Assembly: GCA_000165425.1 (NCBI GenBank)
Contig: CT868053.1
Span: forward strand, 124,001-188,000
Origin: Paramecium tetraurelia
Taxonomy: Eukaryota
Direction of reading: 5' to 3'
DNA length: 64,000 bases
Position numbers and translations under genes: made by a program. Positions 1 to 64,000 of this stretch are shown piece after piece. The notes under the pieces are model-generated. The model saw only the letters and a list, made by a program, of their open reading frames with translations, did not search any database and had not been told where the DNA came from. The stretch's first letter is position 1; every line of letters starts with the position of its first letter.

Positions 1-314
1 ATTCTGATTAAATTGTAAGATATTTTCAACATTAATTTAGAACTCAGATTCTACTTGCTATTGAGTCAAATTAGAGTTCTTACTTAATTCTAAATCAAGG
101 GGTTTGTTAAGTTGCATTCCTTCTTAGCAACTTCTACTTGAGTGTGACTATTCCATCTTTCATAGTACCCTTTTGGATTACTTAAGCTATAGGTTCTCAT
201 AATATTAGTATCAAAACTGACATTGTTCTATTGAGTTTAACACTATTCTGATTAAGGAATCTTATGTATTCCATTTTTCGAGTGGAAACTATAATGCTCA
301 AATTTAGGATTCAT
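1..314 (-). CDS. Hypothetical protein, 5' part (runs off window start)
   Basis: ATG at 314; code-6 frame MNPKFEHYSFHSKNGIHKIPQ... stays open if a 26-nt GTAAG..TAG intron (~58-83) is removed. Confidence 0.45.
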
Positions 315-385
315 AAAATAATAATATAATTATTCTTTTCATTTTTTTATTCAATTTGGTGTAATACGTAAATATAATCGAATTT

Positions 386-2403
386 TCATTATTTCTAATA
401 CTCTTCCCAATACTTGTTATAAGACTGGTGGTTCTTAATCAATTCATCGTGAGTTCCCTATTCTAGAATTCAATTAAGTTACATATTCGTATTGACAATT
501 CTTCCCCAGATACAGAATCTTGTCTGCTACTTTAGTCAAATGCAATCTATGAGTAATGATCAAAACTGTCAGATCTTGAATCTTTAACACTTATTCCAAG
601 GTTTCAATGAAGAATTACTCATTGTTTTGATCCAAAGCTGATGTAGGTTCATCCAATAATAATATTTTGGCTCCTCTCAATAAACATCTTACGATTTATA
701 ACCTCTATTTCTCACCCCCAGAAAATTTATCTTAATACTCTAAGACATCTTACTTGCTTAATCTCCCATCTAAGTGTCATATTGATTTGGCAATGATTCA
801 ATCAACTTAGACAATTTCAATTATGCACACAGTCTTTTCATCTCCTCTTCTTTCTACTTGATCATCTCAGGTGTAAGATCATAAATCAAATCTAGACCGT
901 ATAAAAGGTTGTTTTTGATGGAATCATTAAAAAAGTACGATTGTTATGCAACAATTCCAAAATACTTTCGAAATGATTCCAACTTTAAAGTCTTGATATT
1001 CTAATCATCAATAGAAATATTTCCTTAAGAAGGATCCAACAACCTGAACTAAATGTTTAGTATGAAATAGTTACTATTAAATTAAACAATGTAGATTTTC
1101 CAATTCCACTTTCACCCACAATCACAATCCATTCCCCTCCTTTGATTTGCAAATTAAAATTCTTAAACAATTATTTATTTTCTGTATGCTCAAAAGAGAT
1201 ATCTTGGATATTAATTGAGCCTGTTTTGTACATGAAATCCTTTGCATCTGGTAAATCTTAGATTTTGGGAACTCTTGTCATTATCTAAAGCAGATCTTTC
1301 ATGTCAATTGCTGATTCAACCCATTCTCTATGCATAGTTCCCAATAGAAATAAGGGTTGAATCAATTGAAGCATTAAAGATTAAATAAGTATCAAATCTC
1401 CTGGAGTGATTATGCCAGCTTAGACTCCACTAACTCCTAAGACTAAATTCACTGTCAATCCTATAGAGAGTATTAATCTTTAGATGGCATTCAGTGTGGC
1501 TAATGTTCTGAAAGTGTCGATTGACGATTGTTGCAATTTCTATGTTATTTATTTATAAATCTTTTACTTCTAGCAAGTTGTTGTATCTTTTTAACTCGTA
1601 TTTTTCTGCACTAAAATATTTTACTGTGAATAGATTATCCAAAGCCTGAGATATTGTAAAGTCAGCCAATTTTTCTTGCTTCTTTCTTTGTGATATAATC
1701 TTTCTTCTATACTAAATAGATAGATCTTTACAAATTTTACATTTGAATAGCGGATTGTGAATGCCGAGTAAGCAACAAATGTGGCCAGAAACGATGTAAA
1801 AAATGGCCATCCAAAATTAAAACAGAGTATGGTAGTTGTTAATGAAATGTCTGCTAAAAGAGGCATGAAATATTAGTTCAATGATCTCAAGTTTGACTCA
1901 ATTCCTTTCTGTGCTTTATAGAGGGAGTAGATGTTAGATCTCGAGGAAGTGCTCAAATGAAATTCAGCATCCAAATATAATAGATGCTCATATGTTTGCA
2001 GAGACATTTCTCTCAAAGCCAAAATATTGATCTCAGATAGGTTTCTATTCCTCAAGCCTTCAAAGTATACATAGGCAGAATAACCTATTTTATAATATAC
2101 GGATTACAAACTCCATAGCCAATGAAAAATATGGGGGAGTACATAAGAGTGGCTGGGTTCGAAACCATGTTTATGCCATATTTAATACAAAAGGGTCCTC
2201 CGAAGAAGAAGGTTTTATTCATTATCAAGTTAAAGTAGGCCTGCATTTATAATGACTTAATGGAATCTAGATTAGAATAAGCATTTATTACTAGATGTTT
2301 GAGATGTTGGCAGACAGTACTTTTTATAGAACTGGAGTAGTTTGATTTGGCTATCCTGAATTCGAAGTTTATTTATGAGAGTCTATATTAATTTATTATT
2401 CAT
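386..2403 (-). CDS. ABCB half-transporter, ATM1/ABCB7-like
   Basis: TM domain ([20 protein letters not shown]) then NBD with Walker [10 protein letters not shown], signature FSGGEKQR, Walker [12 protein letters not shown] and ILEQGTHDEL; several tiny introns; TGA at 386-388. Confidence 0.9.
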
Positions 2404-2511
2404 AAAATAATCATTGAGTCTAATAATTTAAATTGGAAAAATGGATAAATGAAGAGTTGTATAACTAAACATTGAGATGATCAAAATATGTAATTAATTG
2501 TCAGAGTATAT

Positions 2512-2935
2512 TCATTATTAATTGTACAATTTGCAGTAGTAATCATGTTTGAGTTGAACTTTTTGGAGTTGATTCCTGATATTTACATTATCTGCTATCA
2601 TTAATTATTAATATAATTTGGTCTAACTCTTGAACAGTTAGATCAAATGTGCGCAAATTTCTTTGTAACTCATCTAATGATGTTAAGAATGAGGAGATGT
2701 AGTAACTCGAACAGGTTTGCGAATTTGCATTAACTCATTTTCCTTATTCGGTGAGTGCAATCTTAATCGCGGTTTTTGCTCACTTGCATTAAAATCTTGA
2801 AATGTACGTTTGAGGTTTATTCATCCTATAAAATGGGGAGCACTTGCTTATTCTGGGGTGTTTCTATGCACTAAAACTACTATTGATTGCGAGTTCATCT
2901 GCTCCAAAGGTAAATCCGGCAATTGAGGTATCCAT
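2512..2935 (-). CDS. Hypothetical protein (~130 aa)
   Basis: MDTSIAGFTFGADEL...; one inferred 25-nt GTA..AAG intron restores the frame to TGA at 2512-2514. Confidence 0.55.
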
Positions 2936-3044
2936 ATGTCTGTTATAAATAATATTAATATAATGAAAGTATTAAAATACTTAATCAAAGAAAGAATGTT
3001 GGCATTATATAATCAATATATATATATATTATATAATTTAATTT

Positions 3045-4049
3045 ATGGACGAATAGTATTCTGATTTATGTGAATTAGTCTTGGATCAAAAGTTGGAAGT
3101 TAGAAAACAAGCATTGATGTTGGTGCTCCAGTATGCTTAGACTGAGGAAGATAGAAAGAATTTCTTATAGACAAATCTAGTATTTAACTTAACAAAACTC
3201 TTGGGAGATGAAGATGTCATGACTTCAGTTCTGTCTGTAATTATTCAATTCGCCATTGATGAATTCTACTAAGAGTAATTCCTAAAATTACATACCCTCC
3301 AAAGAGTGATGGAAATCATCAAAGAAAAGATGCTCAATTTTTATAAGACCAAATAGACAAACGAATAATTGGAACTCACCATCTAATTAGGACTATTGGC
3401 ATTACAAAACATCACCTAAAATGAGGAGGCAAAGGAGGCTTTATTATAATTACAATTTAATGATATCAATAGATGTTTTTATTTCAAGTTGTTTTGCAAC
3501 TTCTTTGTTGATGAGAGATCAGTTTTTATGTTTGCAAATTTCAAATAAGTCTTATTGAATGTCACTTCATCAAGTAATGTGAGATCACAATTGATCAAAG
3601 CAGAAATGAAAATGATGGATTTCTTTTGTAAATTACTTGAAACAGGTGAATTGTTCGCTATTCAATTATTTAAAAACATGGTCTTTGAGTATGAACAATA
3701 AGAAGCATTGGATCAAATTATTCAATTGCAATTCATTGATAAAGCCATAGATTTCCTGGCCAATGATATTGTCATAAATCATGAATTTTTCGATTTAGAA
3801 GAAGGAGAATTGGCATTCTAATTGGCAGTGATGAAATTAAAAAAACAATTCAATAAGACAGAATTCCAAAGTAGAGTGTAAGAAGCAGTTAAATGTTTAC
3901 TCATTATGACCAACATCGAACCAAATTTAACTAAGAACACATACAATAAGGCTAGATTGGATCTGATTATTAGATAATTAAGGAAGCTACAATTTGTTGA
4001 CAAAGATTAATTAGATGTGATTGATACAGTTTATATTTAAGCTTAATGA
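3045..4049 (+). CDS. ARM/HEAT-like helical protein, possibly HGH1 (FAM203)-like
   Basis: Intronless 334-aa code-6 ORF MDEQYSDLCELVLDQKLEVRKQAL...; helical repeats; the family call is a tentative resemblance only. Confidence 0.75.
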
Positions 4050-4081
4050 TTGATTTTATAATATATGATTGCCAAGAATAT

Positions 4082-4807
4082 TCATTCAATTGTGTTGAGA
4101 TTTTAAGAAATAGTGTCTAACTGTTTAGCATAACTTCGAGCGTATGGTGTGATTAATTAGAATTCACCAAATTTAGTTTCATAGTCTTCCAAGACAGATA
4201 TTCGACTCATGGTTCTAAACGACGGCTTTGTTATGAGTCGATTCACGTAATTGTACATGTCTTTCTTTCGAGGATGGATTTGATGTTTGATTTATTGTTG
4301 CTTAATTACATTCGTTGTATATTGTTCTTGTATGTTTCTTTGGATTTGCAATAAGTATCCCTCTTGTATTCTCTGCATTTCCAAATAGACCTATTCATCG
4401 AAGTAGGCCATCCATTGCATGAAGTGAGTTAATTGTTGCTGAGGACGAAGAGCATATTGATGGGGCATCTGAGAGATCAATTACAAGGTGCATCTGGAGA
4501 GAATGAGATCTTCGCTCATGTATTGGATAGGCACCTTGAACACATCATGGATTTCTTTGAGATGGATAGTTTGAGCATATATTTTGGTGAGTTAATTTCT
4601 GATGTAAGCATCAGTGCGATATCTTCTCATTTCTTTGACATTCTTGCAAATTCTGGATATGTAATAACTCAAAGGATGATGATTTAACTTGAGATTGTTC
4701 ACTTAAGTTTTTATCTAATCAGTAACTGTATACACAATTTAATATCTTTTGGTGTTGGTTCTAGACTCATCGAGACTAGAGTACCTTACTCTTACAGCTT
4801 TATTCAT
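4082..4807 (-). CDS. Hypothetical protein (241 aa)
   Basis: Intronless code-6 ORF MNKAVRVRYSSLDESR... to TGA at 4082-4084. Confidence 0.7.
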
Positions 4808-4830
4808 TTATTTATAATAAAATATAAAAA

Positions 4831-5749
4831 TCATTTTAGTGATATTTTTTTCTTTAGCAGACTGGACTTCATTTTATTTTTATGAAATTCTAATTATCTC
4901 AGACTCAGAACATCAGACCATCTTTTATAAAACTCCTTTTTGACTACATTCCCATAAATTTCAGTTCCTATCATTTTAGTTTTATGATTCTTAGGACTAC
5001 CTAAATTATGTTATGAAGGTTAAGTGTGTTAGGTATGCTAGGTATATTAAGTATATTAAGTATTTTGAGTATTTTAGGTAGGTTAAGTAAGTTAAGTAGG
5101 TAAAGTATGATTTGTTGGTCTTTTTTTAGTGATTGTTTATTATATTTCTATGTTCAATATTTTCTTCAATTATTCTTTTTTATTAAGTGAGGCAATTTAC
5201 TATTTTTATTCTTTGATGATAGCTGCAATATTCTTCGTATCAAATCGATTTGATTAGATTAGTTTGAGTAACTACTATAATTGTCTGGAAGTCTATAAAT
5301 CTGTCAAACCTTGGAGTGCTTTAAATGAGAAATGTTAATCTTCAGGTTCAACAACTAACATTCCCAACTGAAATTTGATTTTATTGTACTTTATTTCTCT
5401 TTTCTTCTCATGGTGAGTTTCCAATAAGGACGTTATCTTTTTGATAAAGAACCTGGGGATGTCGGTATGGTATCGATAATATTCTAACAGTTGTTTGTGC
5501 TTCTTCTTGGAATTTTGAACAGTGTAAAAACTAAATAACTAGAGCATATACGATTTGAAATACTCTTCATTTTCTTCATAGCAAACTTAATCTTGGAATT
5601 GAATGATAGTTGAACTTCGAAGTTGGAAATTTGGAGTATGGGATTGATATCTGGAATAAAGAGCCTTACTGTATTTATTTTTAGTCTACCATGTTTAACA
5701 ATTCTGGCATGTTGGGCTTCTGGTCACAAAACATACATGTTATTTACAT
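4831..5749 (-). CDS. Hypothetical ciliate protein with LEYYRYHTDIPRFF motif and (xTQ)n repeat
   Basis: Long open code-6 frame through EYYRYHTDIPRFFIKK..HEKKREIKYNKIK to TGA at 4831-4833; 5' exon structure uncertain. Confidence 0.65.
5011..5100 (-). repeat. 9-bp tandem repeat encoding PTQ LTQ PTQ NTQ NTQ YTQ YTQ HTQ HTQ PSQ
   Basis: Visible 9-nt periodicity (e.g. taagtatat units), in frame within the 4831-5749 gene. Confidence 0.85.
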
Positions 5750-5761
5750 ATTAAATAATTA

Positions 5762-7358
5762 TCAAGGTAATTTAGATTAATTCAAAATTAAGTTAGAAAT
5801 TTGAAGAAATTCCAAAACAAAATGAGGCAAACTATTGTCTTCCAAGTCATCACTGTCAAAAGAATAATTTTCAATATTCTAGAGCGAAGGACGAAATGAA
5901 CTAGCCTTCACAGCAAATTTCTCCAACGTTTATGTGATATTCAACAAATTGGATTGCTTATGCTGCATCCTTGGAGACTCTTGAGAGCATTGGCTCTATA
6001 AATAGAGTGATCGCATCCCTCCTTGCTTAGTTAGTTGAGATCCTTCAACTGATATTGATCTATAGACCATATCTGAAAGTAGATTTTGACTTTTCAAATT
6101 CTATAAGACTTCATTTAAGGAACTTCTTTATTTTGGATTCTTCTACAACATACCCTTAACCAACTGTATGGTTTTTTGACTTACATTAACAAAACAATAT
6201 TCACTAAAATCTATTTCGCATTTTTTATTTGCTCTGATAACGTTTTCTTAATTAAGTCCCTTAAATGGAGGTTTACCTGTCAATAATAAATAATAAACAA
6301 CACCCAAACTAAAAACATCTCCCACTTCAGTATATGGTGTATGAGTGAAAATTTCTGGAGCCATATAACCAATAGTACCTTATCCAGATGTCAAGAATTC
6401 TCTATTAATTTATTCTGCAAATCCAAAATCAATAATCTTGATTTGATCCTTGTCTATGAGAATATTTTCCAATTTAATGTCTCTGTGCACATATCCTAAA
6501 CTGAATAGATTTACTGTACTTACCTATGAATGGCCTAAAGTCCCAAGGCAACTCTGTGGATAATCGCACTAGCCTCACACTCTTAAATTCTGACTTTCTC
6601 TTTTAATAATTTATACAAGGATCCACTGCGCAATAATTCTGTAATTAAAACTATCAAAATTCTCAGAAATATTTACTTAATTACTCATCCAATTAGATTA
6701 TTTCGTACAACGTCAATATGAAGGGAGAGTTGACTTGCTTCAAAATTTCACATTCAGCTTTGACCAGTTAGGCTAAACAACTTAGATTTTTCTTTTATGC
6801 CAATTCATTTTTATTATAGACCTTTCCGGCATAATATTAGTTTTAAAATGATTATTTATTCAAAGGACACAACTTGTACACTTTTGAGTATCCACCCTTA
6901 CCCATCAAATCCTAGATAGTATAAAGCTAATTCAAAATTTTAGCAAATGCAAAATGCTGTTAATCGTTTGAAGAAGGTGAAAGTTTACTAACTGAAGAAT
7001 CATTTTTAAACTTTTACAAATCTGCATTCCAGAAATAGGAATATACTTATTAATTTCTCTTTACTCTAATCACTTTAACTAGATCCTAATCCTTATTCTA
7101 GATCTTCAAATCAATTAGCTTAGCACTCATCTGATAATTCAACAACAACCATCTGATGTTATTATTTTTCTAATAGCATAACATTCCTCCTCCAGTCAAG
7201 ATATAAGTTCTCTCCTTGATTACTTAATTTTTTCTATCTGTCTTACTCAATTATTGAGTTATAAGTATTTCACCATCCAAAACACATTCCCCTCGGTTCC
7301 AAAACTTATCGCATACATCATTTTCCAAATATACTGGCCATTATACTTATTAGGACAT
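5762..7358 (-). CDS. Ser/Thr protein kinase (CAMK-like) with N-terminal extension
   Basis: [46 protein letters not shown]; tiny introns. Confidence 0.9.
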
Positions 7359-7492
7359 AATAGATAAATAAATTAAAAATTGATGTTCAAATCGAAAAGT
7401 AAAAACAAGAAACTCCGAAATTAATTATTGTATTTGTTTTTAAAATATTCAATTAAAATTTCTATTAATATAAAATAATTAATTATAGTGTC

Positions 7493-8220
7493 TCAGCAAA
7501 TCAAATTTTGTTAACCAAATAGTCTTTCATCGTTTGAATAAACTGGGATTTAAGAAAGAGTATGCTTTTCAAATTTATCCTCTGTCAAATTAAAACATGC
7601 CCTACAAGCAGGCTTATAGCAGTCCTCTCCTCCGATTAATTCAACTTAATTTTATTTATATTTTATACTTTCTTAAGATTAAACTGTTCTTTTGGTAAAT
7701 GAAGCATTCTCCTTCTTACAAAACCAACAAACAGCTGTTAACTTAGTGATGCGTTCCGCCAATGGAATCAAACTCAAGATGTTCCGAAAAGGCTTTCTAT
7801 CAAAGGTACCATCAAGAGCAGCAACGATTACTATTTTCCCCAAATTCGCCATTGCTTCACTAAACTCAACAATCTAATAGAATATTTAGTAATTAAGTTA
7901 CATCGCAAAAGAATTGTCCTTCATCAATGGCTACAACATCGTAGTCTTTGCATTTCTCAAAAGCATCAAATAATTTGGTCACTTTTATGGCTTTCAAATA
8001 TTATCTAAATTTAGAACTAGATTATTACTTGTCATGACTAGAAATGCACTGATCATCTGAGTATCTGTTATCATTAGCATAATTAAGAACTGCACATTTT
8101 CTTTCAGATATTGTAAATCTTTTAACTAATCTCATCAATTCACTTGTTTTACCAGAAAACTACATCATTTTAAATTATTACCATTGGACCATATATTACT
8201 GAAATAGTTCCTGTGAACAT
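7493..8220 (-). CDS. TK1: Thymidine kinase (TK1 family)
   Basis: [14 protein letters not shown]-loop across an intron, [21 protein letters not shown], zinc-site TAVCWFC and YKPACRACF. Confidence 0.96.
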
Positions 8221-8245
8221 TATTTTAATTTCAAATTATTTTAAT

Positions 8246-8299
8246 GCGCCGAATTAAGTATTTCAATTTAAGTACCTTATCATTTCCCGCTTTTTTGAA
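8246..8299. promoter_or_regulatory. Putative E2F-type sites and CHR-like hexamer upstream of thymidine kinase
   Basis: TTTCCCGC at 8283-8290 followed by TTTGAA at 8294-8299; TTCGGCGC on the minus strand at 8246-8253; CG-rich islands in very AT-rich DNA. Confidence 0.45.
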
Positions 8300-9231
8300 A
8301 TTTTAAATACTCCTTGTTAACAGGGGAGAGATGAGCAAAATTAATAACAGATTATATGTTTGTTCCTAAAAATAGAATTTATCACCGAAATAAAATATAA
8401 TTGTTAATTTATAATATTTTCAGTTTAAGAGAAAGGGATTCTTAAGTGCATATTGTTCTCAATTGAATCTACTAAACGACATAAAATTTATCTATCTAAT
8501 TTACCTATTTAATAGGTAGACTTTATGTTTCAGGTTATAAGTTGGTAATTTTTGTCAACTTACCAATTATGTTAATTATTGATTTATTTACTAGCAAGTG
8601 AATGACATGAGACTATTCGTTGAATTTTAAAGGGGTTAAGAAGTCTGTATTTTTAGATAAGAGTAAATAATAAAAAATTATTTTAGATCTGTCTTATTCC
8701 ATTTGAATTTTCTCTAATTTTTTCCATTTTATGATATCCTTCTAGAGTATATTTACGAATATCAATTATTCTTGCACTTTACTTCGAAACATCAATTCCT
8801 ATTCCAGTAAGTTATATCTTAATTAAGTTTAGATTATAACCAAACATTTAGATACTGGATAATAAAAGATTGACTACTAGTCTCTATTGTGATTGAAATC
8901 ATCAAATTTTGATGTATTTATAAGGAACTTTGTTTGGGATATATGAATCAATTTATTGTAGAGAAGCCATCCAAAAATTAGAGTGGGTAATGGCTTAATG
9001 TGCTTAAAATAGCAAATATGACAACCAATCAACTTTTTAATTCTGTGGTATAAAACATGATTAAGATAGAATTGTTTTGCTTTAATACATGGAATAGTTT
9101 TATTTTATATAATATCAATTAAAAATCAGTAAGATAGTGTTATTAAACTCTAAAATACCGATTTAATGATATTAATTGGTAATAAATGATTGGTTTGATT
9201 TATAATTTAAATTTGATAATTGTCATAAAAA

Positions 9232-10988
9232 ATGGGAGTTTGTGCATCTAAAAGCGATCCAAAGAAAGTAAAGAAACAAAAGCCGTAATCTGTAACCATA
9301 CCTCCTCAGTAGACTCTTACTACTAGAGAACACAAAACGACTACAATATAATTTTAAGAGCCCAGTACGATTCAACGAGGTACCACATCACTTCATCGTG
9401 CTTCTCCTAATCAATCAATAACTCCTATCTAAAAAGTGTCATAAAATAATGTAACCACTCCTGTTCAACGAGTGTCTCCTTCTAATCATCCAACCCCAAA
9501 GACTATGATCATCTAATCAACACAATTACAAGAAAGAAGCAGAAACGGATCTATGTTGAATATTCCTTAGCAAAGATTGAGCACAAAGCCAGGTTCAAAG
9601 TCCATTCAATCTCCAGCCTCCAGAAACTATTCTGTTGTCTCTAGATAAAATCACAGTAAATAATTTATGTATGTTTGAAGAAAGCCAAAGCAAAACAGTG
9701 ATGTAACATAACGAGACTGGACAATTGGTGTTGGTAGAAATGATCAAATTTGAAAACAGGAGTCAACAATTTATTGACATGTTAGAAGAACTACGATTGG
9801 TAATTCTGAATATTAATAATTAAGGATCAAATGAATATAGTTAAAATATTAGATATTCACATGGATTCACATAAAAGAAATCATCAAGTTGTTTATGAAC
9901 ATTGCCAAGGTGGACACCTTTCTAAGTTTCTAGATTCAAACTAATTGGAATACTAAACCATCGGGTCCATGTTTTATCAAATGGTAGAAGCCTTGGCATA
10001 TGTTCATTCATTAGGTTACAGTCACGATGAATTGACTATTGATAGTTTCTCAGTCTTCGATGATTCTTCTACGCCCTTCATCAAATTATCAGAAATTAGA
10101 AGCATCTACTAATTTATGTATCCTAAGAATTCTCTTCTTTATGAACCACCTAATTCCCCTAATCATCATCATCATCACAAAGATTACAAAGATCACTCTA
10201 AACCTTAAAATATCTAAACTAAAAACAGGAGCTAATCCAATGATATCTGGGCACTGGCTATTATTGTTTTGTAATTACTTACTCATAAATTTCCTTTTGA
10301 AATTGAAGAAATCCATAAATTCAAAGCAGAAGAAGTTTATGCTGAACAAGAATAGGACATCTATCCTTTATTAATAGAAATGCTTCACCATAATCCAAAT
10401 GAGAGAATCACTCTTGAGAAATGTTTACTTCATCCATATCTTATTAAAATGAAATAGGTTCAACCCAAAGATTACATTATGCCATTCACCAACATCATCA
10501 AATGCAAGAATATGACTTATCTACACAAATGTCTATTTCGATATCTTTTAACTTTATATGCATCAGATCACTTAAAAGTACTTAATAAGCTATTTACTAC
10601 TGCAGACCTCAACAAAGATGGTTCATTAAGTGAAGATGAATTACAGCCTCTCCTAAATGAGTAACCACAGGAATATTCTCTTCAGATATCCGACTTTGTT
10701 AACATAACTTAAGAAGAATTCCTTTTATTTGCAGCCGATAAGCAGTAAGTGCTTACTCAGGATTGCCTTACATTAAGCTTCAAGGCGTTGTCCAAATCCT
10801 AAAACATAATAACTCCAAAGTTGATTTGCAAAGTTATTACCGATTGCAACGAAGAATAACTCTAATAGGATTTCGATACTTATAACTTAAATTATACAGT
10901 AAAATTTACCAAAATATCATATTAGCTCTAATAAAAAGAATATGAAACATTTCTAATCAATTACTAATCTCCCTAACCTATTGTTTGA
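9232..10988 (+). CDS. CDPK-like pseudokinase with N-terminal acylation motif and EF-hand
   Basis: Starts MGVCASK; kinase fold (VYEHCQGG, DIWALAII, HHNPNERITLEKCLLHPY) but HRD->HDE and DFG->EIR; EF-hand DLNKDGSLSEDE. Confidence 0.85.
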
Positions 10989-11207
10989 AGATAGTGACCT
11001 AATTTGATTAATTTTTTTGAGTCTCCAATTAAATTAAAATATATATGATTAAATTCTTAACTAGTCAAATTATGGTGAAATATTTTAATAATTAATATTA
11101 ATATTTCGAGATTAAAAGAAGATACTCTCCCTTTAAATATTATTTAATAATAATACAATAATACAAATAAAACTAAGTGACACATATTATGGTTGTAAAT
11201 ATATATT

Positions 11208-14200
11208 TCAAAGATCAAATATATCCTTCTGTGGTATTTTTCTATCAGTGGTTCTACAGAACGGACAACATTTCTTTTGAACATACTCAAATTCATGTTC
11301 GTCAATGAAAAAGAATCTTGTACAGTCAGGACATACATGAATTGGTTATGAGGAATCCATATTTTTATAGTATTTGACATCAATAGTTCTGCAATATGGC
11401 CTGAGATCAACAATAAGGACTTCTTCAGGGGATAGGGATTTAATTGTCGCTTCATCTAATTCAACTGCCAAATACTGATCTTGCGAGGTCTGTTATTATT
11501 GAATAATTTCATTCATTTTGTCTTAAAAGAGCTAACCTGGTCGTTTATTGGTTATGACTTTTTCAGTATTAAGCAATTTCTCAACATCCTCTCTGGATAA
11601 GGCGTTATCAACCTTGAATTCTACGACTTGAAGATTTTAAAAAGTGATGAAGGATGAAAAAAGAGGATGAAGACAAACATTGCATTAAGAGCAATTTTGA
11701 TTTTCGTTTAACATAAGATTTGATGTTTGACATCTGGCACAAAAGGGCAATCTCGATTCATCATCTGTATATGGTTTGGATCTGATAAGCATAGATTAAA
11801 GATCTATTTCTTCACTCCATTCGGGTGGTACTTTGAATGACTACAATTTAGAAGTATATATATACATTGAGTTTTTCATAACAAATACGAGTAGTTTTGT
11901 AACATCCAAGTTGAGATGCACATTTTGCAAGAGAATAATAGACATAGCTCATTTTAATTCCTTGATAGGTGCTTTTCCACTTAGAGATGATAAATCGAGC
12001 TGCATTCATTATTTGTAAGAAGTAATTTTCTCCAGACAGAGGCTGGAAGGGTTCTCCGATAAAACTATGTATCTTTTGATAAGCAAAATAGACATCAGCT
12101 AAATCACTATAGTCTTAATACTATCTAATTGATTTGACATCATCGCCAGAGGGATTATGATAATCAGCAATTTGAGTAAGGCAATCAATAGCTAGATTCC
12201 AAAGATATTGACTAGCATCATGATACCTTTATTCTTCAATACAATTCTTAGCCATATCCTTAGTCATCTTCATTGATATATCATATCTTCCAGCACTTTT
12301 ATAGGCTTTGAGTGCATCCTCATATCTATCATTCTGCAATAGATGATTGGCATAAGGAACTTTGACAATCTCAAGCAATTGTTTATTTGAGCGACCAATT
12401 TGAAAGGCTTCTTCCCATTTCTCAAATTCAACATGCAAAGCCATCAGACTCTACAAGTCATTCAATTTAAGATAGGCCTCCTTAGCGCCTCCATGATGTT
12501 TGAGTTTCTTAAAGTAATTGGCACATTAGACAATGCTGTCTGTGTTGTCCTATCTGTCCATCATTCTACAAACATTAATTAATCCATCGATATTTTTATT
12601 CTACCCATACAAATCAATGGCTTTCTTGAATTCTCCACATTATACAAATAAGTCTGCAGCAGCCTTCCAATCTCCTGACTCCTTCATCCACTCTGCCTCT
12701 TCTCTCAATAACATATTCATTTCTATCTTTGGAGCTGCTATATCTTATGGCTATGGTATCACAGCCTATCCTCTACTAGTGCCTGTTCTCCCTTGTGATG
12801 TTGGTGCTCTGACTCCAGTGCCTGTTCTCCCTCCTGATGTCACAGCCCTAAATGCCACATCTCCTTTCTTTGCAAAATCTAATTATGTAACCAAATTTAT
12901 TAACTTTTTGCTTCATCCCAACGTTTCAACTCTTTGAACAGTTAAACTGCTTTATCTGCCAAACCGACCTTTATAAGCAGATTGCCTGCATCAATGAACT
13001 TCCCTTGATATGCCAGTGTCTCTGCATTGAGTTCATTCAACGTTTGTGCATCCAAATTCCTTTTCTCATACTTCTACAACAAATCTATATATTGATAATC
13101 TTTATTCCTCAAAAAACACTATTTTAATTAGGATGATGTAATACTCTTCTTGCAATATCAAATTCTCCTGCAATCAATGCTTCTATTCCCAATGCTCTAA
13201 TGTCTTATTCTGTAACTCCCAAACATGCTATTTTCAAAGCATTCTAAAAGTCCTTCTTCTCTAAATACTTCTACATATTTGCAGTCTGCTGGATAACAAT
13301 CGTCTAAGGTTTTGAGCCATCAAATAAAAATATTTTGCATCCCTTGAACCCTATAACATTTCCATTTATTTTTTAATTCAATGCTTAAAATGCTATACAT
13401 TTAATAAACAATAATCCCTTGCCAGAGTAAGCAATCAAATCCTCAAACTCCTCATTGAATGCTACTCCTTCCACACTCATCTCCCCAAATAGTACTTCCT
13501 TAGTGATAGTGTCAAGAACTTGGAGATTCGAATTGCCATCAATCAAAGCCAACTTTCTTTTAGTTTGAGACATGGTCAGATATTTGATCTAAGTGTTGAC
13601 CTTATGAACTTGAATCGGAAATGAATTATCTAAGAACAATTTATAAATTCCCCCGTTCTCTAATCCAACCAACACCAATTCCCTTTTAGGAGGGCCTCCT
13701 TAAACACTAACAAAACTAATAGGTGCTTCAAAGGACCATGTTCTATCCATATCACCATTAAAATTGAAGGCAATCAATTTCTAACCTCCACCTATTAAAA
13801 CATTGGAGGATGACAATTAGAAGTGGTCGCAATCCACTCTTTTGGCAAACTTCTTGAATTGTTTGTACTTCATATAATCATCTCCCTTTATCACGCAAGT
13901 ATAGATTAGAACCTTGATTCCACACAGAACGGCGACTTTCTCCTTAAAAATAGCGACCTTCTTGACCAACTCTTTACATTTTATCCTAGCCTTTTAATTT
14001 GAATTCATTGACACTATAATAGCATCAGTCAATTGCTCTCTGCTTATAAACTTGTCATTATATAATCCAATAACAGTATCAGAAATCAATTCTTAAATGA
14101 TGATTTATCCATCATTCGTGCCACAACCTATTAAGGTTGATTTGGGCTTAATTTTAGTGCACCATATCCAATCTTGTTGCTAACATACTTCGAATAGGAA

Positions 14201-15063
14201 TCCCCCTTCTCTCGTGTACAAATTGACTTTACTATTGTTGCCTGAAATTGCCATGTACTCTCCATTATGCTAAAAATTGATATGTAATGGATCGAAGGGC
14301 AGTTCTATTCTGGCTCCAATTTATTATCCATTCTAATCGAATTGATATAAAGAATTCATCCAAACTCCCACTGTAAGTTAAGATTATTGGTTATCTGAAT
14401 TTATTGGAGACCACTCCATACACCAAGCAGGTCCTCCTTTTTGAGTCTATATCTCTTTCAGATTTTGTGCCTGTCTGTCCGTAATTACAATCAAACCTAT
14501 TTTCAAATAAATTATTTATACCACTTATGGTTCCAAAGGATACATATTACCCGTCTGCACTCCAGGCACAACAAATGATCTTCTCCTTAAACTTTTATCG
14601 CTCGATGTTGCTCATTCCAGGAATCCAAAGGGAATACTCCTAATTCGACCCTGTGAAGATCTGCTATTACAATGGACTAATCGCTGCACATTGTATAGCA
14701 TCACTATGAGAAAACCACTTCTCTGGCTCCAACAAACGATCACTTTTTTTACTATTGTACATCCAAACCACAACTGTTTTATCCTGACTTCCAGACACCA
14801 ATTTGTTTCCATCCTTAGAGGTGGCCAAACAAGTGATTGTCTCCTTGTGTTGTCCTCTCAAGGGTGGACACAGCATGTCAGATTTGTAGGTATCGAAAAG
14901 AAGAAGTGCATTACCCACGGCTGCCACGAATATATCACCATCTTGGGGATTTGCGATTTCACATACCTTTCAAAAATGCACATGCGAAAACTTGGTTGGT
15001 AATGTTGGAATTCGCATCCTTGGGCTAATCTATTGCAGAGGTCCAAAGTTCCTTGCTTTTCAT
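11208..15063 (-). CDS. IFT122: Intraflagellar transport protein 122 (IFT-A core)
   Basis: N-terminal WD40s (LRGQHKETITCLATSKDGNKLVSGSQDKTVVVW), TPR-like region (LHVEFEKWEEAF..PYANHLLQNDRYEDALKAY), C-terminal zinc knuckles (CPEC..CPFCR). Confidence 0.93.
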
Positions 15064-15144
15064 ATTTTAAATTATTTATATATCAATGATAATGAATTCT
15101 ATTTATAATAAATATATTTTGAATTTGAATTCATTAAAATACAA

Positions 15145-16105
15145 ATGGGCAATTACTGCAGTGAGATTTGCAATGAACCTGAAATTTAAGTCTTGAGATT
15201 GTCTGATTTGGAATGCACTCCTCAATCTGTGCGTTCAAGAAAGAGCCAACACCAGAAAGGCTACTTCACTGAGAGCAAAGAACCAGTTCTTCATTTGAAT
15301 AATAACACCGAGAAATAGAGGCGGCCTCCTTATCGCTACACCACAGGAGGAGTGTATGAGGGAGAATGGGTCGGAAACAAGAGGGAGGGAATCGGAATTA
15401 TGACTTGGCCAGGTAATTAAATGTATCTCACGTATTTGCAAGATGGAGCCAAGTATGAGGGCGAGTGGAAAGATAACAGAGCGAATGGTAACGGTAAATT
15501 CTGGCATTTAGACGGCGACACTTGTAGGTTTATTTTATTTTTATTAGACGAAGGAGAATGGAAGGATGATTAGACACATGGCTACGGCATATATGTACAC
15601 GTCAATGGAGCCAAGTATGAGGGCTATTGGAAGAACGATGTACAAGATGGATATGGAATTGAAATTTGGGCAGATGGAAGTAAATATGAAGGATTTTACG
15701 TCATGGGCAAAAAGGATGGTTAAGGCAAATACTATTGGCCAGATGGTAGTTCTTACTAGGGAGCTTGGTCAGAAAACAACATCAATGGTCATGGTACATA
15801 TTAATGGCAAGATGGTCGATAGGTAATTGTGTGTAATTATGTTGCAGTATGTTGGAGATTGGTTAGATAATTGTATGCATGGCAAAGGATGTTATAAATG
15901 GAAAGATGGGAGATCATACTTAGGGGAATTTGTACAAGATAAACGACATGGATTTGGAGTTTATGAATGGGAGGATGGAAGGAAATATGAAGGATTCTGG
16001 GATAATGGAAAATAACATGGGGAAGGTAACTATTATGAATCAAATGGCAAGATGAGGAGAGGGTTATGGGAAGATGGTAAAAGGATTAAATGGCTAGATG
16101 AGTGA
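15145..16105 (+). CDS. MORN-repeat protein with N-terminal MGNYC acylation motif
   Basis: Repeated YEGEW....GxG...W.DG units; three tiny introns; TGA at 16103-16105. Confidence 0.93.
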
Positions 16106-16122
16106 TATTATATTAAACTATC

Positions 16123-17654
16123 TCAAATCAAAGAACTTAGTTAATCTGATGCCTCTTTTAAATGATTCAAGATCAATTACCTACAATCTTCAACTCCATG
16201 TTCACTAAATTAAGCCAAATCTTCCTTAATGTATAATACAAACTCATTTTCAGTTGAATCTGTCAGTTTTTCTGCCACATATATCAGCCATTATTCATCA
16301 GATGTATAATTCTTATCTCTAAAATTCACCAATTACTTAATCTTAGTAGTGTATTCTACCTTAGCCTTTTTCTATTAATCCATAAGGATGGCATCGTATT
16401 TTGATTGTAATTAATCATCCCTTATTGAAAAATATGAATAATTGAGAAAATACTCTACCCTCATTTCCTTTAATTCTTATTTGATATAACTCTAGGTAAA
16501 GAATTGATCAAAATTCTCCATAGTTAATATACGTAAGGCCTCGTCAACTTTCTTTTATAAGGTATCCAATTCATAAACTCCAATGCTTCTTAAACATTTA
16601 GAACATGCAGAGACTATTCTTGAAACATCAATATCCTAATCCTTAATTGGCATCCTATAAATGGCTGGTTGATTGTGTATGGCACATTTTTGTTGATAAA
16701 TGGATTTCCTGTCTTGAATAACATCTAAATCATTAATCAACAGTGGTGAAATAGGCGTTTAAGTAAAGGGGACTTAATTTAAAAGAGAGATGGAACTATT
16801 GTTAACATTCTACTTGTATTGTCTTATTAAATCAAGTATCCATGGTAACGATTTCCTTTGATTCGGTTCTTTATTAATCATTCCCATAAGAATGTTAGCA
16901 ACTATTTGTTTTCTTGGTGGCAAACGGCTACCTGAATATTCATGCTTTCTTGGATAGTAGGGTTCATTCCTGATTTTAATAAAGACTTCGTCTTCAGTAT
17001 GACCATCAAAAAATGGAGTGCCATGTAACAATTCGTCAAACATTAATCCCAAGGCCCAAATATCGACTGTTTTATCATACCCATATAATTCTGCTCTTCC
17101 ATCGATGATTTCAGGAGCAACATAGTAGGCAGTCCCAAATTTAGAAGTGAGTTTGACATCACCAATACAACCCAATCCAAAATCTGAGATCTTATAGTAA
17201 ATCTAGCCATTATAGGTGGTTCTTAAAATATTTTCTGGTTTAATATCCCTATGAACAATATTGATCTTATGCAAATAATCTAACCCTTGGGCAACTTGTT
17301 CCAGAATCTCAATGCAATGTTCCTCACCCAAATATTGAGGTTTCTTTTTCATAAAATCAAATAGAGTGCCACTATTACAGAATTCTTAAACTACATATAC
17401 TTGAGTGCCCTGATCATACACATCAATTATTCTCACTATGGCAGGATGCGAATGTTTGACTAATTCATTCAGAATTTCAATCTCACTCAAGGTCAATTGA
17501 TTATTTTTGGGTAAAATCTACATTAGTTAAATTCAGTTACTTTGACTGCCACCTATTCTTAAGTGGTTTTCTTCTTTGCTAAATAAACTTATCCGAACAC
17601 TCCTTATCCTAATTATTGATTAGAAAACTCGTAAAATAGATCAAATCTCTTCAT
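16123..17654 (-). CDS. Ser/Thr protein kinase with C-terminal extension
   Basis: LGQGVFGQV, VAVK, VHRDIKPENI, ISDFGLG, GTAYYVAPE, DIWALG; tail contains CAIH..CSKC. Confidence 0.9.
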
Positions 17655-17699
17655 CTGGTTATATATTGGATAAATTTTAAAATTATTTTAATATATAAA

Positions 17700-18660
17700 T
17701 CAATTTTTGGTTAAGTTCAAATAGAAACTAACAAAAGACTTATTATCAAAGACTTTGGACAATAAAGCTGATTGGTGAACATTCTGGATCAGTTCTACTT
17801 CAGACATAAAAGAGCAGAACCTTTTAGAGGTCAAAGACACTTCCTTTTGTGATTTGATCACTATTCGTAGCTATATTACTTTAGTAATAGTTTGATTACA
17901 TCCTCTGGTTTACTCCAGAAAGCAAAAATAGGGAATTGAAATACTGTTTGTGGTTGAACGTAGGAGTAGAGTAAGATTCCACTTTAGATACTCTATTAAC
18001 TACAAGGTACTTGAGAGGGTTCCACCTTTTCGTCTTTCAAGAATCTACATCACTTTTACTATGATACGCTTCAGCAGCATTCTAACTATTGGGAAGACTT
18101 TTGTTATTATTGTTCTTAGTTATCAGATGGCGAATGCAGAGCATCTTCTTCACTAGATCAATCAAGTATTGCTTCTTATGACTCAAGACTTGATGCTTCT
18201 TGGTTCTCAACTACTGATCTTCCTTAATCTTCTGCCATTTGTCTTTGTTATGGCACCCTATTAAGATCATTAAGTACTTCCCACTCTTGAAAGTCTCTGG
18301 CGTTGCAAACAAGAACTTCTTCTTCTTTATAATAACCCCAGCCGCGATCAAGACATTGAGTGCATCATAGACTCGACGCTTCACATTCTATTCCTCCTTC
18401 TTTTACTCGCTGTCCTCTGACACCAATTTATCAGCCACGAACCTATAAGTCGTCTGTGACTCTGATTCAATTATCTTTTTCACCTTATAACTCAGATTTC
18501 TCAATCCCTTATTCTTAGAACCATGCAGCGAAAAGCTTTTCTTCTTCACTCCTGTAAATGAGCATTGTGAGTAAACTGGTTTAGGATGCAGGACTCCGTT
18601 TGGATTGAAACTAAAACGTGAGACATCTGGAAACTGACTAGCCTCTCCATCGTAATCCAT
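17700..18660 (-). CDS. E2F/DP family transcription factor (DP-like)
   Basis: KGLRNLSYKVKKII..TTYRFVADKLV..NVKRRVYDALNVLIAAG (DP winged-helix signature). Confidence 0.9.
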
Positions 18661-18816
18661 TTAATCAATATTTTATTAATATTATACATTCCCATTTTGG
18701 TAATTTGTTAATCAATGTCTATAAATATGATAACTATAATATATTCATTCCTTATTATCGTAGATAATGCTTGATGTATTTCTAAAGTATTAATACGAAG
18801 AATAGCATTAAATATT

Positions 18817-19248
18817 TCAGATCTACTAGAGTTGAATTAGATTAACTAAAACCTTAAGACTTTCTTATTATTTTCTGATCCAATTATATTCACACATTCT
18901 CCATTATTAATTAAACAATTTTAATTCACATACTTAAATTCGAATCATTTAAATAGTATTCCAAAAGTTCTTAATCAACACTTCTACCTTATACTATTAT
19001 TCAATTAGTATGTTATTATCTGCTGTTGAATTAGATTATCTTGAATTGAATTCATATAATTTTATTTCTTTTTGATTGCTTTACGTTGAGATCTAATCTT
19101 ATCCTAGATGAAGTTCATTTATAATATCATAGATGACTCATTTTTTAAGAGTTCTGCAAAAGAATCTGATTACAAAAGATGTAACTCTATATTTGTTGTG
19201 TTGCTTAGATTGAATATTCTATTTTTATTAGTCGTATTTACATCTCAT
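18817..19248 (-). pseudogene. Possible small gene or pseudogene with one in-frame TGA
   Basis: ATG at 19248; frame interrupted once by TGA at 19138-19140, then open ~106 codons; no recognisable domain. Confidence 0.3.
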
Positions 19249-19279
19249 TATGATTAATTATAATAATTTAAAATTGTCG

Positions 19280-20583
19280 TCATATTATAATATTTTATAA
19301 AAATTACAATGACGAATTATACTTTAGTAATAATGGTGAGCTGGGATAAAATAGTTCGAGTAAATGTAAATGAGCATGCAAATTTTGGATTTATGAGTGG
19401 ACAAGTACATAATTTATAGCTTGTAACTAAACAAAACTAGATGCACTTTTCGTAAGACATTCCCTTAGTAATTGATATCCCTTTGCTAAAACAAAGTATT
19501 TTTCTGCTGGATGCTTTGAGAATTAGATGGCTTATAGATATTCAATCTATTCTTGAAAAGGCTTAGTCTAAGTCATATGCTTCTTTGGGATGTCAAAGAA
19601 GTCAGGTTTGAGTGATAAGTGTGTCATTTTTCCCATCAAATTTACTATACTATTTTTATGCAGTATCTTCAACACTTCCATCAATTGGATTGTTAGGGTT
19701 TCGTTTATAGTCTAAATAGGATAATTAAAATGTCTTACCACTGACAGAAAAAAATTAAAGTAATTTGCTTTATCCTTTAGATACTTATTCTATGCAATAT
19801 CAATTTGATCACTTGAAATGTCACCCAAATACTCATTCAAGGCATGAATCAGATAACTCAGGAATTAGTTAGTTGTTACACCAAATTTGGCAACTTGAGC
19901 TTTCAACTACGACAAATTTTGATTGGATTATTGAAGATTATTTAGGTATGCTTTGGCCCATCCCTAAAATTATGTAATCATATAGAAAAAAGGATGTTGG
20001 TTCGATTTGATCATCTCGTTTATAATCGTAAACACTAAGTAAAACTTTTGAGCCTGAGCATTCTGAGTTTCGTAATCCTGTATCTCCTATTTCTACGAAG
20101 ATATAGATTGATTCTCGTTGATTTTTGAAACTAAATATTGTTGGAATTTAGATATACAGGAATTGTAACTAGTTGATAATGTTAGGTCGCCTGATGATGT
20201 GCGAATGACTGTGTCCTCTCTAAGAAACTCATTGTTCTTTCTAAATATTTAAACTATAATAATTAAACATTTACAAGAACTCTTCTGATTGTTACACAAT
20301 CTGCTTCATTCTGTCTTCCTTCATAGTCTCACTCACTTAAATAGTGGTTTACAAAATATTTACAAACTTATTTGATCTTCTGTCTAAATCTATTCTGTTC
20401 CTGAGGAGAATGTTTAGCTAAGCATTTGATCATACTCATCACCCACTCCTCTTCTAAACGAGACAATCGATCTTTCATTAATGCCTTCCAATCATTCTGC
20501 AACATAATTATAATCATTACATTCACACCAAGCCAGACTGTTGAAATTAATTTTTCATCATTTTTTTATTAGGAATTGCCCAT
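19280..20583 (-). CDS. N-myristoylation-motif protein with degenerate VPS9-like C-terminal domain
   Basis: Starts MGNSQQK; tail PFQEQIEYLQAI..HPAEKYFVL..AINYVLVHSQIQNLHAHLHLLELF follows the VPS9 helix pattern. Confidence 0.7.
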
Positions 20584-20611
20584 TTTATATTTAATATTTT
20601 AATTAATATCA

Positions 20612-22409
20612 TCATAAGATTGATTCCTTGCTGTATTGCAAACTCTAAGCACATTGTTAACAAAACAGTTCCAGCATATCTAAATCGATAGAATGTATCT
20701 TAGCCTCACTGTTTGATGAAATGTTACCAATACCTTTGACATTAATTACTTAAATGGCCCCAATAATTTAATGATTTTGCGATTTTAGAGGCATACAAAT
20801 AATTGGCATATTCGTTTCAATATCAATATTGGGATTGAAAATAGGACTAGTATAGCAATTGCTCACAGCCACCAATTGTTGATCCTAAATACATGTTCCC
20901 ATTATGCCCAACAAAGTATCAGTCTAACAAAGTTTGCCTTCTCTATTAATATGAGAAAGAACCTAATTATAATAGACTACTTTGGCCTATTCCACATTCA
21001 TTAACGATCTTAACCTATCCTCTGCAGAGAGAATTAAATCAATAAGATTGTTTTACTTACTTTAAAGTATGATGCCAGTTTTAATAATGTGTCTTAATTT
21101 ATTTTAGATTAACATCTAGGCATCATGATTCATTGCATTTTTTAATACACTTTTACTGAACTCCCCCATAATCTATAAGAGAGCCTCGTCATCCTTAGTA
21201 AAGTATCCATTTTATTTATTCACACATTATAAAACTCCCATGCATTTATCACCATCCAAAATAGGTGATACCAATAATGTCTTTGTCTTATAATTGTTTT
21301 TAACGTCCTATTAGGTATTGAATCTTTAATCTCTATACGCATCTTCAATATTCAAAATTATTCGATTCTAAGCAACAAATCCTGCGAGTCCTTGGCCAAT
21401 TTATAGTCTAATTGTTGTTTGAGTACCTTTGGCAACTCTGGTCCAAAGTTCTTTTTTTGCTTAGTCAACAATAAAACAAGATGCCCTATCGCATTCTAAA
21501 CAGTCAACGCACTTGTCAATGATGGTTTGCAACGCATCATCTAATAGGACTGAGGAATTCATCTGCAGAGCTCCTGTGACTATTTTTTTGAGTCTTAATA
21601 CTAAGATAAACAATTATTAATGATCTGACATTATTCTTTTGAATTTGTCATAGAGAAATGATAATTTTTATGCTGAGATCGATTGGATTATGTCACAAAA
21701 GTTTTCTTCAGATTCCAGAAGCACTTTCATCAACGAGACTGTTCCATCTCTATTATATTATGTAGTTGCATCTTCATCAGCTAAAGACTAACTATTTAGG
21801 ATTACATAATTAGATATTCAAGATTGCATTGGTTCTGAAGCAGTCCTCTTGCTGTAATATATCATAAAAATTAGATGCTCCAGAGTTATTCCTATCATTT
21901 TTGAAGGTCTCTCCATCGTCTGGGTGGAATCTCGCTAGAGTGGGATTTCGAAACGTTTATCTCCTGAAAAGTTTTACTGATTGGGTATTACCATCCTCTG
22001 TGATTTTATTATTCTTTTTCTCAATTGGTAATAGGGTCTTAAGATTCTTTGTTTTTGGATTTGGTTTGGTTCCTTGGTTGAATTGCCTTTCATCTTTTAA
22101 AATGCTTAATTTAGTTTAATTGGCTTGCATGAGATATTCGTTGATGTGAGTCAAGCGATCAATCTCTTTTTGTTGCAATTTGATCAAGTCCTGGGATTTT
22201 CGTATTTGATCTTCCTTGTTTTCAATGGTTAACAATAATTTATCTATTTCCTTTTATTGCATCTTTTGGGTTTCAGTTAGTTTCTTGACTAAATCATCTT
22301 GAGCATCGATTTCCTTGTTTTTGGGAGATGTAATTTAGGAGCTGCGGTCAGTTTTGATTTTGAATTTCTTGGTGTGGTCAAAAGCATTCAACTCCTATAA
22401 TTTATTCAT
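20612..22409 (-). CDS. Coiled-coil protein with two GAF domains and no catalytic domain
   Basis: CDRASCFIVD..GQGLAGFVA..NIEDAYRDQRFN..KTLLVSPI..GVLQCVNKQNGYFTKDDE; a second GAF at the C-terminus. Confidence 0.9.
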
Positions 22410-22508
22410 TTTTAATATATTTTTATACATATTTGATAAAATTAAATCATCGCATTTTACAAATACTATTGAATCAGAATAGTTGAATATTGATGTGAAT
22501 TAATTTAA

Positions 22509-23328
22509 TCATTTGCATTTTTTCAGTAAAATGTAGGATATTATACTAAACACAGTTTCTATTCCCAACACAATTAAATAACAAAATGTTTCATATTCAT
22601 TCGTCATGATAAGATATGTCTCGAGGACAAGAAGACTATGAAGCAAGATTAGAAGGATCTTTTGGATCAATCTGTATCCGAACTTCTCTTGTATTCTCAT
22701 CAAAACTCCAGCGAATAGGGATATTGGGATGAAGATGTAGAAGTTTACATCAAGATACCAAAGCAGCAAGATAAATCCCTATTCGAATCCGATTCGCTCC
22801 ACATAATAGGTCACGTAGATGATCATATCATTTTTCTCTGACTAGGATTTCTGATCTCCGATTAATTCCTGGAACGGATCTCTTTGACTATCAGGGTTTT
22901 CGGTGTGAGATTTATTTTGAGCAAATTGAACTTGCAACATTGTGCTATTTGGGGATTCAATCTTTATCGATTTCTTCCTTTGCATTTTCTATTCCTTCAT
23001 AATAGCCTTGATGTAATGATTTGAATTGACGCCCATTGACTAAGAAGGGATTTCTTCAGCCCCATCCAATTTGATAGTGCTATTTCTCACTTACTAAAAA
23101 CTTTTTCTGATCGTCGAACTTATTATCACTGAAGACTTCCTAGAGGCATCCTTTCGTTTAGGTACTGGGGCGAATTGGCTTAATTGTTGTGGTCTACTCT
23201 ATTAAATATTGATACTCGGAGAACACCTGGTTTGAAGCACGACTTCTTCTTCTAATGATAAAGAGAAAGAGAACTTGAATCATAAAAAGAAGACCAGAAT
23301 AAGATAATTGTGCTATTTAGTAATACAT
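22509..23328 (-). CDS. Hypothetical membrane protein
   Basis: N-terminal hydrophobic segment, 22-nt intron, polar linker, 3-4 C-terminal TM segments (ORF track 22509-22769). Confidence 0.7.
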
Positions 23329-23506
23329 CTTAAATAATATATAAAAATAATATATTTATTTTTGGTACTTATGATGTAATTTTCTGGATTGCCATTTTAA
23401 GTAAAATAGAATTCAGAAATACTGAATAACTCCAATTCAATAATCGGCTGTATAAAAAGCAACAATAATTACAAGTATTTCATTAATTAATTATTAAAAT
23501 AATATA

Positions 23507-25222
23507 ATGAATTAAATAGAATAAACAGGTAAAAAGAGTATTATCAAAAATTCGGAACCCATCCAAATCTCACACTATCAAATAGATAAGAAGAAATTCT
23601 ATGGCAAAGGACAATATGGAGCTGTTTATGGTTGCTCAGACATTTAGAATCCAGACTTGTAACTGTGTGCCAAGGTCTTGAAAGTAGAAGATGTCGATTA
23701 GTTAATCCTGAAAAGAGAAGTCGAAATAATATAAATGCTCATGCCAATCCAAAGAGAAAACCAGAACCTGATCCAAGTATTTGAGGTGTTCAATGAAAAA
23801 TCACATGGCAGCATCTACATCATCATGGAACTTTGCAAAGAAGGAGATCTCAAATAACTTCTGGATAAACGAAAGAAGAAAAACCAACCCTTCACCATAG
23901 ACGAAGCAATCAACATAGTCGCACAAATTGCCAATGGATATAAGACACTTTATAAATCCCGCATTATACACAGAGATATTAAACCAGCCAACATTCTTAT
24001 TTAAAATGGAGTATTCAAAATTGCCGATTTGGGCATGGGAAGAGTAATTGAGGACATGAATTATGCTCAAAACTTTACTAAAGTAGGCACTCCAGCCTAT
24101 GCAGCTCCTTAATTATTTTTAGAATCAAAGTTCTCTTCCAAAGCTGATGTCTACTCATTAGGTGTCATATTTTATCAACTGATCTATGGGTAATTACCTA
24201 TATAGGCCAACACTTAACCAGAACTATTGTAAAAGTTAAGGAATCTCAAAGCAACACCAAAATAGTGTGACGAGTAATGTCCTACAGGAATTGTGCCATA
24301 AAATGTGAGACAATTAATCCAGTAGATGCTCTATTATGATGAACATGAGAGATGCTCCTGGATGGATGTGTTCTAATCTGATATCTTGAGATAGATACTA
24401 TCTGAAACCAATTAGACATAGACCCCCACTAAAACCACTTAGGTTTTCCACTAACAAAAATCTGGACCTACCAATTACTAATAATACTACAGAGTCAACG
24501 ATATATCCGATAACAAAATTCTTCATATGATTCGTATTTTGACCAACAAAAGTGATTTTGCCAAAAAGTGTCATAAACATTTGCAGGACTAAAAGTATTT
24601 TAACTCATTCATCTATTTTTAGGTCTTTGCAAACTGCCTTCAACTTGAAAACAGGAGAATTAATATTGCTCTCTTTATGTATCTCAGGATATCGATACAA
24701 GTTAATTCAAAATATCTTAGGATTACTACTTAATTAATTCCATCAATTGATTCCTCAATTATAGGCAATTATCACTCCAGAAGAATTAAAAGAGAATTTC
24801 AAAATTAACGATTCGATTTCTAAGCGTTTGAAGGAATACATACAAAAAACACTCAATGCATCCATTCTTTAATTCAGGGTTTTTATTATTCATATTTCTA
24901 GGAAGACGAATGTAAATTCTTTAATTCCTGTTTCTAAATTAACCAGCTTTAAGTCCAGGAAATGAAGAAGGTTCTTGAATAGGATGACGACACAAATTAC
25001 TTATTCTTTGCTCAATCGTTCTAATTCTTTTTTACTTCTTTCGAAAACTCCTTTACTTAAAATATCAATGAACCAAATAATTAAGAGTAATATTTATATC
25101 GAATTCTTAGATTATTGAGCTTACTAAAGAGTATGATTAATTTAGAAACTGATTTTTCGATAATGGAATCCTTGAACAAATGTCCCTCCAAAATTTTGTA
25201 AGAAACAAATAAATTTAGTTGA
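23507..25222 (+). CDS. Ser/Thr protein kinase (ULK/CAMK-like ciliate family) with helical C-terminal domain
   Basis: GKGQYGAVYGC, LCAKVL, IIHRDIKPANILI, IADLGMGR, TKVGTPAYAAPQL; kinase domain is intronless. Confidence 0.9.
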
Positions 25223-25456
25223 TTCATTAAAGTATATTCAAATTAATGGATTTATATTTAATATTATTCCTTTTATCTTTTTCTCCTTTATTTATTCTAG
25301 TCTGGATATGAAGTCTATAATTAAATTATCAAATAGGCCTATCCTGAAAAATGTGTAATACCCCTTTATTCAGAAAATCTATTGGTTTATTATTGAATGA
25401 CTCATCTATGATATTTTCTAGTAGCTTAATGTTTTATTATTAAAAATATTACTATA

Positions 25457-26417
25457 ATGAAAAAGCAAAATAGTGAAAATTTTTAGGATTACTGTGTTTT
25501 CTATAAGGATAAGGAACTTCCTGCTATTCATAAGACGGATAAATTTATGAAGGCCTTGATTTTGGATTCAATCAAGGATTAAGAGCATCCACTTAATCAA
25601 TTAATTGAAAAAAAATAAACCTTTGTGCCATTTATTAATGAAAGAGATAGTATGGGAAGATTGATTTCAAGTGAATCCTATCATAGAAAAAGAAAAAGTG
25701 AGGCTTCAAGTCTGTTCAACTCTCCTAAAAATAGTCACGTTTTCATAAGTAAGAACTCCATATCGAATACTTGTAGCATTTATGAAAATTAACTACCTGC
25801 TGCAAAATTAAAATTAAAAAATCTTTTGGGAAGCACTCCTGAAAATACTGAATTATTTTAATCCACTTTATTGGGAAGTCAATGTGAATTTAAATAATCA
25901 TTTTAGTTTAATTCAAAACGCCCTTAGTATACATTAAGAACCCACAAAAAAAATAATAGTTTATAAAACAAGCTCCCCTAATTTGTTAAGGAGCAAAACA
26001 ATAAGGAATTTAAATTCTTCAAACAACCTACAACCCCATAAGCCACTAGATTTTATAAAAGTAGCTTTGTTATTGAGATGTTCAATCAAAACAAGTAATC
26101 TAAATTGTTATTACTCTTAGAATTGCTGAAAATAGACTCTAATACATATTGCTGATGGAAAAAGTGTAAAAGTTGTAAACCGAATTGTTAAAAAATTTAT
26201 CAGCCAACGAAAGAAGGAGAACATTCGTTAAATTGGATGGAAACAGAAGAGTCAAACTAAGTGTATTATTGCTTCTCTCCAGACAATGCATTTAATATCA
26301 GATGTTATAATGATTTGTAGATAATTTATATTTGATAATAGAGAAGAAATTTAACATCCTCATTTGACTATTATTGATTACTAAGTTTTTAAATTCAATA
26401 TCATCCCTTCTTTATGA
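25457..26417 (+). CDS. Hypothetical protein
   Basis: Long code-6 frame MKKQNSENFQDYCVFY...; 3' end depends on three inferred tiny introns. Confidence 0.6.
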
Positions 26418-26714
26418 CTCAGACATTTATCATTGAATGACTAACGATCTCAAGATACAATTCTCTTCTGTTCTAATTATTCATAACAGGACCTTTCCTA
26501 TTTTTGAATAAAATATACAATACACATTTATGAAATTAAGTGATTATTTCTAATATTCAAATTAATTGTTATAGTTATCTTTTATAATTTCTCCAATTTA
26601 TTATGCAAAAACTTAGAGTTTAATTACAAGCAAATAAGATACTAAGTGTTGGTTATCTCGAAAATAATAATTTCTAATTTGTAATCTTATAACAATATTA
26701 AAAATTTAAATTTT

Positions 26715-28720
26715 ATGTTTTTCAAGTAAGAAATTGTATATAGTTAGCTTTGCTCGTTTTTTCACTTAGCCATAACAATTAGATAATTTGTTGACAACTC
26801 CTGATTGTGATTTAGAAACGATTTTATCAACTGATGGAATTTTACAAGAAATAAAAGGTTTAGGAGCTACCAAGTTTGCTGATCAGTATTAAATTAAGCA
26901 TATTCGTAGTGTCATTAAGCATCCAGAAATGTATTAAAAAATGATCAATTACATTATTTAATTTGAAGATGAACTCATTGATAAGAAAACTCAAATTTAG
27001 TAATTTCTTAATTATACTCTTAGATACCCTTTTCTAACAAGTGAGATCTTAGGTAGTTAAAATTAGAAGCTGATTGATTACTTATTCGAGTGTCCCGAAG
27101 AAGAAATTTAAAATGAAAATTTATAAATACGCCAAGGATTGTACAACTAACTCCTGTCTTTCTTGGAAAATGACATCCTGAATGTTACTTCAGCAGGATA
27201 TTTTGCAAAGGCATTCATAGCAATAATAAAGAAGAGAGGCTTCGATGTATGATATTTTAAATATTTAGGTTTGGGCAACGATCGTCAAAAACAGAGCAAT
27301 ACTGTCAAACCTAATAAAGCACATCGATATTAAGCACATCGCAGAAATAATTGAAAAGCTAATCATTTTGGATACATCCCAAGAAAATTACGAAGAGAAA
27401 TTCCTAGAGGAAAGGAAGGAATTATTGGAAAGAATAATTAAATTATTAAAACACAAATCTTACAACACAGAGATAGTGGATAATGTTTGCGACATATTGA
27501 TTGAGATTACAACGAAGAGCATGAGTTCCTTGTATTATAACAATGGGGAGATCATACCTTTCATTGATATCATCAAGAAACCTGAATTATTCCTGAAAAT
27601 CGCCTTGTAAACATAGAGAATAGGCCCATACCAATTGTTAATCAATTTGGTAGAGATGTAATCGAAAGAAACCAAAAAGGAAGATGATGATGAGGTTGTT
27701 CATAATTTGGAGAAGGATTATTCAATTTTTGAATCGATTCTACCTGAATTACCTCCAAACCTTTTGAATCAAGATTATCACACTAGCAACTTCATTAATT
27801 CTAATAGATCGTCCATCCAACCTTTTGGATTAGCAAGAATGCATTTACTCAAACTTATTCAAGTTCTTGTTCAGTACTCAATTTATTCATATATTAAGAA
27901 CAAACGATTAAAAAATTATCAAGATTCTAATACATTACGGACTAATTGAAGCTTTGTAAGTTATCATTCTGAAGTATGAATCAAACAATCAAATACATGC
28001 TTGTTGTGATAAAATACTTAGGGCAATTATCGATCTTAATTAAGATGATTTCACTCTAGATGTAAAGTATTTTTAATTCTTTCAATAGGTTTTTGAAAAT
28101 AATAACCTTCTAAACTACATTGTTTAAAATCACAATAATGAAAATTCTAAAAAAGGTTTCATTGGATTCTTGACTTCCATCTCCAATTACCTTGAAGATA
28201 AGGGCAAACAAAACAATAAAATTCTCAAGTTCCTTCGCTAGAGTATATTATGATTCAATCATTATAGATGAATAATGGTAGATATTTGCGGACAACATCT
28301 TAAATTAAGTGAATTCAAAAGAGAAACCCTTTTTGTGTAATGCCAATCCAAGACCCAGTTAGGAACCTGATCTTCTTGATGAACAAGAAACTGACAATAT
28401 CTTGAACATTTTAAGAGTATGCACATTAATACAACTATTAGAAATTTAACAATAATTTCTAAAAGAATGACAAGCATGTTGGAAATAATGAGAATGGAGA
28501 GGGTGTCTAGAGGAATACCGAAGTGTTGAATGAATTTGAATAGGATTAATAGGAGGATACTGCTGAAGATGAAGATGTTTAAGAGGAGTTGGAATAACAA
28601 AATGATGATGATTAGAATGAAGAAGATGAATAAATTAAATAGGAATATAATTAGAGTAATTTCTGGAGATTGGATCCAAATGAGAAGGATGCTAAAGAAT
28701 TGTTGGATAATTTTGAATGA
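26715..28720 (+). CDS. SAPS-domain protein (SIT4/PP6 regulatory subunit)
   Basis: LDNLLTTPDCDLETILS, YPFLTSEIL, LNVTSAGYFAKAF, QPFGLARMHLLKLI; acidic tail; many tiny introns. Confidence 0.88.
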
Positions 28721-29056
28721 TAAATTATCATTAATGTAATTTTGAATTTTAAATCAAAATGCTGAATTCATAAATTCAGGTCAGTATTGAATTTTTATTA
28801 TATCTCAACTCCATTATAACTTTGTTTTAGATCATGTGGATGTTATTTCTCATTTTAACTCATGATTGAAATGACTTAGTAGCTTATATTCATTAAATAG
28901 AATAAATTAATTCATTTCTTAAAAAATAATCATTATTTTCATTTTATTAATCGATTAGAACAACACAGTTATTTATAGTATAAATTAAATCATTGTAGTT
29001 AGACCTTCAATAATAAAGGATTTAAATATATTGTATATCTGCTATTATATAATAAT

Positions 29057-29850
29057 TCAATTTTAATCCATAAGTTTTTTATAATAGTCTATTGGTTAAT
29101 TATCTAATATTCTCACAAATATTAATGTTTAATCTGCGAAAAGTTCGATTGGGTAAATGGAATCAAGTTTTAAGAAATGTATAATGAAGCATTACAATCT
29201 ACAAAATCTAAGGAAGTTATTACTTAATTGCTTCTAAATTTTAATTTTAAGTAAACCATTCTTGCTAGTAATACAATTTGAAAAAATAAGAATATATGTC
29301 GTAATTAATTTAGTTGGTGGCATCCAATTAAGTTTGCAACTTTTCAAATTTAAGATCTCCTTTTTTAGTATCCCTAAAATAGTTTACTATTTTAGAAAAC
29401 TCAGCAGGAACGGCCTCATAATAGAAAAAGATAATTTACATCTTTTAATTTTTTGCATTTCTCAAATGTCATTTAAATTTCCTTTCTCAAATAATCAGCT
29501 GTATTAGATTTTACATTGGAAAATTGAGTAATTTAATTTAGGTATTCTTTCTCATCTCTAAAGATTTTTTTCAATTGATTCGCCATCCCAGCATATTTAT
29601 CTTTATTTAAGAAATTTGTCCCTTGCAACAATTAGTAGTAATTGTAGCATACGACACAAATCCGAAGTATTTAAAGGTTGTAAAAATTATTGTTATCATC
29701 AACTACTTTTTTGTAGATAGCCTATTCAAGAAAGTAAGACAAATCTAATGACAGCTAACTTCTATAGAGTATGCATTGAAGGAATAGCTCTGGGCTGAAT
29801 TTATTAGTTGATATTTCCTCTAGTTTTATTAGATCAGATTTTTAATTCAT
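29057..29850 (-). CDS. Kinase-less paralogue of the neighbouring kinases' C-terminal domain, with an apparent +1 frameshift near its 3' end
   Basis: Collinear similarity to the tail of 29900-31761; an extra A at 29168-29171 gives TGA at 29163-29165, while homology continues in the shifted frame to 29057. Confidence 0.7.
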
Positions 29851-29899
29851 TGTGTAATTTAATAATTGCAAATTAAATATTATTTTCTATTATTATAAC

Positions 29900-31761
29900 T
29901 CAAACATTTTTTCTCTATTGCACAAGGGTTTCCAACTGTTGTTTTGTTAAATTTTCGTTGAGCACAATCTACTATGGATCTTGTTCACTGTACTTCTCAA
30001 AAGGAAATTCGGTATCAATATTCAAAAACTTCTCGATTAGTACCAACATTCTACTCTAAATAGTATTGATTACTTGAGATATCCGACATCGTATTGCTTG
30101 GATTTGTCATAAACCAAAATTTTTCTTAAATCCTACTTCCAAAAGAATTAGAACCATCTTCCATAGATTTTGAACTCTGTGTTATCAATGATGGACATGA
30201 GTTTTTAGAAGTTTTGGATGTTGTGTGGATAAGTGTTGGTCCTCATGAGTTTGATGATTTGATTCTCAGCATGGGTAAAGGCCTTATTCGACATATTCAA
30301 AAATTCACTAATATTTTCTTTGGTTTGTTCAGTCCATTCAGAATGATCATTCAAATATTCTTATAAGGTTTATTTTAAGGCTTGATTATCGTACATTTTT
30401 CTCATCTCCTCACAAATCACATCCAAACAATTGAAGCAGAAACCAAAGGCATTCATCAAAATCTTATAACGATAGCCAATGATGCAAGTTTGGAGCAACT
30501 CAAAGTGGTAAACATTGAAATAAGGGAATGATATTAAGCTATTATAATTGAAATTGTGTACAGTTATTCTGAAAGGACTTGGGAAAGATTGAAGGATAGT
30601 TCTGCCTTTGCCAAAAATAGAGAAACCAAATGATTAATGCGATCAGCCTTGGTGATTTTGTTTTGATTGGCAAATTTGCAAACTGCTCTAAATTTGACCT
30701 CGTTGAAGTATTATTGTTAGCCTGACTGCTATTGATATAAAAAGATGGAGTCCAACAACTTCATTTCACCTTGGCTATCAAAATTAGATGGTTTGGCGGG
30801 CATCTCAACTAAAATATAGAGATGTACACAATTACATAGTTCACTCTTCAATAGATCATCCCATCCTGGTCTTGCTTCTTCGCTGAATTACATCATTTTA
30901 TTGATGAGACTTTGGATTGCTTTCTTAGTTTATTATGGTCCCTCTTGTGTTAGTTCTGGACATTGGAAGGGTTTTACTTTAAGATCTTTGAGGAATTGAG
31001 TTAATTCTGGGATAGTTTTGGCTGTGAATGGCAATCTATTATTGAAGGCTAATTGATAGAGGATGACTCCCAACTAATGACTTAGATGATTTAGGTTACA
31101 GAATAGACGTCGCATTTTGAAGAGTATTGATCTTCCAAGTACAATTGAGGTGCTGCGTAGGCTGGAGTACCTACTTTTGTTAATACTTATTTTTTAGTAA
31201 TATCATCGAGCATTCTTCCCATTCCAAAGTCAGTTAGCTAATTTAATAAGAATGATGAGATACTTTCACGATAATCTAACCATTTCCATTGTTTTCAATA
31301 AGAATGTTGGCTGGCTTGATGTCTCTGTGTATAACTTTGATGTCAAATAAGGATTTATATCCCAATATTATTTGTCTAGCAATATCTTGTATTTGCTCTA
31401 GGGTGAATGATTTTTTGGATAATTGGTATTGGTCCATCAACTGCTTCAAATCTCCCCCGGTGCATCTCTCCATAACGATATATATTTGTCGTTCCTCTTT
31501 GATCACTCTATAAATTTTGACTAGATTGGGATTGTCCACTTTATTCAGTTACTCTAAGATTTTGATTTCTCTATCGATCAAGCCCTTCTCAATTTGGGCT
31601 TGGAGAACCTATATACTATCTCAATAAAGGAATACTTTGGCACATAATTTTTGATCCTTCAATTTCTCTGAATAGCATCCATAGACAACACCATATTGTC
31701 CTTTTCCAAGAAACTCTGACTTCTTGATCACAAAATCTTCCACTTTCTAATCTTACTCCAT
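29900..31761 (-). CDS. Ser/Thr protein kinase, paralogue of 23507-25222
   Basis: GKGQYGVVYGC, LCAK|VL, VIHRDIKPANILI, LTDFGMGR, TKVGTPAYAAPQL; several introns. Confidence 0.92.
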
Positions 31762-32163
31762 TTATAAAAGATATTAAATTAAGATAGATTTATTTAATAA
31801 AATATAGCTTTATAATTTATAAGTGATGTTAAGAACTCACTCTAATGACTTAATTTGTGTTCTCTTAATTTCAATTCTACATACTCAATTCCTCTTCAGT
31901 CAGTAAAAATCAATGAGAAGTGATTTCAATATTGTAGATTTATTATAGAAATTACAATTACTAATCAATAGGTGCCATATTATTATGGGTAAATACTTAC
32001 TAAGTCTTAACTAATCAAACAAATCTATATGTAGAAATATATGTATAATAAAAATTGTTTCTTTTGCGATTGTTGCTATATAAATTCTAGTATACTCAGA
32101 ACTGTATCACTGTTTAAAAATAGATTAACAAATATTAATAAAAAATATAGTATTATCAATAAA

Positions 32164-32716
32164 ATGCTTTATAATGATGAAATTTATTATTCTAGTGAAA
32201 TACATGAAGATAACTCATCAACATAATCAGCGTATAGTTGTTGCATTGCCTTTTTGTGTATGCTCTGTGGATATGTGCTGCTGTAAACCAATTCCTACAT
32301 CGAAGGGTAAATTGATAATTCGAACTAGCAAGTCAAATCCATACTATTATCAATGCACGATGACTTTGCCATTGACTTACTTTTGTGGAGTTGCATTTTT
32401 AATTGCAGCAGCGGTGAGATTGGTATTTTTAGTCGTTTTTTGTTTGCAATCACAAAAACAACAGCCTCATTCCAGTCTCTTTCACAAAAAAGTGAAGCAT
32501 TCTGAAGTGATGATTGCAATGGCGTAAGGATATTGACCTAATCAACTTAGATTCTTCTTCTTTGGTTCTTTCATTTTAATGGTGAAGGAACAATGTTACG
32601 AGTTGACAGTTGCCCTACTATTTGTATTGATATTGACAGCGTTCATGATTTTATAAATATGTTGTTACGATATGGAGGACGACGAAGTGATTTGTGAAGA
32701 AATACTTGATTATTGA
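32164..32716 (+). CDS. Small multi-pass (about 4 TM) membrane protein
   Basis: MLYNDEIYY...; two tiny introns join hydrophobic Cys-rich segments; TGA at 32714-32716. Confidence 0.7.
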
Positions 32717-32739
32717 AAGACATTATTATAAAACAAATA

Positions 32740-35700
32740 ATGAAATAAGATGACATTCAATCTCCTTAGTTGTGTGACAATTTTCCACCAAGACCTCCCA
32801 ATCCTAGGAGATCTGCAATCTTCAAATAACAAAATGCCATCAGTCTCACCAAACTAGACACCCGACTCCAAGAAAAGAATGACATGCTTGTTGCATAGAT
32901 CCAAAAGATTGTCAAACACATGCCCTCAGATGACAAATAACTCAAAGCAGAAAGACATATTTATGACGCTTACTATTTGAGAACCATCCGTAATGATATC
33001 GATCTTGCAGACAAAGTAATTTTAAAATATCTTTGGATCATTGAAAATAGCAGAATTTGGAGTGGATTTCTTTTGACACTAACAATCTTCTATCAAATCC
33101 TCACTTTCTTTGAAAAACCTTATCCCGAATCTGACTTCTATCAAGCACCCCAAGTTGCCAACATCGAATTGTTCATATTAATATTCCTTAAGATTGACTT
33201 CGTAATAACTTTGGTTTTGCTGGCCACTAAAAAGAACGATGGTGGGTTCCAATTCAACACTAAGAGAATGGTAAAAATGCTGTTCTTCTTGGTGTGTGCA
33301 ACAGATTTCATAAATTGGAAGATTGATTAAACTCAAATTCGATTCAGTAGATTAATTAGACCAGCATTGATGATATTTTATTCCAAAGATCTGAGACGAA
33401 ATCTTAAGGGCATAGTCAAAGCCAGCAAGGACTTGCTCCTCTTACTTTTACTGTACGTGATTATCATATCCACTTTTGCTTTCATCGGAATCAACTTAAT
33501 TGGATAACTGGAAACCGTCGATATAGACACACAAGACTATGGGGATTTCTTCAAACTGTTCAATATGCTCTTCATGGCTGCTACTCTGGATTTCTATCCT
33601 GACATTATGATACCACCCATCTTCTAAGGCACTTTCTACGCTCTCTATTTTGTCATCTACATAATACTCTTCCTATTTCTCTTTTAACCAATCCCCTTGG
33701 CTGTAGTCTATGAAGGATTTCGGAAACACAGAATGCAAATTGCAATCCAAGACATCATCAAATAAAAATCAGCTATGATGGCCAGTTTCATCTCACTAGA
33801 TTCTAATGACGCAGGTTTTTTGACTGAAAATCAATTCAAGAAATTCTTAAAAACCTTTTACCGTGATTAACTCACTGATGACGAAGTTAAAATCATCTTC
33901 TCTGAAATTGATAAAGACTTCAAGTAATTTACAATTATCAAATAGTGATAAGATTTAATTCGATGAATTTAACCAATTACTCTACGTCTTATAGAATAGC
34001 AAGAAAATCTCATTGCCCAGAACAAAACCACTCAAGTGTTGGGAATCTCTAAGGAATTTCCTAAATAAACATGGACTAAAGAAATTTATTGAATCTAATG
34101 TAATTATAACATATTATCTCAAAGTTATTCGCTCTATTCATGTTCCTAGTTACAATAATTAATTGTGGATTGATAATTTCTGCATTCTTTATTGAGGATT
34201 TGGATGTGATTGCCATATTTGATACTATTGACATAGTGTTCTTAGGTATCTTCATTTTTGAATGTTTAATTAAAATGATAGGGTTGGGAATATATGACTT
34301 TTTTGTTGATGGTTGGTATTATGTTTGATGTTATCTGTAGGAATGTTTTTGATATCTCGTTGATATTTCTATAGATACTGTTTGATTATATCTTATTTAG
34401 TTTTGTGACTGGAAATATCGTATAATCAATCAAAGCCAATAGGATTTTGAGAATTGCTAAGATCCAGAAGGTTTTCAGACTCTTTAGAGCCTTCAGATCC
34501 ATAAAGTTAGTGGGTTATCTACTGAGAGGATTAGAAATATTCGCCCATGTGAGAAATCTGCTATACAAGATCATCATTTGTGTTCCACTAATTCTCAGAT
34601 TGATCCTGCCAGTGTAGATAGTCTTTTTTACATATTCTTGCATAGGGATTTACATCTATGGAGGGATCTAAACAGATGATGAGAACCCATTCTCAAACAA
34701 CTCATGTGATCCGAATGAATTTCGATATTTGTGGGGTTAATGTAAATACGCAGACTTTAACTCAATGGGTGGATCATATTTGATGATGTTATAAGTGTTT
34801 ACAGCATCATCATGGGGACAATTAGTTTTTGAACTCTCATTTGACACCAAGAATCTAGTGACTCCAATGATCTTTATTGGATCATTTGTTTTCCTCTCCA
34901 TCTTCTTGTTGGCACTCATCGGAGGGTTGGTTTGGGAAGTCTTCACAGTTGTCTCTAAGACTCTATTTGAATAAGAGATGGAGCATTTCAAACCAGAAGA
35001 GAGAGTGGCTATGTAACTTAATTTTTAGGATGAAGCTTTACTGGGTAGCAGTTTGGGGACTGAATATGACATTCGAAATGGTACTTAGTTAAGTAATGCT
35101 ATTCAGTTACAAAAGAAAACTGCAATCCTCAATGATGATAATCCAGACATCCTAGAGTTTAGACCGAGGAATGTGAATTTTAGAGCAAATCAGAATGAGA
35201 AGTTGGAAATTCCTATTGAGTTGGATATTCAGATTGATACACAAATGTACAGTAAGGTATTGAAGGTAGGAATCAATCCAAACCAAGTGACTAGGAATTT
35301 GAAACCTTAAGGAGATTTTGCTTAAATTGTTGAGGATGAATTGCTTGAGATTTAGAAACTGTACTGTGACTACTTTATTGATTATTAAGAATTCTTGGAA
35401 AGCAAATTCATTAAGGAGTCTCATAACATTTATAATGTTACTTCAGAGTATGTTGTGCACATAAGGAATGAAATTAAGAAGGACGAAATGTTCAAACGGA
35501 AACATGTCAACATTTCTAACCATGATTTACTGATCTAAAATGCTGTTTTGAGAGATACTAGCGAAATGTATATTAAATAATAGGAGGAATAGTACTTTAA
35601 GACTGAATATGGTTAGAAATTTGAATTGATCAAAGAACTCAAATTTCAGAGTAAGTTTAAAATTGAGAGCAAGATACTGTTCTCTTTAATGGGCATATTG

Positions 35701-36483
35701 AAATTTCCAAAACCCAATATTAAGTATTTCTTTTAGATTCTCTATTTGATCGAGAATTACTTCACCTATTAATTGTTACCAGATTGCTCCTTCTTTAAGT
35801 TATTGCATCAGATGGATGGAAAATGGTATTTGATTAGTATTGAAGACAAGCAAATTGTATTCACAAAGATTGGAGCAGGACCTTGGACCCATGATAATTT
35901 ATTGTTTGATCAATGTCAAATGAGGATTTGTGAAAATCTTAAATTCATGAAAGAAATCAAGAATGCTGAAGTGAAAACACATGTAAGAGAATTCCACAAC
36001 AGCATGAACAAAATGGCTAAACAGTTCGAACTTGATGTTACCAAATTAGATGTCAGGAGTACCATCATCATATATTAAATAAAAAATGAGCGTTATGCTC
36101 CTCCTGATTCTACGACTCCCAGAATGAATGGATACAAACCAATCATCAGTCCAAGATATATGACAATGAGCGTTAAGAATCCACTTGTAAGTCAACTCAA
36201 TGTGGATGTGAACTCTTTAAATGAGGAGTACAATCCAGAGGAGATTTTTCAAATGGGCGATAATGTTGACGAGTGTCATAGACATGTCAGTTAAACTATG
36301 ATTTTCGTTCTCTCCAAGATCTAGGCTCAAGAGAGTAGGATTGTGTATCAAAATCAGGTTATGCTGGCTTAATTTGTCTTAGATTTGGCTGGGGTTATTA
36401 AGAACTATTCTGACAATTTCTTTTAACAATTAGAGGAGTTATATTCTTTACGCAGTAAACAAAGGGGAGTTAAATAAAAATGA
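32740..36483 (+). CDS. Two-pore channel (TPC)-type 2x6TM cation channel with EF-hand linker and long C-terminal tail
   Basis: S4-I RFSRLIRP, pore-I ATLDFYPDIMIP, S6 PLAVVYEGF, EF-hand-like DSNDAGFL and DKDFNDKI, S4-II, pore-II DFNS..TASSWG. Confidence 0.9.
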
Positions 36484-36505
36484 TAATTAATATATATAAA
36501 TTATA

Positions 36506-36638
36506 TTGTGAGTTCTCTGGGTAGCTTGTTGAATTATTTGAAGAATTCAACAGCGACAAATCAAACATCAAACAATCTCCCATTCCTACCCAATTGTTAT
36601 ATCCATGGATGTACAACAAAACCTCAGGAATGATTAAG
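36506..36638 (+). ncRNA. Candidate two-hairpin H/ACA-type snoRNA
   Basis: Hairpin 36526-36535/36544-36553; H box AAACAA at 36570-36575; second hairpin CATTCCT/AGGAATG; pocket complementary to conserved 18S UGAUUUGUC-UG-GUUA; canonical ACA absent. Confidence 0.55.
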
Positions 36639-36806
36639 TGTTCTCCTTAATTTATTCTTTAATTTCCCTTAAATATTATGCAAATTTTATATGGGTTTTC
36701 ACTCCAATTCAATAATCAGACAGTGTTTGGTCAGATCAAAATGAAATGGCCTTTATCAAAATTACATATATTAAGTAATTGATTATATAATAAAATTTCA
36801 TTCATA

Positions 36807-37927
36807 ATGAAAAGGTCAATTAAGTAGCCTGCTTCTTCCTCCTATCAATTTCTCGATAAGCTAGGTGAAGGGTAATACTAATCATAAAGAAAATAGTGCT
36901 TTCGGTTACATTTGGAAAGTCAAACACATTTCAAGCGGTCAAATATTTGCTTGTAAGCTTGTCAAAAATTCTATGAGGAAGGAAAAAAAATTACTGCAGA
37001 GAGAAATACAAATCTTACAAATCCTTAAGAGCAAGAAAGGTATTTAAATAATAAATACATGAAGGATTTACATAGTTGTTTGCATCTGGGTCTGATTAGC
37101 AAAATACATACTTTGTTATGAATCTGATGGGAGAAAACTTGGAACAGCGTCGCCAAAATTAAGGAAATTTCAATAAAATCTTACCTATTGGATTGGAGAT
37201 CATCAAACTTTTGAAAGAACTCCATTCGTTAGGAGTAATTCATCGAGATATCAAACCAGAGAATTTTGTTATGCAAGATGGTAAAATCAATCTGATTGAT
37301 TTTGGACTTTCGAAAAAATACATTATTGATGGTCATCATATTCATTACAAAGAGAATAAAGGAATGATAGGGACTGCTAGATATGCATCTATAAATGCCT
37401 TAAAAGGCATAGAACAATCCAGAAGAGACGATTTAGAATCCTTGGGATATATGCTCATATATTTGCATCAAGGCAATTTACCTTGGTACTCTATTAGTGA
37501 TCAAGATAAAGAAATCAGGTACTTAAAAATCAAAAAAATGAAAAAAGCTCTAAAAATAGATAAATTTTTTGGTTTGCCAATTTAATTATCAAGTTTTATG
37601 GAATATGCAAAAGGGTTAAAGTTTGATGAAGATCCCAACTATGAGTATTTGATCTCTCTATTCTCTCAAGAGGAAAGCGGAACTCGTCTGGCATTACAAT
37701 ATTTTCAGCCAAAACCTGCTATTAGACTAAAATTTATTTAAATGTAAAGAACGAGTTTTCGTTCTCCTCCTTAGGAAATTAATTCAAGCAGAAAAGCTAG
37801 CTTTGAAGAATCTTCTTCAGCTGGGTCTGACATTCAAGAAGAACTTAAAGAATCCATAAAATTAAAAAATTTTATTGTTGGAATAAAACAACCAGCTGAC
37901 AGTCCAATCTATGTGCAATAGAAGTGA
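36807..37927 (+). CDS. Casein kinase 1 family kinase
   Basis: LGEG|AFG, HRDIKPENF, IDFGLSKKY, GTARYASINA, EQSRRDDLESLGY. Confidence 0.95.
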
Positions 37928-38199
37928 TGCATTAATATACTTCATTTTTATAATTAATAAAATTTCGTTAGGCTCAGCATATTTCTAATGAAAAGTATTC
38001 TATATATAAAAAACCATCCTTCTTATTTTTGTTGTTCTCATAGATGATACCAAAAATTCACTTCTAAAATCAATAGAAATAGTTTATAAAACATGATTAA
38101 AATAAGAATTGCTCTTTAAAAGAACTGCCCGATTTTATTTTTAAATTATTTTTGATTATATATGTGAGAAAAGATCTAAACCTGGATTATTTTTTCTTA

Positions 38200-38900
38200 A
38201 AACAAATATAAACCTAAAGATCTATTAAAAGCAACATTACCTTTAGTTATGAGGAATAGCACTAGCCTTAGTTTGTTTATTATTTAAGTGGTTCATATTT
38301 TTATAAGCCATATCTAAATCAATCGTCATCTACACTAATAGTTTAGCTGTCTAATTATAACAGGATAAGGTGCTTCTACTCCTCTCATGATTGACATATT
38401 CAAATCCATAAGAATCAATACAATATTCTATTAGTATTAACTTTTCATGTTTTTCAAACTTCTATGTCTGAGCATAATTCAAAAAGTTTATATTTCTTGT
38501 TAACTTTTGACTGGCTTACTTTTTTTGATGGTAATTTTAAATATAAATTCCACTCATTCAGATTAAGCAACTTCTAAGTGTTATTCTTAGGTACTTTAAA
38601 ATATTGATGAGATTATTTGTAATCTTTAATTCAAAAGGTTAATATTTATAAATTTCCTGAATAAATTGATTTATACATAACTTGAAATTATTACTTGATA
38701 TCTTTGCTATGTTTACTGAAGAAGCTATGTATTGGTTGTAATCATCTGTGTCGAGCAAAACCTAACGATTAATGAAATTTAGAAAAGAAAAGCAATCCTG
38801 AATACCAATTATTATGGTTTATTGGTGTTTTAATAAGAACCTTTTGAAAAATCCTAGTCCTACTCCTAAGAATAATTGAAATTTAATGACTTATAAAATC
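38200..38900 (-). pseudogene. Decayed hybrid histidine kinase copy
   Basis: Remnants IKTPIN (H-box region) and IVLILMDLNMSIMRGVE|TAKLLVQM (receiver), with an intron remnant at the same position as in 39072-41668; frameshifts and deletions; limits approximate. Confidence 0.7.
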
Positions 38901-39071
38901 ATTCTGGATAATAATAAATTTAAAATATATTCTAAAAATCAAAATATAAGGATAGCCTATTTATCCTCTTAATAAGCAATTTAACTCTTCTATATTTTTA
39001 ATACAAAATGATATTTTAATTTAATTAAGTTAATGAAAATATAAACACACAAATAGAGACTCAAAATGTTA

Positions 39072-41668
39072 TCATTTAATACTTGACGAAATTGCTTTGG
39101 ATCCAAAAATATAATTTTAAGATTTAACTTTGATTTCATTAATTCTCAAAAATGTTTCTTACAAACTCCTTATAAATACAGGTTTAGCAATTATATAAAT
39201 CATTCCTGCCATTAGACATTCTTATTGAGTATCTTTATCATCATGCGCAGTACAAGCAACAATTGGTATGTAATCGATTTCACCATCTTGCATCTATTGG
39301 ACGAGAACCTTTGTAGCCTAGAGATGGAACTTAAGATGCATATATACCTTAATTCCGCCCATTATAGGCATATCTAGATCCATGAAGATAACTTTGATAG
39401 ACTTGTAATGTTTTGTTACTAATTCTATACATTATTAGCCATGGTAGGCACTAATAAAATTTTTGAATCCTAAACTCTTGAGCATTAGTTTCAGAGTGTC
39501 ATGATTGAATGGCTCATCATCAACCAGCATAATGGTTTAATTCATGTCTTGTCTGATGTCTATTGAATCTGTAATACGTTTCACATTGAAGGAGTGATCA
39601 AAAGCCATCGAAATAGTTAGTGATTTGTCAATGATTTCCTTTTGAAAGACAGATTTGTGAAAAGGAAGGATGCTTTGTTGGACTGGTTAGTTCTTTAATA
39701 GAGTACTTTTAGGAGAGGTTTGAACCATTTAAGTGCTCAATTAAAGTGGTTTATTTGCAAGCGGTTCAACATCAATTTCATATTCTTCTAAGATTTTATC
39801 CCTACATATAATAGTATGATATACGATGTTTGATTCTTATTGGTTGTAAATAATGATATGTGATTTGGTAGATGTTTTTTAAGTGAATTAGAGTTTTTTC
39901 TTTAGAAACTCAAATTCCTCTAACTGACTTCGAATGACTACTAGAGATTTTCTTATTGGCAGTTGAGACTGATAAAAAAATGATAACTCGCTCCATCATC
40001 CAAATCATGATTTATTTATAAGGAACACTGAAAATCACTTAGAAAATAAATTAGTTTATTCGTGATCTGCAGTGTAAGACTAAATTTGAAAGTCGATCTT
40101 TTGGCAATTGAATTACGAAATCCATGAATGCATTGGTTTTATAGTTTAGCAAAATTGTTGATTTATTCAAATTGTTCTTACTTGAATCCTTAAACATTAT
40201 CATTTATTTTAAATTAAACTTAATTATGTTCAGTCAATACATCCACTTTTAATTGAATTTTCCCTTTGATTTATGTGTGTCTATATGATTTGTTCAATAA
40301 ATTGAATAGGATTCGCTCCAATCTTAATTAATCAGTAGATAGGTATATTGGTCTATCATAAAATGCTGTAATCAAATACCTCTCATTTATGTCGAAGGGT
40401 TTGGAATTCACCGTAAAGACGACTTGAATCTACTTAGCTCGACATTGCAATTCGATCATGTCGTAAATCAATTGTAAAGTCTTATGTAAATTGACCTTAC
40501 TCACCTTAAAAGTAACTAGTTTTGCTGAATTAACATAATCTAAAATGTCCTAGACTTAATAATATTGGATTTTTGAATTGATAAAGGCAGGCTTCAAAAA
40601 GTTAGACTTTAATTATTCATCTATTGTGTTGTTCTCTTAAACAATGGCTTATAAGAACCCTAGAGTGGTGTTGAGAGGAGTCTTCAATTTGTGTGTAAAT
40701 ATTTTGGACAAACTTACCTTGAACTTATCAATGTATTTATTTTGTTTTGATGGTATTTTATCTTGCAAACTAACAAATGCAACTAGAGTGTATACTTTTT
40801 GAATTTATTTAAATTATTCTATATATAATCTATATTATTGTTTTCGTCCTGTTGGTTCTTCGTATTCAGATGCTAAAATCACGTTATCCTTCATCTAATG
40901 CTTACCCTTTTAGTAGAATTCCAGAAATCCAGCCATAGTATCAAAAACTGAGGGTTTTAAAGTGATGAGTTGGGATTGCTGGGCCATGTCTAATTGTTGT
41001 TTGGTATAACATTTGATTTTGATATCCTTTCTGATTTGACATTGCAATTTCTGATTTTCAGAACGAGATGAAAATAATGTTGCATTTGATATTTAGATTT
41101 GTTCTGATGGCATTAAGTTGTCTCCGTTAACTTCATTTTACTTGTGGTCGAATGTGTAATACCTTACGTTATTGATGATCTGTTTTAGTAGTTTATTTTG
41201 AGTGTGCTTCTTAAGATTGGTGAAATTGTACTTTTTGTAAAGAAATGTGATAATCAGAATCAATTATTCTAAAATTGATTAAAGTATACTAATCTCTGTC
41301 ATCGGTTGAACTTATGCGAAAGTGAATGCGATAACAATTAGTAAGGTTACAAATTAAACTAGATGTTAGTCCAAAGATATCGAAAATATATTAAACCAAA
41401 TAGCAGGTACTCCTCTCAGAACCAATTGGAAACAGCAATAATACACTACGATGACTTGTTCGAAAATTAGTTGTTTTCTATGGCTCTTGTACTTGTATAA
41501 CAAATAAACTTCAGATAAGCATCAACTTTACTTACTTAAAATCAAACCAAAGAGGATTGCATTAGATATGATTGTGAACATTTCTGACTTCGTGATTCCA
41601 AAAATCAAATTGACTGCGGAAATAAAGAACATCGTTTCATTTTAATTTCTAACAGAGCCTCGAGTCAT
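39072..41668 (-). CDS. Membrane hybrid histidine kinase-like protein with receiver domain and degenerate ATP-binding boxes
   Basis: N-terminal TMs; FTHKLKTPLN; TDQLRLERILFNLL; receiver MLVDDEPFN..IFMDLDMPIMGG..IVACTAH..AKP. Confidence 0.9.
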
Positions 41669-41757
41669 TATATATTATAAGTAAATTTAATAATAACTTT
41701 TGAATGCCAATATTAATCTGTTCCAAGGAAATGAATGCATCCCTCTCCCCCAACCTC

Positions 41758-41863
41758 CATCAATTCAGACTCATTAACATTTAAATATCCCAAAATTAAA
41801 TTAATACACTACTGAATCATTTGTACTACAATTGCCATCCTATCAATAATCAATGAATTGATG
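41758..41863 (-). ncRNA. Weak candidate C/D box snoRNA, or inverted-repeat promoter element
   Basis: 10-bp terminal inverted repeat; D box CUGA with adjacent guide UUAAUGAGU; degenerate C box UUGAUUA. Confidence 0.3.
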
Positions 41864-41896
41864 CATGCAAATTAAATTAATATAAACATTTTATTA

Positions 41897-42380
41897 ATGT
41901 AACAAGTGGAGCCAATTATAGCTAAGTTGCGATTAGCTGATTTAGACGACTACGAACCCCTCAAGAAATTCCTACCCAATGTATCCTTCATCCTATATAA
42001 AATTTACCCATCTAGCCCAATATCAAGTTATCACACATAGCATTTGCATCATTATTGCTCTCAATATTATGCACCTTGTTGGGCATTGCACCAAGGGTCG
42101 TGACTGGCTTAGTGGGCGCCTTGATCCCCTCCTTTCAAGCAATAAACAAGTACCAAACTACAGGTAGAATGCAATTAAGACCTAATTAGGCGAGGTTTAC
42201 ACGTGCCTTCCTTATTTCATCATATTTTCAACCTACTTGACCTTTCAAGGATGGATAATGTGGATCTTCTCATTCATACCATGCTTCAATACCATGTGTT
42301 TATTGTTTGTGTTGGCTCTCCACCACCCCGATGTGCAATTATCTAATCAAATTTGGAATTTGTTGTAGAAAGTATTATGA
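41897..42380 (+). CDS. HVA22/TB2-DP1 (REEP/Yop1)-like small membrane protein
   Basis: VTGLVGALIPSFQAI..LPYFIIFSTY..IFSFIPCFNTMCLLFVLALHHP pattern; two tiny introns. Confidence 0.72.
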
Positions 42381-42944
42381 GAAGCAAAATTAAATATATA
42401 AAATAAATAATAAATGGGTTCAACTCTCTCTCAAATGATACAAGTTAATTTTATGGCTTTTAAGTTCATATTACTTATTCCCTGTTGTTGCCATAAATGA
42501 TTCTTTTTATTTATCATATAAAAGAGCGTTCAATTATGACTCAAGCACTTAAGTTATTTGATATGACTCTGTGTGAATATTATTTCAAGTTTAGGAATTA
42601 ATAAATAATTGATAAGAGGATTAAAATGAAATAGAAAATAGAAAAATATAATATAGAATTTATTTATTATTATACTAAAAGTGTAAAAAGCAATATGCAT
42701 CACCATAATATTAGATCCAAAATAAAACAAGACTTAATCTAAATAATGAGTGGAAAACCTATAGAATACAATTTAATTGAATATACCACATTATTTCTAT
42801 ATATCAATAGAACTTCTTTTTCCATTCGAGATCTAGTCTAAGGAAATGATTCTGGATAATAATTAAGGCTACTTATTATTTGAGATTGCGATTAAATTCT
42901 TTTCATAGTTCAGAAATTAAAATAATATATCTAAATAAATTATT

Positions 42945-43752
42945 ATGTAAGATAAGAGAGACGAACACACATACATGGCTCGATTGGCTGAGTAAACTGA
43001 AAGATGGGAGGATATGGTAATGCAATTGATTCAATGATTAGGTTGAGAACATGAGGAAGGTAGCAGAGATAACTAAAGATTTGAATAATGAGGAGAGAAA
43101 TCTACTCTCTATAGCTTACAAGAATACAGTGGGATAGAGGAGAACTGCCTGGAGAGCAATTACCGCCTATGAGATTAAGGAGAAGTAGAAGGTAACAATA
43201 AAGTGGATAAGTGTTAGATAGTGAAATATTAAGAGGTGCTCTAATATTACAAGGCAAGAGTGGAGAAGGAATTGGATTAATATTGCAATGAGGTTTTGTA
43301 GTTGATTGATCACACTCTCTTGAAAAAGACAGCTAACACTGAGGCTAGAGTATTTTATCACAAAATGAAAGGAGATTACAATCGATATATTGCAGAATAT
43401 TCTTAATAAAAGGCTCAGGAGAAGGCAATTCAACAAGCTCAATAAGCTTATCAAACAGCCTTGGAATTAATCGACAAGGACAAGTTTCCAAAAACCAATT
43501 TATTAAGATTGGGAGTTACTCTCAATTATTCAGTGTTTTGTTATGAAATCATGAGCGATGTTGCCAAGGCTTGCGAATTGGCTAAAACTGTAAAGGACGA
43601 AGTATTTATTCCCAATCTTATGTGAGGCAATCAAAGAGTTGGACGATATGGAAGAAGATCAATACAAGGATGTGACCACCATCTTGCAATTGATAAATGA
43701 CAATCTTACTAACTGGCAAGCTGAGTTACCAGATGAGGGAGGGAAGAAGTGA
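42945..43752 (+). CDS. 14-3-3 protein (divergent)
   Basis: [60 protein letters not shown]; three introns. Confidence 0.96.
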
Positions 43753-43805
43753 ATTCATTTAACATGAATATTATTATTATTATTATTAACACAAACGTAA
43801 TTTTA

Positions 43806-46800
43806 TCATTTAGGTATTTCCAATAATTTCTTCTGATCCTCAGGACTCAATTTTTAAAATATTTCCTGGACATTTACTTTTACTGAATCTAACTATTCAA
43901 AGATCCTAAGTGCACTCACTATATTAGAATCAACTTATGGTGAAGACCACTTTGATTTATAACAATTAGCAATAACCTTGAGTATCTATACACATATGAT
44001 ATACATATTTACTTATAATGCATTTTCAGGTTTCCCATTGACAAATTGATCTCCATCTTAAATTATGAATTCAGCCAGCAGATTATGCTGGATGTAAGCC
44101 TATCGTTTATCATATTGCAAAGGCAATAAATATAACCAGGTTTCCATACCCTATATTAAATCTTATCCAAGCGATTTCGGTTGTGACTTGATGATCTTGC
44201 CCAAAGCAGAGATCGAGTTGTCCCTTGCTAATCCAAACTATTTCTCATTATCTTCTTGATTTATTTGTAATTTCAAAGATTCAACCAAAGATTTCAATAG
44301 AGATTGCGAGACTTGCAAATACAATTCCTATGGAGTCTTAATAGCCATCACACCAATTCCATATACAGCTGCCTATCTCACAAAGCACACTCTATCACAT
44401 GCATACACACTTAATGCTTGAGCCAGATCAATGAATTTGTTTTGTATATATGGGAATCCCAAATACTCAACCATGTAGTCAATTAGACAAATACCAAATT
44501 GGTGCATCTTAGGAGATTTTTACTGGTCAAGTACTTTGGGTAATATTTGATTGCAAATAATTTCATAAAGTGTAAAAACAAATTCTTTGTGCGTTTTGAA
44601 TAGCGAACCAATGCATTCAGCAATTTTAACATGTAGATTTTCTTCAGTCTCTGTTTCCTCCTTAATGGCATTCTTCTCATCCTCATCCACATCTTCATCC
44701 TTTGCCATATTCTCATTCTCAGCCTTTCTTTTATCTGATTCGAGTAATAACTTAAATACTTTATCTGACAGTTCTGTGACCTCCTCGGTGGTCATAAATG
44801 GCTAAGAGACTTGTTCAATGATTTCCTTGATGCTGTCAACCTGTTCAATGATGACAACTGGATCATACTCCTTAAAGGCAGCCTCCAATATAATCCCAAG
44901 AAAATACTTAGCCCCATTCATCAATTACTAAGGATTATTAGTTTCTCTAACATTCTTGACCAAACTGACGAGACATTTGCAAGCAGAACTTCTAATGTTT
45001 GAATCTGAATTGAATTAGGACAATGGCACTATTAATTTAATGCACTTCTCAACAAAGGGGAAGAAAGACTGTCTGAGTTCTGAGATGAATACTGATAAGG
45101 TGTGAATGGCAACCTAGGCTTCCTCGTTGTCATAAGTATGCAACTCCTCCTCGTTGGTTGATCCTGTAGTATTGAGATTAAACACTTATTCAATTAATTG
45201 AAATAATGAAGGCACTACGTCTCCAAGATACTTGGTCAGTTGTTATGGACAAACCAATGCCAATCTTTGCCATCCTGAGAATACGTAAGACTTCTGTGGA
45301 TCAGCAGTTTCCAAGTTGTTTGTCTACACTTGAATTAGAATCTAAACTGTCTATTATAGGTAGGGAAGATACACTTACTCTCCTACTGCTGAAGCTATTA
45401 AAGTGATTGTCTCAATAACCTAACCTTTCAACTGTCTATATTGTTTTGTTTAATGGGTTGAAAAGATTTAGAATAAGAGAGGAATCAACTCATTGACATA
45501 AGGAACGAATAGTTTTTTGCTTGACTCTGCTGTGGCTGCAATAACACTTATGGCGCCTTCTTTCTCAATGGAAATTCCAGCAGTTAAAAATTTGATAGAT
45601 AACTAGATTAAATTAGGCAAATATGCTTCAATGCCTTTGTCGGTACCCTCAACAAAATTGGTGAGGGCAGCCAAAATGTGAGAATTCACTCTTGGCACGT
45701 CTTCCACAGTAAGTCGATTCAAGAATTATGGAACCACCTAATGCAAATAAGCCTCCTAGAATTTTGGTTTCATATCATCAGAAATCTAACCAATGGCATG
45801 ACACACAGCATATCGAATCATAGAATTGCTATTATTAAGCATAGGCAATATTAGATCGATTGTTGTTTTGATGTCAGCCACTTAGTCAATGTATTCACCA
45901 ACTTGTGATAGTGCCATTATTGCAGCATGCTAATATCTCCAATCTTGATGTCTTAACAATTCACTTACTATCGGATTTAATACTGGTAACATTTCCTTTT
46001 TGCCTTATGATTCAATGAGTCTATCTATACTAGACATTCCAAAATTGGTTGTCTCTTAATCCTCATCCTGCTCTAAATTATCGTTGAATCCTTCTGGGGG
46101 TCTCTTCCATTCATCACTAATTGTGGAACTTATTTAAATCATATGAAAGAATATCATTTCAACCAATTACATCAAGTAGACTTTTTCAAATTTGAACAGT
46201 CCTGGAAACTTTTCAACCAAACTCAATAGGGTTTCAGTTCCAATCCTTTTTACCCCAATTTCGATTTGGGAATCTCTGAAGATAGTTTAAATACCATTAA
46301 AGAAGATATTATACTATTTTCTGAAGAATTTGGGTTTAGATTCCACTATATCTGAGAACACTTCCATGATACCTTCACCTAAGGGTAAATCTGATATTGT
46401 AATTTCGAGGGCAGCCTTCATCATATTTGAAATCAAGTCCTAAAATATCTTATACTAAGTTGGCAATGAGTATTTTATATAATTGCCCAGAGCATGCATT
46501 GTAGAGGATTTAATTTTAATTTATGGACTAGCCAATCCTTGAACAAACAAAGTATGAAGATCTTGTGAATGTTTATCGAATTGATCAATCGAATACGTAA
46601 AGAGATTCCCAAGTATTTTAAATCCACATTCTATTATATCATTCTTTGGTGACAGGAACATTTGCCACAACGTCGGTAATAAGTTTGGCCATTCATTATG
46701 ATTATCATCCTCATACAAAGAACCGCCTATTTCTCCTATCGTATCACACAATTAATTTTTGACATTACTACTATTTTCCACTTCAATAAATTAAAACAGA

Positions 46801-47078
46801 CGCAATTTGATAGTTTCTTTAGTTTCTGGTACCAAATTACTCCAGACATTCTTATGACTCTTAGGAGCAAATTTGGATAGACTATATCTCAAGTAAACAG
46901 GAGCAAATTGCCTAATTTTTATTTCCTCATGTCGACAAAGATTGAGCATATATATCACAAATTCATTTGGTTATGCTTCCCTAAGTTGAGCCAACAGATC
47001 CTCCACTTGTTTCCTGCTCTAATTATTTTGAGAGAATATTCCTTAAATAATTTACTAAAGTTATTCTTGAAAATTCAT
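43806..47078 (-). CDS. IPO5: Importin-5 / karyopherin beta-3 (Pse1/Kap121-like)
   Basis: ~1080-aa HEAT protein; DWRYQHAAIMALSQVGE, IRYAVCHAIGQISDD, PRVNSHILAALTNF, LKGQTIETITLIASAVG. Confidence 0.88.
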
Positions 47079-47097
47079 AATAATAATAATATCTATT

Positions 47098-47840
47098 TCA
47101 TTCTAACTCTTCCAAATAATCCTTTACCTATGACGGAGGCAATATCCTAAAAACATGATCATCCCTGATCACTCCCACTTCAATATTCGTCGCTGTCATC
47201 TACCCTTAACATAATACTCAACTCATACCTTCAAATCCCTCCTTCAAAGTCAATAACGCAGTGTTGATAGCATCTTCAATCTCCATATCAGCATTGTATC
47301 TCTTCTCCAAAAATGCCTTTGCATTCTTTGCCTGCTTTCCAATGGCAGTGGCCTTCCAACTATAATAGGCTCCACTTGGATCAAGCTAAACTAGATGGGG
47401 TCCCTCTTCATCATATCCTGCAATAAGAATCGATACTCCAAATGGCCTGATACCTCCTCTTTGAGTTGCCACTTATACATCCTAATGTAGAATGTTTTTT
47501 GTACCTCCGCCAATTCTCTGCTTAATGTTTATACGAATATTTCCTCCTGGTATTTGAGATCATACTTTTTGACTAATTTTCTTGCTTATTAAGACAGGAC
47601 CCTAAAATCTGGACCCAATCCTGCATAAGTAGCTGCGATATTGTCTGTCAATAGAGCAACTTTTTGAACACTAGATTCTTCAACTAAAATTGACGATTGC
47701 TTCTTTTCGACTACCAAAACAACTCCATTTTTAGCCTTGATTCCTATGGCTGTGTCACCCTTTGCAACAGCATTGAGAGCATATTCGATTTATAATAGTT
47801 TTCCCTTACTACTAAATGTAGTCAATGCAAAATCTGTCAT
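47098..47840 (-). CDS. PSMA2: 20S proteasome subunit alpha type-2
   Basis: [66 protein letters not shown]. Confidence 0.95.
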
Positions 47841-47883
47841 ACTGGTGTTTGCTATTTTAAATAATTTAATTAAAATAAATATA

Positions 47884-47956
47884 TTTTATGATGAAATCTC
47901 ACTTGGCTAGTCATTTGACATTGAGCCTTCAAAAAAGATTACAATTCTCTGATAAA
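47884..47956 (+). ncRNA. Candidate C/D box snoRNA
   Basis: Perfect C box ATGATGA at 47888-47894, D box CTGA at 47949-47952, short TTTA/TAAA terminal stem, 65-nt span, intergenic. Confidence 0.55.
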
Positions 47957-48007
47957 TTGTTTATATTAGTATACTATAGATATGTCCAATAAGTATATAA
48001 TGTTAAA

Positions 48008-48409
48008 TCAGTATGGCATTGGACTTTTTCTAAGAAGATGTCTCTTAGACTTCTATATGTTCAACTAAAATCGCATCAAATTAATCCTTGGAGTGTCTCT
48101 TTCGATTCTTATTGTGTGTTATTCTAACTGCTTTACAAATTTGGATGCCAAGTCTTCAAAATTCTTCTGCTCGCTTGAGCTGTAATTCAAATAGGAGGTC
48201 TTGTTCATTTTGGCCACCTAAGGGAATTTAGCTCTGTCTAAACTCGTCATCATGTATGGTGATCTATCCATGTCACTAAGGAGTTGAGGAAGATTGGTTG
48301 ATCGAAATTGTTTTGTAGATGTTTGCTAGAATCTATTAACAGATTAACTAGTTATTTATTTAACATATTCTGCAAATGATTACTATTGACCTTTTTTCTA
48401 CGCTTACAT
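48008..48409 (-). CDS. Hypothetical protein (~133 aa)
   Basis: Open code-6 frame MQAQKKGQQQSFAEY... to TGA at 48008-48010; start uncertain. Confidence 0.5.
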
Positions 48410-48423
48410 TATTATATAATTAA

Positions 48424-51400
48424 ATGAATTGTTATAAGAAAGAAATCACAAAAAATTGGTTATACCAAGAGGATAAATATATCGAAAATGTAGTTGGTGC
48501 TTTTTAAGTAATAAAATTACATGAAGAAAGACAAATATAAGCTGGGAATGCTCGACAAAAGATTACAGAGCAACTCCAGAAGTACATCGATGAAGATCCA
48601 GAAGATTTGCCTCCACATTAAGCCGCTCAACATGTTCTTTCCCTTGATGAATAACTCCTAGATTATCCATGTTACAAGAAAGGCGGCATCTTTGGATCTG
48701 TAACACAAAGATAATGCTAGTTATAAAAAACTACTCTTGGACAATCTAAGAAAGGTAATGTTATTATAAAAACCTTTGGTGCCATCAAATCCTTTAATAT
48801 CCAGCATCTTGAAGATGCCCATAAGGATTTCAAATGGGATGTCAGTTATCAAAAGTATCCTGTGCGACTCATCTTCGACTTTGTTAAACACAGTCCAGTA
48901 TGGATATACTTTAAAGATGATGAGGAAGTCCACAAGTATTACGATTATTTCAAGTGCCATATTGCTATGGCCTAGATACAAAAATTGCCAGTCATTTTAC
49001 AAGAGTCTACTTCACTTGTAAAAGAGAATTACTATTTATTATTTGCTCAGAAAATAGAAACCTATTCAATTCATGTCATTTAATAAAAGAAGAAGGCTGC
49101 TAAGTTAGGAAAAGATGAAGCCAAATTCTTAATGGAAATTGATGTCAAAATAATTAGAAATATTTTATAGAAGAAGTGGTTAAGTAACAGTGTTTAAATG
49201 TTCAAAAGAGAGGAGAGAATGAATTAATTGGCAGATGAAGAGAGAAAGAAATTAGATTAAATTAGATAAGAAGATGAAAATAAAAAAATGAAATGGCGAT
49301 AATTCCTAGGATCCAAATCAGTTCTCAATGTCGAATTAGCCGAATGGTTAAGACCCATGATGGCAGAATGGCTAGAGAAAAGTGAAGAAATACAAAACAC
49401 TAAAAAAGTTAGGGAATTAGTGTTCACCATACTTATCAAATCAATCAATATTGCTGTGGACATTAATTTAATTAAACCAACCATATTTGTTGAATTATAA
49501 TCAGTTGAATAGGATTCTAAATTAACTATGGAAGCCTATTTAGGATAACAAAAAACGGATCATTTTTATAATTGGTTATTGAGGGAATAAAATTTTGAGA
49601 ATAAAATCTTATCAAAATAATAGGAGAGAAAACCATGCTCATTCATTATTTCAAAGATCAGTAATCAAGATATCTTTTAAATCTAATTTAAAGACATGGT
49701 TAATGCATTCTATGATACAGCAACTATTCCTTTCAAAATTATTGTCAAAGAATTACTTCAATAATCATAGCAGGGAAAATCCATGTGGATACCCTTAAAA
49801 TTAGTCTAAACTAATTCATTGAAAACTGAATCCAAGGAAGGCATCATTTATGTAGAAATTGATATACATGTAAAACCATCAATTATGATGCATAATCCCT
49901 AATCTTATGAAGAAGAATTAGAATATATCGTTGAACATAGTCTTGCATTTTCTGATCCTATTTATTTGAGCACCATACAAATCCCCAAAATGAATAAGGA
50001 TATCATGAAATTTATTCTCATCACTTTAGAAGAAAGCAACATTTGTATGAAATAGAGCATGTAGATGTTAAGCTACATCCTATTCTTATAATAAAAGAAT
50101 CCAGAAACTCTGAGCAAACAAATGCATTAATTATAAACGGTCTTTATTAGGAAGGTTATTTTGAATTTGTGTCATAATTTTGGATTAATGGAATAATAGA
50201 TCAAGCAATACGAGCTAGTCTCATACCGCTTAGAATCTATGAATTTCTATAATATCAAGAATCCCCAAGAACAAGAATTAGTTAATGGGCTCTTTTTAAT
50301 GGGGATTCCCTATTATTTAAGAAACAAATTATGGTTTCAATTATTGTAGATATCTTTTGAACCCTTAAAGACAATTTTGAGTTAAAACTACAAAGTCAGT
50401 CTTGATAGAGAGGATAGCATGAATGAAAGTGTTTCCCTATATTTCAAATTATCCCAACTTAAACTAAATTTAAAAAAAACTCTCCTTTAATAGATTGACC
50501 TCTATTTGAGACAAGAAGACAGTCGAAAAGGATTTGGCAATGAGCAATTTTATTATCAATTAAAGAATCTTCTGATTTGTTTCTTGTTGTATCAAGGAAA
50601 TTAAGGATTGATCCCAAACAATATGTATATTCATCATCTATTCACTTTTGCCAAAAAAATGCTGGTCATGTAAATCTACTATCATGTCAGGTACAATGAT
50701 TACACTGAATTTGCTAATGAAACTAAATAGACTCCTTCTGATTTAACAAATGAAAGCAGAGCTTTCTGGCTATTAGTTGGTTTTCACAATTAGGTTCTGG
50801 CTGATTATCCATTGTATGAAGATTAGACCTTATAAAATCGATTATTCCTAGAACAATGTGCTAAATTAAGAGTGTATCTCAACAAAAAGCATCCAGATCT
50901 ATTTCACAAAATGTTCTTATATGGGATTGAAGTGGAGAACGAATTATATGAATTGTTCTTTAATCTGTTTTCTGATGTCCTACCATCAGAAACTCTATAT
51001 AGAGCCTGGGATCTCATCATTTATTAGTAACAGCAATCAATAAAAGCCACATCCGAAAGAGGAAATATCATCATCTCCATAACTGCAGCTCTGTTGTTAA
51101 GAGTTCATAAGAAAATAAATAATATCTCAACTCACTTGGCCTTCTTGGCTGCAATTAAAGTAGAAGCAATGTTAATTAATGATGTCACAGAATTCTTTAC
51201 AGAGGTGTTATAAGTTCAAAAGGATTTGAACTTAGCCGTTTAAATTGAATATCAGGAAGAAGGACCACCAAAATTGGAACCTTAATTAGAATATAAAAGT
51301 ATTTCAATTTTTAAATGTATTCCCTAGTCAAGTCTGATTATAGAATTTTTGATTTCCTAGACGAAAAGTACCCAAAAGGTTCATAATAAATGCAAGTATA

Positions 51401-51428
51401 TTAATATTTAAATTTTATTGATTTTTGA
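48424..51428 (+). CDS. Large protein with a degenerate TBC (Rab-GAP) domain
   Basis: LMGIPYYLRNKLWFQLL, QLKNLLICF, ESRAFWLL, HPDLFHKM, FFNLFSDVLPSETLYRAWDLI; 3' end inferred through one intron. Confidence 0.8.
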
Positions 51429-51517
51429 AACTATACTAAAATTAAGAATTCAAAAAGATACTTTAATATTATTAGTGTAATAGTTTATATTTCAATCAAC
51501 AAATAATAATATAACAT

Positions 51518-51590
51518 GGGCTTGTAGCACAATTGGTAGTGCGCCTGACTACGGATCAGGCGGTTGCAGTTTCGAGTACTGCCAAGCTCG
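51518..51590 (+). tRNA. trnR-ACG: tRNA-Arg(ACG)
   Basis: Cloverleaf: acceptor GGGCTTG/CAAGCTC, D arm GCAC/GTGC, anticodon arm CCTGA-CTACGGA-TCAGG, T arm GCAGT-TTCGAGT-ACTGC. Confidence 0.95.
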
Positions 51591-51592
51591 AA

Positions 51593-51599
51593 TTTTTTT
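51593..51599 (+). terminator. RNA polymerase III terminator (T7 run)
   Basis: TTTTTTT two bases after the tRNA discriminator. Confidence 0.7.
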
Positions 51600-51921
51600 A
51601 TTATTTATTATATATAAAAGAATTAGTAAAAATTCACTTCCTTCTCATATGAATTCATACATTCAATTTTAACAATATACTAAATCTTACTTGATAGGCT
51701 CCATCTACCATTATGTGATATTATCATTTTTAATCCATGCTTAGCTTATAATTTAAATTGTCTAATCTAAATCTATCCTATATAAAATAAAACTGCTAAG
51801 TTTGATCATATTGTTAATAAAGTAATCTTTGAGAAAATCTAAGTTGAATATTGAAAATTTTCTCTCAATTTTAGCACAAAAAATAAAACTCAAGAAATTA
51901 AATATAAAAATGCTGACTGAC

Positions 51922-52817
51922 TCATTTTAAATAATTATTGTTAAAAATCAGATTCAATAATTCAACTTCAGCTCTTCTGACCCTTGCATATAATTTAGCT
52001 TGATTATTTCCTAGTAATTTCACAAAGAATGGATCATGAGATTCTGATATGTCGAATAGTTTAATCAATTATGGCCTCAAAATTTCATAATCTGTATAGA
52101 ACCTTTCACAATATATAGTATTATCATCCAAACAAAATTGGATATTCAGATTTTTATGCTCAATGTATTATTACCATTTCACAATACTCTCAAGTGTGTT
52201 TAGTGATAATAGTCTATAATCATTAATAAATTCTTTTAATTTCTCTAAATCCTTAGTTTAATACTACTTCAACAAACTCTAAATCTAATTTAAGCAATTC
52301 TCTCGTGCAGTTATTGTAAACATGCAATGTAATATGGGAGATAACTTTTAATCCATCAATTTAAGTTCTTCCTCCAAAATTGCTAATTTATCATTTGAGT
52401 ATGCCAATATCTAATTAAACACATTCTGCATATGTATCATTTTATACTTAATGGATTTTGGGGACATTATACAATTTGTGTACCTGTCTTACTTATTCTA
52501 ATTTGGTAGCAAATATTTTTTGTTCACATTCAATAAGATTATCGAGCTCTTATTAATTCTTATGCATTTGAATGTATTTCTAAACGATGGAGGCTGTTCC
52601 ACCATTAATTGATGGCAAGAATGTTTTATTCGAGTATTCTCTTGGTACAACTCCTAAAATTTATTCAGATGCAACAATCCTATTGTTCCAGCCTTTTTCC
52701 TAAAACCCACTATTATGGAGAACTTACTCTTTGAGAAAATCGTTTTTACAGAGAGGAAGACTTTGCAATGCTTTTGTGAAAATATTCTTGACTTTGAACT
52801 TTACTAACATTTTTCAT
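51922..52817 (-). CDS. Hypothetical protein
   Basis: MKNVSKVQSQEYFHK...; two inferred tiny introns; ITARENCLNQIQ..YRLLSLNTLESIVKW..DPFF. Confidence 0.65.
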
Positions 52818-53091
52818 ATTAATTATAATGATTGAATATATATTATTATTATATTAAACAATCCTAATTTATGATACTTTCAACTCTAAACGTCCAGCAT
52901 CAATGTTGATTCAACCCAATAATGGGGTAGCTCAATTAAATTACTGATTTAATATTTATAGTAATAGAATTTCTAAGAAGTGAAATTTTTAAATTTATAA
53001 TATAATTGACAAAATATTTGTGTGCTTAATTAAAATAAAAAAGGGGAGTTTAGTAAAGTAAACTAAATAATTTAATACATTTTAATTGCCA

Positions 53092-54668
53092 ATGCCAAGA
53101 AAAACTTAAACAATCAAGGATGTGATGAAAGAGAGCTAGCCAATTATTGATTAAAAATTAGGAACTACAAGAAGTAAAAAAGTAAAGAAAAATGACTCTG
53201 AAGAGGAGTCTGATTTTGTTACTACTTCAAGCAAATCTAAATAAAAGAACTCTAGCGCCTCTTCGAAAGTTAAGTCTGCCTCAAACAAATAGAAACCATC
53301 CATTAATGAATCCAAAGATGATCCTAAAGATAAATTGTCACCTGAGTTAAAGCCATCCTCTTAACGTCAAAAAGCAAGAACTAAGGCTGAAAAAATGTAG
53401 GAGAAGCATAAGTATGATTATTCAAATTATCAATCATAGTTCTAAAGCAGAAGAGGTAAAAGCTAAGTAATAAAATGAAGAGGGGGATAAAGAATAGGAT
53501 AGTGATAATTAGAATAAAAATGAACCAAATTAGAAAGTAGGTTAGGCGGAAGAGGAAAATAAAGATAACAAAGATAACACTAAAGATAAGTAAAATAATG
53601 AAAGCCATTAATAATAAAATCTAAATTCTAATGATAAGAACTAAAATGATAACTAAGAAAATTCTAAAAATTAAGAATAAGAACTAATTAAGCCAGTGGA
53701 ATAAGAGAAAGATGTTAATAATAAGGAATTATTAGATAAGGGAGATGATTAAGAACAAAATAAACCATAAGGAGAGAATAACCAACTATAAAACAAAAAT
53801 AATAATATTGATGAGTCAGATAAGAAAGCAAGTAACGATTAATTAGAGGAAAAATAAAATTAATAGCAAAATGAATCAAATTTAAAAGCAAACTCTAAAA
53901 GCAATATGAATACTACTGAAAATGAAGGTAATAATAAGGTTGATTAGTAAGATCTAAAGTCAAGAGAAGAGGAAACAAAAGAATAGTTAGAAAAATAACT
54001 AAAAGTGGCTCCTAATCCAGTCTAAAATTAAGAAACAGATGTAGACATTGTGTTTTGTTGTGATATCAATCTTTTGGAGGGTCGTACTATTGATTAATTA
54101 AAGGTAATATTATATTTTAATTTAGAATACCATAGAATATGTAATTTAGTAGTTAAAATAGAAACAACACTTAAGTTCAAGGATAAAATTTAGTATAGTT
54201 ATTTTTAATGATATAATTGCAAATTAGAAGATTCAATAATGCTAAGTGATTGATCTGTGTGATGAAGCAGAAATCTTATAAAGTCTTGAGGAAATCAAAT
54301 AGATGGGATAGGCAGAAATAAAGAAGGGATTATATTATGGTTTAAAATTGGCAACCTAAAATACTAAATGGAGAAAAGAGAGTAAAAATAAATCATATAG
54401 ATATATTATTCATATTGCCAATCAGCATTTAGAACTAGACAATAAATCAGAAGAGTTAGAGTTTATAATTTAGGAAATGAATAATAAAAACATTAGATAT
54501 AAATACTTAAGAATTGATAAAAGGATTGATTTAGATTTTGATGGGAAACAATATTTTCAGAATAAATTGAACAGCTATGAAGAAAGTTTCTTGAAAGAGT
54601 TTGGATGCCTTAAAAATGTTGTTAGTAGCATTATATTGAGAGAACTTATACATGAGAATAATAAATGA
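53092..54668 (+). CDS. Low-complexity N/Q/E/K protein with degenerate vWA-like C-terminal domain
   Basis: Long charged region, then DVDIVFCCD..IKFSIVIFND..WRKE..RYIIHIA..EMNNKNIRY. Confidence 0.75.
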
Positions 54669-54707
54669 TTGTTTATTTTTAAGCAAATTTATTGATATAT
54701 CTAATGA

Positions 54708-56188
54708 TCATATTCTTATGAACTTTACTAATCTATCATCTGATGGAGCATAAAGGAAAGTGTAATCCATAACTAAATCAGTCTAATCATCTAATATTAC
54801 TTTGTAGGTTTTGATAATGTAAATAAGGATCAGTTTAATTTCTATTCTAGCTAGATGTTATCCTAAACAATTCCTTGGACCATATGAGAAAGGGAGGAAT
54901 GCTTCGGGCTCTGATTAATTTAACCATCTTTCTATGTTGAATTCTAAATGATTATCAAAATATTAAGGATGAGTCATCATAGGCTATAATCCTACATCTA
55001 CATACCAATCTTTTTTAATTAAGTATTATCCTACGTAATGATCTTTTACAGCCAATCTTGGAATAATTCCATCGCTTGGGGTTTAAGTTCTTAGACATTC
55101 ATTTAAGAATGCATTCAATAATGGTAAAGAATTTATTAATTTTTAATCTATCTCATCAAAATTAATTTTAGTTAATTCTTCTCTGAGTCTCTATTAAATC
55201 TAAGGGTGCTTACCTAACATATAAATAGACAGGCCTGCCGAATGAGATGTTGTATCCATTCCTGCAAAAACGAATGTAACATATTGATGAATGATCTATT
55301 CCCTAACCTCTTCAGTCAAAGGTTCTCTCAATAATATTGAAAACACATCCTTTTCTGATCCTTTCTAGTGGTTATTGATGAGATTATTAATATAATTTCT
55401 TACTACATACACTCTTTAAAGGAATTTCTTCTCATTGGCCGTCATAAAGTAGGACTTCATCGTTGATAGAGACTTGATTCCAAAGAAACTTCTCAACTAA
55501 TGTATTAGACTACCATATGTAACCTAATTAGATATTTTCGATTTACATAAAGAAAATATCTAGAGAGATCTTGAAATTCTTCACTTAAATGTTAGCCGTT
55601 TATCTACTCATCTTTCATTTGATTAAAAAAACAGATCTACATTGCTCTCAAAGATATTCTTGCACATTGTTTTATTATGTTCACTCTCTAATTCTCCTTG
55701 TATTATAATGTATCTTAAATTAAAGTTTTGATGACTGGTATCTTAGAAGACAACTACTCAAAAGTAAAGAAGTTGGATATTTCCCGCTTCTAATCTTTCC
55801 ATTCTTAGCCCTCTGCATATACTAGGCCTTTACATGCTATAATGTCTCTAAATATCTCATCAGTTCTCTTTTTATAATTTGCATAATTATAGAGCATTTA
55901 TTTCACATTTTCTGGTTTGATGAAAATGAAGTATGGTCTACTGAAAATGTGAGTGATAATCAATTCTACTTCTGGGTGGTTATAAGCAATATTTCTTTTG
56001 AAATAAATAACATCTTTCTAAAATTTTAATCCATCCATTCGATATTTGAATTGGCCCAGAAAGGGGAAGTAAAGAACATAGACTTTATTTCCATACTTGA
56101 ATTTGTAGAAATAGCAGATACATAAGGGGTAGAGGATAATCCATAACAAGGGAAATGATAAAATGAGTGGCACCCACAAAAGCATCAT
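54708..56188 (-). CDS. Cytochrome P450
   Basis: N-terminal anchor, I-helix FAGMDTTS, ExxR (ECLR), heme motif PFSYGPRNCLG. Confidence 0.96.
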
Positions 56189-56306
56189 AATTAATTGAAA
56201 TTAATATATATTGTCCATTTCAAATTTACTTCTAAAGCTCAGAAAATATTTTAATATAATTAATGATCATTTTTGAATTTAATACTAAACTATTATTACT
56301 ATATAA

Positions 56307-59300
56307 TCAATCTTTATTCTAATTTTATTCATCCTCATCTAACAATCTTGTCAGCTCCAACTTTAATATCTTGTGTGCTATTAAGATGGGCCTAACATTC
56401 TGGTAATCGGGTTTCTAATTGAGAATCCTTTTTTCTAGAATGAACAATATATTGACCCATTCTTAATAAATTTCGGATGTCACAAATGGTTATAGTTGAG
56501 TTAGCAAACCTTAAACTTCAAGCTTATATTAGCTCCACGTTTTCACTAAATTATCAAATATCTATTCCATATTAGCCTCCTTACCAATAAAATCATTGAG
56601 AGAATTTTCAGTAAAGATCTACTAATTGACACAAACTGAAGTGAAACGATTAAATGATAAATTCTTTTCACCTTAGTGAATAATATCCGCTTCTTCTTCA
56701 AATAAATCTAATGCTTCTTAGAAATTAAATTTCTCGAATTCAATGTGTCTGAACAAAGTTAAAAATTCATTATGATTAATCTTTTTGTTACCATCCAAAT
56801 CAGCAGCTTGAAATGCATGAATCACAAATAACTTAGTTCGATGAGTTACATTTCTATATTTATCGATAACCTTTGACATAAATTAATCTAGATCAACAAC
56901 GCCTGATTTATTTTTTGAATCACTTTCCTTAAGATTATCTAAATCATTTCTAAGTTCTTTAATTTCATCCTCAGTTAACTTATTCTCTAAATGTATTTTT
57001 ATATAACTATACAATAATATAATACATATATTTACTCTAAAGCTCTCAAATAAGGAACATAAAATTTAGACTCACTATCTCCTTGTACAATATTAACACC
57101 TAGACTTGTTTGACTGTGTATATATTCCAATCCTGATATCATGAAAGCTGATTCTTCTTGATTGAAATTCAGATGTTCATCATGCAAAAGACATAATAAT
57201 CTAGCGAATACATTCACTCGAAAGATTTAACAAAAGTGAATTACGGATAACAAAAATTATAAGTATTTTTTTTCAGCAACATGTTTAAACCCATATTTGT
57301 TAAGGAAGAAATTGAAAACGAAGATCTACATATCAGCTTCTCCTCCAAAGGATGTTTTTTCTAAATATATTTGACTTATAGTTCTTAAGACGTTCTTAAC
57401 TGGCCAATACGCAACAACCTTCTTGAACAAATGAGATTGCTCTCTTGCTTTAATTGCTAATAACACACCAGGATGCGTCAACCTATCTATTGTTGGTAAC
57501 TATTTCATTTATCTTGTAGCGAAATTCATTCTTAATGCTCTCTATATCTTACCTTTCCTTCTTTTCAGAGCCTCCTGCTTTTTCTCCTCCTTTTCTTTTT
57601 CTTCATCCAAAACATACTCTTCTTCCAAAATTTCCTTGTCATTCTAAATTTTCTTTCTGAATGATTCAAATTCAAATAAGAACTCTTCTGCTATTTAGGT
57701 ATGCGTCTTGAATTAAGTTTTTAAGATATGAAGAGTCAATTTTCTTGCAAATAGTAACACCTGTGTTAAGAGTTCATTTGTTTCATTCATTCTAGCTGTT
57801 GCATTTTAAGCTTTCTACTTTTGTATCTGATAAAGAAGCATCAACATAGTAGTTTATTACTTTGATAAATTGGGTTATATAGAATCAGTTTTTTCATTGA
57901 CTTCAATTATTTGAGTATTATTCTGAGATGAAGTTTGTTCATGCTATTTTGGTTATTATTAAAGTTGCTAGGATGCACTCATCTTCTTTTTCTTTTACCC
58001 CTACTTATCTTTTTCATTCTTCTTTTCTAGATTTTCATTGGCTGGAAAATATCTTTATGACCCCAATTACTAATTACTTTGCTATTATTGTTATTGAATT
58101 TATTGCTTTTAGATTTATTTAGCTGTGTCGCTTTTACAAGCATTTGTTTAAGTGACTTAAGGATTAGCTTATGGAGATAATTTAATTGCTTTTTATGAAG
58201 ATTATTAAGAATTCTATTAAGTATTATTAGAACTAGTTCCTTATTATACTTATTTTATATTTAATAACCTATCTGAACTCTATTTATCAAATTCTCTAAT
58301 CAACTTTTCAGATGTTTCCGATCTTTCAATTTAAAATCTTCGTTCCTAAATATAATCCTGCTTTCTTTTGTTCATTACATCAGGTGACCCTTCATCATTT
58401 TCTGGCACCTCGTATATTAAATCTATTTTGTTAACTCCCCTATTTTCATAATCATGAATTGAAGGCTCATCTTGATGCATGTTCATCTAATCGCATAGCC
58501 CATCCAACCAACTCTATTATTCTAATTGTTGTTTTAGTTCGAATTCTCTGTATGTATTTTCTATCTCCTAGGTGGATAAAAATTTATCATATTAAGGAGA
58601 CATCAATTATAGATCAGTTTGAGTTTCAAGAACACACAGACATTTTTAGAATGTTTACACACCAACACTATGAGAAACAACAGGCAGTTCTTCAATCACA
58701 TCTTTAACAATCATATCTTAATTTTATTCAAATTTTGTCTGTTGATTCATCTCCTTAAGCACTTAAGATAGCGATAGATCTTGTTCCTCTATAGCATCCT
58801 CTGATTTATTAATAGAAGAATGTTTGTTTTGATTCTTCTTGGATAACTGATGCTTCAATTAATCTATCTCCCTTTGTAGATTGCCTATCATATTCGCTGC
58901 ACTCTTTGATATTGTTTCCTATAAATTAATTTTATTCTATAGTTTTTTGATAGTTTATTAATAACTTATACGTTCTGAGTTAATCATATTTTCTTTATAT
59001 TTTAATTGATCCAATTCTTGTGTTAAGATGCTAATTTAGACTCTTGACCGATTTTCTATTTCCTCCTTTTCTTTGGCTTCAAAAATATCTTTTTCAAACA
59101 ATTAGAATTTGAGTGTTCTTTATTCTTATTCTTTTATCATGAAATGTTTATGAAACACTAAAATATATCCTTTAACTAATGAATGAAGGAGTTGTCCTCT
59201 TTCAGCACATTGGTAAGAAACCTATCGAATGATCTCTAATAAACATAGATGTAGAGCTTCAGACAAAGAAATGAGTTTATCTTTGAAATCCTTATTGGAT

Positions 59301-59830
59301 TGGTGGATGGTATCGATGAAGTTTACAAACCATTATTTAAGCACGACTGCATCTCGTCTACCAGTTGGTTAGGCTGAAAAGAAACTACTGGATTATTATT
59401 TGAGTGAAGCCAAACTGGGAGTGCAATTGATTGCTTTTTATAATGATTGTCTTAGAGAAGTAATTATGATGCTACGATCCTTTTCTTAAGACAACCCCTA
59501 TGTGATTTGTTCGAAATTAAGTTCTGAGATTTATTCTAACATTGGTAGAATTTGGTTTTCGTTGACTTATTCTGTTAACTGCTCAAGCTTCTCCTCAGTT
59601 TTGACTCTCAACTAATTACCAAGATAGGCTTGGTTTTATTTTCTAATCCTCTATTGCTAGACATATTATTATAAATGAAGTTCGCCAAGTACTTACTTCT
59701 ATTTAATTTGTTCTTGGAAACGATGACTGTATTGACTATCAATCAGATGTGATATATCTCTGGTCCTGGTTCTCATCGATGTCATAGTTCTATTATTTAA
59801 AGACTTCAACGAAATAGTATGATCTTTCAT
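56307..59830 (-). CDS. Axonemal dynein light chain (p28)-like domain plus coiled-coil and EF-hand protein
   Basis: PTGRRDAVVLKQWF..EIIRQVSYQCAERGQLL; long coiled coil; FFLNKYGFKHVAEKK; EF-hand DLDGNKKINHNEF. Confidence 0.8.
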
Positions 59831-59887
59831 AAAATAATTAAATAAAAATGATAATTTTTAATATCACTTAATTATTTTAGATACTTA

Positions 59888-60872
59888 TCAATTCTTACCA
59901 TACTTTTGATGGAGAAAATCTTATATCAATAAAATCATGATTGATTGAGGTGCCACTCTAGAAAAATAAACTAATAATCCAACCCATAATCCAACCAGTT
60001 TCTCTCTTTGTATAGATTTTATAAAACAATCTATCACACCTTGGTAGGGCATTGAACCATCTGGCAAGGACTTCATCTTCTGAAGTTTAGTCTTCACATT
60101 GTCAAAAGGCAAAGAAATTATTGAAGAGATGATCCCAGCTCCACATGATGCCCTATATGCTTCATCATTAGATTTACATGATCCTATCGAACGCAGTTTC
60201 ATTTTTAGAATCTTTGAATTGCATACTCATCTACTTGATCTAATCATATGTTGTTAGCTATCCAATTGTTATTGCAACAGCTCTTGTTACAGTCGGCATA
60301 GATCCCTTCCAAAAAGCAATTAGTCCCTCCTCTCGATATATTCTTGTCAAGGCTTCAAATGCATTTTTATAATTCCTTCTTTCTTCAATCGGTAGTGATT
60401 GATCTGCTTAAAATCGGATCAGACACACATCTGTTGGATTACCTACCAAAGCTCCAATAAATCCAGCTAATGAAGATGCCCCTACTTTTTCAAAAAATGT
60501 CAAATCACCTTAGATATATGATGGGGTTTGTTACGTTATTATTGTTTCTTAACCGAATCAGTGATTATCCTGAATATACCAAGACGAGTTGTTGTATATG
60601 TCAGTTGTCTCAATAATGCCGAACCAAGGCTAAATTTAAAATTCTCTCTACCCTGAATAAAACCCCCTTAATCCTTCCTTTTGGAGCATGTCTCTACTCA
60701 TTTAAATGATATTCTTCTTATGACTGAGCACTCCAAGACCCAAACTTTCACTTTAGATTTAGATCCTCACTTTGAGTGTATCAATTGGCATAATAATAGC
60801 AGCAGCCGAGCATCCAGCAATCGCTCCAAATAGAAAAGGCTTAAAATAAGAGGAGTTTTTTGATTCAGCCAT
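59888..60872 (-). CDS. Mitochondrial carrier, 2-oxoglutarate/malate or dicarboxylate type
   Basis: Three PxDxxKxR-type motifs (PIDTLKVR, PTDVCLIR, PFDNVKTK); LLRQLTYTTTRLG; LPIEERRNYKN. Confidence 0.95.
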
Positions 60873-62014
60873 AAGAGAATGATTATTTTTATTTATTTAA
60901 TTATACTCAAAATTTGAATATATAATCATCCTACTTTACAAACAATCTGCCCACCTGTCAAAGCCCTTGGTTTCGATTATAAAATGATATCCACAAATAA
61001 TACTATTAAAAAGCAACCTCTATATCTCAGAATTTTAGTTATCTGAACTAAAAAAACACCGACATATTATACAAAATCAGTTCCCTCAGTTTAATTTTAT
61101 TTCTAATATCTTTGGCTATATCTTAAATAAATAAATTAGCCCATCAAACGGAAGTGGTAAATAAAGCATAGGTAATAAATAACAAGTATATAATCGCAAA
61201 CTAAAATCATAGCTGTTTTGTACTCTCAGTAAAATTTATTCTTATTATAACTATTTAGCAATAGATGATATATGCAAGTCCAAAAATCAATTATGTCCAC
61301 TTGCCTCATTATGTTTCAAATATTTATATAGTTGCAGTATATCTGCTGCTGATCTTAGAATAAGAGAAATAAATTTGTTTAAAAACTTATTCATTATTGA
61401 GTATAAATGTAAATAATTACAAAATTCTAAAAATAAAACTAATATTATACACAAATGTATCATTGAGGATTATGATTTATTATCTAATAAAAAATCGTAC
61501 TTAACACTATTTTTAAATGTTCGTATTACAAAGGTATTATTTACAATGTTAAATGGAGAGATCATTTTCATATCTGTTGCAAAATTAAATATTTTTAGGC
61601 TATTTTATATCCTATTAGTATTCTAATTTTGTACTATTTTAGTGATTATTATTTTATATATTTAAATGCAAATAAATAGATATCTTGGATTCCTGCAAAA
61701 TTGAATAAAAATAATAAGATTAAAGAATATCTAATATTTCCATGAACTTTTATATTAAATAAAAGATTTATTTTTATCATCAATAATATAATGCATTTTC
61801 ACTTTAAAAGTATTTCAATTTGAATGTTATTTTATGTTTGGTAATTCGATTTACTATTTTTTTTAGCCTTCTCCTCAGAAAATAGTATTTTTGTAAAAAT
61901 ATATGTTAGTTTTAATTAAAATGTTATTTTCACAATTTAAACAACAATTAAACATAAATTTACTTTAATATTAAATAGTATAATTTATTATATAAGTATT
62001 TAGTAATTCGAATT

Positions 62015-64000
62015 ATGAGTCGAACTGAATAAGTATAGCCTACTATTAAGAGAATTCCAATACCAGAACAAAATATTCCATAACTTAAATTTCTAAAAAA
62101 ACATAAATTTATGAGCCTCATTAGCGAAAATTAAAATTTTCTTTCGTAAGAAAGCCTCGATAAAACTGAAGATGCATGTATTTCAATAGATACAAAACAA
62201 TAGAATGATCATAAATTTTATCCAAATCATCTTGGATAAAACGATAGTTGGATTTCAAAATTTTTTTTTCTGCATTACACTTCTTATGCTTTGCTTTTAA
62301 GAAGTGAAGTGTTAAACAAAAGACTTAAAATTACAGACAAACACCTCCCAAAATTGTCTCCTGATGATGATTTATTAGAATAGGTCGAAAAAGCATAAAA
62401 CAGAATTTAAAAACTGAACCTGATTAGTTTTAGAACATTAGTTAAGCTCATATTTTTTGGCGAATTGAAATGGATAACAGGAAAATGTATTGTTACCTAT
62501 GTTATAGAGTCCGTTTCAAAAAATGGAATTTCTTTTATTATGAGTTTTGTCATAGGTAGTGTATCTTAAAATGATTACGAAAATGCTCATTATTATGGGA
62601 TTATTTTAGTAATATTAAATTTCATTTGTTTGTTGAGCAGGCATCATGCTGCCAATTATTCATTGGTATTTTCAACCAAAGCACGTCTAAGTTTAATAAA
62701 TTTAGTATATATTAAATTGATTGGGTTAAATTCCTACTCATTTAAGTAAGCAAATATAGGCAAGATCTTAAATATAATATCTGGAGACATCAACACATTA
62801 GAATAAATGTTTAGTATGATATTTCCAAGTAGCGTTGTTATAATTTCAATGTTCTTCGCTTGTTTTATATTGTGGAATAGATTTGATGGCATAATTGGTT
62901 TATTGGCAGTCCTATTAGTATTTCTTGCATACCCAATTTAAATCATAATATAATCATACAATTAAGAAACCCTCAAATAAGCAAAACTTCATTAGGATTA
63001 AAGATTACGAATTACCAACCAATTCATAGAAGGAATTAGATTAATAAAAATGTAAGCATGGGAATAAGCCTTTTAAAAAATGATAAGTGGTTTAAGACAA
63101 ATTGAATATTTGAGTTTACTAAAAATACTCATAAGAACTGCAATAGATAGATTATTTTCTCAAACTTCACATATTTGGACAAGTTTATTATTTTTTATAT
63201 TGTTATATTACTGTGATTTTAGAAATGGAATGAGGATGGCTGAGATGATTTCCACATTATAACTCTTAAATGTATTACGAGTTTCATGTGTATATATGGT
63301 TTCAAATGGAATATAAGCCTTTATTTAAATTAAAGTTACTTTTGAGAGAATTGCAAATGTGTTAAACCTAGAAAATTTTGTGATGAATAAAGTTGATGAT
63401 TTTAATGAAGTAAAGTAAATTGAGAAAGAACAAAGCAGAATTGAATTAATCAATTTTAGTGCATATTGGACACATTCAGTATCTGAAAATGATTAACCAA
63501 TTTTAAAAAATTTGAATTTAAATTTTTAAGAAGGAGAATTATGGGCTATCATTGGAAGAGTAGGATGTGGGAAATCAACACTTTTGCAATCTTTGTTATG
63601 TGAAATTCCAGCCTATAAAGGATTAATTTTAATTGATGGATAAGAACCATAATAAAACAAATTAAAAATTGGTTATGTGGAATAAGAACCATTTTTATTT
63701 CCAGACACAATAAGAAATAATATTTTATTTGGAAAAGCCTATAGTAAAACTTTGTATGAGAAGGTTATTTGGGTTGCATAATTGGAATCTGATTTTGAAT
63801 TAATGAAATTTAGAGATAAGACAGAAATTGGAGAAAGAGGTATCACACTTTCTGGAGGATAGAAAGCGAGAATCTCTTTAGCCAGAGCTCTATATTAAAT
63901 GCCTGATGTATACTTATTTGATGATCCTTTATCTGCTGTTGATGCAAGTGTTGCTCAAAAAATATTCACAGTTGCTATTAAGCAATTCATTTTTGATTAT
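62015..64000 (+). CDS. ABCC (MRP-type) transporter, 5' part (runs off window end)
   Basis: GKILNIISGD, DQRLRITNQFIEGIRLIKMQAWE, Walker A GRVGCGKST, EIGERGITLSGGQKARISLARA, DDPLSAVD. Confidence 0.95.

Follow-up and report, generated by a model that had tools for sequence, protein, structure and literature searches.

The spacer between an Ion_trans channel gene and a protein kinase gene of Paramecium tetraurelia contains a short GC-rich segment, 36506-36638, which folds into two hairpins on either strand (positions are those of the window, the whole 64,000-nt stretch of DNA that was analysed). A small-RNA gene of some kind is probably present at this locus. The segment is best explained, with a probability that we put at roughly 0.45, by a minus-strand snoRNA gene of the H/ACA type, about 135 nt long and transcribed independently, extending from about 36638 to about 36504. 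The minus strand is indicated by the promoter-like element, by the ACA box, and by the G.U pairs, and the H/ACA class by the layout of the two hairpins. An earlier note on the same DNA had proposed an unannotated H/ACA-like RNA on the plus strand. The proposal of such an RNA was reasonable in view of the GC island, the two pocket hairpins, and the length of approximately 130 nt; however, the choice of strand was not sustained, since a promoter-like signal and an ACA were found on the minus strand alone and the count of G.U pairs went the same way.

The GC island and its fold

Both neighbouring genes are on the plus strand. The channel gene upstream ends with a TGA stop at 36481-36483, and the product of its open reading frame shared 90% identity with a P. 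tetraurelia EF-hand/Ion_trans protein and 69-71% identity with proteins of P. octaurelia and P. pentaurelia. The protein kinase gene downstream starts with the ATG at 36807, leaving a spacer of 323 nt. Since the untranslated regions of P. tetraurelia are short (means of 44.6 nt for the 3' UTR and 21.7 nt for the 5' UTR; PMC5485702), approximately 250 nt of this spacer should be free, and a gene of about 135 nt would fit there together with its promoter. The GC content of the spacer was distinctly uneven. The segment 36506-36638 formed a sharp island of 36.1% GC, compared to 0% at 36484-36505 and 23.2% at 36639-36806, and the edges of the island matched the feet of both predicted hairpins. A window-wide comparison of intergenic GC by ORF masking was too crude to be informative, since 92% of the window was masked.

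When the spacer was compared with the window by blastn, only AT-rich low-complexity matches were obtained, and a repeat or mobile element was therefore rejected. A C/D-box snoRNA was rejected by eye, as no properly ordered RUGAUGA...CUGA pair was seen on either strand. The candidate is spanned by a 58-aa open frame (table 11), for which no relatives were found in the protein database. When metagenomes were scanned with the alignment of the channel, a single 1022-nt contig of 61% identity was obtained, and it did not include the spacer. The earlier note had named an Rfam scan among its checks; at gathering thresholds over the whole window the candidate was unmatched and a tRNA-Arg was the sole hit, and a permissive scan of 36440-36760 returned noise only (carA, E 9.3), so that no snoRNA family was matched in either scan. 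The tRNA-Arg, with anticodon ACG, is located at 51517-51591 on the plus strand (63.5 bits).

On the plus strand, the 133-nt segment folded into two hairpins with a 6+6 internal loop in each, with an MFE of -27.2 kcal/mol (z -1.89; 8 of 200 shuffles equal or better). On the minus strand, the mirror-image pair of hairpins, again with internal loops, had an MFE of -31.4 kcal/mol (z -1.51; 16 of 200 shuffles equal or better). The predicted hairpins are listed below, each with its own comparison with shuffled sequences.

36509-36570, plus strand: hairpin 1, with the pocket strands UAGC (36522-36525) and GACAAAUCA (36555-36563); z -1.30, 21/200 shuffles
36581-36632, plus strand: hairpin 2, followed by AUU (36633-36635) and UAA (36635-36637); z -2.66, 2/200 shuffles
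36580-36633, minus strand: hairpin A, the complement of plus-strand hairpin 2; z -1.44, 18/200 shuffles
36509-36570, minus strand: hairpin B, the complement of plus-strand hairpin 1; z -2.96, 1/200 shuffles

Hairpin A has a lower stem of 9 bp (two of them G.U), a 5+5 internal loop, and an upper stem of 8-10 bp; hairpin B has a lower stem of 7 bp with one bulge, an internal loop, and an upper stem of 11-13 bp. The structural description given in the earlier note was largely reproduced. The plus-strand MFE fold has both hairpins with their pockets, the 10-bp upper stem of hairpin 1 is formed by 36526-36535 and 36544-36553 (one U.G included), the tail past hairpin 2 reads AUU with no ACA, and the motifs that it had listed (the two pocket strands of hairpin 1, AAACAA at 36570-36575, AUUCCUAC at 36582-36589, and AAACC at 36619-36623) all lie where it had placed them. 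However, its statement that the G.U pairs favour the plus strand was reversed by counting. One of 36 pairs is G.U in the plus-strand MFE fold, versus five of 42 in the minus-strand fold, whose stems are lengthened by these pairs.

A loose architecture descriptor, consisting of two adjacent unbranched pocket hairpins, was then applied to 6386 segments of 150 nt per strand. Three loci were returned on the plus strand (the candidate, 29471-29614, and 37945-38082), and four loci other than the candidate were returned on the minus strand (61717-61580, 49635-49497, 37020-36874, and 29287-29186). The candidate itself was missed in the 150-nt scan of the minus strand, which counts against a minus-strand gene, although its 133-nt fold on that strand does have the architecture. 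The layout of hairpin, hinge, hairpin, and tail with a pocket in each hairpin was found on both strands of the candidate. Among the seven loci returned, the candidate had the lowest energy, -24 to -28 kcal/mol versus -13 to -18.5 kcal/mol for the others.

These observations bear on whether the locus holds an RNA gene at all. The inverted repeats could have arisen by chance or could have a role other than in RNA, as a coding remnant or as a terminator or promoter structure, and the promoter-like match described below would then be fortuitous. The z scores of the whole folds, only -1.5 to -1.9, agree with this reading, as do the six other loci in the window that pass the same descriptor and the lack of an Rfam match. 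However, an island bounded by the feet of the hairpins is unexpected in a spacer of 0-23% GC, the candidate is clearly the lowest in energy of the seven loci, and two adjacent hairpins each reached 1-2 of 200 shuffles on one or the other strand. Furthermore, the island is not repeated within the window, and its open frame is without relatives. We therefore regard the absence of an RNA gene as rather unlikely. Structure alone places the candidate moderately above chance, which is suggestive but not decisive. For the minus-strand gene in particular, the island with its edges at the hairpin feet, the -31.4 kcal/mol fold, and the z score of hairpin B are in favour, whereas the scores of hairpin A and of the whole fold are against.

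The promoter-like element and the boxes

The sequence signals associated with the two folds are as follows.

36698-36689, minus strand: PSE/USE-like element AAACCCATAT, agreeing with the ciliate consensus AAACCCATAA at 9 of 10 positions, with one mismatch
36578-36573, minus strand: hinge motif AGAUUG at the H-box position, departing from ANANNA at the last base, 15 nt past the upper stem of hairpin A
36509-36507, minus strand: ACA box, directly after hairpin B and 16 nt past its upper stem
36498-36500 and 36476-36480, minus strand: T runs of three and five, the latter 27-31 nt past the ACA; in AT-rich DNA such runs carry little weight
36570-36575, plus strand: H box AAACAA, an exact ANANNA, 16 nt past the upper stem of hairpin 1

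The element AAACCCATAT, whose extended minus-strand context at 36698-36682 reads AAACCCATATAAAATTT, ends 51 nt upstream of 36638, the foot of the first minus-strand hairpin. According to the portion of PMC3273799 covered, the Tetrahymena USE AAACCCATAA is located 53-179 bp upstream of H/ACA snoRNAs, occurs at 22 of the 27 intergenic snoRNA genes, and does not differ from the element of Paramecium ncRNA genes. In Oxytricha, small-RNA 5' ends are preceded at 50-60 nt by the PSE TgACCCATnAAnnnTTA, and the Paramecium consensus is described as essentially identical (PMC3177221). Measured to the putative 5' end of the RNA, the spacing of 51 nt on the minus strand agrees with the about 50-60 nt (or up to 179 nt) expected of such genes; on the plus strand, no PSE/USE-like motif was found upstream of the candidate, in the channel coding sequence.

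To judge how readily such an element arises, its matches were counted over the 128,000 strand-positions of the window. With at most one mismatch, 11 PSE-like matches were observed versus 9.8 expected; exact AACCCATA was seen three times versus 2.07 expected, and ACCCATNWANNNTT twice versus 0.59 expected. The first two counts, being near expectation, agree with a match that is fortuitous. However, for any one strand the chance of a match with at most one mismatch in the interval 53-179 nt upstream is only about 1%, and for exact AACCCATA about 0.3%, and the absence of an RNA gene is made less likely by a PSE-like motif and an ACA that share a strand and both lie where they would be expected. 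The mismatch in the element counts against the minus-strand gene, and so does the finding of AAACCCATAT at 57287-57296 on the plus strand, where the same 9-mer lies inside a long minus-strand open frame, that is, in a coding region. Another PSE-like sequence, CAACCCATAA, was noticed at 59980-59989 on the plus strand, upstream of a GC-richer, coding-looking stretch at about 60034-60150 in which Rfam gave noise only.

Downstream of the candidate, the T runs resemble those of the Tetrahymena monocistronic snoRNA genes, which have T3-13 within 35 bp downstream in the part of PMC3273799 covered. The word GTTTGAT occurs twice in the minus-strand hinge and hairpin B region at 36556-36573 (GTTTGATGTTTGATTTG), and it is reminiscent of GTTTGATTA, the core of the 3' box of Oxytricha small RNAs. 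This likeness was treated as a coincidence, because the Paramecium 3' box differs according to the Oxytricha paper (PMC3177221).

A perfect pair of H and ACA boxes was present on neither strand. The minus strand has AGAUUG and ACA, and the plus strand has AAACAA and AUU or UAA; the loss of one canonical box on each strand would be in line with there being no RNA gene. In the portion of PMC3273799 covered, the Tetrahymena H/ACA RNAs have two hairpins and lengths of 124-136 nt, and nine of them have AUA, UAA, UCA, or AAA instead of ACA. The hinge of the minus strand is inexact, which weakens the case for a gene there. However, two of the six Tetrahymena hinges printed in the supplement of PMC3273799 (HACA1 and HACA5) also have no exact ANANNA by our reading, the nearest words being AUAGUG and AAAUUG, which suggests that a departure from ANANNA need not exclude a ciliate RNA from the class. 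The distance from the top of the pocket to the box, counted on the predicted folds, was compatible with the 14-16 nt of H/ACA RNAs on both strands. On the plus strand, AAACAA lies at a distance of 16 nt, and the tail words AUU and UAA lie at 13 and 15 nt, respectively. Since the strands mirror each other, this spacing cannot discriminate between them.

The plus-strand alternative is an H/ACA snoRNA at about 36506-36640, released from the channel 3' UTR or from a read-through transcript, whose hairpin 1 would guide pseudouridylation of the 18S helix-34 U in UGAUUUGUC-U-GGUUA. It has the exact H box at the right spacing, and both hairpin 2 and the whole fold stand out from shuffled sequences as given above. 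Its UAA at 36635-36637 is a variant found in one case in Tetrahymena, in the covered portion of PMC3273799, and some Tetrahymena H/ACA RNAs are in the sense orientation within or just past annotated genes. On the other hand, its tail has neither ACA nor AUA nor AAA, the rare UAA being two bases on from AUU, and it lacks an upstream PSE/USE and a G.U bias towards its strand. Moreover, the RNA would start 23-26 nt past the stop codon, inside a typical 3' UTR of 45 nt (PMC5485702). Together with the pairing results below, these points make a plus-strand snoRNA unlikely. It is more doubtful still that both strands give H/ACA-type RNAs, or that a real plus-strand RNA is cut from the 3' end of the channel mRNA.

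For the minus-strand H/ACA gene, we propose that transcription, directed by the PSE/USE at 36698-36689, would begin at the foot of hairpin A, about 50-60 nt past the element. The predicted RNA would consist of hairpin A, the hinge AGAUUG, hairpin B, the ACA, and three more bases, with a 3' end that we infer at about 36504. Such an RNA would be expected to assemble with Cbf5, Nop10, Gar1, and Nhp2, and one or both of its internal loops may place a uridine of rRNA or of another stable RNA for pseudouridylation. Ciliate PSEs are also located upstream of snRNA, RNase P, telomerase, SRP, and Arisong RNA genes (PMC3177221). A PSE-driven minus-strand small RNA could accordingly be an orphan or structural ncRNA that resembles the H/ACA layout and is not a pseudouridylation guide. 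The imperfect H box would suit such an RNA, and so would the search described below, in which no credible target was found in the proxy rDNA. However, the length, the two pocket hairpins, and the pocket-to-box spacings of 15-16 nt all fit H/ACA, and no Rfam family of another class was matched; we consider a non-guide RNA quite improbable.

Pairing of the pockets with ribosomal RNA

The rRNA proxies were the rDNAs of other eukaryotes, obtained from contaminant contigs in prokaryote assemblies with a 21-nt pattern scan. The eukaryotic 18S motif is present in at least 38 contigs that are filed under MAGs or isolates of bacteria or archaea, one of them from a rumen MAG. All nine of the pattern-matched contigs that were checked with Rfam contained eukaryotic SSU rRNA, most of them with adjacent LSU and 5.8S; one of the nine has an 18S of 1629 nt, and one has group I introns. 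The eukaryotic 18S in these prokaryote assemblies is contamination.

The 18S motif UGAUUUGUCUGGUUA to which the earlier note had fitted the hairpin 1 pocket does occur in eukaryotic 18S, in the context ...GGCCGUUCUUAGUUGGUGGAGUGAUUUGUCUGGUUAAUUCCG...; its presence in all four eukaryotic loci examined is not an independent count, because these loci were retrieved with that motif. The plus-strand pocket pairs with both sides of the target U as 9+4 (one G.U), and this satisfies the length criteria applied in Tetrahymena, a minimum of 9 nt overall and of 3 on each side (supplement of PMC3273799). To this extent the proposed pairing was borne out. However, it forms only when the guide base C36554, which sits between the upper stem of hairpin 1 and GACAAAUCA, is skipped and left unpaired, and when 300 shuffled pockets were allowed an equally free register against a single sequence each of SSU, LSU, and 5.8S, 29 of them scored as well. 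In another register, a second match to a conserved site was obtained, 5+5, near the decoding centre, which shows the ease with which such pairings arise. In addition, two of the nine paired positions are lower case, that is, variable, in the Rfam SSU consensus (GUGAucUGUc); the 9-mer is therefore not guaranteed in Paramecium 18S.

To place the target in human numbering, Um1326, Gm1328, ac4C1337, psi1347, psi1367, and Am1383 from the covered part of the PMC6182160 table were fitted as an offset to the 18S loci. A single offset fitted all six bases in three of the four loci, in which the target U corresponds to human U1364; the fourth has a group I intron there. The earlier note had identified the target as yeast U1290/human psi1347, but by this fit the target U has psi1347, the second U in AGUUGG, 17 nt to its 5' side and psi1367 3 nt to its 3' side. 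No modification is given for human U1364 in the portion of the PMC6182160 table covered, and no H/ACA target at 17S U126x-129x was found in the Tetrahymena supplement (PMC3273799), both of which count against the plus-strand snoRNA. If the plus-strand RNA were real, the uridine of 18S helix 34 that corresponds to human U1364 would be converted by its hairpin 1 to a pseudouridine specific to the lineage. This site, with the conserved psi1367 3 nt away, belongs to the head of the small subunit on its decoding side and appears unmodified in human as far as the covered portion of the table goes.

The best matches of the remaining pockets to the proxy rDNA were equalled by 213, 142, and 7 of 300 shuffles. 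The value of 142/300 belongs to minus-strand hairpin A, and the 7/300 case, also on the minus strand, concerns an LSU site that is not conserved and was seen in one of the proxy rDNAs. For neither minus-strand pocket was a convincing conserved rRNA target found in the proxy rDNA of other eukaryotes, and complementarity at chance level is what would be seen if there were no RNA gene. The pocket words of either strand were absent from the guide sequences and the snoGPS output in the Tetrahymena supplement; two 6-mer matches occurred there, one in an rRNA diagram and one in a primer. Against the minus-strand gene, then, are the lack of a convincing rRNA target, of an Rfam family, and of a Tetrahymena guide with the pocket words.

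Comparison with known RNAs

The human SNORA4 (ACA4) and yeast snR83, which we take to be the guides for 18S psi1347 and psi1290, respectively, share with the plus-strand pocket of the candidate the helix 33-34 region of 18S. However, the sites differ, and since the pocket faces U1364 and not psi1347, the candidate is not an equivalent guide.

The candidate also shares the words AUUCCUA and AAACC with U17/snR30 (SNORA73), an RNA of the H/ACA class. In U17/snR30, m1 is AUAUUCCUA with single-base variants, and m2 is AAACCAU in 14 of 14 species including Tetrahymena (PMC7601244). The U17 RNAs are 203-606 nt long, with about 240 nt in Tetrahymena (PMC7601244). An assignment to U17/snR30 was rejected. 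The m2 position of hairpin 2 reads AAACCUC and lies at the top of the pocket, and m1 is matched at 7 of 9 bases (ccAUUCCUA), of which AUUCCU is paired with AGGAAU in the lower stem and not in an open pocket. Furthermore, the candidate is 133 nt long and has pockets in both hairpins, whereas the 5' hairpin of U17 is without a usable pocket. The claims of a guide for a conserved 18S pseudouridine and of a U17/snR30 hybrid, both made in the earlier note, are not supported for this candidate.

The candidate is at most a further member of a well-known RNA class. If real, it would add one more H/ACA guide RNA, an ordinary gene type, to the Paramecium catalogue, which is useful for annotation and alters no concept. 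It would also be a worked example of a promoter element settling the strand of a near-palindromic snoRNA locus. For P. tetraurelia, Chen et al. reportedly described about 400 ncRNA genes in 2009, almost all of which are intergenic, and the present locus may already be among them. Compared with the Tetrahymena H/ACA set, the candidate differs in having no sequence relative in the Tetrahymena supplement. Nevertheless, it resembles the ciliate H/ACA snoRNAs, both the Tetrahymena TtnuHACA RNAs and the Paramecium snoRNA genes, in its length of about 130 nt, its hairpin-hinge-hairpin-tail layout, its pockets, and its intergenic place, and on the minus strand also in the USE/PSE about 50-60 nt upstream, the downstream T runs, and the ACA tail.
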